A stretch of 64,000 nucleotides of DNA, from the NCBI GenBank assembly GCA_965644265.1, contig OZ286476.1, positions 22,444,001 to 22,508,000 on the forward strand, read 5' to 3'. The DNA comes from Glycera tridactyla (lineage: Eukaryota). Of this stretch, positions 1 through 64,000 are shown piece by piece; the first letter of the stretch is position 1; every line of letters begins with the position of its first letter. Under the pieces are notes generated by a model. That model worked only from the letters and a program-made list of their open reading frames with translations, had not been told where the DNA came from and ran no database searches. A program made the translations under genes and the position numbers.

Positions 1-200
1 GGTAGGTTGGTCGTGTAGATGATAGGTTGGCAGAAGGGTAGGTTGGTAGGTAGGTGGGTTGATAGATGGGTAGGTAGGTTGGTGGGTAGGTAGGTAGGTA
101 GGTAGGTAGGTAGGGAGATGGGTAGTCAGGTGGGCAGGGAGGTAGGTAGTGGGTAGATAGATAGGTAGGCATGTAGATAGGTAGGCAGGTAGGTAGGGAG
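1..200. repeat. (GGTA)n-type tetranucleotide microsatellite
   Basis: Degenerate GGTA/GGTT/GATA repeats at the start of the window. Confidence 0.9.
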
Positions 201-538
201 AGAGGTATTCCAAATGATGGGAAGTAGAAAGGCCAACGTGCATATTTATGAGTGAGCCCTATATTGTACCATTGCTGCCCGGATTTCCATTATTGCACCT
301 TAATCTGATAATTTACCTACATTATTGAGCACCACTTTCGCCATAACACTTATCATAATGACTATTTTCATCATTCTGCCTCGTTGAATCATCCTGACCA
401 TGTCTCGCAAATGTAACGTTACTGTAGCTGATATTACTTCACAGATTACTGCCGCTACAATAATGCTAATGCATCTAATGTTGGTATTGTTATTTTCATA
501 CCATCAAGGGTATATCATGCACGAACACGCTATTCTGG

Positions 539-1080
539 TTATTCAGATTCAGATTCAGAATTCTTTATTGCGTGAGAAGTATATACAATATTCACACGTG
601 ATCAAAATTGGTCGTACGACGTGCTTATGCAAACATGTAGTTAGTAGCAGCAAAGACGATACTATCATTCACAATAAAAAATTGAAAACGTGTCATACAT
701 ACTCAATAGAACACAAAAAATCATTCAGATACACTCTGTGTATTCTACTCAAGCAGACACTAAACCTAGAGAAAAACTGCCTACATGAAAAGCTATTGCC
801 ACCTTCGGGTCAGAGATCTCGATCGATTCAAACTAGCACAATAATAAAACTAGGCATGTATGCCGAAAAAAAGGATGCCTGGTAACACGTCACCTCTGCT
901 TGTGATTGTGAGAGAAATTAATTCGAAAGTCCGGCCATTAAAGTGGGCGTCACATTCATCCAGTCCATCAGCTGCTCATTGTATCTAAATGGCCAGGATA
1001 GGGAAATCTTACTCTCAAAACCCAATCATTAAACATGTGAATTTCACTCATGAATCACTAAATTATACAATCAAATGCTT
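539..1080 (-). mobile_element. Possible 3' fragment of a LINE
   Basis: The minus strand ends in AATAAAGAATT followed by (CTGAAT)3, a typical short-repeat LINE tail. No RT motif was recognised and the 5' limit is uncertain. Confidence 0.35.
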
Positions 1081-1259
1081 TAATGCCTCCCAAGATTGAA
1101 ATGCTCCAATGTATATCTATGATGTGCAATTGAACATCAGTTCAAAATGAAATAAAGTAAAATAAGATAGAAGGTAGAGAGTATTCATATCATCAGCAGT
1201 ATCAAACCTGATAGAGAGTCAACATCGATCATGAACTGGCAGGAAAACTCTTTAAGTAG

Positions 1260-1990
1260 GAGCCATTTTCATGACAAGTAGACCCATTAGGAGCTTTCCA
1301 AGTGAACTATTCAAAGCAGACAGGCCTTCACAACAACCCTTCCAGATTTCATAGGAATCAAAGCAGGTTATCATCATCAATTGGCTGCTTGAAAAAAGTT
1401 CAAAAATTTGTGCCATTTTTTGTCATCTAAACTGCAGTCCCAAACGAGAGTGGTAAGTAGAAGAATGCCCGCAATGCAGGCATCCTCAAGTACAGTCATG
1501 ACGATTTCAAATTCGGTAAAGCCATTTCAGTCATCTTCTTTCCTGAACAGATTGATGCTGTATTGCTCTTGATTTTCTCAATTTTTCTCATAATTTTCAG
1601 ACTTCTATGGGGACCCGGAGGTTCAGGTCATGGCTGGCACATGGGCGTATCAATGTAGCCGAGATAGTTCTCATGGGGTGTAAACAACCAACGAATCACT
1701 CCTGATAATGACATTTACTTATCATGTATTACATCTAGGAAATGACTACTGAAATGACTACTGAATGTGGTTGCTAATGATCATGGTGACAGGCACTTAG
1801 CAGGGCGTATATCACCTGGACAAGTATAATTTACTCAGGTGTTTTACGATGCAAAGGTGAGCCAGGTTACAGGTGGGGATGTTACTGTGATGAATGGACG
1901 ACGTCCAACAGGCTCTCAGTGCTAGACCGAGTTACCCCTTCGGATTAGTTCTCATCAATGATATCTCCGCTGCTTGTCATGAGCATGAAC
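1260..1990 (+). pseudogene. LRR/TIR-like gene remnant
   Basis: Plus-strand fragments RSFPSELF and GLHNNP (LRR-like). 1790-1930 is homologous to the TIR-like segments at 25350-25500 and 49140-49300 (SNRLSVL vs SPKRLSVL). Confidence 0.3.
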
Positions 1991-2010
1991 TTTGAGACTA
2001 CATCTAGTTG

Positions 2011-2011
<1 letters not shown>

Positions 2012-2074
<63 letters not shown>
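2012..2074. repeat. (GAT)n microsatellite
   Basis: About 21 perfect GAT units. Confidence 0.95.
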
Positions 2075-2075
<1 letters not shown>

Positions 2076-3508
2076 TGCTGGATGCATGCTGACATTGTGC
2101 AAGATGATGTCCTCCCACTGTAGGATTCTACAATGAAATATGATTATTATCAACATATGCTATTAACCGACATACAGTATGTTGGTTTCTTTTGATCCTG
2201 CATTGCGACAACTTTGATTACCTTGTTGCTAGATTCAGCCAAATTGTGGTAGACTGAAATATCACCTTAATTGGATGTGTAAAGCATTGAAACAGTGTAT
2301 TTTGCTTCCTCTCTTTATTTATGATATCCTGTTGTTCTCACACAAGTGAAATTGCGAACATCAGCTCAACTACCATGAGTGATTCGTTGTTTGGTTTCTT
2401 CTATTGTCCTATCAGCAACATTTTGACTGGATCGAGATGTGTATGTAATGGGCATGGATGGGGTCATTTAAAACTTAGAAGTTGGATTTCACCAGGGTTT
2501 TAAGAACGGTGAGTTTCATAGTTGATGAACATGAAATCAAACATCTGTCAAAGCTCACACAAGTGGCTTGATGATGCAATCTGAATCAGCCAGTTCCTTC
2601 CGGCAATACTGTCATCTCTGATAATTTCAATCACACACTGATGCCAGAGCACTCTGAATATTTCATCACAATCAGTGCCAAACAGATGCACTAATGAGCA
2701 AGCATCAGCTCAGTAATTCGGAGAGCGATCGATGTGAATATATATGCTAAATGAGACATAATTTGGAGGAGGCTGCTGTGATGGATCATGTAGGTTTGTG
2801 ATGAAGATCCGAAATCCCTCTATCCCTACTACATTTCCAAGTTGAATGATTCCCTGAGATTCGAGTCTTTCAATATGATTGATTCTTGTCATGGTGATTA
2901 GTGTATTGGTTATCCACATATTCCTAATCCAGCTGACTATTCAGTTTAACATAACACTAGAGTGAGACTCATGAAAACACAAAACAATATATCATTATAT
3001 TTACAAATTGTATCTATTGTGTCCATTGGGTTGACACATCAGACATTTCAAATGCATGGATATCTCCTTTTACTAACCTGTTGCTGTTACCAGGTACTAA
3101 AACCATATATAAACGATGTCCTGGAGAAGGTTGCTTCATGCGGCCAATTGCCACTTTCGTTTTCAAATAAAGCTTCTTATACCTTATTCTTATTATCCCC
3201 GCTTGACATTTTCAGAATTCAGGACGGCTGCCAAGATGGCCATCAAATCACGTCATTGGCTCTAACTTTTGAGCCATACCACATAGATTCATCATTTTGG
3301 TATCCAGGATGGGGATTTCTGGGTTGGGGGGGGGGGGGGGTCTATTTCTGGTGTTCAGATAATCACTCAACCAGCCCACATGGTCAGATCTGAGGGGGCA
3401 CCCAGGAAGGTGACCAACATGTTCGTAGAATTTCAAATGCATACATATAATAATTTTGTTCAACAGTCTCTTGTGATCGTTTGAGATAGTCATATACCAT
3501 CAATGAAC

Positions 3509-3968
3509 TAGTGTTCGGACTCGGTGCCGGAAACCAGGATCGATTAATCAGCTTGATGAGTGAGTGATGATCGATCTCGGATCGGTCTTTTCCCAGAGAC
3601 TTTCAGAGTGGAAAACCCTGTGTTGGGAGGATCTTAAGATTATAAGAATGTATGATTCATGTGGTTCTAATGGTAATTTTGAAGCAGCAGCTGATAATAG
3701 ACTAGTGAAAATTAGTCTCGACATGTTGGAATTAGACTGTCACCTGCCAGAGTGCTCATACCCAGACATCAGTCTTTGTATGGCCTGCATCCACCAAATA
3801 TTCATCGAATTTTCATGATTTCTTCCTTTCTATAGAGTTGAGAAGAAATGGCGCCTCTCAGCTAATTTATGTGATTTATAAGCGATCTCAAAAATGGCAG
3901 CCGATTAATCGGATCGGTACCCCAAATCGCCGATTAAATCGATCTTCGCATCGATCGACGGAACTCTA
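3509..3968. mobile_element. Non-autonomous hAT-type MITE (460 bp)
   Basis: Perfect 8-bp TSD CAATGAAC (3501-3508, 3969-3976). Imperfect TIR TAGTGTTCGG / TAGAGTTCCG (reverse complement). CGATC/GATCG-rich subterminal repeats at both ends. Confidence 0.8.
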
Positions 3969-4479
3969 CAATGAACACAGAAGATATGGCCCCATGAAAG
4001 TCTATGTTGGTCAGTGTGTAACAATAATCTGATCTAGGGTGTCGTTCGATGCATGTGAAACGAGAGATATTCTCGCTCCCCAATGCTGTGTGTACTGTTA
4101 TTGTACATGACTTTTTTGTGATAAACTATTGTACATAACTTATTCGTAATATATCTTTCACTTTTGCTATATCGGAATAGAAATAATATAGTTTTGGCTC
4201 TAGTATTTGTAGATATTTTTGTTATTTCATCATCTGATGTATATACTTTAGTAGTTGAATTACCAACGTATTCAAGAACCTACTAACTGGCCGCGGGAGA
4301 AAGCTCTTTGAGCTAATTGCGGTTGAATGTCCATAGGTTGCATGGTACCAGACAGATATTTATCGCCTTCTTTATTTTTCCCTTTCCTTAATCTGAACTG
4401 CTTCTTGGTCGTTCTGTTCCACCTTTTTTAATTGACCATTTGCTTAGTTGAGTATTTCAATTATGTATTACTGTTATCT

Positions 4480-5790
4480 CGATTCCTTTTACTCACGCCA
4501 GGGATATGGGCTGCGCACCCCACTATGCGAGTTCGTTCTGAATGGATAAATATGAAAAAGGCACATAGTGTCTCCTCTATATGTATTGGATCTGATATGC
4601 GTCTCCTTTCACAGATAAAGTCTGGTTATCCTCGTACTTTCGTATGTTTGGCTATACCCTACTTGATACCAGTGGTCGAACATGTGAATCACGCGAGGGG
4701 AATATAAAAAATATAGTATTGTAGACAGCGAATCCAAGGTTTGAAGTATCGGGAGGAGGGATGGGTTGCTTTGCTAAGGGAACTTCGCAACTCGATTGTA
4801 TGCAGAATGCAGTTGCCAGTCTCCAATTGGATTGCATATTTGATTTCCCTATTGGGATGAAAGGACAACTTATGATGTTGGCTCTGATTGAATCAGAATC
4901 TGCATATTCATGGCAGCTGGAGGTCTTTCCAGAGATGGTATGTGAAAAAATATCACCTGATCATAGAGATGCGTTGCCTCATGAGCGTGCATTCTGAAGA
5001 TGTGTGATTCCACTCTCATCTGAATTTGTGAAGCGATGATCTTCCATGAGTTACATTTAAAAACAAACACTCAAGCCATTACAAAAGAAGCCTCTGGACG
5101 AGAAAGACCATCATCAGGGATGACCTCTTCCTTCTCTGAATGATTTTTCGTTTTATGCTTTATTTCAATTCGTCTTGGCATCATATACAGCTATCTACAT
5201 AAATGTACGAGGCGCACTCCTGATGAGGAGCGTTCCCAGTTAGACGAAATGGGGCAAAACAAGTGAAGGTGGGGTGGAGCTCAAACCTCAGATGGAGTTG
5301 AACCAGCATCGTATCCAATACGCCTGAAATCGAGCTGGAAAGAGATATGTTGTAATGTCAATATGAAGTGTGGAATTGTCATTAAGTGATGTTGGTGAAT
5401 GTTATTAGTCATCCAGTCCGATTTCCATGTAGAGAATAAATCAATAAACTGGAAAGAAACCCACAACGATTGTAACGTTTTGGCTGAAACCCTCAGCCTT
5501 GAAAGACAACGCACTCTATGAGCTGTCACTTGAGAGGGGGATTACGTTTCTCGCTGAGCAGGAGCTGGGACCAGGCGCTACGAGGGGTTCCCCGTCGTCT
5601 CTCACCTGACAGCTCGTAGAGTGCATTGTCTGTCGAAGGCCGAAGGTTTCGGCCACAACGTTGCAACCGTTGTGGGTTTCTTTCCAGTTTTTTTTTCTTA
5701 TTTTCTTCATGTCATTAAGTGATGTACAACCATTTTCGTTCAATCATCTGACAAGCAGCAGCTAGATGACCAGCAATGTTCGACCCTGCC
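4480..5790 (+). pseudogene. TLR-like pseudogene remnant (LRR, LRRCT, TM, TIR)
   Basis: One stop-interrupted plus frame holds LYVLDL (4577-4594), AECSC (4802-4816) and a hydrophobic FFVLCFISIRLGIIYSYLHK (from 5144). ELKPQME / RYVVMS (TIR-like) follow after a frameshift. Confidence 0.6.
5393..5709. mobile_element. 317-bp foldback insertion with PLE-type hammerhead-like arms
   Basis: 16-bp direct repeat TGTCATTAAGTGATGT (5377-5392, 5710-5725). Inverted arms 5447-5536 / 5599-5689. Absent from the paralogous site near 27370. Confidence 0.75.
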
Positions 5791-5899
5791 GGGAGTGATA
5801 TTATTGATCAGGGTAAATACCATCAATCTTCAGCTGACAAAAACATGTACCCCGAGAACAGCTGCATTATTAGTCTTCATTCTGATAAGCTTGGTTCTG

Positions 5900-6005
5900 T
5901 CTCCATGACATAGACAATGCTCTTGATGACATTAGCATGTTATATGACCCAGGTAGTCTCATTTCTTTTGCTGAATAAAGATTTACTTACTTACTTACTT
6001 ACTTA
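5900..6005 (+). mobile_element. Short retroelement 3' end
   Basis: AATAAAGAT followed by a (TTAC)n tail. The 5' limit is uncertain. Confidence 0.4.
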
Positions 6006-6539
6006 ACTTCATGATTATATTACAAATGCATCGTCATTGATGCCACAGTCTGAAATAATACCGTGATGGTTTATTTTATATCACTACATCATAAGCTCAG
6101 AGGGAGGAGTCTTGAAGGATCCCATTCATGCCCATTGCATGAGTGTCTCGTCACATTATGATACTTGGCATGAAGTGAGGTTAAACCAGATCTAATCAAC
6201 CAACCGACCCACCAACCAACCAACTGGGATCAAAGCCTTCATCATGATAAGCTTCCCGATTACAGGATACTGTGGCCATGGTAGAGTCTACCCCCATGAT
6301 CACATCGCAGGTACGATGTGATCAATACTATCGCTGATAAACTGGCATACATTCAAGAAAGTATCATTTTAGCAAATGTGATTATCATGGTTTAACTCAG
6401 AATAGATTGTCTATTTCGATTTCAGGTTTATACACTGCCATTACTGTTTCCCTCAGCTAAACCCTGAGCTCCATACTGGCCTGAAATCAATCCGCTTTCA
6501 ACCAAAAAAGAACCAAGGGGTTGTCCCTGTAAGGTGGAA

Positions 6540-7620
6540 TGTAACAAAGAGCGCTATAGATTCCCAGATTCAGTGGTGGGTCTGGGGAAAATGTCCATTA
6601 GTGCGTAAGCCTGGGTGTATTGACGGATAACAAATGAGTTTCCTAGTGATATGAATTAGAACATCATGGATATAGAGAGAAAAAACTCAGTGAAATCAGT
6701 GGAAAACATCGAAACAATCTTGCCGAATGAGACATTCGAGCTACCAGTGTTGAAAGTTATCAGTCGATCTAGAATGAAATAACTCCATGACATTTGACGA
6801 TCACTGGGTGGATTGCAGATGAACACATTGGCATTCCCAGTGGGCACAATGAGTTATGACATCTCATCCAATTAATTTGTTTTTGGAAGTTTGTTTGCAT
6901 TCAAACAAGGTCAAAAACAGCCATGTGACTGGGGACCATACTTATCAAATTTCTCATCATCATAATGAACTTCTCCTAGGAAGGATAATTCTTGGTAGAG
7001 AATTCTTGTTTACGTAAAACCTTTTTCAAAACCGTCATTGAAAAGAAAAGTTGGATTGGTTTGGTCACATGTTGCATTCACGTGACTACACAAGAGGAAC
7101 AAGTCACGATCTCAATTGTGGATTTTTTCAGGGTTGTTATTCACTCTTCACCGTATGCAATTATCAAACTTGTGAAACGAGTGAAACTTGTACACTCTCC
7201 AGTTAGGTTACCATAACATACATTTATTTGTCAGGTGATAATTTTTTTTCTCATCTACATCGTTATAGGTGAGTGTCGTTCTCATATCTAATTGGAGTTA
7301 ATTCGTGAGTATGAATTCAATTCGAAATGTCTCTTGAGATTCTCAAATTATGGTCATTATTTATGTAGTGCTCATGGTATTGCAGGTGGCTTACATATCT
7401 ACCTCCTCTTCAAGTGCTTATAATGAATTTCCATGCATGTGAGACTACACAGTATGGGTGCTCAATGGTCAGTTCCACTTTTGGTGAAAGCCCAAATATT
7501 CAGAGATCCCTTAAGAGAATATGTATTCAGAAACACAATACTGCAGACAGATGGAGCAGAACTTATAATTGCACCGTAGCAATCCAGCTCTCATGGACGA
7601 TGCACATGGCGTCATAACCA
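6540..7620 (+). pseudogene. LRR gene remnant
   Basis: Same-frame LxxLxL motifs SLEILKL (7330-7350) and WLTYLPPLQVLIMNF (7387-7431), then TFGESPNIQRSLKR. The diverged paralog near 36950 keeps SWFCKWLSNLPS. Confidence 0.45.
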
Positions 7621-8300
7621 ACAGCATTCTGGTTTGGATTAGTTTGGTTTGGTTGACTGTTTTGACCGATCTCAGTCCAGTACCACTGTCAGTGCCTGAA
7701 GATGCTGATCTTCCCAGTGCTGCTGTTAGCTATTCATGGGTGACAGGTCTAATCTTGGCAAGGTGCAAGCCTCCACCTGTGATTGAATTTTGAACCTCCT
7801 CTTTTGTGCCTGCATGTGTGTTTGCTCAGAAGGGGTAATGATGTAGCTGGTTTTTGTAGTCACTTATTATTGGGCCACTGCTGACCTAGGACCATTGTTT
7901 TCAGTTCCCAGATAGGTGCTCACACCATCACCCAGCCCTGGTGGTGTGTAGCTCCTGCCTTTTCCCATGTTTTGAGCTCAACTCTGGGGGCCCAAACCAC
8001 GCATGTAGTCTGTGACCATTAGTGTTGTGTATGTTCACCTATAAGGGTACTCACTGCATCCTCACACCCCAGCCATAGTCATCCATCCCACGACTAGCTG
8101 CAACACTAGCTGTTCTATATTTGGGTCAAGTGTTAAGACGCTACCACTCCACCATGCGGGTACCCTATAACAATCCTTGTCTAACATTGGTGGTATACTT
8201 TGATCAATAAGGCACTACAGATGGTAGTGTTCATGAATCTGTTTACTTCCTTGGTGGTATCACACCCGTCATCCACTCATATATGGATTGCATCTCAAAT
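7620..8300. repeat. Unclassified dispersed repeat (copies also at ~28540-29170 and ~49550-50030)
   Basis: Shared blocks such as CACCCAGCCCTGGTGGTGTGTAGC and ACTGCATCCTCACACCCCAGC in all three copies. Confidence 0.7.
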
Positions 8301-8304
8301 TGTT

Positions 8305-8575
8305 GCTGAAATTAAAAGTAGGTGCTAGAACTCAATCTCAAACAATGCCTGAAATGAGAATGACGTACTGAAACCCTATCTCAAATGTTATTCCAAATAC
8401 CAAGTAGGGGCTCAAACTATCACTATTGCTCCTGAAAGTGCAAAATAAATACCCAAACTAAAGCTCGATATGTGCTCAAAATGCGAAGGAGGTACCCAAA
8501 CACAATCTCGATTGTTTCTGAAAAAGAAAGGTGGAAACGCAAACCCAAGTTAAAATTGACATCATAAGCAGAAAA
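8305..8575. repeat. Degenerate ~39-bp minisatellite
   Basis: Recurring GAAAT..AAGTAGGT.CTC.AAC.CAATCTCAA units. Paralogs at ~29285-29610 and ~37385-37470. Confidence 0.55.
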
Positions 8576-8729
8576 TACTTCAGTAGGCAGTAAAGGCTAA
8601 CAGATGGCTTATGGGCAATTTTAGGACATAATGATGGAGGAGCACTAATTCTTTGTGATCAATTATGGTGTGTGATAACAACCACTGTGATAATAAACAC
8701 TGATGATCAACAAAAAGCGATGTTGCAGT

Positions 8730-10540
8730 TATCGAGATATATCCACATCCTCTTTATTTCCACAGCACTACCATGGTAACTGCACCCACAAAAACCATAA
8801 CATCAGCCAAGTGCCTATTAATGTATTAGATTGCCTCATGTTTTGCCTATAACCCAATCCTACATATACCTCTGCTGCTACTACTCATATAGCTGCTTGG
8901 ACAGCCAATGGTCTAAACACTCATATTGCATCAAAACCCATTCTCATTATTACTATGGTCAATGCAATAAAATCACGGTTCCTGTTTCTCCATAATTGTT
9001 TGCTTCGGATTCCTGAGAGCATTACCTACAGGGAACAAAACATCAAGCTTTCATAGATCAAGAAACACATGACAAACATAATCCTATGGTATGATACATC
9101 ATCATGGTTATCATACTCTTCATAATTTTATTCCTATACTTCTTGGACTTTTTCACCCTTACAAACATCGTCATTATTGCTGTCAATTTTGCCACTGCCT
9201 TCATTATCGTCATCATAGTTGTAATCCTCATAATTGCCCTTCTTCTTCTCGGGTCTGTGCCTATATCTGTAACTTGTCATCAATGATCTTGTTAGGCATG
9301 TTTGTAGTAGGATATGACGTAGTTGAATAAGAAAGAATGCCCATGAGTGCTGGTAGTGTTGATCAGGCACAATGGGGTGTGGCCTTCTGAGGTAGAACTA
9401 ATAGTCTACTGGTGTCTAAATATACATTATGGCTCACTCACAGCTCAGCCCTTGCTCATCTCTACACCATAAACTTTGTGAGCAAGTCTCACTACCTGTG
9501 GTGATGAATACCGATCAAAGTTTCTTCGACCTTCTCCGATTGGTATTTTTCGTATCGTCAAAGACACCAATAGAGCTATCTACGAGAGAAATGCTAACAG
9601 CATTGATTGAATACAAATGTAAATGTCAGCACCGACTGAGAGACAAGGCAACAAGGATCTGTGATATCGTTCTGTTGCTCCCCTCAGGCCTCTCCTCTGC
9701 CCTCTGATCCGCCGATCTCTCTCTTGCTATTTCTCTCTCTCTGTCTCTGTCTCTCTTTCTGGCTCTGTCTCGCTCTCTATCTGTCTCTTTTGTTTGTCTT
9801 TCCCACATTTCGCACAAGCTACTATGAATGTCACGGATATATGTACTGACATCTGCCTGGAGGAATTAAATTGCTGCGATTTGAGCAGCCAGACACAAAC
9901 ATATAGAACTAAGCATTCTGGGTTGATTTCGCAGCATTGCTGCTTCAACGTCAATCCTGCTTATAGCACCATGTGAGCCAAGATTTCGATAGGGCTTAAG
10001 CATGTCACCTATCATGGATTTCGATTAGGCACTGCCATAAGGAAATATCAATTCTGTCATCTTATGTGGCGCTGGACCATCCACCATATGATTTCGATCC
10101 CATCTGGAGAAACGCAGTCAAACCGTATCACATGGATCAGAGACAAGTATGTGGCAAAGAGATGGGGATGAGAGCGAGAAATATGCTTAGTATTCGAGTG
10201 TTTCGAGTATTCCAGTAACCTACATGGTATACTGACATAGTAGCCACCTTCTTGGAGATTCTCCATTTTGATGAATTTATATACTTCTAACTACGTGTTC
10301 TCTTCCATCTTCTAGTTTGCTGAGAAAGATATAGCCTGAGTTTACATAAAGATGTAATAGAGGGTATTGGGGTCATCTGTGCTTGTGATCTAGTTGTTTG
10401 GGTTCTTTCCCTCCAGTACAAGATACATGTTCACTCGGACTCTAATCTGGTACTCACATCGAGTCATCCATCACATGGAGGAACCAAACCATCTTGGCAT
10501 TACCCCTAAGCCGAATGGATCTTGCTCACAAACAATCTTG
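8730..10540 (+). pseudogene. LRR gene remnant (LRRNT to LRRCT)
   Basis: GNCTHKNHNISQVP (LRRNT-like), AYNPILHIP, TLILHQNPF (LxLxxN), and LRRCT-like ICACDLVVW at 10375-10401. Confidence 0.55.
9705..9800. repeat. (CT)n/(CTGT)n low-complexity microsatellite
   Basis: CT-rich degenerate run. The paralogous position in copy B is an N gap. Confidence 0.8.
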
Positions 10541-10544
10541 AAAG

Positions 10545-10628
10545 GTTGATGATGCTGATGATGATGGTGATGATAATGCTAATGCTGCTGCTGATGATGA
10601 TGTTGATAGATGACAATGATGATGCTGA
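10545..10628. repeat. Degenerate (GAT/GCT)n microsatellite
   Basis: Trinucleotide run. The paralogous position in copy B is an N gap (31829-32013). Confidence 0.85.
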
Positions 10629-11215
10629 TAATTGTATCAGAGATGGACCTGAATCCTATCCTCCCATACGAAGAGCTCATCGCCAGTACATGGTGGAAAT
10701 GGCTCAACCAAATATAATGAGATCAGTGACAAGAAGCTGACCTTCAGATGCTGTTGCTCTGCCCCAAATGTAACATCCTTCCAACTCTAATCAAGTTCCA
10801 TTCCAACCTGATGTATGATAGCCTAAAATTTAGATTGGATGTGTAATTGCAAAGTATTTTTGACCTCGCCTGAAGAACTTCTGCATCAGATGTACCAAAG
10901 CCAGCATGTTCGATTATTCTTATAGCGGTGTATTTACATCACATATATAGATAATTACAATATTGCCACTATTTTGCAGATGGTAAGGATGATAGACAAT
11001 ATTCATGATATCAGACATTTTTCATAGTTTCATGACAAATACCAAATCATCCCACTTTATGGAACGGAACGGCGCCGATCATACCCATCCTTCCTCTCGT
11101 GAATTCATCCACACACTGATATGGCTTTTACCACTGCCAAACAAACGCACCGGACAAATCATCATCCAGAAAATAAATATCTCCATTGAGAGATGTGGAT
11201 ATGTTATTCATCGGA

Positions 11216-13811
11216 CGAGCTCATGCTAAGTCTGAGTGACCACTGTCTGGTCTATGTGTGTAGAAAACGTGTCAAAATGAAACCTCCTAAAGTAGCTATG
11301 AGTTATCGTAATTTCAGAAATTTCACAACAGATGCATTTATTAAAGATCTACAGGAACGCGATGTTCTGGCCCTCTTCGAAATACAAGATGTTGACCTCA
11401 TGGCGGAGACATTAACAAGTTGGATAAGCGATACAATCAATAAACATGCGCCAATGAAATCTCGAATGTTCAGACATACAAATCTGCCGTGGATCAATTC
11501 TGACTATCGAGGACTCATCGATCTTTGTGAATATCGGGCCTTTGTTTTCAACAAGGATCCATCTTTGGTAAATCTTGAACTAAAACGTGAAGCATATCGG
11601 CAACGCCTGAACTTGAAAAAGACATTAATACGTTCTCATGTCGATAAAGTAGTGGAAGATAATTCTGACGATCCGAAGCGAATGTGGGCGGAGATAAAAA
11701 AACTGTGGCCCCTCACTACAGAAACCTCGCCAACCCCATCTTTCCCGAATGATGTTAGCACCCCAAAAGCCAAAGCAAATGTGCTGAATGATTTCTTTGT
11801 GGCCATCGGAAAGACATTGGCGTCTGGCATTGAGTCGTCTACTTCCGATGATGTACACCACGGTATTTACCATCCGCCCGTTTTAGAATTCCATCAAGTT
11901 CAATCACAAGATGTAAAAGCAATAATCAAAGACCTGAGCATTTCTGAATCTTCAAGTTTAGATGGTATATCTAGTCAGTTTGTAAAACTATTTCCTGAAA
12001 ATATCATATGTGCACTAACAACTGTGTGTAACCTATCCTTGCGCCAGTCAAGATTCCCAGAATCATGGAAAGGTGTAATAACGGTTCTTCATAAAGGTGG
12101 TAATGACCTATCTATGAACAATTTTCGTCCAATATCACTCATTCCAACATTAAGCAAAGTGCTGGAGAGGATAGCCCACACACAATTGTCCAAGTATTTT
12201 GACGAGTATTGTTTACTGTCGGATTCACAATTTGGATTCAGGGAGGGATGCTCCACTGGGACGTGTCTTTCATATTTCATAGACAAAGTTTATTGCAATG
12301 CCGATGTAGGCTGTCCCAGTGGAGTGCTCTTCCTGGATCTAAAAAAAGCATTCGACACTGTGAATCATGATGTATTACTATTGAGGCTACGAGAGTTAGG
12401 CCTGCGAAACAGCTGAGTTACATGGTTCAGGTCCTACTTGTCTGACAGGCAGCAATGTACAAAATTTGAGAATGTTATGTGGGGTCCCGCAGGGATCAAT
12501 TTCAGGTCCGCTGCTCTTCGTTGCATATGTGAACGAGCTTCCAAACGTCACTACTCATAGTTCGGCCTTCCTCTATGCAGATGACACTGCTCTCATAGTT
12601 TCTGGTAAAGATGAACCAACCATAATTGGCAAACTGGAACTGGACCTCATGAGGATCTCAGCTTGGTTTAAACGAATGAAATTATCGCTTAACATATCCA
12701 AATCTGTCCCGATGTTCTTTGGAACTCGTCCCCAGCTACGCCACATCGCACTAAGTCGATTAAAATTTAATGGGGCAGACATCAAACGGGTTGAAAGTTT
12801 TAAATACTCGGGAATAACGTTGGATGAACATCTAACTTTTGATGACCAAGTCAGTAAGCTTATCAGGAAGGTTGACACGCGAAGAATGGCACTGAAACAT
12901 ATTAGACCCTATATCAGTCAAAATAGATCCCTTTTCTTGTATCATTCCTTGATCCAATCAGTCCTGTGTTATAACGACCACATATAAGATGCATGCAACC
13001 GCACCAACAGTTATAAATTACAAGTTTGCCAAAATAGGTGCTTAAGGACTGTCCTGAGTGTTGCCCTGTCACATTCCGCAACTGCATGCCATGCTATTCT
13101 GAAGGTTCCCTATTTAGATACTCTCCGTACAAGGAAACTCAATGCTGAAATCTTTAAGCTGATCATGAACCCGAAATTGTCCTGGTGTTCCAGTTCGTTG
13201 AGACAACGTAGCATGATCACAAGCAGGTTGACGCGGCAGAGTATAGCTAACGACTTGGAAGTTAATCGTACGAGGACAGTCTTTGCTGATGGCAATGTGT
13301 TTGTTAGGGGTGCAAAAGCCTGGAATCTTCTCCCACGAAAGATTAGAGAATCAACTGACATCATCTGTTTTTTACAAGCACTAAAGCGCTTTCTATCAAT
13401 ATAGGTGTTGTTTTATGTATGGCGCTGCTTAATGACTGATATGTAGCAATCAACTAGCATCGCAATTGTGAATATTGTGATGAACAAGTCATATCTGATT
13501 GCTAGCTTGATGGGTATATGTATGCTTTTTGGATGCAAATAATAATGTCCAGCTACGAGGCTCGATTTGAAGGTGTTGTGATATACGCGCAACGTTGTAA
13601 TATTACCATGATAATTTGTGAATAGGCATAACCGGTGGGTCATATGGGGTCTCCCGCCTCATTTTGAGAAACTCCACATGTATGCTACTGCGTGCATCCT
13701 GATTTTATTTGTGTTTCCATTTGTGTAGTGATTTACAATATTGTCCACGAAAGCATGTATTATGTACTTGTACTATGACTTTTGTGAATAAAGCATTATA
13801 CAAACAAACAA
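11216..13811 (+). mobile_element. 5'-truncated, defective CR1-group (L2/Crack/Daphne-like) LINE
   Basis: Starts at the end of the APE domain (LSDHCLVY). RT motifs NFRPISLIP, QFGFR, LDLKKAFDTVNH, GVPQGS, YADDT. In-frame stops at 12414-12416 and 12985-12987 and a deletion/frameshift near 12470. 3' AATAAA plus (CAAA)n tail. Confidence 0.95.
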
Positions 13812-14169
13812 GTGGCTTAACAGTACCAAATTATCCCGCTCTATTCACACACTGATATGGCTTTCACCACGGCCAAACAAACGCACTGAACAAAGCATCA
13901 CCCAGAAAATCTCTACATCAAGAGATGGCGATATGTTATTCATTGGACAATTTCAAATAAGGCTGATGCTATTGTCCTCGTGATTATGATGGCAATATGC
14001 CAAACGATGAATTGTATGTTCTCTTTTGTGATCTGGAGTCTCTCCCCAACTACATTCCTTGGTGAAATTACCCCAGGCTACGTTGGGGTTGATTTATCAT
14101 ATACAACATAATGTTATTCACTCTTGATGGATGGAATACAGGCTTCACGATTCTCCGGCCCAGAACTAG

Positions 14170-14192
14170 TATATATATATATATATATATAT
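14170..14192. repeat. (TA)n tract at the Penelope-like element insertion site
   Basis: TA run abutting the element end. A second AT run lies at 22795-22802. Confidence 0.9.
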
Positions 14193-14427
14193 TTAAGGAC
14201 GTGGCAAGGACACGTCCTTCACTTAGCATTGGTAAGACTCCGAATGAAGCTGTTCACGCCTGACGTCATCAAAACGGCGATGCGTCACTAGGTAGCAACC
14301 AAGATGTCATGGTGACTTCTGGTGTCTCCCTGTTTATGCATCAACATATGATGTCACAATGATGTCATGGATCCCCATCGTCCATTCTCTTCATTGTTCT
14401 CAGTCTCAAGGGTTGTTTTGAGGCTGA

Positions 14428-14469
14428 GGTATTCCCGAGTTTTGGCCTCTTTGGGCCTCATCAGTTACC
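14428..14469 (-). ncRNA. Degenerate type I hammerhead ribozyme motif in the PLE terminal region
   Basis: Minus strand reads GGTAA-CTGATGA-GGCC caaaga GGCC-AAAA-CTCGGG-AA-TACC. G12 and U16.1 deviate from consensus. Confidence 0.5.
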
Positions 14470-14897
14470 ACTGATGGAAAAATTAATCCCTCATACTGTT
14501 CAGGATTGAATTTTAGTTTATTTTAATTCATTGTATTTCATTTTTTCATATATCACTGAGATTGAATGAATTTGTCCAAATTCTGTCAGTCAATGCAGAT
14601 TTTGGTATTCTGATACTCAACAATACTTTTGTTGTATGTCAGAAATGTTAAATGTACTACGAGATCTCATTTTGTGTTTTGAGTGCTCTATATTACATTT
14701 AGCTGTTCTGCTTATTTAAAACCAGAGCTCAAATTTAATATCCTTTTTTGAAACAGATACAAATTTGGATGGATGCGTCTCGCATGATGGGGGTTCCTGA
14801 ATCGCTTTATTTCAATGCGATGCGGGAAAATATCCGATGGAATGGAGCAGGTCATCTCCTTGCTATTGTCTCTATTGGTAAGGATTATGTGACGTGG

Positions 14898-15476
14898 CTA
14901 GAGAGAGCAGTAGCTTGGAGTGTCTTGATCCTGTTGTCCAGTGGATGTGGGGATGGGAGCCCCTGATTTGCTTTTTTTCGGCTTAGTGATCTTTCCTCTT
15001 TCTTGATAAGATCTCCATCGTCTGAGATTGCATTCTAATGGGGATCTATCTTTTGTGTTCAATCCATGTGGGAGCATGGTTCTCAGTCTGTGGATCCAAT
15101 TGAATTCGATCTTCAGTCTGAGGGTGATACCATGGTCACTTTTCGGATGAACATAGATGAAGTCCAGGATATGAATCTCCATGTTCTTCAGACCACCGTA
15201 GCTAGCTGAAAGATAATGTCTGCTTACATCTTCCTTCAGGTTGCCTCTGCCTATTACCCCGGAATGGGCACCAAAACGTCCATGTAGGCTATTGCCTGTC
15301 TGTCCCACATATTGTTTGTTGCAGACTTTGCATGTGATGCAGTAGATGATGTTTCTGCTTTGACATGTGATGTTGCGCTTAGCCTCATATTCCCTGGAAG
15401 TTAAAGTGCTTTTCACTCTCCCTGATTTATTGAGGAGGGGGCAGAACTTGCACTTCATGTTGCAGCATCTATTTTT
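14898..15476 (-). pseudogene. GIY-YIG endonuclease domain of the Penelope-like element
   Basis: NIIYCITCKVCNKQYVGQTGNSLHGRF. In frame with the upstream thumb region apart from one TAA at 15477-15479. Confidence 0.9.
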
Positions 15477-16030
15477 TTATTTGCTGCAGAGTCTGAACGT
15501 GGTGCTCTGTATGACCTGTGGGATTTTTGCTCTTACTTGCATGTCACTCAGGTTTGAGGGTCTCCTGTATCCCACAATGATTCTATATTCACTCAAAATC
15601 TTTGTGGACGCAGAGCACGTCAAGAGTTTCCAGCTCTTTGTGACTATGTCCTTCAAGTCATTATTGCCTGGTTGGTAGGTGGTGATCAAGAAAAGGTTTT
15701 CCTCTGTGATGGCTCCTTCTGGATCCGTACCATATAGTTTTGCCTTCTGCTTTTTCAGTAGGTCCTTCCTGTCTTCTTTTGATGCAGTTATGAATGCTTC
15801 CTGGACAAGAGCTAGAGGGTATTCTCTCCTTAGAAAATGGCAGATTAAGATCATGCTGTGTTTTACGAAGTCTGATCTATGGCTGCAGATTCTATTGACC
15901 CTAAGTAGCTGGCTGTAGGGTAAGCTCTTCTTACAGTGGAACGGGTGGGGTGAATCATAATGTAGGTAGGTATGACTGTCGGTAGGCTTGCAGTATAGAT
16001 CACTCCAAAGTCTACTGGTGTCATCTACAT

Positions 16031-19000
16031 TTTTTTTGATTTGAATAGCTTTATTCAAGAAGCATTGAAACAATCATGTTAAATGCTCAAAGGTCAGCAA
16101 TATCGAACACAACATATATACAGAAAATAACCAATGTACACGGTGAGAAAGAGTATGAGATGGTGACATAGAGGCGGTGACGATGGAGAATATTGCACTA
16201 ATATTGGGAAATAGAGAGAATGGTCATGAGAGAATTTGGTATGACGAGAGTATGTGATGGAGAAGAAATTGGTTAATGTATATTGCAGAACAGAGATCAC
16301 TTGCAGTTGACTAATGCTAAACCCACATCACGTACGCGATGGCCCATGTGTGGGAAGGATAGAGGGACCGTTTGATATGTCGCAATCTCACACAAATAAT
16401 TATCATCCATCCAAGAGCATGTACCCGTATGCGTGCGGGTGTCAATTTCTAGAAGTACGTGAGCATAGTCATTATAGTATACGTGCATAGTTTATGACAT
16501 TCTGCCATAGGCATGAATACAAATATAAGTACCAACATTGAAAAAATAAATGAATAAATAATCCATTAGATAGACAGGTACAACAGATGTTTATAATCGA
16601 TATATCTGTTTCATCTGTTTTTTAAAAGAAGACACACTATCAGAATTGCGTATTTCTTCAGAGATACTGTTCCATAATCTAATTCCATGGGGGATTGTCC
16701 TTTTCGAGGCAAATTCAGTGTTGTGTCTTCGCAGATCCAGATCACTCCTTACTGACTGCCGGGTCACTCCACTCGACGTCACAGCCCGCTTTGTGACTGT
16801 GTTGTGAAGTTGGACATTGCCCTGCTTGTGAACAATTTTGTACATTTCAGTCAGAAGTTGCCGATCAGCCAGAGAATGGAGATAAGGGACTTTGAGTGCT
16901 ATATGACAATCAGTGGCAGAGAAGGACATTCGGGACAGTCCCCTGATGACGCGTAAACAACTGTTCTGACAGACCTGAAGACGAGACTGGGACTTCTTAC
17001 TCATGCCGCAAAGGATATAATTATTATAACAAAACAGTGATTGTATCAGAGAATGGTATATGAACAATGATCTTTCCTCTGAAATGAAAGGTCTGATATG
17101 CTGTAGAGCAGAACGGCGGGTACGAACTTTTTTGAGCAAGTAATTGCAATGAGCTTCAAAGGACAGGTTTTCATCTAAAACCATTCCCAAATATTTGTAC
17201 TCAGACACCCGCTTGATATCCATTCCCCTGAGTGATAATGAGGCAAGGTTGATACGCTGAGTTTGTGGTTGAGTGCCAAAGAACATGATGGCCGATTTGG
17301 ACACGTTCAGGGACAGTTTCATGTATCCGAACCATTGGTGAATTACTAATAGGTCGTCCTCCAACTTAGTAATTATCTCGTCACAGGTGCGACCACTTGC
17401 GCAAATTGCAGTGTCATCCGCGTACAGAAAACTAGACGTATGGTTCAAAATACCAGGTAAGCGGTTGACATATAGCACAAAGAGCAATGGGCCCAGAATG
17501 GAACCTTGTGGGACACCTAGTGTGATTTCCTTGCTGCTAGAGATAGCCCCTTCAAATTTCACCTGTTGAGTCCGACCACCCAGATAAGATTCAAACCAGC
17601 GCATGGCGGAGTTGCGAAAACCTTCTTCTTTCAGGCGCTCGATAAGCCGTCTATGGTCAACCGTATCGAATGCCTTCTTCAGATCCAGGAAAAGAACCCC
17701 AGTGGGACGCCCCTGGTCCGCATTACTAAAAATCTTGTCCAAAAAGCCAACCAGACACGTCCCAGTGGAGCATCCCTCCCTGAATCCAAATTGGGCACTC
17801 GATAAAATTTTGTGTTGCTTCAAATAAGAAGAGACCTGAGTATGCACCAGTCTTCCCATGAGCTTGCTGACACATGGAATAATCGAGATTGGTCGGAAAT
17901 TATTGATCTGAGTATCCAACCCACCTTTGTGGAGCACAGTTACAATACTAGATTTCCATTTTGAAGGAAAGACAGACATGCGAATAGATCTATTGCATAC
18001 ATGAGTGATGGCTTTGATTATATGTATCGGGAACATTTTTAATATTTGACTGGAGATCCCATCTTCGGCGGCCGAAGGAGAGTTATTTGCAGCTTTTATG
18101 GCTTCTACGACGTTCTTCTCAGAGACACACTTTAGTTCAAAAACTGGTGGTAAGCACCTCGAGATACCAGGCGGGGCTGTTGTAGGAGGTATTTTACTTG
18201 CCAGAGAGTTCCCGATATCAGCCAAAAATTTGTTAATGGCATTTGATCGATCTTTGGGAGTGCGGGCAGCGAGCGTTGGCATTTTGTTTTCTGATTTGTA
18301 TAGTGGCCAGATTCTCTTTATGCCCTTCCACCATCGTTTAGGGTCGTCCGCATGTAACTCAACGGTTTCGTCAACAAAACCTTTAATTAGTTGTGTTTTT
18401 AAGTCGTTTTTCAGGTGGTAGGCTTCCCTCTTCAGGGCTTCGTTCATATGAGTCGGATATTTCTTGAAGAGATAACATCGGTGCTCACATAGATCTATAT
18501 AGCTCCTATAAGCCCCGTTTACCCAAGGGAGATCGCGATCAGAGAAGAATCGTTCTTTGACAGGTAGGTGAGTATCAATACACTTGGCCAATTGGACATC
18601 TAATTCTTTTGCTGCATCCTTGGTCAAGTTTGATAAATAAACGCCACTTAGGTCAAGGTTGTTCAGGTCGTGTATGAATAGGTTTTTGTTGAATTTTCGA
18701 AAACTCCTGAATTTCCTTTTGATTTTGGGTCTACTGATTTTGCGACGTTTTCTCGCGACAAATACCAGGCTATGGTCACTAAGGCCAGGATCGAGTGAAC
18801 CACATTGATTAAAATATGCAGTGTTTGATACGGCAATGTGATCAATGATAGTTGCTGATGAAGTAGTGATACGAGTTGGGGATTTCACTATTTGTGTCAG
18901 CGATCTCGCTTTCAGACAGTTTGCATATTCCCGAATCCTGGGGCTGCGATAGTTACCATAGTCTAGATTTATGTCACCCAAAATTATCAGTTCATGGTCT

Positions 19001-20391
19001 GGATGCATGTCATTGAATTTCTCAAAACTATAGTTCAGATAATTGATGAAATCAGAACATGAACCATCAGGAGGACGGTAGAAGCAGCCAATGATTAGTG
19101 GTCGACACTTATTTAACTTTAACACTACCCACATGGCTTCAACAAATGGTGAGCAAGTTGACATGTCAGGGATTATATCAATTCTGAGATGATTTGCATG
19201 ATAAACAAGTAGACCACCCCCACAAGATTTCCCACTCGCCGCTGTACGATCATGTCTAAGGAAAGAATAACCAGGTATGGATAGCTCTTCATCAGCAATT
19301 GAATCATTGAGGAAGGTTTCTGACAACAACATAAAATCTAATTTGCTGTGATATAGGAGATGGTGAATGTCGTCAAGCTTGCAAGTAATGCTCTGGATGT
19401 TAAGGCTGGCAAAGCTTATTCCAGGTAAGTTAGACAATGCCGCCGATGAGTATTCAATATTGGTCATTGGGGATGCACTAGGGAATAGATGGGTATCTCG
19501 GCGCCTATTTGTATGCATGATAGGTCAGGGAAGAGTTGATAGAAAATGACAGATAGGTGTATGATGTAGAATACAGTTCAAAAACAGGACAGGTGATTAA
19601 TGCAGGATAATAGACAAATGGATTAGATGTACTAATAGGTAAGCTAGATTATAATAATGGCGGACGGATGTACCCCTTGGAAAAGATGTTTAACTGGCTC
19701 TTATTCATATACTGCTGCCTTCTGGATATTGTTGCATAGCATGCAACATATGCATACTTATACATATATGCACATACATTCATACATATATGTCGAGTGC
19801 ACATACACGTTGCAGTGTAATTGTACTATTTTATGATATACTATACATCGCAGATAATATTGCAACACGTAACAATGATCCACGATTTAAATAGAGAGAC
19901 TCTAGGGCCTGTTTGATGGCCACGACTAAGTGCAAGTGAGAGAGGAGCAGTGGTTGGATGTGGCCAACAGTTCTAAATTTTCTATGCACTTGTGATGACA
20001 TTGTTTGATGGCTATAGTTGACAGCTTGACGGTAGGGCCTTCTTGTGTGACTGTTGACAGTCCGTCTTCATTCTAGGTTGGATCCGAGTTGTGGGGCAGG
20101 AGATGTCGCAGCAGGATGTCACCAGCAGTTTCACCCCGGCGGCATTCACTTCCTAATTTTTGGTCGGGGTTGGGACAACGTAGGCAAGGAGTCCATCACG
20201 TGAAGTCAGCCCTCCGGACCAAGACCATGGTTTGAAATGTAGACGTTGCAGCAGGATGTCACCAGCAGTTTCATCCCGGCGGCACTCACTTCCTAGTTTT
20301 TGGTCGGGGTTGGGACGACGTAGGCAAGGAGTCCGTCACATGAAGTCAACCCTCCAGACTGAGACCTTGGTTTGAAATGTAGACGTCGCAG
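16031..20391 (-). mobile_element. CR1-group LINE with intact ORF2, nested in the PLE RT
   Basis: Flanked by CAT (16028-16030, 20392-20394). Removing the insert restores PLE frame FLDTTLH-VDDTSRLWSDLY. The 3' end has AATAAA and a short A-tail. Confidence 0.93.
16591..19518 (-). CDS. LINE ORF2: AP endonuclease + reverse transcriptase (975 aa)
   Basis: APE motifs SLNIQS, LSETFL, CFYRPP, LGDINLD, IIDHIAV, GLSDH. RT motifs NFRPISII, QFGFR, DLKKAFDTVDH, GVPQGSILGP, YADDT, YKYLG. No internal stop. Confidence 0.97.
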   Translation of the reverse strand: MHTNRRRDTHLFPSASPMTNIEYSSAALSNLPGISFASLNIQSITCKLDDIHHLLYHSKLDFMLLSETFLNDSIADEELSIPGYSFLRHDRTAASGKSCGGGLLVYHANHLRIDIIPDMSTCSPFVEAMWVVLKLNKCRPLIIGCFYRPPDGSCSDFINYLNYSFEKFNDMHPDHELIILGDINLDYGNYRSPRIREYANCLKARSLTQIVKSPTRITTSSATIIDHIAVSNTAYFNQCGSLDPGLSDHSLVFVARKRRKISRPKIKRKFRSFRKFNKNLFIHDLNNLDLSGVYLSNLTKDAAKELDVQLAKCIDTHLPVKERFFSDRDLPWVNGAYRSYIDLCEHRCYLFKKYPTHMNEALKREAYHLKNDLKTQLIKGFVDETVELHADDPKRWWKGIKRIWPLYKSENKMPTLAARTPKDRSNAINKFLADIGNSLASKIPPTTAPPGISRCLPPVFELKCVSEKNVVEAIKAANNSPSAAEDGISSQILKMFPIHIIKAITHVCNRSIRMSVFPSKWKSSIVTVLHKGGLDTQINNFRPISIIPCVSKLMGRLVHTQVSSYLKQHKILSSAQFGFREGCSTGTCLVGFLDKIFSNADQGRPTGVLFLDLKKAFDTVDHRRLIERLKEEGFRNSAMRWFESYLGGRTQQVKFEGAISSSKEITLGVPQGSILGPLLFVLYVNRLPGILNHTSSFLYADDTAICASGRTCDEIITKLEDDLLVIHQWFGYMKLSLNVSKSAIMFFGTQPQTQRINLASLSLRGMDIKRVSEYKYLGMVLDENLSFEAHCNYLLKKVRTRRSALQHIRPFISEERSLFIYHSLIQSLFCYNNYILCGMSKKSQSRLQVCQNSCLRVIRGLSRMSFSATDCHIALKVPYLHSLADRQLLTEMYKIVHKQGNVQLHNTVTKRAVTSSGVTRQSVRSDLDLRRHNTEFASKRTIPHGIRLWNSISEEIRNSDSVSSFKKQMKQIYRL

Positions 20392-20393
20392 CA
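20101..20393 (-). repeat. 140-bp tandem repeat (2 copies plus a 13-nt partial) at the LINE 5' end
   Basis: Units start at 20101, 20241 and 20381 (AGAYGTYGCAGCA...). The length is not a multiple of 3. Confidence 0.9.
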
Positions 20394-20394
20394 T

Positions 20395-22794
20395 GGAGTG
20401 TGGTGTCCAGGAAATTCACTTTGGAGTCTGAATATTCCAATGTGAACTTGATGGAGTTGTGGCAGTTGTTTAGATGCTCCACAAATTTCCTCAACTCCTC
20501 AGGTCCATGAGTCCATACCATTATGATGTCATCAAGGAACCTTTTGTAGAAGATAGGTTGTTTCTCATAGATGCACACAAAACGCTCTTCCAAGTCTGCC
20601 ATGAATATATTGGCCAGGCTGGGAACCACTCTCATGCCCATTGCTGTGCCTCCAACTTGCAAAAAGTTTTCTCCATTGAACTGAGAATTGTTGCAGTTCA
20701 GAGTCAGGTCCAATAGTTTGCATAGAGACTCATTAGTTGGTAGAGAGTTGCTGCTTCGGTGTTTGTCCAGGAAACACCTAACACCGGCTATCCCTTCATC
20801 AGTCGGGATGTTAGTGTAGAGGCTTGTGACATCCCAGCTCTTCTTTTTCAATCAGAAAATGGCTGGTGTCCTTCAAATATGACCTAATTTTTGTCATGTT
20901 TGTTTTGAGGAAAAAATCTACAAATTCTGAGATTTTTTCCTTAGGACATTTGTTCGCTGAGGCAATGGGCCTCCTGGGCGGGTCTATTTTCCTCTTGTGT
21001 ATTTTGGGGAGTAGATAGAACTGTGCTGTTCTTGGTTTGTCGATAATCAAGAACTTGCCAGTTTGTCAACTGAGTTCACCCTTAGATAGAAGTGTTCAAT
21101 TAGATCCCTGACTCTTTTATTGTGATACTCTGTGAGATTTGTGTCAGTTTTCAGGTAGAATTTACTGTCTGAAAGCTGTCTGTATCCCTCTGCAAGGTAT
21201 TTTGTCCTGTCTTGTATCACGATGTTAGAACATTTGTCTGCTTTCTTGATGATTATATCAGAGTTGGTTTTCAAAGATTTCATGCCATCCTTTTCTTCCC
21301 TTGTCAGATTTTGAGATCTCAGGGCACGTGCTGTCACTTTGGATAGTTCTGGTTCATTTACCGAGATCATGCAATCTATCATCACTGGTGTGTTTTCAGG
21401 TTGCCAAATTGACTGTGGGGCAAATTGTGGGTGGTGGAAAGGCCTTAGGTTTGTCTGTGGTAGTGTATTGGTTTGCGTGTGAATGGTTGGTGTTGCCGGC
21501 GTTCGGGTCGGATGGACTCGCAACCTTTCACTCCAAGCCTCATTCTTGTCTGTACTTTTCCCAAAATGAGACTTTAGTTTCATGTTCCGGTGAAAAGTGT
21601 CCAGATCACGTCTCATTTCCCCAGTGCATGGCTCACCTGGTGAAGGGCAAAAGGTTAAACCATGTTCCAGAAGCGAGACCTGATGCTCAGTCAAGTTGAA
21701 GCTCAACAAATTGACTACTGCATTTGAATGTGCATTCAATGACTGTATCACATTCTTTAACATCACTTTGAACAAACCCTGGAAAGATAATAAATACAAT
21801 TCTTATGATGAATGTGGGTTATATATTTCATCATCCACATCACTGCGGTTGTTGTTGTTGTGACTACAATTCGAAAACGAAGAGTGCTTTATGAAATCGA
21901 AAGAGTCATTGTGTTTCTGTGGGTGGTCCTTCAGCAGATAACTAACTGTAACATTCAAACAATTCACTGGGGACCTCAGATATATTTGAGCTTTGATGCT
22001 AAGCGTGTTGAGCAGAGACTCCAAAGACATGTCTACTTCTGATTTATGGAGAAGTTCTTCAAGGCAATCAAGACCGCTTCCTAGAGGCATGAGGCCATCT
22101 GATTTGCCTGCTTGCCTTCGCTTCCCTCCTTTTTAGATGTTGTCTTTTTTGCCTTCTTCCTCTTTTTCTCCTTGGGGGGTTCCAGTTGTTCTGGCTGCTG
22201 CGGTTCTGCTGACGCTGCTGCCAGTGTGACAGATCTCAGCTTGTACTTTTGGATGACAACAGAGATCTCCTTTGGAAGACCCTCCGAAGTGGGATTCTTT
22301 CTGGTATTATCCTTTTTGTTGTTTTCATTCGTAGAGGGGCCAGCCTGATTTGGGGAAGTGTCAGTGTCCATCTCGACATTGGCTCCACCCTCAGTTCCTC
22401 CCACGGCTCCTGGTTCAGTCAGTTTTTTGTTTTTGACCTTTCCTCTTGTTCCTTTCCCTCTTGTTCCATTTCTCTGGGATGCATGTTGGTTCGCCTGTGC
22501 TGTCAGGTAAGGCTTCGCCCTTCTTGGTCGATGCCTTCCTTGCTGCCATGCATTCACTTCTGCGTTCTCTCTGTTTACAGCGTTGTCTAAGGGTGGTCGC
22601 CCTGTTCCTGCGGTGTTTCTTTTCCAGTGCAAGTTTCGCCCTCTCCTCTTCACTCAGGGTGTTATGGAACACCAAGGGTCTCATGTCATCATACTCGAGA
22701 GGCTTCCTCTCCCTGATGAATATACCTGTTTGATTGATGGACTGGTTGAGCGGTGTCTGTTTTCCTGGCGTTGAAGGGCTTTTTTCCGGCTTGC
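20395..22794 (-). pseudogene. PLE N-terminal region and RT (fragmented)
   Basis: ORF-track fragments 22415-22825, 22081-22653, 21803-22090, 21047-21799, 20811-21050 and 20336-20851 join into a basic N-terminal region plus RT motifs. Confidence 0.88.
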
Positions 22795-23358
22795 ATATAT
22801 ATGATACCTCCCGAATCTTTGCCATTGCTTGTCACGACATTCCTCATTTTCTGATCAGAGGAAAAGGGGTCCATCAACTTGAGAAGCTGATACAAAACAC
22901 GAATGAATATTGCGAACTTTCTCCGAATAATCTTCTCATTCGATTTCCCTAAGGGGTTGTAGACAAGTTTGAAATGTCAGGTCTAATTAAAACTATGCAA
23001 TTGCTTATCTTAGCATTTCTCATTTTCTGTGCACAAGGGTAGAACTATCCCTCATATTTCTACACCGGAGGATGCCTTGACAGCCGCTACCAGTGTCTTT
23101 ATGACCTTTACTGCTATCATCAATTAACACTCTTCAAAATGTGCCACAGAGCTTCATTATCCTGGAACAAAGAGATACCTAGAGCAGTTGAGCTGTCCGC
23201 TGGGGAACATGATACACAACTTGAAAGAATATTGCAGACTTCTTTCAATTAATACTCACATTTGATTTCCCGAATGGGTTGTAGACAAGTTTGAATTGTC
23301 AAGTCTGATTGAATCAAATATCTCGTTGTATCACCAGGCCAGTCCTTTCAAAAAGAGG

Positions 23359-23485
23359 GCCTGCCTTGGTGGCTCAGTGGTAGCATACTGGGCCAGCGTG
23401 CAATGGGTCTGTGGATCAATCCCTGGTCCTATCATGCAGGAACGCTTCACCCTTCATCTTCGCTCCTCCTCGGCAGGTCGTCTGG
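23359..23485 (+). mobile_element. tRNA-derived SINE, 3' part deleted (paralog of 33401-33587)
   Basis: A-box TGGCTCAGTGG, degenerate B-box GGATCAATCCC. Left TSD TCAAAAAGAGG (23348-23358), partial right AAAGAGG. Confidence 0.75.
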
Positions 23486-23579
23486 AAAGAGGTATTCTCC
23501 ATCTAGGCAATATAAACAAAATGTGGCCTAGCTCATTCAAACCAACCGCGACTGGATGGCTATAAAGGTCGGGCACTGC

Positions 23580-25670
23580 AGAGGATTACATTATTTGTAG
23601 TGCAATCAATCTACGGCTGACGTTGAATATGTACCTCGAGAGCATCTGGAATGTTAGCTGTCATCTAGATAAGTTGGATAGTGTCCCCATGACTGACATT
23701 ACCTTCAGTAATACCAAGTTAGCAATGCTGCCACCCCGATTTCAGTCACTGGACCCAATCAATGCATCATGTCCAAGTACAGTGTTTTTGCCAGTCAATA
23801 AACCTCTGTAATCCCCTTCTTTCAAAACGCACTGCAATGCTACTGTACATATCGACACAACAGAAAAGTCAGTCTTGAGTTTTGTGGTTAGCATATCATT
23901 TATCTCCACTGAACATGCCCACAGCCTAGAGGCATTTATAGAGACAAATGGATATTCATCAGCTCCCCCTGCCTGCTGATGTGTTCCATGATTTCCCATT
24001 CACTCCCAATGAAGAATTAGCAATGCTCAGTTTCTGCTCAAGAGCAATCCCATTAATTTCTATCTCTTCTGAGTTCCTGTCAATTGACATTATTGGACAG
24101 TACTAGTATATGTTGTGTTTCATTCATATACCAATATTAACCTGTGGTGGAAAACTCAGGTTCTCATTTTTAAAGTGAAACCTGACAGTTCTTGCATCAA
24201 GTATCATTAGAGTATGTGTCATCAATTTCTTTGGGAATCAGTGGCGCACCAATTATGCCTCAAAGTAAATGAGTCAAACATCAAGGATATGAAAGAGGGG
24301 AAAATCATCTACAAGAAATAGGCATTCAAACATCATTGTGCCTGATGCCTATGATCTGCACCTATCCGAATGACATAGCCAGTGAAACACATAGCTGGTA
24401 TTTCCCAACTCGGGTGTGCTGGACAGAGCTGTTCTCAGCTAACTGCACACTTGTACCTATTCACTGTATCACGAGTTTGATTAAAGTTTATCGTATCGTA
24501 TCGTATTGGTAGAGTTGATAGAATGGACAAGGCTGGTGAGCATAATTATTTGTGACACCAAATATACTTCTTTAATTGACTGCAACATACATGATTCCTG
24601 AATCATCACTGAAGTGCGTATCCCACACTTGTAGATTTGATGAGGAAGATGCTGGCATGAAGGAGAATCTACAGGAGATGATGATGGATGTAGGGCGTAC
24701 TTGCAGTACCTGGATGCAGGATGACGACCTTTTGTGAGGAGATAATATCATCAGCGGATGGTGATAATGCATCACACAGTGATGATGACAGTCGGAGCAA
24801 CCCATCTTCTGATGTTGTGGAGGATATGCTATTTTCTGACAGATGCCATTAGTCTTTGAAGTCTTGATTGCCCTGAGGGTGCTTAGATACCATCTGATTG
24901 ATGATGCCGCAGAGTGATCCCTGGGTTTAGGGATGTGAAGCTCCCATGGAGGCATGGTATATCAGCTCCTGAACACAATAGAGACTTTGTAGAATAGGAA
25001 CTTGTCTCCAAGGCAGGTCGTACTGAAAGTTGTTTCAGAACACAGAAAGTGCACATCAGACGTTATCTGAAAACTACGGGCAAGGAAAATGCATCAATAT
25101 CATAGGTATCATAAGTTGTCTGATGCATACATTCGTGAGCTGAACTTCATCATTTTGATGCGATGCCTGATTTCAGTTTGTGTGATGTGTGTACTGGTCA
25201 ATCAACTGCAATTCAATATTCAATCATTCTGAATCATCTTGTCTTACGCACAACTGTTGCAACTTCAAATGAGAGGCAAATTTTTTGATGCACAATTTTC
25301 ATCTCCTACATCTGAGAAATATCCTCGTTGGATGTAAACACTGATGGCCAAAACGACAGACACTTAGTGTTGCATTTATTCCTAAGGCGAGGGGGATTTG
25401 TTGGCAGGTTCATGGTGCAAAAAGGGCCCGGGTTGAAGGTTGGAGGCTATTGTGATGTATGTGTATCGCCCAAAAGGCTATCAGTGCTGACCTTAGCGAT
25501 CCCCATTCATTGTACCAGATTGACCCTGATAATGCTCATCAGTAAAAACCCTCACTCAGACCAGAACAAGCTATTCCACACACACTGGAACATAACTCTT
25601 TGTGATGACAATTTATGGAAAAGGTGGAACGAGTCATCCTCTGATCTCAGACGTGATAAGAATTAGTTTC
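23580..25670 (+). pseudogene. TLR-like pseudogene (LRRNT-LRR-LRRCT-TM-TIR remnants)
   Basis: YIICSAINL / YVPRE (LRRNT-like), LPADVFHD (23969-23992), NLTVL, FFGNQW. TM-like LISVCVMCVLV. TIR-like RWM*TLM..CCIYS*GEGDLLAG and SPKRLSVLT...HTHW...NLWKRW (ORF 25328-25666). Confidence 0.55.
24350..24506 (+). mobile_element. Short retroelement 3' end
   Basis: ATTAAAG followed by an (ATCGT)n tail. Not present at the paralogous position in copy B. Confidence 0.4.
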
Positions 25671-25810
25671 CTAAGCATACATGTGCCTGCTTGAGCTTCA
25701 GACTATACTACAAATGTGAAACTGTTTCATGCAACTGATAGTGAAGTATGTAAGTGAAACACAAACTAACGAAGAATGTTGATGATTATGTTGACAACGA
25801 TGAGGTCAAC

Positions 25811-25821
25811 GACGATGATGG

Positions 25822-25865
<44 letters not shown>

Positions 25866-25872
25866 GTGGTGG
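25811..25872. repeat. (GAT)n microsatellite
   Basis: Trinucleotide run. Paralog at ~35905-35952. Confidence 0.9.
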
Positions 25873-25999
25873 TGGCAAAGGGCCATCAACAAACTCTCAC
25901 TCAGGCAACTGCAGGCAATACCACGACCACATAGCCTTACTGGGCCAATAGATTGACTACACCTGTCTTCAAACACTATATGACGGGGGGGAGGGTGAT

Positions 26000-27460
26000 A
26001 TGATATGTGATAAGGACAAACTTTCCGAGCAACTATCCCATGTGTGATTTTCGCATCATGTTTCTATGGTGATATTGCGACATGCAAGTACACCCCTCTT
26101 TTTTCCGATTGTGATCCTCCCATCATGGTGATATCGTGATATGCAGGCCACTAGCTCACCCCTATATTATTAGTCATGTTTGCCTTGCATCGAAAATTGC
26201 ACATATATGAATTCATATATAATATTCCACAGTAATCGTCGTCTTCATCTGTATTTTGGTGCAACTGTAAGTCATATTCTCCTTCAGAGACACATGTTCA
26301 TATATGTACAACAGTTGCATGATGCGTTACAATGAAGCAATTCATCTGAAGAGAATCTAAGCTACAGTGTAACATGTCTTGGCATTCTATCTCTTCAATA
26401 TCTCATTGAAAGTTTGTTGACATGCTCCATTGGCATGGCAACAACAAAGATAGGTGATGGTGGTCGTTTGTGCAAGATGATTATACCTGTCTTTTTGATA
26501 AAAATAATGATTTATATATATATATATTTCGTATTACTTTTATATCGATTCATTTCACTCACGCCAGGGATATGGGCTAGGCCCCCACTATGCGAGTTTG
26601 TTCTGAATAAATAGACATTACAAAGGCACATAGCGTTTCCTCTATATGTATTGGATCAAATGTGCGTCTCCTTTCACAGATAAAGTCTGGTCATCTTTAT
26701 ACTTGTGTATGTTTGGCCATACCCTACTTGATATCAGTGGTCGAGCATGTGGATCATGCAAGGGGAATATGCTAAATATAGTATTGTGGACAGCGAATCC
26801 AAGGTTTGAAGTATCTGGAGGAGGAATCGGTTGCTTTGCTGAGGGAACTTTGTGACTCGGTTGAATGCAGAATGCAGTCGCCAGTCTCCAATTGAATTGC
26901 ATATTTGATTTCCCTATTGGGATGAAAAGACAACTTATGATGTTGGCTCTGATTGAATCAGAATCTGCATATTCATGGCAGCTGGAGGTCTTTCCAGAGA
27001 TGGTATGTGAAAAAATATCACCTGATCATAGAGATGCGTTGCCTCATGAGTGTGCATTGTGAATTTGTGTGATTCCACCCTCATCTGAATTTGTGAAGCT
27101 GTGTTCTTACATGAGTTGCATTTGAAAACAGACACTTAAGCCATTACAAACGAAGTCTTAGGCACCTGAAGGTTATTTCTATTTCTGAGGTTATTTCTAT
27201 TATCATCGAGAATGACCTACTCTTTTTTCTGATCGGTTATAAGCAAAACGAGTGAAGGTGGGGTGGAGCTCAAACCTAGATGGAGTTAAACTAGTATCGT
27301 TTCCAATACGCCTGAAATCGAGCTTGAAGGTCCAGAGATATGTTGTAATGTCAATATGAAGTGTGAAATTGTCATTAACTGATATTCAACCATTTTCATT
27401 CAATTGTCTGACAAGCAGCAGCTAGATAACCAGTGATGTTTGGCCCTGCCGAGAGTTGTC
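26000..27460 (+). pseudogene. TLR-like pseudogene remnant spanning the duplication junction
   Basis: VSHILLQRHMF and TCLGILSLQY (LRR-like), then the paralog of 4480-5790 including AECSR and RYVVMS...DVWP (TIR-like). Confidence 0.5.
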
Positions 27461-29769
27461 CTTGTAATGTGGGGTGTACCGAAGCGCGTTATGAATTCCC
27501 AGATTCAGTGGTGGCTTGAGGGAAAATGTTCAGTAGTGCGTAAGCCCAGGGTGTTTATTGGCGGATGACGAATGAGTTTCCTAGTAATATGAATTGGAAC
27601 ATCATGAGCATAGGGAGAAAAAACTTGAGAGAAATCAGTGGGAAACATCAAATCAATATTGCCAAGATCAGACATTCAAGCTACCAGTGTGAACAATTAT
27701 CAGTCGATCCAATAGGGCATCACTCTATGACATTTAACGATCACTGGATGAGTTGCAGATGAACACATTGGCATTCCCAGTTGGCACAACAAGTCGTGAC
27801 ATTTCACACAATTAATTTCTTTTTGGAAGTTTATTTGCATTCAAACAAGATCAAAAACGGAAACCATACTTATCAAATTTCTCATCGTCATAATGAACTT
27901 TTCCTAGGAAAGTTGATCCTTGGTAGAGAATTCCTGATTACATAAAACCTTTCTCAAAAACTCATCGAAAAGAGAAGTTGAATTGGTTTGGTCACATGTT
28001 GCATTTACGTGACTACACGAGAGGAACAAGTCACAATCCCAATAGTGAATTTTTTCAGGGTTGTTATTCACTCTTCACCGTATGCCATTATCAAACTCGT
28101 GAAACGAGTGAAACTTGTACACTCTCCAGTTAGGTTACCATAACAAACATATATTTGTCAGGTGATAATCATTTTCTTTTCTATATCGTTATAGGTGAGT
28201 GACGTTTTCATATCCAATTGAATTAATTCGTGAGTATGAATTTGATTCGAAATGTCTCTTGAGATTTTAAAATTATGGTCATTATTTATGTAGTTCTCAT
28301 GGTATTGCAAGTGGCTTGCATATCTACCTCCTCTTTGAGTGCTCATAATGAATTTCCATGCATGTGAGACCACACAGGTTGGTAGGTCAGTTCCACTTTT
28401 AGTGAAAGCCCAAATTTTCAGAGACCCCTTGAGAGAAAATGTATTCAGAATCCCAATACCGAAATCACATGGAGCAGAACTTATAATTGCACTGTGGAAA
28501 TCCATCCCACATGAATGATGCACATGGCGTCATAACCAACAACATTAAGGATTGGTTTTATTCCGTCGGTTGACTGTTTTGACTGATCTCAGTCCAGTAC
28601 CCAAACTTATGGGAGACAGGTCTAATCTTGTCAAGGTGCAACCCTCTGCCTGTGATTGTATTCTGGACCTCCGCTTGTGCCTGCATGCCTGTGTTTGCTC
28701 AGGAGGGGGCTCGATGTAGCTATTTTCTGTGGTCACCTATTATAGCACCACTGGTAACCTAGGACCTTTTTTTCACATCCAAGATAGGCGGTCACACCAA
28801 CACCCAGCCCTGGTGGTGTGTAGCCCATGCCTCTTGCCATGTTTTGAGCTGAACAAATGAGGGTGAGACCATTTGTGCAGTCTGTGACTATCAGTATGGT
28901 GTATATTTCCCTGCACTGGTACTCACTGCATCCTCACACCCCAGCCGTGGTCATCCATCTCGTGACTAGCTGCAGCCACATCTGTTCTTTTTTTGGGTCA
29001 AGTGTGAAGACACAAACACTACACGACGCAGCTTCCCTACGACCATCCTTGTCTAACAATGGTGGGTTGCGTTGATCACTAAGGCACTACATAGTGTAGT
29101 GTTCATGGATATGTTTACTTTACTGGTGATATCATATCTGTCATCCACTCATATATGGATTGTAACGGTGGCAACAATGAACGTTGTCATTTGTATGAAA
29201 ATCCAGAAATTGAGAGATACAAAAAAAGTGGAATCCACAGTAGCTGGGATATTTTGCCATGCACCTGTGTATTTGGAGAACGGGAAATAGTACTCGAACT
29301 TAATCTCAATTAAATGAAAAGTAGGTACTCAAATTGTTGCTGAAATCAAAAGTAGGTGCTCGAACTCAATCCCAATCACTGCTTGAAATGCAAATGAGGT
29401 ACTGAAACCCAATCTCAATTGCTTTTTCAAATATGAATAGGGACCTAAACTATCACTATTGCTGCTTGAAGTGCGGAGTAAATACTCGAACCAAATCTTG
29501 ATAACTGCTCAAAATGCAAAGTAGGTGCACCAAAACAAGTTGAGTTTTATCTCAAAAGGAAGCTAGACACTCAAACTCAAGTTCAATCGCTGTTCGAAAT
29601 AAATAGTGAGCAGAAAATACTTCAGGAGACAGATATGGCGAACTGATGGCTCATGGGCAACTCTAGAACATGATAACTAAAAACCACTCACTTTTCGCGA
29701 TCAATCATGGTGTGTTAACAACCACTGTGATGATAAACACTGATGATTCACAAAAAGCGATGTTGCTGT

Positions 29770-31828
29770 TATCGAGATATATCCACATTCTCTTTATTTC
29801 CACAGACGCACCATGGTAACTGCACCCACATGGACCATAACATCAGCCAAGTGCCTATTAATGTATTAGATTGCCTCATATTTCGCCTATAACCCCATCC
29901 TACATATACCTCTGCTGCTACTACTCATACAGTTGCTTGAATAGCCGATGGTCTATACATCTATACTGCACCAAAACCCATTCTCATTATTACTATGGTC
30001 AATGCAATCAAATCACTCGAGGGGATTCCTCTTTCTTCATCATCTTATGCTTTGGATTTCTGAGAGCAATAGCTGCAGGGAACAAAACATCGAGCTTTCA
30101 TAGATCAAGAAACACATGACAAACATAATCCCATGGTATGATACATCATCATGGTTATCATACTCTTCATAATCTTATTCCTCTACTTCTTGGACTTTTT
30201 TTATCCTTTTACAAACATCATCATTATTGCCGTGAATTTTGCCACTGCCATCATTGTCGTCATCATAGTTGTAATTATCATAATTGCTCTCCTTCTTCTC
30301 GGGTCTGTGACTATATCTGGAACATGTCATCAATGGTTTTGTTAGGCATGTTTGTCGTAGCATAAGACGTAGCTGAATGTGGGAGAATGCTCATGAGCGC
30401 TGGCAGTGATGATCAGGAGTGTGGCCTCCTGAGGTATTGCTAATAGTCTACTGGTGTCTAAATATATATTATGGCTCACTCACACCTCAGCCCTTGCTCA
30501 TCTGCACACCATAAACTTTATGAACAACCGACTGAGAGGCAAGGCAATAACGATCTGTGATATCCTGCTGTCGCACCCTGCGCCCTCTCCTCCTCCCATC
30601 GCNNNNNNNNNNNNNNNNNNNNNNNNNNNNNNNNNNNNNNNNNNNNNNNNNNNNNNNNNNNNNNNNNNNNNNNNNNNNNNNNNNNNNNNNNNNNNNNNNN
30701 NNNNNNNNNNNNNNNNNNNNNNNNNNNNNNNNNNNNNNNNNNNNNNNNNNNNNNNNNNNNNNNNNNNNNNNNNNNNNNNNNNNNNNNNNNNNNNNNNNNN
30801 NNNNNNNNNNNNNNNNNNNNNNNNNNNNNNNNNNNNNNNNNNNNNNNNNNNNNNNNNNNNNNNNNNNNNNNNNNNNNNNNNNNNNNNNNNNNNNNNNNNN
30901 NNNNNNNNNNNNNNNNNNNNNNNNNNNNNNNNNNNNNNNNNNNNNNNNNNNNNNNNNNNNNNNNNNNNNNNNNNNNNNNNNNNNNNNNNNNNNNNNNNNN
31001 NNNNNNNNNNNNNNNNNNNNNNNNNNNNNNNNNNNNNNNNNNNNNCCTTCTCACTTTTGTACATGTTTTTATGAACATCATGGATATATGTATCGACAAC
31101 CGTTGGAAGGGAAGGAATTGCTACAATTTGAGCAGCAAAACACAACCATCTAGAACTAAGCATTTTGGATGTGTTTGCAGCATTGCTGCTTCAACGACCC
31201 GTCAATCTTGCTTATATTGCACTATTCGAGCCAAGATTTTGATAGGGCTCTGGCATGTCAACTAATATGGATCCCGAACATGCCATCTTATGTGGCACTG
31301 GGTCATCTACTACAGCATATGAATTTGATAATATCTGTAGAATCATAGTTGAACCCGTATCCCATGGATCAGGTTTTTCTACAGTGCCCATGAGACAAGT
31401 ATGTGACAGATCTACAGTGCCCATGAGACAAGTATGTGACAGAAAGATAGGAAAGATGAGCGGGAAATGTACACAGTATTCAAGTGTTTCGAGTATTCCA
31501 GCAGCCTACATGGTACACCGACATAGTAGCCACTTTTGTAGAGACTCTCCATTTATGATTATGCGTTCTCTTCCATCTTCTAAATTGCTGAGAAAGATAT
31601 AGCCGGAGTTTATATAAAGATGGAATAGAGGGTATTGGGCCATCTGTGCTTGTGATCTAGTTGTTTGGGTTCTTTCCCTCCAGTTATCACAAAAGGCAGT
31701 CAACTAAAATACATGTCCACTCCGACTCTAATCTGGTACTCACTTCAAGTCATCCATCACGTAAAGGAACCAATCCATTTTGGCATTACCTCCAAGCCAA
31801 ATGATTTGCATCTTGCTCACAAACAACC
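29770..31828 (+). pseudogene. LRR gene remnant (paralog of 8730-10540)
   Basis: AYNPILHIP, ILHQNPF, CNQITRGDSSFF..FLRAIAAGNKTS (ORF 29871-30119), ICACDLVVW (31642-31668). Interrupted by an N gap. Confidence 0.55.
30603..31045. other. Assembly gap (N run)
   Basis: 443 N. Confidence 1.
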
Positions 31829-32013
31829 NNNNNNNNNNNNNNNNNNNNNNNNNNNNNNNNNNNNNNNNNNNNNNNNNNNNNNNNNNNNNNNNNNNNNNNN
31901 NNNNNNNNNNNNNNNNNNNNNNNNNNNNNNNNNNNNNNNNNNNNNNNNNNNNNNNNNNNNNNNNNNNNNNNNNNNNNNNNNNNNNNNNNNNNNNNNNNNN
32001 NNNNNNNNNNNNN
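31829..32013. other. Assembly gap (N run)
   Basis: 185 N. Confidence 1.
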
Positions 32014-33360
32014 ATAATTGTGTCAAAGATGGACCTGAATCCTATCCTCCAATACAAAGTGCTCATCGCCAGTGCATGGTTGAAATGGCTCATCCAACTA
32101 TGATGACATAAAGACAAGAAGCTGACCTCTAAATGTTGATGGGTCTGTTACTCTGCCCCGAATCCAACATCCTCCTAACTTCAATTAAGCTCCATTCCAA
32201 CCTGAAGTGTGATAGCTTGAAATACCATTTAGATTGGATGTGTAATTGCAAAGTATTTTTCACCTCGCCTGAAGAACCTCTGAATCAGATGTACCAACGC
32301 CAGCATCTCATGCTTCATCTGATTCTGGAATGTTTGGTCATTTTTATAGCAGTGTATCTACAACACATGTATAGATAATCGCAATATTGCCACTGTTTTG
32401 CAGATGGTAAGGTTGATAGACAATATTCATGAAATCAGACCTCTTTCATACTTTCATGACGATACCAAATCATCCAACTTTATGGAACGGAATGGCGCCA
32501 ATCATACCCATCTTACTTATGGTAAATCCATTCACACACTGATATGGCTTTTACCACTGCCAAACAAATGCACTGAACAAAGCATCACCCAGAAAATCTC
32601 TACATTGAGAGATGGCGATATGCTATTCATTGGACAATTCCGAATAAGGCTGATGCTATTGTCTTCGTGATTATGATGGAAATATGCTAAACGATGAATT
32701 TCATGTTCTCTTTTGTGATCTGCAGGCTCTTTCCTACTACATTCTTTGGTGAAATTACCCCGGGCTACGTTGGGGTTGATTTATTAGATACAACATAATG
32801 TTATTCAATCTTGATGGATGGAATGCAGGCTTCATGATTCTCCGTTCCCGAACTGGTATATATATATGATACCTCGCATAACTTTGTTATTGCTTATCAT
32901 GACATTTCTCATTTTCTGATCAGAGGAAAAGGGGCCCTTGGGAACCTGATACAGAAAACGAATGAATATTGCAAACTTTCTCCAAATAATCTTTTCCTTC
33001 GATTTCCCTGAGGGGTTGTAGACAAGTTTGAGATGTCAGGTCTAATTAAAACTATGCAGTTGCTTATCTGGAATCTGGAAAAATCAAGTGTTGGTCTATT
33101 ACTCATATTTCTACATCAGAGAATGCTTTGACAGCCGCTACCAGTGTCTTCATGACCTGTACTGCTATTATCAATTAAAACTCTTCAAAATGTGCCACAG
33201 GGCTACATTATCCTGGAACGAAGAGATACCTAGAGCAGTTGAGCTGTCCGCTAGGGAACATGATGCACATCTTGGAAGAATATTGCAAACTTAATTCTCA
33301 CATTTGATTTCCCGAATGGGTTGTAGACAAGTTTGAAATGTCAGGTCTGATTAAATAAAA
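32014..33360 (+). pseudogene. LRR gene remnant (uninterrupted paralog of 10630-11215 + 13846-14169 + 22795-23300)
   Basis: DWMCNC, RLIDNIHEI, IHTLIWLLPLPN, STLRDGDMLFIGQFRIRLMLLS, IQHNVIQS and LSPNNL..FP.GVVDKF, all LRR-like. Confidence 0.5.
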
Positions 33361-33400
33361 TATCTAATTGTATCACCAGGCCAGTCCTCTATAAAAGAGG

Positions 33401-33587
33401 GTATGCCTTGGTGGCTCAGTGGTAGCGTGCTGGGCCAGCATGCAATGGGTCTGTGGATCAATCCCCGGTCCTACCGTGCAGGAACGCTTCACCCTTCATC
33501 TTCGCTCCTCCTTGGCAGGTGGTCTGATTTAGCCTACTCAAGTGCAGAAAGTGGACCTAAAACCTCAACATTCCCATTTCCATTTTC
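33401..33587 (+). mobile_element. Full-length tRNA-derived SINE (~187 bp)
   Basis: A-box TGGCTCAGTGG (33412-33422), B-box-like GGATCAATCCC (33455-33465), (CATTTC)n tail, TSD AAAAGAGG on both sides. Confidence 0.8.
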
Positions 33588-33679
33588 TCAAAAAGAGGTT
33601 TTCACCATCTAGGCAATAAAAACAAGATGTGGCCTGGCTCATTCAAACCAACTGCGACTGGAAGGCCATGAAGGTGAAG

Positions 33680-35760
33680 CAGCGCAGAGGATTACATTAT
33701 TTGTAATGCAATCAATCAACAGCTGACGTCGAACATGTACCTCGAGAGCATCTGCAATGTTAGCTGTCATCTTGATAAGTTGGATAATGTCCTCATGACT
33801 GAGATTACCTCAACTATACCATATTAGCAATGCTGCCACCCCAATTTCAGTCACTGGACCCAATCGATGCATCATGTCCAAGTACACTGTTTTTACCAAT
33901 CAATTAACCTTTTTTATTCTCCTTCTTTCAAAGCGCACTGCAATGCCACTATACATATCGACACAACAGAGGAGTCAGTCTTGCGGTTCGTGGTCAGCAT
34001 ATCATTTATTTCTGCTGAACATGCCTCAGAGCCTGCAGGCATGTATAGAGACAGATGAATCTTCAACAGCTCCCCCTGCCTGCTGATGTGTTCCATGATT
34101 TCCCATTCACTCCCAATGAAGAACTATCAATGCCCAGTTTCTACTTAAGAGCAATCCCATCAATTTCTATCTCATCTGATTTCCTGTCAATTGACATTAG
34201 TGGACACTACTAGTATATGTTGTGTTTCTCTCATATACGAGTATTAATCTATGGTGGAAAACTAGGGTTCTCATTTCGAAAGTGAGACCTGACAGGAAAT
34301 CTTGCATCGTGTATCAGAAGAATATGTGTCAATAAATTTCTATGTATATAAGTGGCGCACCAATTATGCCTCCAGAATAAATGAGTCAAACATCATGGGA
34401 ATGAAAGAGGAAAAATCTTTCAAAAGGAATAGGCATTCAAACTTCACTGTATTACGGTTTTTTGAATTTATGAATGTAGAGTGTACTTGTAGCACCTGGA
34501 TGCAGGATGACGATCTTTTGTTAGGAGATAATATCATCATGCTATTTCTTTACAGATGCCATTAGTCTTTGAAGTCTTGATTGCCTTGAGGGTGCTCAGA
34601 TACAAACTGATTGATGATGCCTCAGAGTGATCTGTAAAGCTTGCATGAAGCCATGGTATGGCAGCCGCTGGGCACAATGAAGACCTCGCAGAATAGGAAC
34701 GTGTCTCCAATGCAGTTCGTATTGGAAGTTATTTCACATGCTAATCCAGGTCATTACCTGGTCATATCCTGCACTCGTGCATCTGGTGGATAACACATAT
34801 GACCGGATATGTGGCAGTGATTGCACAGGTCCCGATCTACATAAATGTTACCCAGTGATACACATCATGTTGGGTGGCTACCTACCTCAACATGAGCCAA
34901 TCAGCACCTGGGACTTGGGTATCTCTACAAATCCATGCTAGCACAATAGGGGGAACCACAAGATGGACACATTCAATTCAAAGAAATCAGTTCACTTTGA
35001 GATTACTACTATTCTGTTGGTAGGATGAGAGGGCCAACGACCGATGGAGGAAAATCATTGAATATTGGATTGATGTCCACGATCGAAAATACAATGAAAA
35101 CTACTATGTAGGGCAATATTCACCATATTTATTAGCCGGACGTCTCAAAACACAAAGAGTGCACACTGGATTTCATGTAGGAAAACACAAGCAAGGAAAA
35201 TGCATCATTAGCATAGGTAGGGAAAGCTGCATACATTCGTGAAGCTGGATATCATTATGTTGATACGGAGCCAGATCTTAGTTTGTGTGATGCAGTCAAT
35301 CAACTGCCATTCAATATTCGATCATTTTAAATCATCTTGTCTTACACACAACTGTTGCAACTTCAAATGAGAGGCAAACTTTCTGATGCACACTTTACAT
35401 CTCTTACATCTTGGAGATATCCTCGTTTGATGTAAACACTGATGACCAAAACAACAAACACTTAGTGGTGCATTTATTCCTAATGCGAGGGGGATTTGCC
35501 TGGCAGGTTCATGGTGCAAGAAGGGCCCGGGTTACAGGTGGGAGGCTGTTGTGATGTATGTGTATCGCCCAAAAGGCTATCAGCGCCGACCTTAGCGATC
35601 CCCATTCATTGTACCAGATTGACCCTGATAATGCTCATAAGTATAAACCCTTACTCAGACCAGAACAAGCCATTCCCGAACCACTGATACTAGACTCTTT
35701 GTGATGACAATATATGGAAAAGGGAGGAGAACTCATCTTCTGATCTTAGACGTGATAAGA
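33680..35760 (+). pseudogene. TLR-like pseudogene (paralog of 23580-25670)
   Basis: Colinear homology. NVECTCSTW (ORF 34302-34565) and SPKRLSAPT (ORF 35496-35687). Confidence 0.5.
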
Positions 35761-36215
35761 ACTAGTTTTCTAAGCATATATGTGCCTGCTTGAGCTTCAG
35801 ACCATACTACAAATGTGAAACTGTTTCATGCAACTAATAGTGAAGTATGTAAATAAAACACAAACTATCGAAAATGTTCATGATTATGATGACAACGATG
35901 AGGTCGATGACGACGATGATGAAGATGATGATGATGATGATGATGATGATGGTGAAGGCAAACGACCATCAACAGACTCTCACTCAGGCAACAGCGGTCA
36001 ATACAACGACCACATCGCCTCACTGTGCCAATAGATTGACTACACTTGTCTTTGAACACTGTATGACAGGGAGGGGGTAAATCATGGAACAAGTCACCTT
36101 CTCATATGACATGTGATAAGGACCAACTTTCCGAGGAACTATCCCCTGTGTGATTCATGCATCATGTTTCTTTGGTGATATTGCAACATGCAAATACCTC
36201 CCCCCTCTTTGTTCC

Positions 36216-36330
36216 CAGGGCATACCATGCAGGAATGTTTCACCCTTCATCTTCGCTCCTCCTTGGCAGGTGGTCCGATTTAGCCTACTCAAGTGCAGAA
36301 AGTGGACCTAAAACAACACCATTTCCATTT
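36216..36330 (+). mobile_element. 5'-truncated SINE copy inserted after the duplication
   Basis: Perfect 15-bp TSD CCCCCTCTTTGTTCC (36201-36215, 36331-36345). Body matches 33473-33587. Empty site near 26093-26106. Confidence 0.9.
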
Positions 36331-36844
36331 CCCCCTCTTTGTTCCGATTGTGTTCCTCCCATCATGGTGATAGTGTGATATGTAGGCCACTAGATCACCC
36401 CTATATTATCAGTCATGCCTGCCTTGCATTGAAAATTTGCACATATATGAATTCATATATCATATTCCACAGTGATCGTCGTCTTCATCTGTATTTTGGT
36501 GCAGCTGTAAGTCATATTCTCCTTCAGAGACACATCTTCATATATGTACAACAATTGCATGATGGGTTACAATGAAGCAAATCATCTGAAGAGCATCTAA
36601 GCTACGGTGTGATGTGTTCATCGCAAACTCTGTAAAATTTGATGGATGATTAGGTAGTTGCTGCGAATGATCACATTTACGATCCTAGGAGGCAACATGT
36701 CTTGGCATTCTTATCTATTCAATATCTTATTGAAAGTTTGTTGACATGCTCCATTGGCATGGCGACAACAAAGATACTTGATGGTGGTCGTTTGTGCTAG
36801 ATGATTATACCTGTCTTTTTGATAAAAATGATGATTTTTTTTCC

Positions 36845-37900
36845 CTTTGATTATCATTAGAGGTGAGTGTATTTTTTTTCGAATTCAACTAAGGTTCATT
36901 CGCGAGTATGAACGCAAATAGAAACTTGTGTCGATTCTTTGAAAGTATGGTCATCAGACAGGTAGAATTCATGGTTTTGCAAATGGCTTTCCAATCTACC
37001 CTCTCATCTAGAGGTTATAGTGAATTTTCCCTTATGGCAGAGCGCCCATGATGTGTACTCTATGGTCAATTCTCTTTTCTGCAAGCTGCATTTCAGTGAT
37101 TCCTCCAGAGAAGATGTATCCAAAACACAATAATCAAATCAGATAGAGCAGAATTCATCATTGCTCTTTATGAGAAAAGTTTACATTCTCCACGCCACAC
37201 TTGACAGCCTCGTGGCTCATATCAGTGCGTCGCTTCGATCACTACTTCAGCACTGTGGGTGATTTCAGACTGCAGTGTCAATGTATCTGCTTATCTGTGG
37301 CATGAAACATGTCTGTTACTGGTGGGTAGATTGCAATTGTGGCAACAATTATTTCGTCAAAACTAGGGCCACTAAAGAAGTGGAACTCATCTCAATTGTT
37401 GCTCACAAATCAAGGTGAACACTCAAACCCAATCTCAATTTGGCTCAAAATGTATAGTAGGTTCTCCAACTCACCCCAAGGTGGATGCTTCATTGTGCGG
37501 TCATAGCAAACAGATTTATAAGCGTTATGAGCAATCATATGTCAAAATGATCCATCCATTTTTGCTTCGAGGTTGAGGTCATTCTATGTGATAACAATCA
37601 CTTCAACAACGATCACTATCCTTCGTGAAGAGCCATATTGCTTGTATTGAAAGATATCCACATAATCTTTTTTCCAACAGCCATATAACGGTAACTGCAC
37701 CCAAATGAGCCATGAGACCAGCCAGGTTCCTAATGAAGTACTGGATCGCCTTATGTTTTGCCCATAACCCAATCTTACTCATACCCCTGCTCCTACCAAT
37801 GATACTATTGATTGCACACCTAATAGTCTGCATACTCATTTTATATTCACCCACCTTCATTCTTACTATTGTCAGTGCAGTTTCATAATTTGACAATCCC
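36845..37900 (+). pseudogene. Older, more diverged paralog of the 7250-8980 LRR region
   Basis: SWFCKWLSNLPS, GNCT...SQVP..VLD and HNPILLIP are conserved with copies A and B. Confidence 0.45.
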
Positions 37901-37962
37901 TCTCGCTCCCTAAAAATTGTATCTAGGGTTTATCGGAGCGATGCCAGTGGGGGCCAGAGAAT

Positions 37963-38116
37963 NNNNNNNNNNNNNNNNNNNNNNNNNNNNNNNNNNNNNN
38001 NNNNNNNNNNNNNNNNNNNNNNNNNNNNNNNNNNNNNNNNNNNNNNNNNNNNNNNNNNNNNNNNNNNNNNNNNNNNNNNNNNNNNNNNNNNNNNNNNNNN
38101 NNNNNNNNNNNNNNNN
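37963..38116. other. Assembly gap (N run)
   Basis: 154 N. Confidence 1.
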
Positions 38117-38749
38117 ATCCTCTTCGCAATTGCAATCATTGGGTGAATCTTATAGCTTGCTCCACTCCATACATATATAATGGTTTGATTACTCCTGTCG
38201 TGCTCATCATGGACCCCCTTGTACAAATCCCACTACTTATAGCATTAACTGAATAACTGAATCAAAATACGAATGTCAGCACTGAAAGCCAAAGACAACA
38301 ATGACATTGCGATTTCTCTTTCTTCTTCTCTGTCTCTCACTTACCTCTGCATACATGAATCATGTCTTGCTCATGCAGCCAATTTGAGAGTTGCAAATGG
38401 TTAAAGATCGCATCTGGCAAATATTCTTTTTTTATTCCCAGACAGTCATTCTGTATTCTTTTTGTCTATCCATTTTTCTGAGAGTTCACTGAGAAAAACA
38501 TATGATGCGTAAGAATGAAGCTGCTCTCGAGCACCCGCTTCTGTGTAGTCGTCAGCCTCTTTTATATCAAATAATTGAGGTTTTGGACAAGAGAGAACTA
38601 CATGTGGGAGTATTACTTGTCTTCTTGAAATATGTTCATCATCCTCACTCCCCTCGGGCCCGGACAATATAGGCCTCTCTCCACGACAAGAGCTGATAAA
38701 ACAAATTGTGTTATCTGTTATCTGTTATCTGTTATCAAATAGTAGGAAT

Positions 38750-41700
38750 AACCTTGATGCAAATTCATCAGCCAAGCACAAATTACTAGCAATGTGACCC
38801 TACATTTTTTTCACTTTTTTGACTCATAGGACGATTGCGAACATTATGAGTGATTTCTGTGCAATTCTGAACGTCAGTTTTGTTCCATGTGGGAAAAAAA
38901 TGCAAATTTACATGGTATTCCCGGGAAAACATGGTATTTAGGGGGTCAACATCTGATATTATTCAATTTTTATGTACTATTTTGAGGCCATCTTTTTCAA
39001 GTTTCCTGCCAAGCATGGTTTATCTGTCATTGTGTTTTGATAGTGAATGAGATACCCAGGATATTCATGTTTTTTAAATCATGTCAAAACCTGAAAATGA
39101 TACTCGCATGCCTCCAGTTGACATGTCCTGGTGGTGTGGTTTCATCCGTGACCCCTTGTTTTCTTGACATTTATCTTGAGCATATATCAGTACCAAGCTG
39201 CCAGTAAAATATTGAAGATTCTGAACGTCAGAAGTGAACTGTAGCGATTGTCTTTGATGACGGCAGGCAATATTACATGAATGAGCGATAGCCCATATTC
39301 CCTGAATTATACAGGAATAGATCACTGAGATATGTCATGTTTCCCTGTAGGCAATCACATTGGTGGGCAATTGATGCGCAAGTACATGGAACCCATATCG
39401 AGATGTATTACAGGCGCACAAAGAATTGAGATCTGACACCATATCTTACAGTATGCAGTAACCCTTGCCCTGAGCAAGACCTGTGTAAGCAAGAACCTAC
39501 CCTAAGCAACGGGATTCCGTTTATCCCGTCAAGATTTCTTTCACTATGATTGAGCATGAACTTGCCCTAGGCACACCTTCAGGTGACTTAATACTTAGGA
39601 CACGCCTGATTGTATGTAGCAGACAGGTGGAGAAGCATGACCAAGGCGTGCACTATTCTGTATGAGCCTTCCATTGAAAAGAGATCTCAGGGAATTGAAT
39701 GAAACATTCAACATGAACAAACTTTCAATTTTTTTATGAATTTTGATGAAATAGATTCCATATTCTCTGTTCTTATGCAAAATCCCACATAAGTGTTGTC
39801 ACCCATGCCTAACCAAGTTCATTACCATCACCGATAGGATGTAGCTCTCATGTAGTGTGCTTGGAATTTGTGCCAAACTATGTTTGATTTAAGAACTTCA
39901 CTAGGCAAAAGACATGAGACCCCAGAGGGTCATACTACATGCTGATGCACGGAAGATAGATCTAGATGATCAAGGCATGAGATACAAATCATACTTTAGC
40001 CAACTTTTGTGATGATTTGATCTTTATGATCGGTTATATGAGTAGCTCCATTGAAAACAGTGGCTAGAGCTCAGCTGGTCTAAATGAATGGAAGGCATGA
40101 TGAAATTTGACTCATGTTTACATTTCTGAGGTAGTAATGATTGATTTCAGATAAACTTTCATGGCCTGGGATGGAAATATGGTGACAGGACAAGTGAAGA
40201 CGTCCATAGTATTCAAGTTCATCAGAAGTCATATATCAGAGATTTCATCCAATTAGCTTAGAAAGAAAATTAATTCATGACAGATTTTTCTTATCGAATG
40301 CCCCATCCATCTGAGTTATGTATGTTGCAGACATTGATTCTGACTGGTAGCCAGGCGAGCAGGNNNNNNNNNNNNNNNNNNNNNNNNNNNNNNNNNNNNN
40401 NNNNNNNNNNNNNNNNNNNNNNNNNNNNNNNNNNNNNNNNNNNNNNNNNNNNNNNNNNNNNNNNNNNNNNNNNNNNNNNNNNNNNNNNNNNNNNNNNNNN
40501 NNNNNNNNNNNNNNNNNNNNNNNNNNNNNNNNNNNNNNNNNNNNNNNNNNNNNNNNNNNNNNNNNNNNNNNNNNNNNNNNNNNNNNNNTGATGCTGATTG
40601 GCATCCTCCCGTAAGAGGTTTTCATTATCAGTACCTGATAAAAGGAGCTTACCTGGATATAATGATATCAGAAGCAAGATGCGAACCTTCAGATGTTGGT
40701 AAAGCATCCAATCCAGCATCGTTCCTACTTTGATCAAATTGTATTCAGGCCGAGCTGGCGTGTGGTAGACTTGAATTGATTCCAACTCGATATGAAATGT
40801 GATTGCCAGGATTTTGACCTCACCTTGAGAAAAGCAAGCACCACCTCTAGTGAGATATATTGTCACTATTCTGCAGATGGCGAGGGCATCGGGTAGCCCT
40901 TCTGAAATCAAAGATCTTTCATTGCATGCACCAGTGACTCGATTATATCAACTCGATCTGATCTTCTCAAAGCATGATGGTGGTGAATGCAGATCGTACA
41001 TTCCTGGATGAAAGTTTGAAGCAGGGAGCTGGAAATGACACTCTCGAGGTCTGTGAATCTTATGAATATTCATATTCTGTTGAGTAACTGGAAGGAGAAG
41101 TCTCGAAAGATCTTATCCATACACACTGCATGGACGCCCAAATATAGACAAAATGGCACTACCATTACGTAAAACAGCCAACCAACAAACACCTGGTGAG
41201 TGTTGCGGTTGTGTTTGTGGGGTGGCAATCTATTCATTTTGCTACTCTTGATGAGCACGTAGGCTTTGCTGTTCCATTAGATTTTCATCATTCTAGTGGA
41301 AGAAATGACAATCCAAGGAATCATCAGTTGAATTTGTATCAGGGTTGAATGCTGGTTAGGGTTTTGTCAATGAACAATGCTCAATGCTTGCTCAGAAAAA
41401 AACAATCACTATACACCCTCAAAAAAGGTCTTGGCATATGTCTCAATTTCTGATGATGAAAACAATACCTGATAATGCTGTAATCATAAAGGATGCCCCG
41501 AGTGCCAGGGACAGAGTCACAGTACAGGCTAGACAAAGTAGCTGGTCCTAGCACTGCACCTATGTCCATGACACGACTGGCATTCTACATTTACCATCCA
41601 ATATTTCTATCTCAAAAATTGAATTCAATATTTGAAATCCTCCTGAGTTTAGAATTCTGGCTGAGAATGATGGCAGCATCTTGTCAGGCTACCATTTGAC

Positions 41701-42100
41701 CTCGACTTGATCATGATGCCATGAAGCAGGGCATGATGAACAATCAATTGATTGTGCAGGGAGACCATGTCAGTTGACCTGAGATGGGTCACCATATGCT
41801 AGTGGTAGGTTACCACCTGCCTGCGAACCAGAGCGATTACCTACATGCTAGACACGATATAGGATAATAATGGCTGCTACCAATGTTCTTGTTACCCTTA
41901 TTGTCGATCAACAGTCTGTAAGATACCAGGACTAGGATGATCTCGGATGAAGAACTGACTCCAATAGACACAGAAGACATTTTTCAATCAGGATAAACTC
42001 CAGACGAGCTTCGAACATTGAGTCTGATTCGATAGAAAACCTCTTTCTTCCAGATAGCCAAATATTCTGGAAGGATGTATTCACATCCTGGACAACATAA
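38750..42100 (+). pseudogene. TLR-like pseudogene remnant(s), copy 1 of the second tandem duplication
   Basis: LKILNV, AGNIT, HTFR*LNT (LRR-like). LRRCT KCDCQDF...IYC (from 40795). TIR-like EKSRKILSI (41095-41121) and LPDSQIFWK. Confidence 0.5.
40364..40588. other. Assembly gap (N run)
   Basis: 225 N. Confidence 1.
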
Positions 42101-42239
42101 GCAAAATGTAGTTATTCAAAGAAACCAAGTTATTCATCATATAATGAAGGCAATGTGGAGGCACTTCCACAAAATGTGTGGTATGATGAGCCTGATCCTT
42201 TCACCGAATAGTGACTGGATGGTTGGCAATGTGGAGCAC

Positions 42240-45200
42240 CGCAGAGGATTACACTACTTGTGATGTCATCAATCTACAGCTGACTTGTAACATGTACCTC
42301 GTGAACAGCTTGATGTATGCTGCATCAAATTCAATGAAGGCAGAATGAGTGATAACCCATATTGCCCGAATCATACAAGAATAGATCGCTGAGATATGTC
42401 CTCTTAGGTAATCACATCAACAGTAATGATTGATGGGAAAACTACATGAAACCCATATTGAAATGTATTACAGGGGCACGCAATCGAGATTTGATGCCAT
42501 ATCTGATGGTATGCAGCACATCTTGCCCTAAGCAAGACCTGCACTAAGCAAGAACCTGCCCTGAGCAACAGGCTTTTGTTCATATAGTCAGAATATTTTT
42601 CACTATCATTTACCTGTTCCAAGCGTGAACTTGCCCTAGGCTCACATGTTTTCTCACATCCCACGAGCAACATGCTTAGGACAAGTTTGACTGCATAAAC
42701 CAGGTGTGCACTAGACTCCTACCCTACCCACCCTACATATTCTATCGTTACAATTCGCGAGGATACTCCAGTCCCTCCATCGAAAGAGATTTTCCAGATA
42801 TTGAATGCTACATTCGACAAGCACAATTTCAGAAATTTTGTAGAAATTTCGATGAAATAAATTCTGGATCTTCAGCTATTATGCAAAATTTCACTGGAGT
42901 GTTGTCATCTATGCCAATCCAAGTTCATTACCAATACAAAGAAGATGTACGTCTCATGTAGTGTGCATGGTGTGTCATTCTGTGTTTAATTTATGGACTT
43001 CATCAGGCAAAAGACATCAGACCCTGGAGGGTCATATCACCTACCAATGCCACGGAGATAGATTTACAAGATCGAGGCATGAGATACCAATCATACTTCA
43101 GCGAACGTTCATGATGATTCAATCTTTATGATCGGTTACATGACTATGTCCATGCTTAATAAATAAAGTTTAATCCAGTCAAACCAGAAACAGTGGCTTG
43201 AGTTCAGCTGATTATGATGACTGAAGGGCGAAATGAAATTTGATTCGTGCTCATATTTTGGGTAGAAGTAGTGAATTTCAAATAAAATCTCAAAAGTCTG
43301 GGATCGAGTATTCTGATATAAACGTGCCAGGCGCAATGCACCTGGTCAACAAGACTGTAGGAGATTCACTGTCATAAAATTCTATGGTGACTGCGGTGAT
43401 CTGAGTAGCCCATCACAATCAAATGAAAATATGATGACATGACAAATGGAGATGTCAAACAGTATTTGAGTCCAATACAAGTCATGGATCAGAGATTTCA
43501 TCCTAAGTTAAGAAAGAACATTTATGAGAGGTTCATTTCATCGAATGCCCACATTTCCTGAGTGATGTATGTAGCAGACACTGATTTTGACTGATAGCCA
43601 GACGAGCATGGTAGATCAAAAGTTGCCATTATGATGATGATGATAATGATGATGATGATGATGATGATGCCAATGCTGCTGCTTCTGCTACTAATGATAA
43701 GAATATGGTGATGATGACGATGATGATAATGTCAGCGATGTCCCTCCTATTGGCCAGCCAGCAATATATTTTCAGTTATGTCGCTATGAACCTTTAATTG
43801 CACTTTTAATTTACTTCGAATATGTTCTCTCTGAATGCCCACGAATATGGCACTCACTTCACAGATGATAATTCTAAGGTTGACAAATCTAACTATCAAT
43901 AATATCACAACATTAGTATAATTTGCGTCACCTGTTTGTATTTTTGTATCAATGTATGCGTCATAATTCTTATTTTCATGAATCAGTGTAAGTGGTATGG
44001 TGCACCGAAATCATCAGGAATATACATATACTATAAATAGGACATATGAGAGGGTCTATTCATATTCATCCATTCTCATCTCAAACATCTCCATTTCGTC
44101 CATACCCAATTGGTAAATATCATCCAAATTCATTATGTCGTATTCGAATGTTTGCTAATCCTGTCGTCATCCTGAAGATGCATGCCTTGCGCACCCAAAT
44201 GTAGGCTACATGACGGAGTTAGATAAACTGTTAAAAACAAAAACATGATGATGATGATGATGATAATGATGATGATGGTGGTGGTGGTGGTGATGATGAT
44301 GATAATGATGATGCTGTATTAACATCCCGTAAGAGGATTCCATCATCGGTACATGATAGAAGGAGCTTACCTATATAAAATGATATCAGAGGCGAGAAGT
44401 GAATCTTCAGATGTTGGCAAAGCATCCAATCCAGCATCCTTCCTTCTTGATTCGAGTTGTATTCAGGCCGAGCTGGAGTATGGTAGACTTAAATTAATTC
44501 CAACTTGATTGGAAATGTGATTGCACAGGATTTGCCCTCGCCTTAAGAAAAGAGAACACCACCTCTAGTGAGATATATTGTCACTATTCAGCAGATGGCG
44601 AGAGCATTGGGTAGCCCTTCTGAAATCCAAGATCCTTCATTGCATGCACCAGTGGCTTGATTATATCAACTCAATCTAGTCTTCTCAAAGGTTGGTGGTG
44701 GTGAATGCAGAACCTACATTGCTGGATGAAAGTTTGAAGGAGGGGGTTGGTGTCTGAGAAATGACACTCTTGAGGTCTGTGAATCTCATGGCTATTCATC
44801 TTCTAGTGAGGAGCTGTAAGGAGAAGACTTGAGAGATCTCATCCATACACACCGCATAGACACCCAAATATAGACGGAATGGCACTACCATTACGTGAAA
44901 CAGCCAACCAACAAACACCTGGTGAGTGTTGTGGTTGTGTTTGTGAAGTGGTGATCTATTATGATTACCATCATTTTGCTACTCTTGATGAGAACCTAGG
45001 CCTCACCGTTTTATTGTATTTTCATTATTCTAGTGGAAGTGATGGCAATCCAGGGAATCATCTAATGACCTTGTATCAGGGTTAAATACTGGTCAGGGTT
45101 TCGTCAATGAACAATGCTCCATGCTTGCTCAGAAAAAATCAATTACCCACACCCTCACAATAGGTCTCGGCATATGTCTCAATTTCCGATAATAGAAACA

Positions 45201-45900
45201 ATTCCAGATAATGCTGTAATCATGAAGAATGTCCCAAGTGCTGGGTACAGAGTCGTGGTACAGGCCGAGTAGCTGGTCCTAGCACTGCACCTGTGGTCAT
45301 GGCATTATTGACACTCTATATTTATTCTATTTCAAAAATTGAATTCAACATTTGAAACAGTCTGGAAATCTGCCAGCGAATGACCGCTGCATCTTGTCAG
45401 ACTACCACTTGACCTCAACTTGTTCATGCTGTAATGAAGTTGGGCGTGATGAACAATCTATTGAGTGATCAGAGAGACCATGTTAGTTGACTTGGGATGA
45501 GTCACCATATGCTTGTGGGCGGTCACCACCTGGAAGTAAAACAGGGCGATTACATACATGCTAGATGCGATATGGGATGATAATGGCTGCTACCAATGCT
45601 CTTGATACCGCTATTATCAATCAACAGTCCGGATACCAGGACTCCATCGCTATCTCGTCATCGAGAGATTGAGCTATCATAAAAGGCAACAGTTGGTCGG
45701 TCCTTCTGCTAGTGAACCCGATGAACAACTGATTCCATTAAATACAGAAGACATGTTTTAATTAGTTTCACATCAAATTTCTCTGATGGACTCGAGACGA
45801 GCTTCAAACGTTGATTCTGATCTGATGAAAAAACCCATTCTTTCAGATAGCTAAATATTCTGGAAGGATGTATTCACATCCTGGACAACATAAGCAAAAC
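42240..45900 (+). pseudogene. TLR-like pseudogene remnant(s), copy 2 of the second tandem duplication
   Basis: LRRCT-like DWKCDCTGFALALRKENTTSSEIYCHYSADGESIG*PF*NPRSFIAC at 44507-44647. Colinear with 39240-42100. Confidence 0.6.
43625..43735. repeat. Degenerate (GAT)n microsatellite (a second run at ~44245-44312)
   Basis: Trinucleotide runs. Confidence 0.85.
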
Positions 45901-46173
45901 TAGGCCAGGCCCGTGCCATGCAGAGATGTATATCATGTTGGTTTTCCATGAGTTGATGGACCATTTGTATATCGTCGAACATGCCAGAGAGACGACCTTT
46001 GTACAAAGTTTACCTGCCTACAGATGCAGCGCTGAGCTGTAATATTTTTAGTATTCTCTATAGTGAATGACCTGTAGGTACTGAAAGAAAAGTTTTTTGG
46101 CAGATAAGTTCTTCAGATTGATGATGAGCCCAGCTCTTGGACCTTATTTCTGCCTTTTTTGCCCATTGATATA

Positions 46174-46315
46174 CAGTGAAACCTGTATTAAGCAACCACT
46201 GTATTGTGCAACCACCTGTTTTAAGCAACCTCTTACTGATTTCCCACCAAAGTATTTTTCACTTTAATTCACTTGGATTGAGCAAGAACCTGTATTCAGC
46301 AACCACTTTGTTTTA
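46174..46315 (+). mobile_element. Left end of a Tigger/pogo-like MITE (partial)
   Basis: TA followed by CAGTGAAACCTG, then repeated AGCAACCAC subterminal motifs. No matching right TIR was found. Confidence 0.55.
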
Positions 46316-46844
46316 TTTATCAAAGTCTCATCACATTGAGCTGTGTCCTGAATATAGTGTGCCTTACAATCCAGTGTGGAAACCAGCAAGGTAGATGTTT
46401 GTATTTACCTTGCTGAAATAGTACATGAGTGCACTGCTCATTCATCTGGTCCCTCAGCTGCTCTTCACCTACTGTGTGAGATCACTGCTCCATCATTGCA
46501 CATTCTCACTGCCATTTCTCTGATCGATTCTCCCAGAGTTGATGAATTTTTTCAGGAAATTGTCAAAAATGAGTAATTTCATTACCAGTTGTGTAAAGGA
46601 TTGGATAGACAAAAACTACTTTGATAGGTACTTGCCGTTTATGAAATGGTGCAACCACTGTGACATCATTCATTCACTGGAATGTCCCCATTTAAATATA
46701 TAGATGTAGTTATTCAAAGAGACTAAGCTATTCATCATATAGTGATGGCAATGTGGAGGAGCATTCACAAACTTTGTGGTATGATGAGCCTGATACATTT
46801 TACCAAATGGTGACTGGATGATCGGCAATGTGGAGCATGGCAGA

Positions 46845-49450
46845 GGGTTACATTATTTGTGATGTCATCAATCTTCAACTGACATGAAACATGTACCTTG
46901 AGAACAGCTGCAATGTTAGCTGCCATCCAGATTAGCTGGTTACTGTCATCATGAGCGAGATTGTCCTTATGGTCTTGTCACTGATAAGATGTGACCGATG
47001 TTGTTGTCGTTAATCATTTGACATTTCCAGGATGCCAAATCGTGGTCGGTAGAGTCATCAAAGCATATCCAGAAGACCATCCCATCAACTTTCAATCATA
47101 CTTTTTTGGGGCACAATCTCTTATGACAGCATCGTCAGATCCATCTGAATGGAATTGCGCCATGGTTAAGCTTACTCATAGTTTCCGACCAATTGCAGAC
47201 CACTTCACTGCTTTTGCAAAAGGAAGCACGATGCCATTGTGTCTATGCAGAAAGTTATCGATTGGTGTATGTAGTGAGGGGTAATCTTTAATAGTCTGTT
47301 TCTTGCTTACACATTGCTAGGTTTTATATTAACTTACAACCAACATGCAGAATCTCCAAAATGACTTGCCAATATTCTGTATCTCTCTTTGATTATCCAC
47401 AATTCTAGGCACTTGATAGACATGATAATCAGTGTTTGTAGCACAAACCAGCACTAACCCATAGTGAATGAATTCAGAATTTACTCTGAAAGTGAAGTTT
47501 GATGAAGGGCATCTCTATTTGTACGACTGATATTTCTGTTAATTAATGACCAAACCATGATTCCCTCAGATCAATCAAGGAGAGGGTGTGTTTTAATCAT
47601 GGTGAAGAGGAATAATGTATGATTCTTCATTCACTATCGTCTATAAACAACAAGATACAGTCACCAAAGACAACAGTCACATGAATCCTTCAAAACTTTC
47701 TGCAAGAATCAGGCATTCAATTTACATACTATTCAGCGCCCATGATTTCTGAGTTACTCTATTGGTTCTGGTGAAGATGACCACATAAATGGTGTGATTA
47801 CTCACTGGTGTGATTATTCATGTAATCTCACTGTATTGCTTCAATTTGTGGTTGTATGTGATCATGGGAGAACAAGAGCAGCTGAATGATTTCACAACTA
47901 ACCTTGTCCGAAATTGAAATTGAAGTGTGTATTCTATCCTACCGGAGATAATGCAGGAAGATGGTGTCATGTATGAGAAACAGCGTTAGGAGATGATGAT
48001 GGTACTGTATGGTATACTTGCAGTACTTATGGTGTAGGACGAAGACCTCTTACAAGAAGATGATATCATCAGCGGATGGTGATGATGGCAAACACAGAGC
48101 ATATGGCAACAAGAGAAGACCTACTTGTAGTCATATGATGCTATTCTATGAGTTTATGTTCATACTACTTACTTTTCTTCAATGGAGTAAAGACTCTCTC
48201 TGAGCGGATTGTCAAGCATATGGATACATTTTATGGCAGCCATTCTATAAAAGCTTCATACATTTATTTCTGCATTAGCCTTGATATGCCCCTTCTCTCC
48301 TCTCACGCCCTACCCTCCATGTCCCTCCTTCATCTAATTCAATTGTATTGAATTCAATCAAGTTCCATGTTCTTTGTCGCATTGTGTCATATTTCTTTGT
48401 TCATACATGACAAAGTAAAATAAAGTTCTTCAATCAATCAATACACAGAGAAGATGATCAGAGCAGCAGCCCTACTTGATGTCGGGCATATGGTGTTATG
48501 CTATGACAGATGTCGTTGAGCTTTGAACTTATGACCACTTCAAATCACTAGACTATGGATGTAAACCTGTTGCAGTCGTATCAGTATGCACAATGAATTT
48601 GCCCGTAATACACGCTCTGGGTTACTGGGGAAGTTTACTATGGAGTATGATGGCATTGTAAGGCAGGCATGTGGCGAGATAATTTCAAAGCCAGTTCGAA
48701 GCTAATGTTTGATAACTGATCATGTCCGAAAATCATCCAGCATCGAATACATTTTCACGATGAGATCATATGACAAATACTGACATATGAGAGTATCAAC
48801 CTTACATGAGCCAAACATCCCGAGACACCAGAAATATGCCGAGGAATTTAAATAGTACTTAGAGCGAATAAAATGCATCCAGATCTTTGCTTTCAAGACC
48901 TATCTGAGGTAAAAATTGAGGAACTGAAATTTCAGGATAATGTCAAATCAGATTTTGGATGGAGTGACTAGTCCATTGCTTAGGTACTGGAGTGTCATCC
49001 CGTATTTGTCCATTTCTGTATTGTATTATGCGAAATTGATGCCTCTTGGAGAGTGAAACAACCTTTTGCTGCTCACTTTACCCGTCTTTTGCTTTCATTC
49101 ACATCTCGAATATTCGCTCTTCAGATGTAAATCCTTATGGCCCAGGTGACAGGCACTTAGCCAGGCTATAATTCCTGTGGTACATGAGATTTGCTTGGCA
49201 GATTCATAGTGTGTAGAGGAGCCAGATTATCGGTAATGAGCTACTGTGATGTGTGTGAACATCGAACAGGCTATTGGCATTGACCTGGGAGACCCCTATT
49301 CATTGTACCTGAATTAACCCTGCTTATGATCATCAGCATTAACTCTCACACAAATCACAATATGCCAAACCACCCGGACAAAAACCTTACCCTTCACATT
49401 CCAGAAGTACACTCTCCTCGATGACGGTTCAAAGAGGGAAGTGAGTCATA
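46845..49450 (+). pseudogene. TLR-like pseudogene, diverged paralog of 23580-25670
   Basis: YIICDVINLQL, NHLT..EDHPINFQSYFFG (ORF 46991-47284), YTCST, and TIR box-2-like CGT*DLLGRFIV (49176-49211). Confidence 0.5.
48180..48441 (+). mobile_element. LINE 3' UTR fragment
   Basis: AATAAAGTTCT followed by a (TCAA)n tail. Interrupts homology to the 24800 region. Confidence 0.45.
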
Positions 49451-50499
49451 AAACAGGCTGCTTTTTTATCATGGATGTATCAAACCTCTGAGCATACTTC
49501 TTTTCCTAGTAGGATTATGTTTGTTTGTAAGACTGTTTTGACTGATCACAGTCGTGCACCACTGCCAGAGCCTGAAGGTTCTGATCTTCCCAGTGCTGCT
49601 GTTACTTATTTTATTTATGGGTGACAGGTCTAATCTTGATAAGGCACGACCCTCTGGCTGTGATTGAAGTTTGAGCCTCTGCTCTTGTGCTTACATGTGT
49701 GTGTATGTTGATTAGGTGTATCAGTGTAGCTGGTTTTTGTAGTCACTTATTATAGCGCCACTGCTAACAATGTTTTCAGATCACAGATAGGCACTCACAC
49801 CATCACCCAGCCCTGGTGGTGTGTAGCCTCTTTCCATGTTTCGAGCCCAACACCGGGGGCCCCCGGCCACTTGCGTTATCTGTGACTATTGGTGTAGTGT
49901 ATTGTTCACCCATACCAGTACTGCATCCTCACACCCCAGCTGTGGTCACCCATCTCACGACAGGCTGCAGCCACAGCAATTCTACATTTGGGTCAAGTGT
50001 GAAGACACTACCACCACAACACGCAGCTCCCTTTATAGTCTCTAATCTATCGCATCATAGCATACTGTGATCCATCACCTTCTTTCTATTCCTCTCAGCA
50101 ATCATTGCTACACAACATGCTACTATTATGGAATTGTGATATGCAGACCCACAGATCCTTCATATCTTCAGATTGATCTCTGTCTGGATCTGTGCAATGA
50201 TATACTTTTGATTCTCTGAATCTCCATTTGCTTGTATTTGTCTGAAGTTTCAATCGATATTTTACTCAAAGGGCACATCCCGTAAATGTACAATGAGCGG
50301 TTCCTCATCATTATGTTCTTCAATTGCTCTGGCCATCGGTTCGCCATCACTGTCAAGTGAGATATCTTCCACTAATCATAAGACGATGAATAGCATATTA
50401 ATAGTAGAAATGATAGATGGGGATATAATTGTAATAGAGAAAAGTAGCAGACCATCAGGTGATCGCAGAGCTTTATCCTTTTCTCATCCAACTTTAATT

Positions 50500-51110
50500 G
50501 TGTTGTGTCCTGCTTGAACCGAAGTGAGGCAGACCTAAATTCCATTTTGATTAGGAGTGTGATTGCACAGTGATCGCACCAACACCTACATCAAATGCAC
50601 CAAACTCAGCAACTAATGTGTTGTCAAACCGAACCATTTATTCCCATTTCTGTTCACATACCACACTATTATTTCAGTTTATGACATGAGATACTGATGG
50701 AATTTGATCATGATTACAAATCGCATCGACAACACCTCTTGTTAAATAGTGCCTGAATACTATAGTTGATATCTAATCCACATGAAATTGGATGTCTCCC
50801 ATGACATGCATAAGTGGCTTTGATGCTGTCGATTCAATCAGCTACAATGGAAGTGACGGTACCACAAACCGCCATGCTCTTCATAGCCACACTTTGATCA
50901 ATGACGATTCGAAGCACATGCTGATATATGCAGATAAGTGCCGATCCTCAGGCCAGTGATGCTGGTATGTTATCAAGTATGTATCATTTCTCATCAGATA
51001 TGGCACTGTCAGTTCTCATGATGGGATTTGATCCGATACGCAAAACCCATAGCAGATATCATCATTGTTGTTCTGTCTGAAATGGTCTAAATCATATCTT
51101 ACTTAGCATT
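50500..51110 (+). pseudogene. TLR-like C-terminal remnant (LRRCT to TIR)
   Basis: ECDC (50555-50566). Frameshifted HD(R)DFDP-like stretch followed by in-frame KPIADIIIVVLSE (51043-51081), resembling TIR box 2 and beta-C. Homologous to 2550-2700. Confidence 0.5.
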
Positions 51111-52455
51111 CTTCAAGGAAAGGCTCTTGGTGATTGCGTACATTCATCAAGGACTTCAGGTTCATTTTGGGCATGTCTGTGATGCGTGCCCTGTAACTCT
51201 TTTTGTCACTCTCCACTCTGTGTTCGTTGAATATTAATTGATTGTTGTTCTTGGTCAGAAAAATATAGGTTATGCACCTTCTGTGCCATGAGTTGAAAAA
51301 AAGATGCAAATCAAATTAAATGGTTTAGTAATCCTCATACATGGGAATCACATTTCTGGATACGCCATACTTGATATCACTGGGCATGTAGACCATGAGG
51401 GATAAATGGAACTACCAAATGTTACAGCCTCACAACTGTCATGGCCTAATTATTCATGCGTGTCCCGCACTTTATTGATCCGTTGAACCCAGGCTCATCC
51501 TAAGAATGTCACTGTGACAGAATCCACATGAACTGCAGCCTGATAGGAGCTTGATGTGTATCAATTAGGAACATCTGTGGGAGTAGTTCGAAGAGATGAA
51601 GGATGGAAACCTTGTTTGTTGCGATAATACTGATAATGTCCAAATTGTCACCCAATATTCTTCCTATGAAATTGGGAAAAACTTGTCCCTTCTGACGATA
51701 GAGCAACCACCCAATCGGGCCCGATTCACGAGATTTGTTCCAATGGAGATATATATTTCCAAAATATAATACCAGAATCCCAAAATGCTCTGGCACTGGA
51801 ATCTCTGCTCTTGACGAACCAATTTGGTCTGGCTTGGTCTCAATTCGAGACAACTACTTTTTCTATGGAAATAATTTTTTGAAAGCCGCAAGTGCTCTGT
51901 ACGCTGAGATTTTATTAACTTTGTGCCAACTTTTGCAACTACTGGCGCGGCCATTTTGGATTGCAATTCTCTCTACTTCTATATATATCTGTCTCCCTGG
52001 CTCATCTGCATAGCTTCTATGTCATGAGGTGGGGGGGGGGGATTTCATGGCTACCGTCGGCGTGTGTCTGTAGATATGTATGTCACTTCTCCCTGCCACT
52101 CACCCCAATGAATGACAGTGAGGAGAAGGGGCATATACGCTGCATCCTCCTTCCCACCATGTGAGTGTGTGACCTGATTTCTCACCCTAATTTCATTCAC
52201 TTTGCAGCTGATTGAAACACCAAATTGTTTATCAGTGACAGTCACTGATAGCTTTCAATTTAAGCTACAAACAAAAATTCACACAAAGGATTCCATTTGA
52301 AAAGGTAATGAACATGCATGCCCCTGATCACTGTAATGGGTAACCCATCTGCTTGCACTGGAATCTGTTTGGCCATTCGCAAGTTCAATTTTCTGTTGAA
52401 ATTCTTCAAGGGACCGAAGAGCAAAAATACATCCGTGTATCACACAGGCTATGGC

Positions 52456-52457
<2 letters not shown>

Positions 52458-52502
<45 letters not shown>

Positions 52503-52504
52503 TA
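52458..52504. repeat. (TA)n microsatellite
   Basis: About 22 TA units. Confidence 0.95.
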
Positions 52505-52699
52505 TCAAAGTTTTATTGGTATGTAGTATAATCAGAAGCATTGCATACATTATGGTAGGTACGTTCATGTTGCTTCTTCGCTGTCAGTAAGCATTATTGA
52601 GGACACAACGAAGGACATACCAAGGCTTCTGAGAGCATGTTGAGGCACTGGAAAGTTTGTTTGAATCAAACCAAGGTAGAGACGCTATTCAACTGCAAT

Positions 52700-54700
52700 T
52701 ACCTAATACCATTCATTATTCAATTGCAATGAGAGTGTCATCATGAGCAAAAGATGATGTATTGTCCTATAATCACGAACTGCTAAGCTTCTTTAATGAG
52801 CTTTTGTAGGACTAGATTATGGAGAAGGAAGATTAAGGCCACCTGCGTTTGGTTTGATTAGAAACACTACTAATCTTCTGCTTGCTCGTCTGACTACAGT
52901 CATTCCATCTCTCTCATTGTCAGGTCTTTTGCTAACCCATTCAAAGACAGCCCGTTTTCTCTCAAAAAAATGATTACTTCACTCAGAACTTTGTTCTTCT
53001 CCAACAATCAGATTGACTACATATACAAGTCACTACACTATCGTTTGTATATGGATCATGCTGATCGAAAGGACATGTAAAGGTCTCATAAAAGATCCAA
53101 TGATATAGAAGTTCTGTGTTCAAACAGATTTTCGACAACAGCTACATGAATGGCTGAATTTGAGCACTGAGACACTAGTAATGAGAGTCTCAAATTTCAA
53201 GAGATAATGGAGAAAAATGAAGATGAAGAGATTTTCATATTGACAATCGGGTCACATATCTGATTTCAATATTGAAATGGGAAATTTGCTTTGCAATGCT
53301 GAGCCTTTCTTGTTATCAGGATGTGGACATTCCTGGCAACTCCCAGCCTCTCCAGACAAGGTATGCACGATCTCAGTGACCTCTTTCGAGTGTAGTCAGT
53401 CGACCTAACATATCTGTAGTGAACAGTCTCAATGTATCAAAGCCCTCTTTATATCTGCACTGAGCAATCTGAATACATCAAAACAATCATTACAAAGTGC
53501 AGGCTAAGATCGTACATCATTACAGTGCCAACAATACGTGCATCACCACTGTTTCTCATCCATCGGATGACATTTATATTGGGCATATACATATTTTCTA
53601 GATCATACGCATCATATTTGTACATGATGCATTGTGTTTTGAATTACTGGTCTCTGTTTAAAATTGGATGTGTGATATCATTTGCATTCTGTAAATTAGA
53701 CTGAAATGAGGCATTTGACAAATAATCCACATCAATACTTTATATGAAGCTTCATGAACCTTCATACCAGCAGAGCATGAACAGATCGCCACTGTAGAAC
53801 CCTGCAGTGAGTTACAATATTTACCAGAATAAATACCATAGTTCACCAGCTGACATTAGACATGTTCTTCAAAACTCTTTCAATCAATGATATCTTTGCA
53901 GCTCTGTGAAGCCTCGATACCAACAGAACATGACCGGATTACCATTGCAGGGGCCTGCAATGAGATACATTATTTATTGGAGCAAATATCATCAATCACC
54001 AACTGACATTGGACGTGTTCTTCGGGAACAGCTGGAATGATCATCATTCCAACTAGCTAGATTCTGTCTCAATTCTGGAGATCACCGCCTTGATTATGTC
54101 ACTAATGCCGCGTGATCAATGCTGCTCTTGATAATCTGATGTAATCTCTGAAACAGACTTGGACAAAAATGATTCGACTTTTGATTGAAGTTATCAGTTC
54201 ATTCACAGATGTTTATACGAGTGTTCGTGCTTGCTGATGGCTTCACTACACTGCTGAGACCCCTCCAACTGGCTGAGATGAGAATGATTAACAGGAAGTT
54301 CAAAAGAAGAATTGTCCTCGCAATTGCATGGGCGTCAATGTCAGCCCTTTTGCGATGTTTTTGTAAAAAAAAAATTCGAAATTGTTTTTGCCGCAAGGTT
54401 TCACATCGTAGTTTTTGTTGAACCCATCTGCTATCATCACATCTCATTCACATGTACTATAATATATCAGGAATCATTTGTAGAGGGCATTTTGGCCACC
54501 ACATAGCTCTACGTAAAATGCATATTCGGACTTGCTTGCGGACTTTGGATATTGACTTCATGTCAAGGTTTTTGTCAGAGTCAAGTAACTCAATAACCAT
54601 GGCCCCACCATCACCAATGTCATACACATATGCTCCATCGTGTTACAGGGGATGTTCACCCTTCACAGCAGCAGTATCATAGTTTGGGGTAGTGAAATTA
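52700..54700 (+). pseudogene. LRR gene remnants
   Basis: Canonical LRR LKKMITSLRTLFFSNNQIDYI (52961-53023), AFVGLD, TCLRTLDIDF (ORF 54452-54682), and two LRRNT-type modules near 53810 and 53965. Confidence 0.55.
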
Positions 54701-55149
54701 CTCATATTGGGGAAAATGGACTTTTGTTCTTGTTCAGATTCAACGAGCAGCTTCTCAGTTCTTCATGGATGATATTTGGTTGAAAAGTTGATATTTTCTG
54801 CGAGTATGTGGCCTCCCATTCTTGTAGTGATTTTCAGTCAAGGGTTGATACTTCATAAGAATCTGTATCCCTATCGATCTAATACAGTCTACGCGAGTAT
54901 AAGACAATAGTATGACAACAAATCAGGAAATATGGGCAGGGGAAATGCTAAGTAAAACTGACAGAATATACAAAAATACGTGGTAGCAGTAGTGGTGCAA
55001 TAGCATGATGTGTCTATGTTGTCCCCAATTGAAAAAATACTACATAGGATGAGATCTGAAGAGCATACAAATTGATTAAAGTGCTGGGTATTAGTTTAGA
55101 GTATTTCATTCTTTGAGAGAATAGCTGACTATATATTTCAGGATATTGA

Positions 55150-56145
55150 AACTTATTATATATCCTTTTTTGAAATGAATGAGTTCTCACCACTGCTGCT
55201 CTCAATCTGTAGTAACCATATCAATTTTCGAATATCCAGAATTTCTCATTTGCACCAAAATATTAGGTGATGAAGTCAGCCCAGCTATCACTAATGTATT
55301 GCATCAGTGCGTGATTTCCTCACACTCCTGCCCCACTTTTGCGGCGCCTATTCATATTACCGCTTGTTCTTTAGATAAACACTCTTCGCTTTCTATTATT
55401 GTCGATGCCACTATTTGCAATCCTGATATTTTCTGCAATGAGTCATAAGGAAAATGTCTTCTTCATCGCCTATTCCCACATTACAACTAATTGCATTTCT
55501 ACCATCTTCATGTCTAGGAACCATATTGCTGCATCAGCTAATGCTACTTCAGAGAATACTGTCTCCTCTGTTCTCACTAGTGTTGATACTTCTAGGACTG
55601 CAATGCTCCCATTATCACATCATCAGCGCATCTTCTATTTTGACTCATACTCCCAACCATATCCTAACTAGTGGCGAATCCCAGAGATTTTCACACATGA
55701 AATATCGCGAGAAATATGTCATGGTTGTGAGATGTCTCATTGGTATGATGTATGCTGTATCGAATTCAATGAAGGCAGGCAATATTACATGAATTGGGGG
55801 AAAACCCATCCGGCCTGAATCATACCGGAATAGAGCACTCAGATATGTGATATTTCTCCGTAAGCAATCATATCAACAGAAGTGAGATTTGACACAATGT
55901 TTCACAGTGTGCAGTCAGACTTGTACCAAGCAAGAACCTGCTCTAAGCTACAGAATTGTGTTCATTCCGCCAAGTTATTCTTCACTATACTTGACCTGTT
56001 CTGGGCGTGAACTTGCCCCAGGCACACACTTTCTTCACTTCCTGTGACTTCATACGTAGGACAAGTCTGACCATTTACAGCAGGCAGGTGGATAAAGCAT
56101 GGACCAAGCATGCACATTTCTGTATGCTTCCTGACCCCCCCCCCT
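55150..56145 (+). pseudogene. LRR gene remnant, continuing at 61369-61600 after the DIRS insertion
   Basis: ISTIFMSRNHI and LTSVDTSR (ORF 55399-55671). 55750-56145 + 61369-61600 is colinear with 39240-39860 and 42360-42965. Confidence 0.5.
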
Positions 56146-56402
56146 GTTTATTTATCAAACCTGGGGATCTATGCTTACCACTTCTACCTCAAATACTGCA
56201 TTCCCCAGGCCGAATGCCTACGTGCGAACATTATAACAATATAAAATTTATTTAGAGGATGGAACCTCCCTCTGATCTCCCTTCCACCAGGTGGCTTATG
56301 ATATACTGGCCACCAGAGGTCGGCCCATCTGCTTTGTTTATCTGTGTGTTTTTCCAACGAGCGTTGAGCTCTACAGCAGGGAAGGATGGGAGGGACCATC
56401 CA

Positions 56403-56495
56403 ATTTGAGGGAGAAATGGTAAGTATAGATCCCCACGTTAGATAAATAAACCTGGCAGGGATCTATCTGTACCATTTCTCCCTCAAATTCTGCAT
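56403..56495. other. DIRS internal complementary region (ICR)
   Basis: 56403-56451 is complementary to terminus 56146-56193. 56458-56495 matches the reverse complement of 61334-61368. Confidence 0.9.
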
Positions 56496-56529
56496 GAATA
56501 TGACACGGATGGTGGGTGTAGAGCCCCCA

Positions 56530-57035
56530 TCACTACATGTCTACCGGGAAGTCCATATACCAAACCTGGTAATGGGATCAAACCCGGTTATTCAGAATAA
56601 TATATATTTATAGACCCGGAGTATACACTCCTTGTCTACGAGGAAGTTCATATACCACTCCTGGTAATGGAATCAAACCCAGTTATTTGATATATCCGAA
56701 ACCCAGAGCAACACTCCATGTCTACCAGGAAGTTTATTACCACTCCTGGTAATGGAATCAAACCCAGTTGTTTGATATATAAAAGACCCGGAGCAAAACT
56801 CCATGTCTACTAGGAAGTTCATATACCATTCCTGGTAATGGAATCAAACCCAGTTATTTATTAATGATAATAGGACCCGGAGCAGAAACTCCTTGTTTAA
56901 CAGGAAGTTCATATACCAGCTGGTAATGGAATCAAACCTGTTTATTCATATGATATACAAGACCCGGAGAAAACTCCTCGTCTATCAGGAATTTCATATA
57001 CTGTTATCAGTGATGTAATCAAACCCAATTATTAA
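56530..57035. repeat. ~87-bp tandem repeat (5-6 copies) in the DIRS 3' region
   Basis: GACCCGGAG-type unit starts at 56613, ~56699, 56785, 56874 and 56961. Confidence 0.9.
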
Positions 57036-58168
57036 TGTGAATATAACTATAACTACACATATGTAGGGATTAATAATCGATTGAGCTACCACAAGTGGAC
57101 CTAATGAGTACAGATTGAGAGCCTGGCCACACATGTCTCGAAGATAGAAGGTGGCAAACCTGGAACCAGACTTCCAAAATGCTGCCCTCATTAGTTCATC
57201 CACAAAACGACCTTGATCGAATGATTTCCAAGAGGTTGCCATGGCTCGTCTCATGGGCTGAAACATTTTCTGGTAGTTCATCTGATTCATCAGCTTTGTC
57301 ATATGCCATGTTGACCACTTGCTGAATCCATGTAGAGGTCCTGTCAAGTTTGATCTCTCTCTGTGGAGATCTACAGGGAGGTATAAAAAGTCTAATTCTT
57401 CTACCTCTGAAAGGTGAAATTCTGCTCAAATATGTGTGTAGTGCCTCAACTGTACACACTGAGTTCTGTATTCCACTGTTCACCAGAATAGCTGGAATAA
57501 CAACCTCTGGTTGTCCTGACAATGGACTCTGATTCTTTGCCAAGAACCCAGGTACAGCAAACAGTTTGACACTGGACAGGTCTACAGCGAATCTCCCTGC
57601 TTTGTCAGAACCTGAAAATGCATGTATCTCACTCCTTCTATTGCCTGGAGCGAGTAATGAGCGATACTACTCTACTGGTGAGATTCAGGAAACTGCAAGA
57701 AGTGAGGGGTTCAAAAGTCTTAGAAAGTAAAAATCCTAAGACTAAGGACAAATCCTATTGTGAAACCATTCTTCGAACCACTGGCCTCTCCCGAAAGAAA
57801 TTTTTCAGCAGAGATTTGACATCTCTTTCTGCAAGAACATCACAACCCGTATTGATAAAAACAGATTGAATAGCGTTCTGTACCTCTGACAGTAGATGGA
57901 GATAGTCCTGACACGAAAAGTTCGATCAGAAATTCTACCAATTCTGGTGTAGAGATGTGTGCACAATCCACTCCCCTGTTCTCACACCAGAAGGTTCATT
58001 TCTTCCACCCACTGTCATAGCTTTAGCTGTCGAATCTCTGACTGAGCGAGTGATCAGCTCTGCAGCCTTTGCTGAATAACCCTTTCTGGAGAGGGTGCTC
58101 CTTGCGGTCAGGTTCATTATTTGCGGGCGGAAGTGGTAAACTCTTTTGTTGCCCACTACTTGTGTCAT
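56994..58168 (-). pseudogene. DIRS tyrosine recombinase (frameshifted)
   Basis: RERP..DLSLVL..FEPL, NRRSEIHAF, GFLAKNQ, AHETSHGNL, ELMRAAFWKSGSRFATFYLRD. Confidence 0.88.
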
Positions 58169-58169
58169 T

Positions 58170-58965
58170 AGATTTACTCATACTGGTAATTCCAGAGGCT
58201 GATCTATTGATATCTCCAGGAGGTTTGAAAACTGGTTTGGCCACCAAGGGGCAATTCATATCAGTGTGGTTTCCAGACCTCTTAGGCAATTTATCACATC
58301 TCTCAAAAGAGATGTGGGGGGAAAGATGTATGCTACACTGTATTCCTCCCAACTCATGGACAGAGCATCCGTGGCCAATGCTCGGGGTTCCGGCTAAGGG
58401 CGAATGAACACAGGAAGTCTTGTGTTTGTCTGCATAGCCATCAAATCTATTACTGGAAACAACTTGTATCTCTCTACAATCTGTTGAAAAACTGTTGCAT
58501 CCAGAGTCCGCTCTGTTTAAATTGGGTTTGATTGGGACAGAGCATCCTCTAATACATTGCGCCTTCCCGGGATGTGCCTCACTCTCAATATCATTGACAT
58601 TTCCTCTGCCTGAGTGTATATCTTCCATGCAGGAGCACACATCAGAGATGACTGTGTGCCCCCTTGCTTCTTCATGTAAGAAACTGTTGTCATATTGTCT
58701 GTTGAAATCAAGACAATCTGGTTGATGAGAAACTCTGAGAAATGGGCAATTGCAAGCAGTACCGCTTCCAGTTCCAAAGCCTTGATGGATCTGCCCATCC
58801 GTGAGACTGGCCATATTCCAGCCGTCTGTTGTCTCTCTTTGTCCATGATCAGGCACGCTCCTCATCTCTTGAGAGAAGCGTCTGTCATCAGGGTGGCAGT
58901 TGTGGGTTCCTCTAGTAGTAGAATCCCCCAAGTGTGTTCCTTCTGTCCAACCACCATCTCAAACT
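58170..58965 (-). pseudogene. DIRS RNase H + DNA N6-adenine methyltransferase-like remnants
   Basis: LMTDAS, ELEAVLLAI..TDNMTTVSYMKKQGG..HIPGRRNVLEDALS, and PVIDLMA..NTRLPVF..ALATDALSMSW..YIFPP. Confidence 0.88.
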
Positions 58966-59199
58966 TGTCACCACTTTTTTGTGGAAGGCATATCATTATT
59001 TTGATAGGGTCTGAAAGGGTTTCCACAGAGATAGAAGAAAAATCTGTAGAGCTGGGTGAACCGAAAACTGATGGTTGTAAATCTTTGTTCAAATCATCAT
59101 CATTCAATTGAGCCAGAATTTGAGCATGAGATTGAACCTGTAAAGTTGGGAGTCTCTCATTTGTCAAACATTACTGTTGAGGTTGACTATGACCTAAGG

Positions 59200-59960
59200 G
59201 AGACTGCCTATGCTCACATATGTTAGGTGTCATCACTGTGCTATGTACTATGCTTGAAGGTACAGGACCGGTCTGAAGCATACTGACACCTACTGGTACA
59301 GTACTCACCGGACACACTGTACTGGACACTGCCATTCGTCCTATATTTACCGGTGCCTCTTAACCTATTGACTGTCCGGTTGCCCGTACTTCCGGACCTG
59401 ACTTCTGTGAGGCTTGTACCGGTAGTTGACTCACTGGCCCAGAAATGTGAGTAATATCCACATTTTGTCCGTCTGTGAGTGCAACTGAGGTTAACTGACC
59501 GGACTGAATAACATTTGCCATTGATTTGTCCATGTCCGTTACCTCTTCCAAGTCCGGGGCTCCATCCATGCCCTCCATTTGGACTGGAAAATCTTGAGGA
59601 ACATGATATTCTGGATTCCTGCCAGGAATCCACAAAGGATGAGAGGGAGATCAATATTCTCAGTAGAGTTTTGAATAAGGGCTTGGGTCACTGACACTTC
59701 CTTAGAATAGAATAGAATAGAAGCAGCGGTCTTCCTCTTCGAGGCGAATTTCCTTCGTTTGTAATGCGCTGCCCAGCGTTCTAGGGTCCAGGCAGAACAG
59801 ATATTACATACTCTCTGCCCGAATCTTTGGACATCCTCCAATTTATCACGAGCCCTACACAAAGGGCATAGATCGTGGTCTTCCCATGACCCATGTTTCT
59901 GCAAGGATGACATAAGTGAATGAGTATTCGCATTGATGAATGATTGGTGCAGGATCACTA
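59200..59960 (-). pseudogene. DIRS gag-like ORF1 remnant
   Basis: EDHDLCPLCR...VCNICSAWT (C/H-rich N-terminal motif of DIRS gag), followed by low-complexity sequence. Confidence 0.7.
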
Positions 59961-60284
59961 TGTGCACACATGAAATAGACGCCCACCCACACACGATAGG
60001 GATTAGCAGGAATAATATGACAATCACTCTATAAATCACTCATGAAAAGGGTATATGACACCATCTGAAAAGGCAAGGTTATGAAAGTCACAGACCCGAA
60101 GGCCATATCAGCTCACCTGTGGCAAAATTGATTATAATAACTTCACCACCCACAACGATGATATGAAATTCACAGACTCAATGCCAAGGCAAGAGTCATT
60201 TCAACACAATACAAAAGCAACAATATTGAATTGAATTTAATATCAAGCTGAATGAGGTTTCTGATCATCGGACAACTGACACCC

Positions 60285-60780
60285 GACACGGCCATGAACG
60301 AAACACTACCTCAGATGCATCACCGGACACGGCCACGCGAGAATGAGAGCTCCCATAGAGCAGTGTAGAGATACCGGACACTATGATCGCACCCAAAACT
60401 GCTTAATACCTGGGAACAACTGATTATGACGACTTAATTCCATGGAACTGTGAACTGTCATCGCGCGAACAAATCGGGGATAAACACACCAATTTACGTC
60501 AGCAACCTATTACCGCCGCTGTCAATTATACCGGACAAAGCCGTGAACAAAACACTACCTCGGATGCGTCACCGGACACGGCTGCGCGAGAATTAGACGC
60601 TCGCAAAGAGCTACCGGACACCGGAAACTATGATCACACACGGATCTGCCTAATACATGGGAACAACTGATTATCACGACTTAATTCCATGGAACTGTAA
60701 ACTGTCATCGCGCGAACAAATCGGCGATTAATAGACCAAATTTTGTCAGCGACCTATTACCGCTGCTGTCAAATTATAGC
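60285..60780. repeat. ~249-bp tandem duplication in the DIRS 5' UTR
   Basis: Copies start near 60292 (CCATGAACGAAACACTACC) and 60541 (CCGTGAACAAAACACTACC). Confidence 0.9.
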
Positions 60781-61756
60781 CGATTTCGTCACAGGACACC
60801 GGACACGATGTCGTACATCAACTATCACTGCAAAGACTGATTGACTATCTCAACGCGCACATTGATGTGAGAACAACCTCCTCGACAGCATTCCAGAACT
60901 GTGAACTGTCATTATAAATCTAATAAGGAACCCCGTCACCGCCATGAGCAGCGGACGCCCCTGCGCATGCCCTCCGGCGATCCTGCACCACGCTAACAAT
61001 TACAGGCGATTAAAGTTCGCAAAACAATCCAGGGATATTTTGTGAATATTCCATGTACAAAGAATATGATATCCTAATGATATACACGCAATGATTCCAC
61101 TGGAAAGTCCGTAGGTATCGCAAATTCTAATTTTTGCGAGAGCCCAGGTGTTCCTCAACTGTCTCTAAGGATGCGAAGTTGAAAAATACACAGATAAACA
61201 AAGCAGACTGGCCGACCTCTGGTGGCCAGTATATCATTAGCCACCTGGTGGAAGGGAGGTCGGATGGAGGTTCCATCCTCTAAATGAATCTTATATTGTT
61301 ATAATGTTCGCACGTAGGCATTCGGCCTGGGGAATGCAGAATTTGAGGGAGAGATGGTACAAATAGATCTACATGTTTTATCACTACAATTCACGAGGGT
61401 GCCCCCATCCCTCAATCGATAAGAGATCTCAGGGTATTGAATGATACATTCAACATGCACGAATTTCCAGATTTGGTAGAGATTTCGATGAAATAAATCC
61501 CATATCTTCTGTTATTATGCAAAATCCCACCCGAGTGTTGTAATCCATGCCAAATCAGGTTCATTATCAACACACATAGAATGTGAGTCTCCTGTTGTGT
61601 AGTAGTTAGAGGGGCTGTATAACAGCTATCCACCAGGAACGGGGCACTATGACAGCAGCTGAATATATCACAGTTCTTTCCATACGATAATAGAACAAGT
61701 AAAATCCCACGGGATATATGTATTCCATATGGATTCAAGCTAAGCAATCCTGTCCT

Positions 61757-61830
61757 GGTCAGTTAGCTCAATTGGTTAGAGCGTCATCCTAATGAGTTGA
61801 AGGTTACAGGTTCGATTCCTGTACTGACCA
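61757..61830 (+). tRNA. trnI: tRNA-Ile (anticodon AAT)
   Basis: 74-nt cloverleaf: acceptor GGTCAGT/ACTGACC 7/7, D-stem GCTC/GAGC, anticodon stem 4/5 (one T-T), loop CT-AAT-GA, T-stem ACAGG/CCTGT, TTCGATT loop, discriminator A. Confidence 0.85.
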
Positions 61831-62187
61831 TTTATCCTAGTCAATTCTTTGGATTGTATACTAGCAATGATAAACTATTCACTATAATAGTACTTATCAA
61901 GGAACTAGCACTGAAGCGATATAATGGATGGGGAGAGTGGATGTTATAGTAGAAAAGAATAGCAATGACATCCTATCGTATATTATATTACTCTAGGTTA
62001 GATGCGTAGCAATGGATGTATAATGTAGGTTTGGCATTAAATAGCAACAGAACATATAATATACCACAGGGTATGACTATAAAAGAAGGAATTTGTTTTG
62101 GTTTTAGATCATTATCCTCTGGATTCATTGGATGAGATACTGTCAAGATTGACATCAGGTATATTTCGTTATACTTTGGTATTTGTA

Positions 62188-62790
62188 ATGGGGCGTTCCA
62201 GCAAACAGAGATGTTTACTATGCTATCGAATGTTTCGTGGTGGTGCTGGAATATCTTTACATGAGAGGAGGGTGCACTCGAGAATTTTGGATTCTAATAT
62301 TGAAAACAACCCAGAGTTCAAGGAACAGGAGCTTGTTTTTCTGAGCAAATACGAATCTGATTTGTCACCAACAAACCTCAGGACACATGTTTTGGTAAGT
62401 ATGGATATCCAAACATTGTGTGAAACAGATCAGAATGCATCCACAAGCAGTTTGAACGAGGTGAATAGCAACATCAGTCACAAAAGTGTGCTGCCTCAAG
62501 ATAACATACTATCCAGTGACGCACTGGAGCCCTCTAGCTCCACAATGATTGGAAAAAGGAAACGGGAATCAGGGCACGAGCAGATAAGTGCCAAAAGGAT
62601 CCATTACGATGAATCCAAATATTCAGAATTGGTTACAAAGTTAGCTTTGGATATTGTAATGGCCCCATTCTATTTGGCACTGATACAAATGCAAGTCAGA
62701 TATTACACAGCAGTATCAAGGGTTGAAGGCTCATGTCAGCTCAATGGCACAGTAAATACATCTCATATACTTACCTGGATACATTATTAA
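62188..62790 (+). CDS. Putative C2H2 zinc-finger protein of the Polinton
   Basis: First ATG at 62188 in the open frame 62098-62790. Motif C-x2-C-x12-H-x4-H (CLLCYRMFRGGAGISLHERRVH). TATAAAA at 62078-62084. Confidence 0.55.
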   Translation: MGRSSKQRCLLCYRMFRGGAGISLHERRVHSRILDSNIENNPEFKEQELVFLSKYESDLSPTNLRTHVLVSMDIQTLCETDQNASTSSLNEVNSNISHKSVLPQDNILSSDALEPSSSTMIGKRKRESGHEQISAKRIHYDESKYSELVTKLALDIVMAPFYLALIQMQVRYYTAVSRVEGSCQLNGTVNTSHILTWIHY

Positions 62791-63269
62791 TGATCATAAT
62801 ATCCATTTTATTTCAGTTTCAAGGCTTCATACTACGTACTCCATCATACAGCAAGGTAGCAGTGTGTGTATATATGTGTCCATGTTGATCAGCAGTAGTA
62901 CATCTCCTTAAACGGTAAGTGCATAAGTGACGTTGAACTGTGATATTCATTCAATCCACACCCTGTTGCCAGCCACTCACCCCACTCTCTACACATATCA
63001 TCATCAACCAAGAATTACAAATGAATAAACACAGTTTTAAAGTCGTACATCCCAGATATGGTTTAGATTATATTAGTTCCAGTTTATTCACGTACGGTGT
63101 CAACTTTTTGGATGTATGCAGGTATATATCTGCTAGTATCACAAATTCCGCTATTCAGTAATGGGTTCTATTCAAAGTCCAGTATGTGAAGAAATAGTTT
63201 GTTGGTCAAGTTCATTTATTATGTTATTCTCATGCATATACTAATCTTAACTTGTCATTGTAGGTAATC

Positions 63270-64000
63270 ATGGAGGATAATGATTCCAGCGATGGACAAC
63301 AGTCAACTACTACTGACACTGTCATGCCATCGACTTCAAATGATAAGCAAGAGTCTCACCATACATCAAGAGTATGTGGAAGACGTGCAACAAAAAGGGC
63401 AAGGTCGAGAGGCAGATCTAGTGAATGGGCATCCAAAGTCCGCAGAAGGAATGTCAGACCTCATCCAGACTCACTGACATCTCGACAGCGTTTAGATGAT
63501 GTAAGCATAGACAATAGTCAATATTCATTAGTCCGCCATAACGTCAGACCATTTATAAACGGATTAGGTGTCAGTATATCATTTGATTTGATTTTCTCAA
63601 GCAAACTCATTCAGTCGAATCCTAGACTGATGGACGTGAAGGACATTCTAGAGTCGGTGTTTGATGAGATTCTGACTACATTATCACAAAATACACAGTC
63701 AGATGCTCTTGTGAGAATTGTTCTGTTTCAACAGGAATTAGACTCACCGATGGTTGTGCCACTGAGGAAATTGAAGATGATGAATAGTTCACATATTCTG
63801 AACACCATAAGCAATTTATCACAGTCTAAGAAAAATGTCAGGCTAGATGAATCTCTACAAATAAAGGTTGAGATCATTCACAGTATGGAGGGTGGTGCAA
63901 GATATTCGATATCTTGCGAAAATGATAGAGACAGTAAGAGGTCTATCGTAGTCGTTAAGAATGACGATCATCTATGTTTGATACGAGCCATTTTCATTTC
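63270..64000 (+). CDS. polB: Protein-primed DNA polymerase B of Polinton, N-terminal part (open to the window end; missing from the ORF track)
   Basis: Stop-free frame from ATG 63270. VRIVLFQQELDSPMVVP...ILNTISNLSQS..LDESLQIKV..EGG...KRSIVVVKNDDHLCLIRAI resembles the N-terminal region of Polinton pPolB ORFs. Confidence 0.8.
   Translation, partial: MEDNDSSDGQQSTTTDTVMPSTSNDKQESHHTSRVCGRRATKRARSRGRSSEWASKVRRRNVRPHPDSLTSRQRLDDVSIDNSQYSLVRHNVRPFINGLGVSISFDLIFSSKLIQSNPRLMDVKDILESVFDEILTTLSQNTQSDALVRIVLFQQELDSPMVVPLRKLKMMNSSHILNTISNLSQSKKNVRLDESLQIKVEIIHSMEGGARYSISCENDRDSKRSIVVVKNDDHLCLIRAIFI

Follow-up and report, generated by a model that had tools for sequence, protein, structure and literature searches.

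A tRNA-Ile(AAT) gene borne by a Polinton of Glycera tridactyla and recurring in four Polinton lineages

The stretch of Glycera tridactyla DNA analysed here (the window; 64 kb, G000:C47:22444001-22508000) contains, close to its right-hand edge, the left part of a Polinton/Maverick element of 21,827 bp (C47:22505601-22527427), and the features that fall within the window are collected in Table 1. Similarity to a host repeat ends at 61600 and is picked up again past the right end of the element, so that 61601 is identified as the insertion point; a first-pass annotation had placed the end of this similarity at AGTAGT, and both the position and the paralogous repeats were confirmed. The same annotation predicted a right end reading ACTACT followed by TTGTGT. 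The element ends at G000:C47:22527427 with ACTACT and then TGTGT; the predicted terminus was therefore found, but TTGTGT holds only if a 6-bp duplication shares one T with the end of the element, the duplication otherwise being the 5-bp TGTGT. A clean 6-bp duplication flanks the sister copy on C10 (20,559 bp, with one ARAGORN tRNA), and 6 bp are also duplicated in three other family members. Terminal inverted repeats (TIRs) starting with (AG)3 or (AGT)2 are stated for Polintons/Mavericks in a passage of PMC8097293. The host flank itself holds a 249-bp tandem duplication (60281-60778, 84%) and an inverted 200-bp repeat (61181-61381 against 56154-56354, 90%).

Table 1. Features of the element terminus and its insertion site (window positions)
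Feature	Positions	Strand	Basis or remark
Host repeat broken by the insertion	61369..61600	+	78-79% identity to window 42733-42964 and 39667-39858
Target-site duplication	61595..61600	+	5 bp (61596-61600); 6 bp if one T is counted also as part of the right end
Left TIR, 69 bp, starting (AGT)2	61601..61669	+	68/69 bases match the right end, G000:C47:22527359-22527427
Element-borne tRNA-Ile(AAT), single copy, outside the TIR	61757..61830	+	ARAGORN, Rfam, identity with C10 sister, cross-family conservation
A-box region (D arm), presumed Pol III promoter	61764..61776	+	Cloverleaf position; promoter role presumed
Anticodon AAT followed by G37	61791..61794	+	Sequence
B-box region (T arm), presumed Pol III promoter	61809..61819	+	Cloverleaf position; promoter role presumed
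T3 run; T4-or-longer terminator here in most sister families	61831..61833	+	
Stop-to-stop frame, 235 codons	62083..62790	+	No Pfam match; parts conserved in sister families
Start of the protein-primed DNA polymerase B region	63264..64000	+	Extends past the window in three separate frames

The gene content of the element bears out its earlier identification as a Polinton, with a polymerase, an integrase, a double jelly-roll capsid, TIRs, and a target-site duplication. PF03175 was matched in the two downstream frames (E 2.5e-24 and 7.4e-27), the polymerase gene being interrupted in the window copy, and a retrovirus-like integrase is present (rve, PF00665, E 1.5e-10). The capsid is a 454-aa frame with a predicted double jelly-roll fold (model pLDDT 68); Foldseek matched the model to the capsids of iridovirus, PBCV-1, Sputnik, and mavirus (best E 1.9e-15), and a profile of the protein gave no match among PDB sequences. 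The candidate packaging ATPase has only a weak AAA_22 match (E 0.0044) and is 39% identical to a homolog from a Beta family that itself has a sub-threshold Pox_A32 match. No adenovirus-like maturation protease was matched in the window element by tblastn with six proteases of other families (E <= 1); none was detected in it or its close subfamilies, and the protease is present in most other sampled families. The element is a member of the Alpha class as defined in PMC8502044. It shares with the Alpha-PolB Polintons/Mavericks (adintoviruses) the (AGT)2 ends, TIRs, target-site duplication, PF03175, rve, an ATPase-like gene, the double jelly-roll capsid, and a length of about 22 kb, but it differs from them by an added tRNA gene and by the lack of a detected protease in its clade.

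Several further observations concern the interior of the element. Direct and inverted internal repeats lie at G000:C47:22512000-22516500 (~6.4-10.9 kb into the element) and are arranged differently in the sister copies. When the window element was compared with the elements at C4:16.31 Mb and C51:42.63 Mb, four-fold sites differed by 7-13% in the capsid-integrase part and by 42-61% in the polymerase, and this suggests that modules may have been exchanged between subfamilies. Homologs of the TATA-binding protein (TBP; G000:C47:22520549-22521259, minus strand, PF00352, E 1e-28) and of PC4 (G000:C47:22524291-22524758, minus strand, PF02229, E 8e-8) are also encoded, and the legend to Fig. 5 of PMC8502044 already names TBP-like genes in related elements. 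TBP occurs in 10 of the 23 sampled elements, all of the Alpha class. A TBP-tRNA module was considered and rejected, as TBP is found in six tRNA-bearing and four tRNA-less elements and is missing from all three tRNA-bearing Beta elements.

The tRNA gene is the sole ARAGORN call in the window (tRNA-Ile(AAT), 61756-61831), and Rfam model RF00005 matches it with 69.5 bits (E 6e-14; gathering score 29). It begins at +157 of the element, i.e., 156 bp inside the left end, has the anticodon AAT and discriminator A73, and is identical in the C10 sister copy. The acceptor stem (7/7), D-stem (4/4), and T-stem (5/5) are fully paired; the anticodon stem has four of five pairs, with a U30.U40 mismatch. The first-pass annotation had described the cloverleaf at this distance from the terminus, the complete acceptor and T-stems, A15/U48, and G37, all of which were found as described, but it did not mention the U30.U40 mismatch; its view that A15 is compensated by U48 is correct for the window copy but not generally, because only four of the nine A15 rows in the tRNA alignment have the pair and the other five have A15 with C48. 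Minimum-energy folding of the window tRNA does not return the full cloverleaf, a frequent outcome for unmodified tRNAs. In type 2 Pol III genes the promoter is internal and made up of A and B boxes. As was also noted earlier, there is no T4 for ~265 nt, the nearest lying 265 nt downstream at 62096. Only a T3 follows the gene in the window and C10 copies, 10 of 12 element types have a T4 at 0-12 nt from the gene's end, and the missing T4 is a peculiarity of the two-copy subfamily to which the window element belongs; these terminators argue against the read-through or VA-RNA-like unit that had been proposed. A stable hairpin 3' of the tRNA was not found above the level of shuffled sequences (z -0.61 and -0.39). 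The gene is single-copy because it lies outside the TIR, which is only 69 bp long. With one ARAGORN tRNA per element and no second, inverted copy at the right end, the earlier idea of a tRNA within the TIR and duplicated at both ends was abandoned.

When the genome was searched with a pattern modelled on the D arm of the element-type tRNA, there were 114 matches (control, 0), of which 100 were listed, and all 100 listed copies lie in Polinton DNA: 67 have a listed Polinton capsid gene nearby, 15 were linked to a Polinton on inspection (one of them via a 67-bp TIR-like match only), and for the last 18 the link is flank homology to a Polinton terminus. A variant with a shorter D-loop gave at least nine matches, and the three that were looked at all adjoin Beta-class capsid genes. 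The flanks of the listed copies are family-specific, and a tRNA-derived SINE was rejected on this ground and on the location of the listed copies. Altogether, the co-occurrence of tRNA and Polinton asked for in the first-pass annotation holds throughout the listed matches, and the tRNA is part of the element, as opposed to a SINE or an insertion made afterwards. On C29 the host's own tRNA-Ile(AAT) genes are arrayed in tandem (64 of the 100 matches listed in the search that also gave the shorter-D-loop variant). The array starts at ~81.25 Mb with a period of 2,469 bp, each unit also containing four tRNA-Ser genes and one tRNA-Asn gene, and we infer ~300 units from 347 forward matches. Against the host array copy, the sequence of which was taken from one 6-kb stretch of the array, the window tRNA differs at 16 of 74 bases. 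Two unusual copies were also seen. An internally deleted element of 1.8 kb (G000:C17:79979969-79981787) has kept both TIRs, the 6-bp duplication, and the tRNA, and a decayed tRNA reading AAA is accompanied by more degenerate tandem copies at G000:C13:34810674, ~4.8 kb from a Beta-class capsid gene.

The conservation of the tRNA was compared with that of the DNA around it. Four-fold sites of the polymerase differ between the window element and three subfamilies at 183/436, 231/378, and 228/388 positions (42%, 61%, and 59%), whereas in the same order 73, 73, and 72 of the 74 tRNA positions match; the 74-nt flanks match at 42-47 positions, and shuffles at 40-44. Likewise, the tRNAs of two Beta-class families differ at 2/74 positions, against 56-68% of their four-fold sites. 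In an alignment of 11 tRNA variants, 10 from elements and one from the host, 95.7% of cells are paired, as against 27-51% in slid controls. Two-sided changes were found in 10 of 21 pairs, four of them in the acceptor stem, a level reached by none of 500 shuffles in a control that takes no account of relatedness. Under a search pattern that left the anticodon free, 98 of the 100 listed copies have AAT (one TAT, one AAA), A73 is invariant across the alignment, and positions outside the A and B boxes are as conserved as the boxes. Given the conservation relative to four-fold sites and flanks, the co-varying stems, the kept AAT, and the kept T4, selection probably acts on a tRNA-shaped transcript; the pattern indicates selection for a tRNA-shaped RNA with isoleucine identity, rather than for promoter boxes alone.

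The anticodon arm departs from that of cellular copies. The U30.G40 pair, present in the host array copy, in 119 of the 128 listed metagenome matches, and in 14 of 24 IMG/VR matches, is kept in none of 13 element variants. A37 occurs in the host array copy and in all 128 listed metagenome matches; G37 occurs in 6 of the 13 element variants, which form the clade of the window element. G37 was also seen in one of the 24 IMG/VR tRNA-Ile(AAT) genes (L138:9984-10057). According to passages of PMC9976931, U30.G40 is typical of mammalian and insect tRNA-Ile and a predicted eukaryal determinant, and human cytosolic IleRS, unlike other eukaryal-type enzymes, uses t6A37 as a determinant. The element variants, above all the G37 clade, might thus be poorly charged. 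The loss of U30.G40 cuts both ways, as the variants could either evade a host factor that reads the anticodon arm or be charged poorly.

The distribution of the gene among Polintons is patchy. A first look at the whole genome gave ~600 candidate Polinton capsid genes from many families, and 93 capsid loci were scored with the window capsid protein, contigs 47, 51, and 56 being partly covered. Among the loci listed, a tRNA lies within 40 kb of the capsid at 12/12 loci with at least 79% identity to the query, 0/36 with 41-46%, and 32/45 with 38-39%, where chance proximity in this 40-kb count is ~0.004 per locus. A Beta capsid query, scored for a tRNA within 15 kb, gave 17/17, 10/11, 0/12, 2/43, and 0/17 in groups of falling identity, and a tRNA profile search of the sampled regions had matches only in elements already scored as tRNA-bearing. 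In a tree of 23 capsids, 9 elements have the tRNA and 14 lack it, and the well-supported branches force at least four changes; this tree was built by a quick method and has long-branch warnings, and a careful 15-row tree agrees with it on the overlapping rows. Two Alpha and two Beta lineages bear the tRNA, each with tRNA-less relatives. This pattern means that the gene was gained several times, passed between elements, or was present ancestrally and then lost often. Between the window tRNA and that of one Beta family there are 7 differences, as against 11 to that of the window element's own 79% relative and 16 to the host, which hints that the gene may have moved between Alpha and Beta elements, 74 bases being too few to settle this. 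The position of the gene also differs between the classes: in the Alpha lineages it is found upstream of the polymerase, ~130-260 bp in from the terminus, and in the Beta lineages near the opposite end, past the genes for capsid and protease and at a distance of ~0.6-1.4 kb or more from that end. Other tRNA types appeared in sampled elements only as relaxed-threshold ARAGORN calls, and at the default threshold there were none in seven tRNA-less Beta regions. Separately, a 1,879-aa Beta-class polymerase (L062:6973-9999, minus strand) has a NADAR-like match near its C-terminus, just below the Pfam cut-off.

Searches were extended to viral and metagenome contigs, collections that are poor in animal elements. 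The element-type tRNA pattern had no match in either, and the window capsid query found no relative in the viral contigs. A looser tRNA pattern reached 24 viral loci, none with Polinton genes, and a degenerate pattern reached at least 122 metagenome loci (12 listed loci of at least 10 kb), with Polinton genes at none of those listed. Because these collections hold few animal elements, the empty searches do not imply that the gene is confined to Glycera tridactyla.

The function that we favour, and which we regard as evenly poised between right and wrong, is that the element tRNA-Ile serves as a Pol III-transcribed back-up tRNA against loss of the host tRNA-Ile. Host RNA polymerase III would transcribe the gene from its internal A and B boxes, host enzymes would trim the transcript and add CCA, A34 would be converted to inosine so that AUU, AUC, and AUA are read, and the product would be charged with isoleucine, these steps being drawn from general tRNA biology. 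Such a tRNA could keep synthesis of the element's proteins going when host tRNA-Ile is scarce or cut. Since one integrated gene adds little to ~300 host genes, it would probably matter during extrachromosomal copying of the element. The most speculative part is that the altered anticodon arm may let the tRNA evade a host process by which tRNA-Ile is removed. In its fullest form, which is tentative and rather unlikely, a host defence destroys tRNA-Ile, and distant Polinton lineages within one host, active as viruses, have repeatedly captured or exchanged a tRNA-Ile whose remodelled anticodon arm lets it escape. Several points stand against a back-up role, however. The variants might be poorly charged, as noted above. 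The tRNA is dispensable, because 14 of the 23 sampled elements lack it, large and apparently recent families among them, and the subfamily of the window element has no nearby T4. A search of the host for PF04326, a Schlafen-type nuclease domain, which ignored introns, returned one partial match with an internal stop.

The same conservation would fit a simpler role, in which a normal tRNA boosts isoleucine decoding for the element's own genes, the host makes no attack, and the sequence differences of the tRNA are drift under structural constraint; passages of PMC12220804 and PMC6905037 offer this explanation for the tRNAs of Polinton-like viruses and virophages. However, frequencies of Ile, ATT, and ATA did not differ between 6 tRNA-bearing and 13 tRNA-less lineages (p = 0.52, 0.90, and 0.24), in a comparison of capsid, integrase, and ATPase genes that has low power and lineages that are not independent, and codon compensation was rejected in that isoleucine codon use does not predict the carriers. 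The host already has its large tRNA-Ile(AAT) array, and such a role leaves unexplained why only one tRNA type is carried. Because codon use does not separate bearers from non-bearers and the host array has ~300 copies, simple supply is a weak account and appears unlikely.

If the element variants are poorly charged, the product could instead be a decoy or regulatory RNA, i.e., a tRNA-shaped Pol III transcript that binds IleRS, a tRNA sensor, or a nuclease, or that is cut into small RNAs, on the model of adenovirus VA RNA. The changes touch known or predicted identity elements (U30.G40 gone in 13/13 variants, A37 in 6/13), and the Levitt pair is mismatched in five of the nine A15 rows; on the other hand, the anticodon, the discriminator, and the full cloverleaf are all kept, and a carrier of a downstream microRNA is opposed by the lack of a stable hairpin after the tRNA and by the immediate termination in most families. 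We consider this role decidedly unlikely. A purely DNA-level function, in which the A and B boxes recruit TFIIIC and insulate the element end or an early promoter from host chromatin, would suit the placement of the gene near the terminus and upstream of the polymerase in both Alpha lineages. It is very improbable, because it does not account for equally conserved non-box positions, co-varying stems, and a fixed anticodon, the ground on which the boundary-element role of the first-pass annotation also falls short as a sole explanation, nor does it suit the Beta lineages, with the gene well away from the other end. Finally, tRNA genes are known integration hot spots (in a passage of PMC6905037), but that the gene is a passenger replicated together with the element (the head of a SINE, a host tRNA picked up by the element, or an integration-site remnant) is barely credible and largely refuted by the location of all the listed copies in Polinton DNA, the internal position of the gene, its distance from the host array copy, and its conservation far above that of element four-fold sites.

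The back-up tRNA can be set against known systems. Adenovirus VA RNAs and the tRNA-miRNA units of gammaherpesviruses are Pol III-type genes in animal DNA viruses; unlike these, the element tRNA keeps the whole cloverleaf and a fixed anticodon, ends in most families at an immediate terminator, and has no hairpin downstream. The tRNAs of protist Polinton-like viruses (PMC12220804) and virophages (PMC6905037) are likewise carried by small integrating dsDNA viruses, and passages of both papers propose supply and counter-depletion roles for them; Table S12 of PMC12220804 includes 14 tRNA-Ile rows, all from protist hosts. Those tRNAs are program predictions of mixed types, with no selection test in the passages concerned, whereas the Glycera tridactyla elements carry one tRNA type in four lineages and both polymerase classes, under measured purifying selection. 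In phages, tRNAs whose anticodon loops are altered have been proposed (PMC10264068) to resist host nucleases, and PMC11464382 and PMC11555353 also concern phage tRNAs that resist tRNA-targeting defences; human SAMD9 cleaves tRNA-Phe (a passage of PMC10246899). The trait in common with the phage tRNAs is a virus-borne tRNA with an anticodon arm unlike that of the host, but here the host is a eukaryote and the likeness is one of sequence. The word tRNA is absent from the vertebrate Maverick paper (PMC8097293) and the coral polintovirus paper (PMC11131425), occurs once in the adintovirus paper (PMC8502044), in a legend, for MELD viruses with other replicases, and is absent from one supplement of that paper. 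The literature on tRNAs of Polintons, Mavericks, polintoviruses, and adintoviruses within reach contained no animal-Polinton tRNA gene, although subscription papers, Repbase, and bioRxiv supplements lay outside it and could hold one. A virus-borne tRNA is thus of a known kind, and what appears to be new is the recurrence of the same isoleucine type in four animal Polinton lineages.

These findings bear on a possible true viral phase in animal Polintons, for which no particles have been seen so far according to a passage of PMC8097293. A translation-related RNA gene under purifying selection makes best sense if the elements replicate to high copy number and compete for the translation machinery. 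The element tRNA would provide a distinctive small-RNA marker of Polinton activity, and tRNA gene counts of such genomes include more than 100 element-borne copies. That the four lineages share one tRNA type, which in every variant lacks the U30.G40 of cellular copies, names a specific and testable target, namely a host process acting on tRNA-Ile. If the reading of the altered anticodon arm as an escape is true, the element tRNA would parallel in an animal the tRNA-based counter-defence of phages, and an as yet undescribed invertebrate nuclease directed at tRNA-Ile would be expected.
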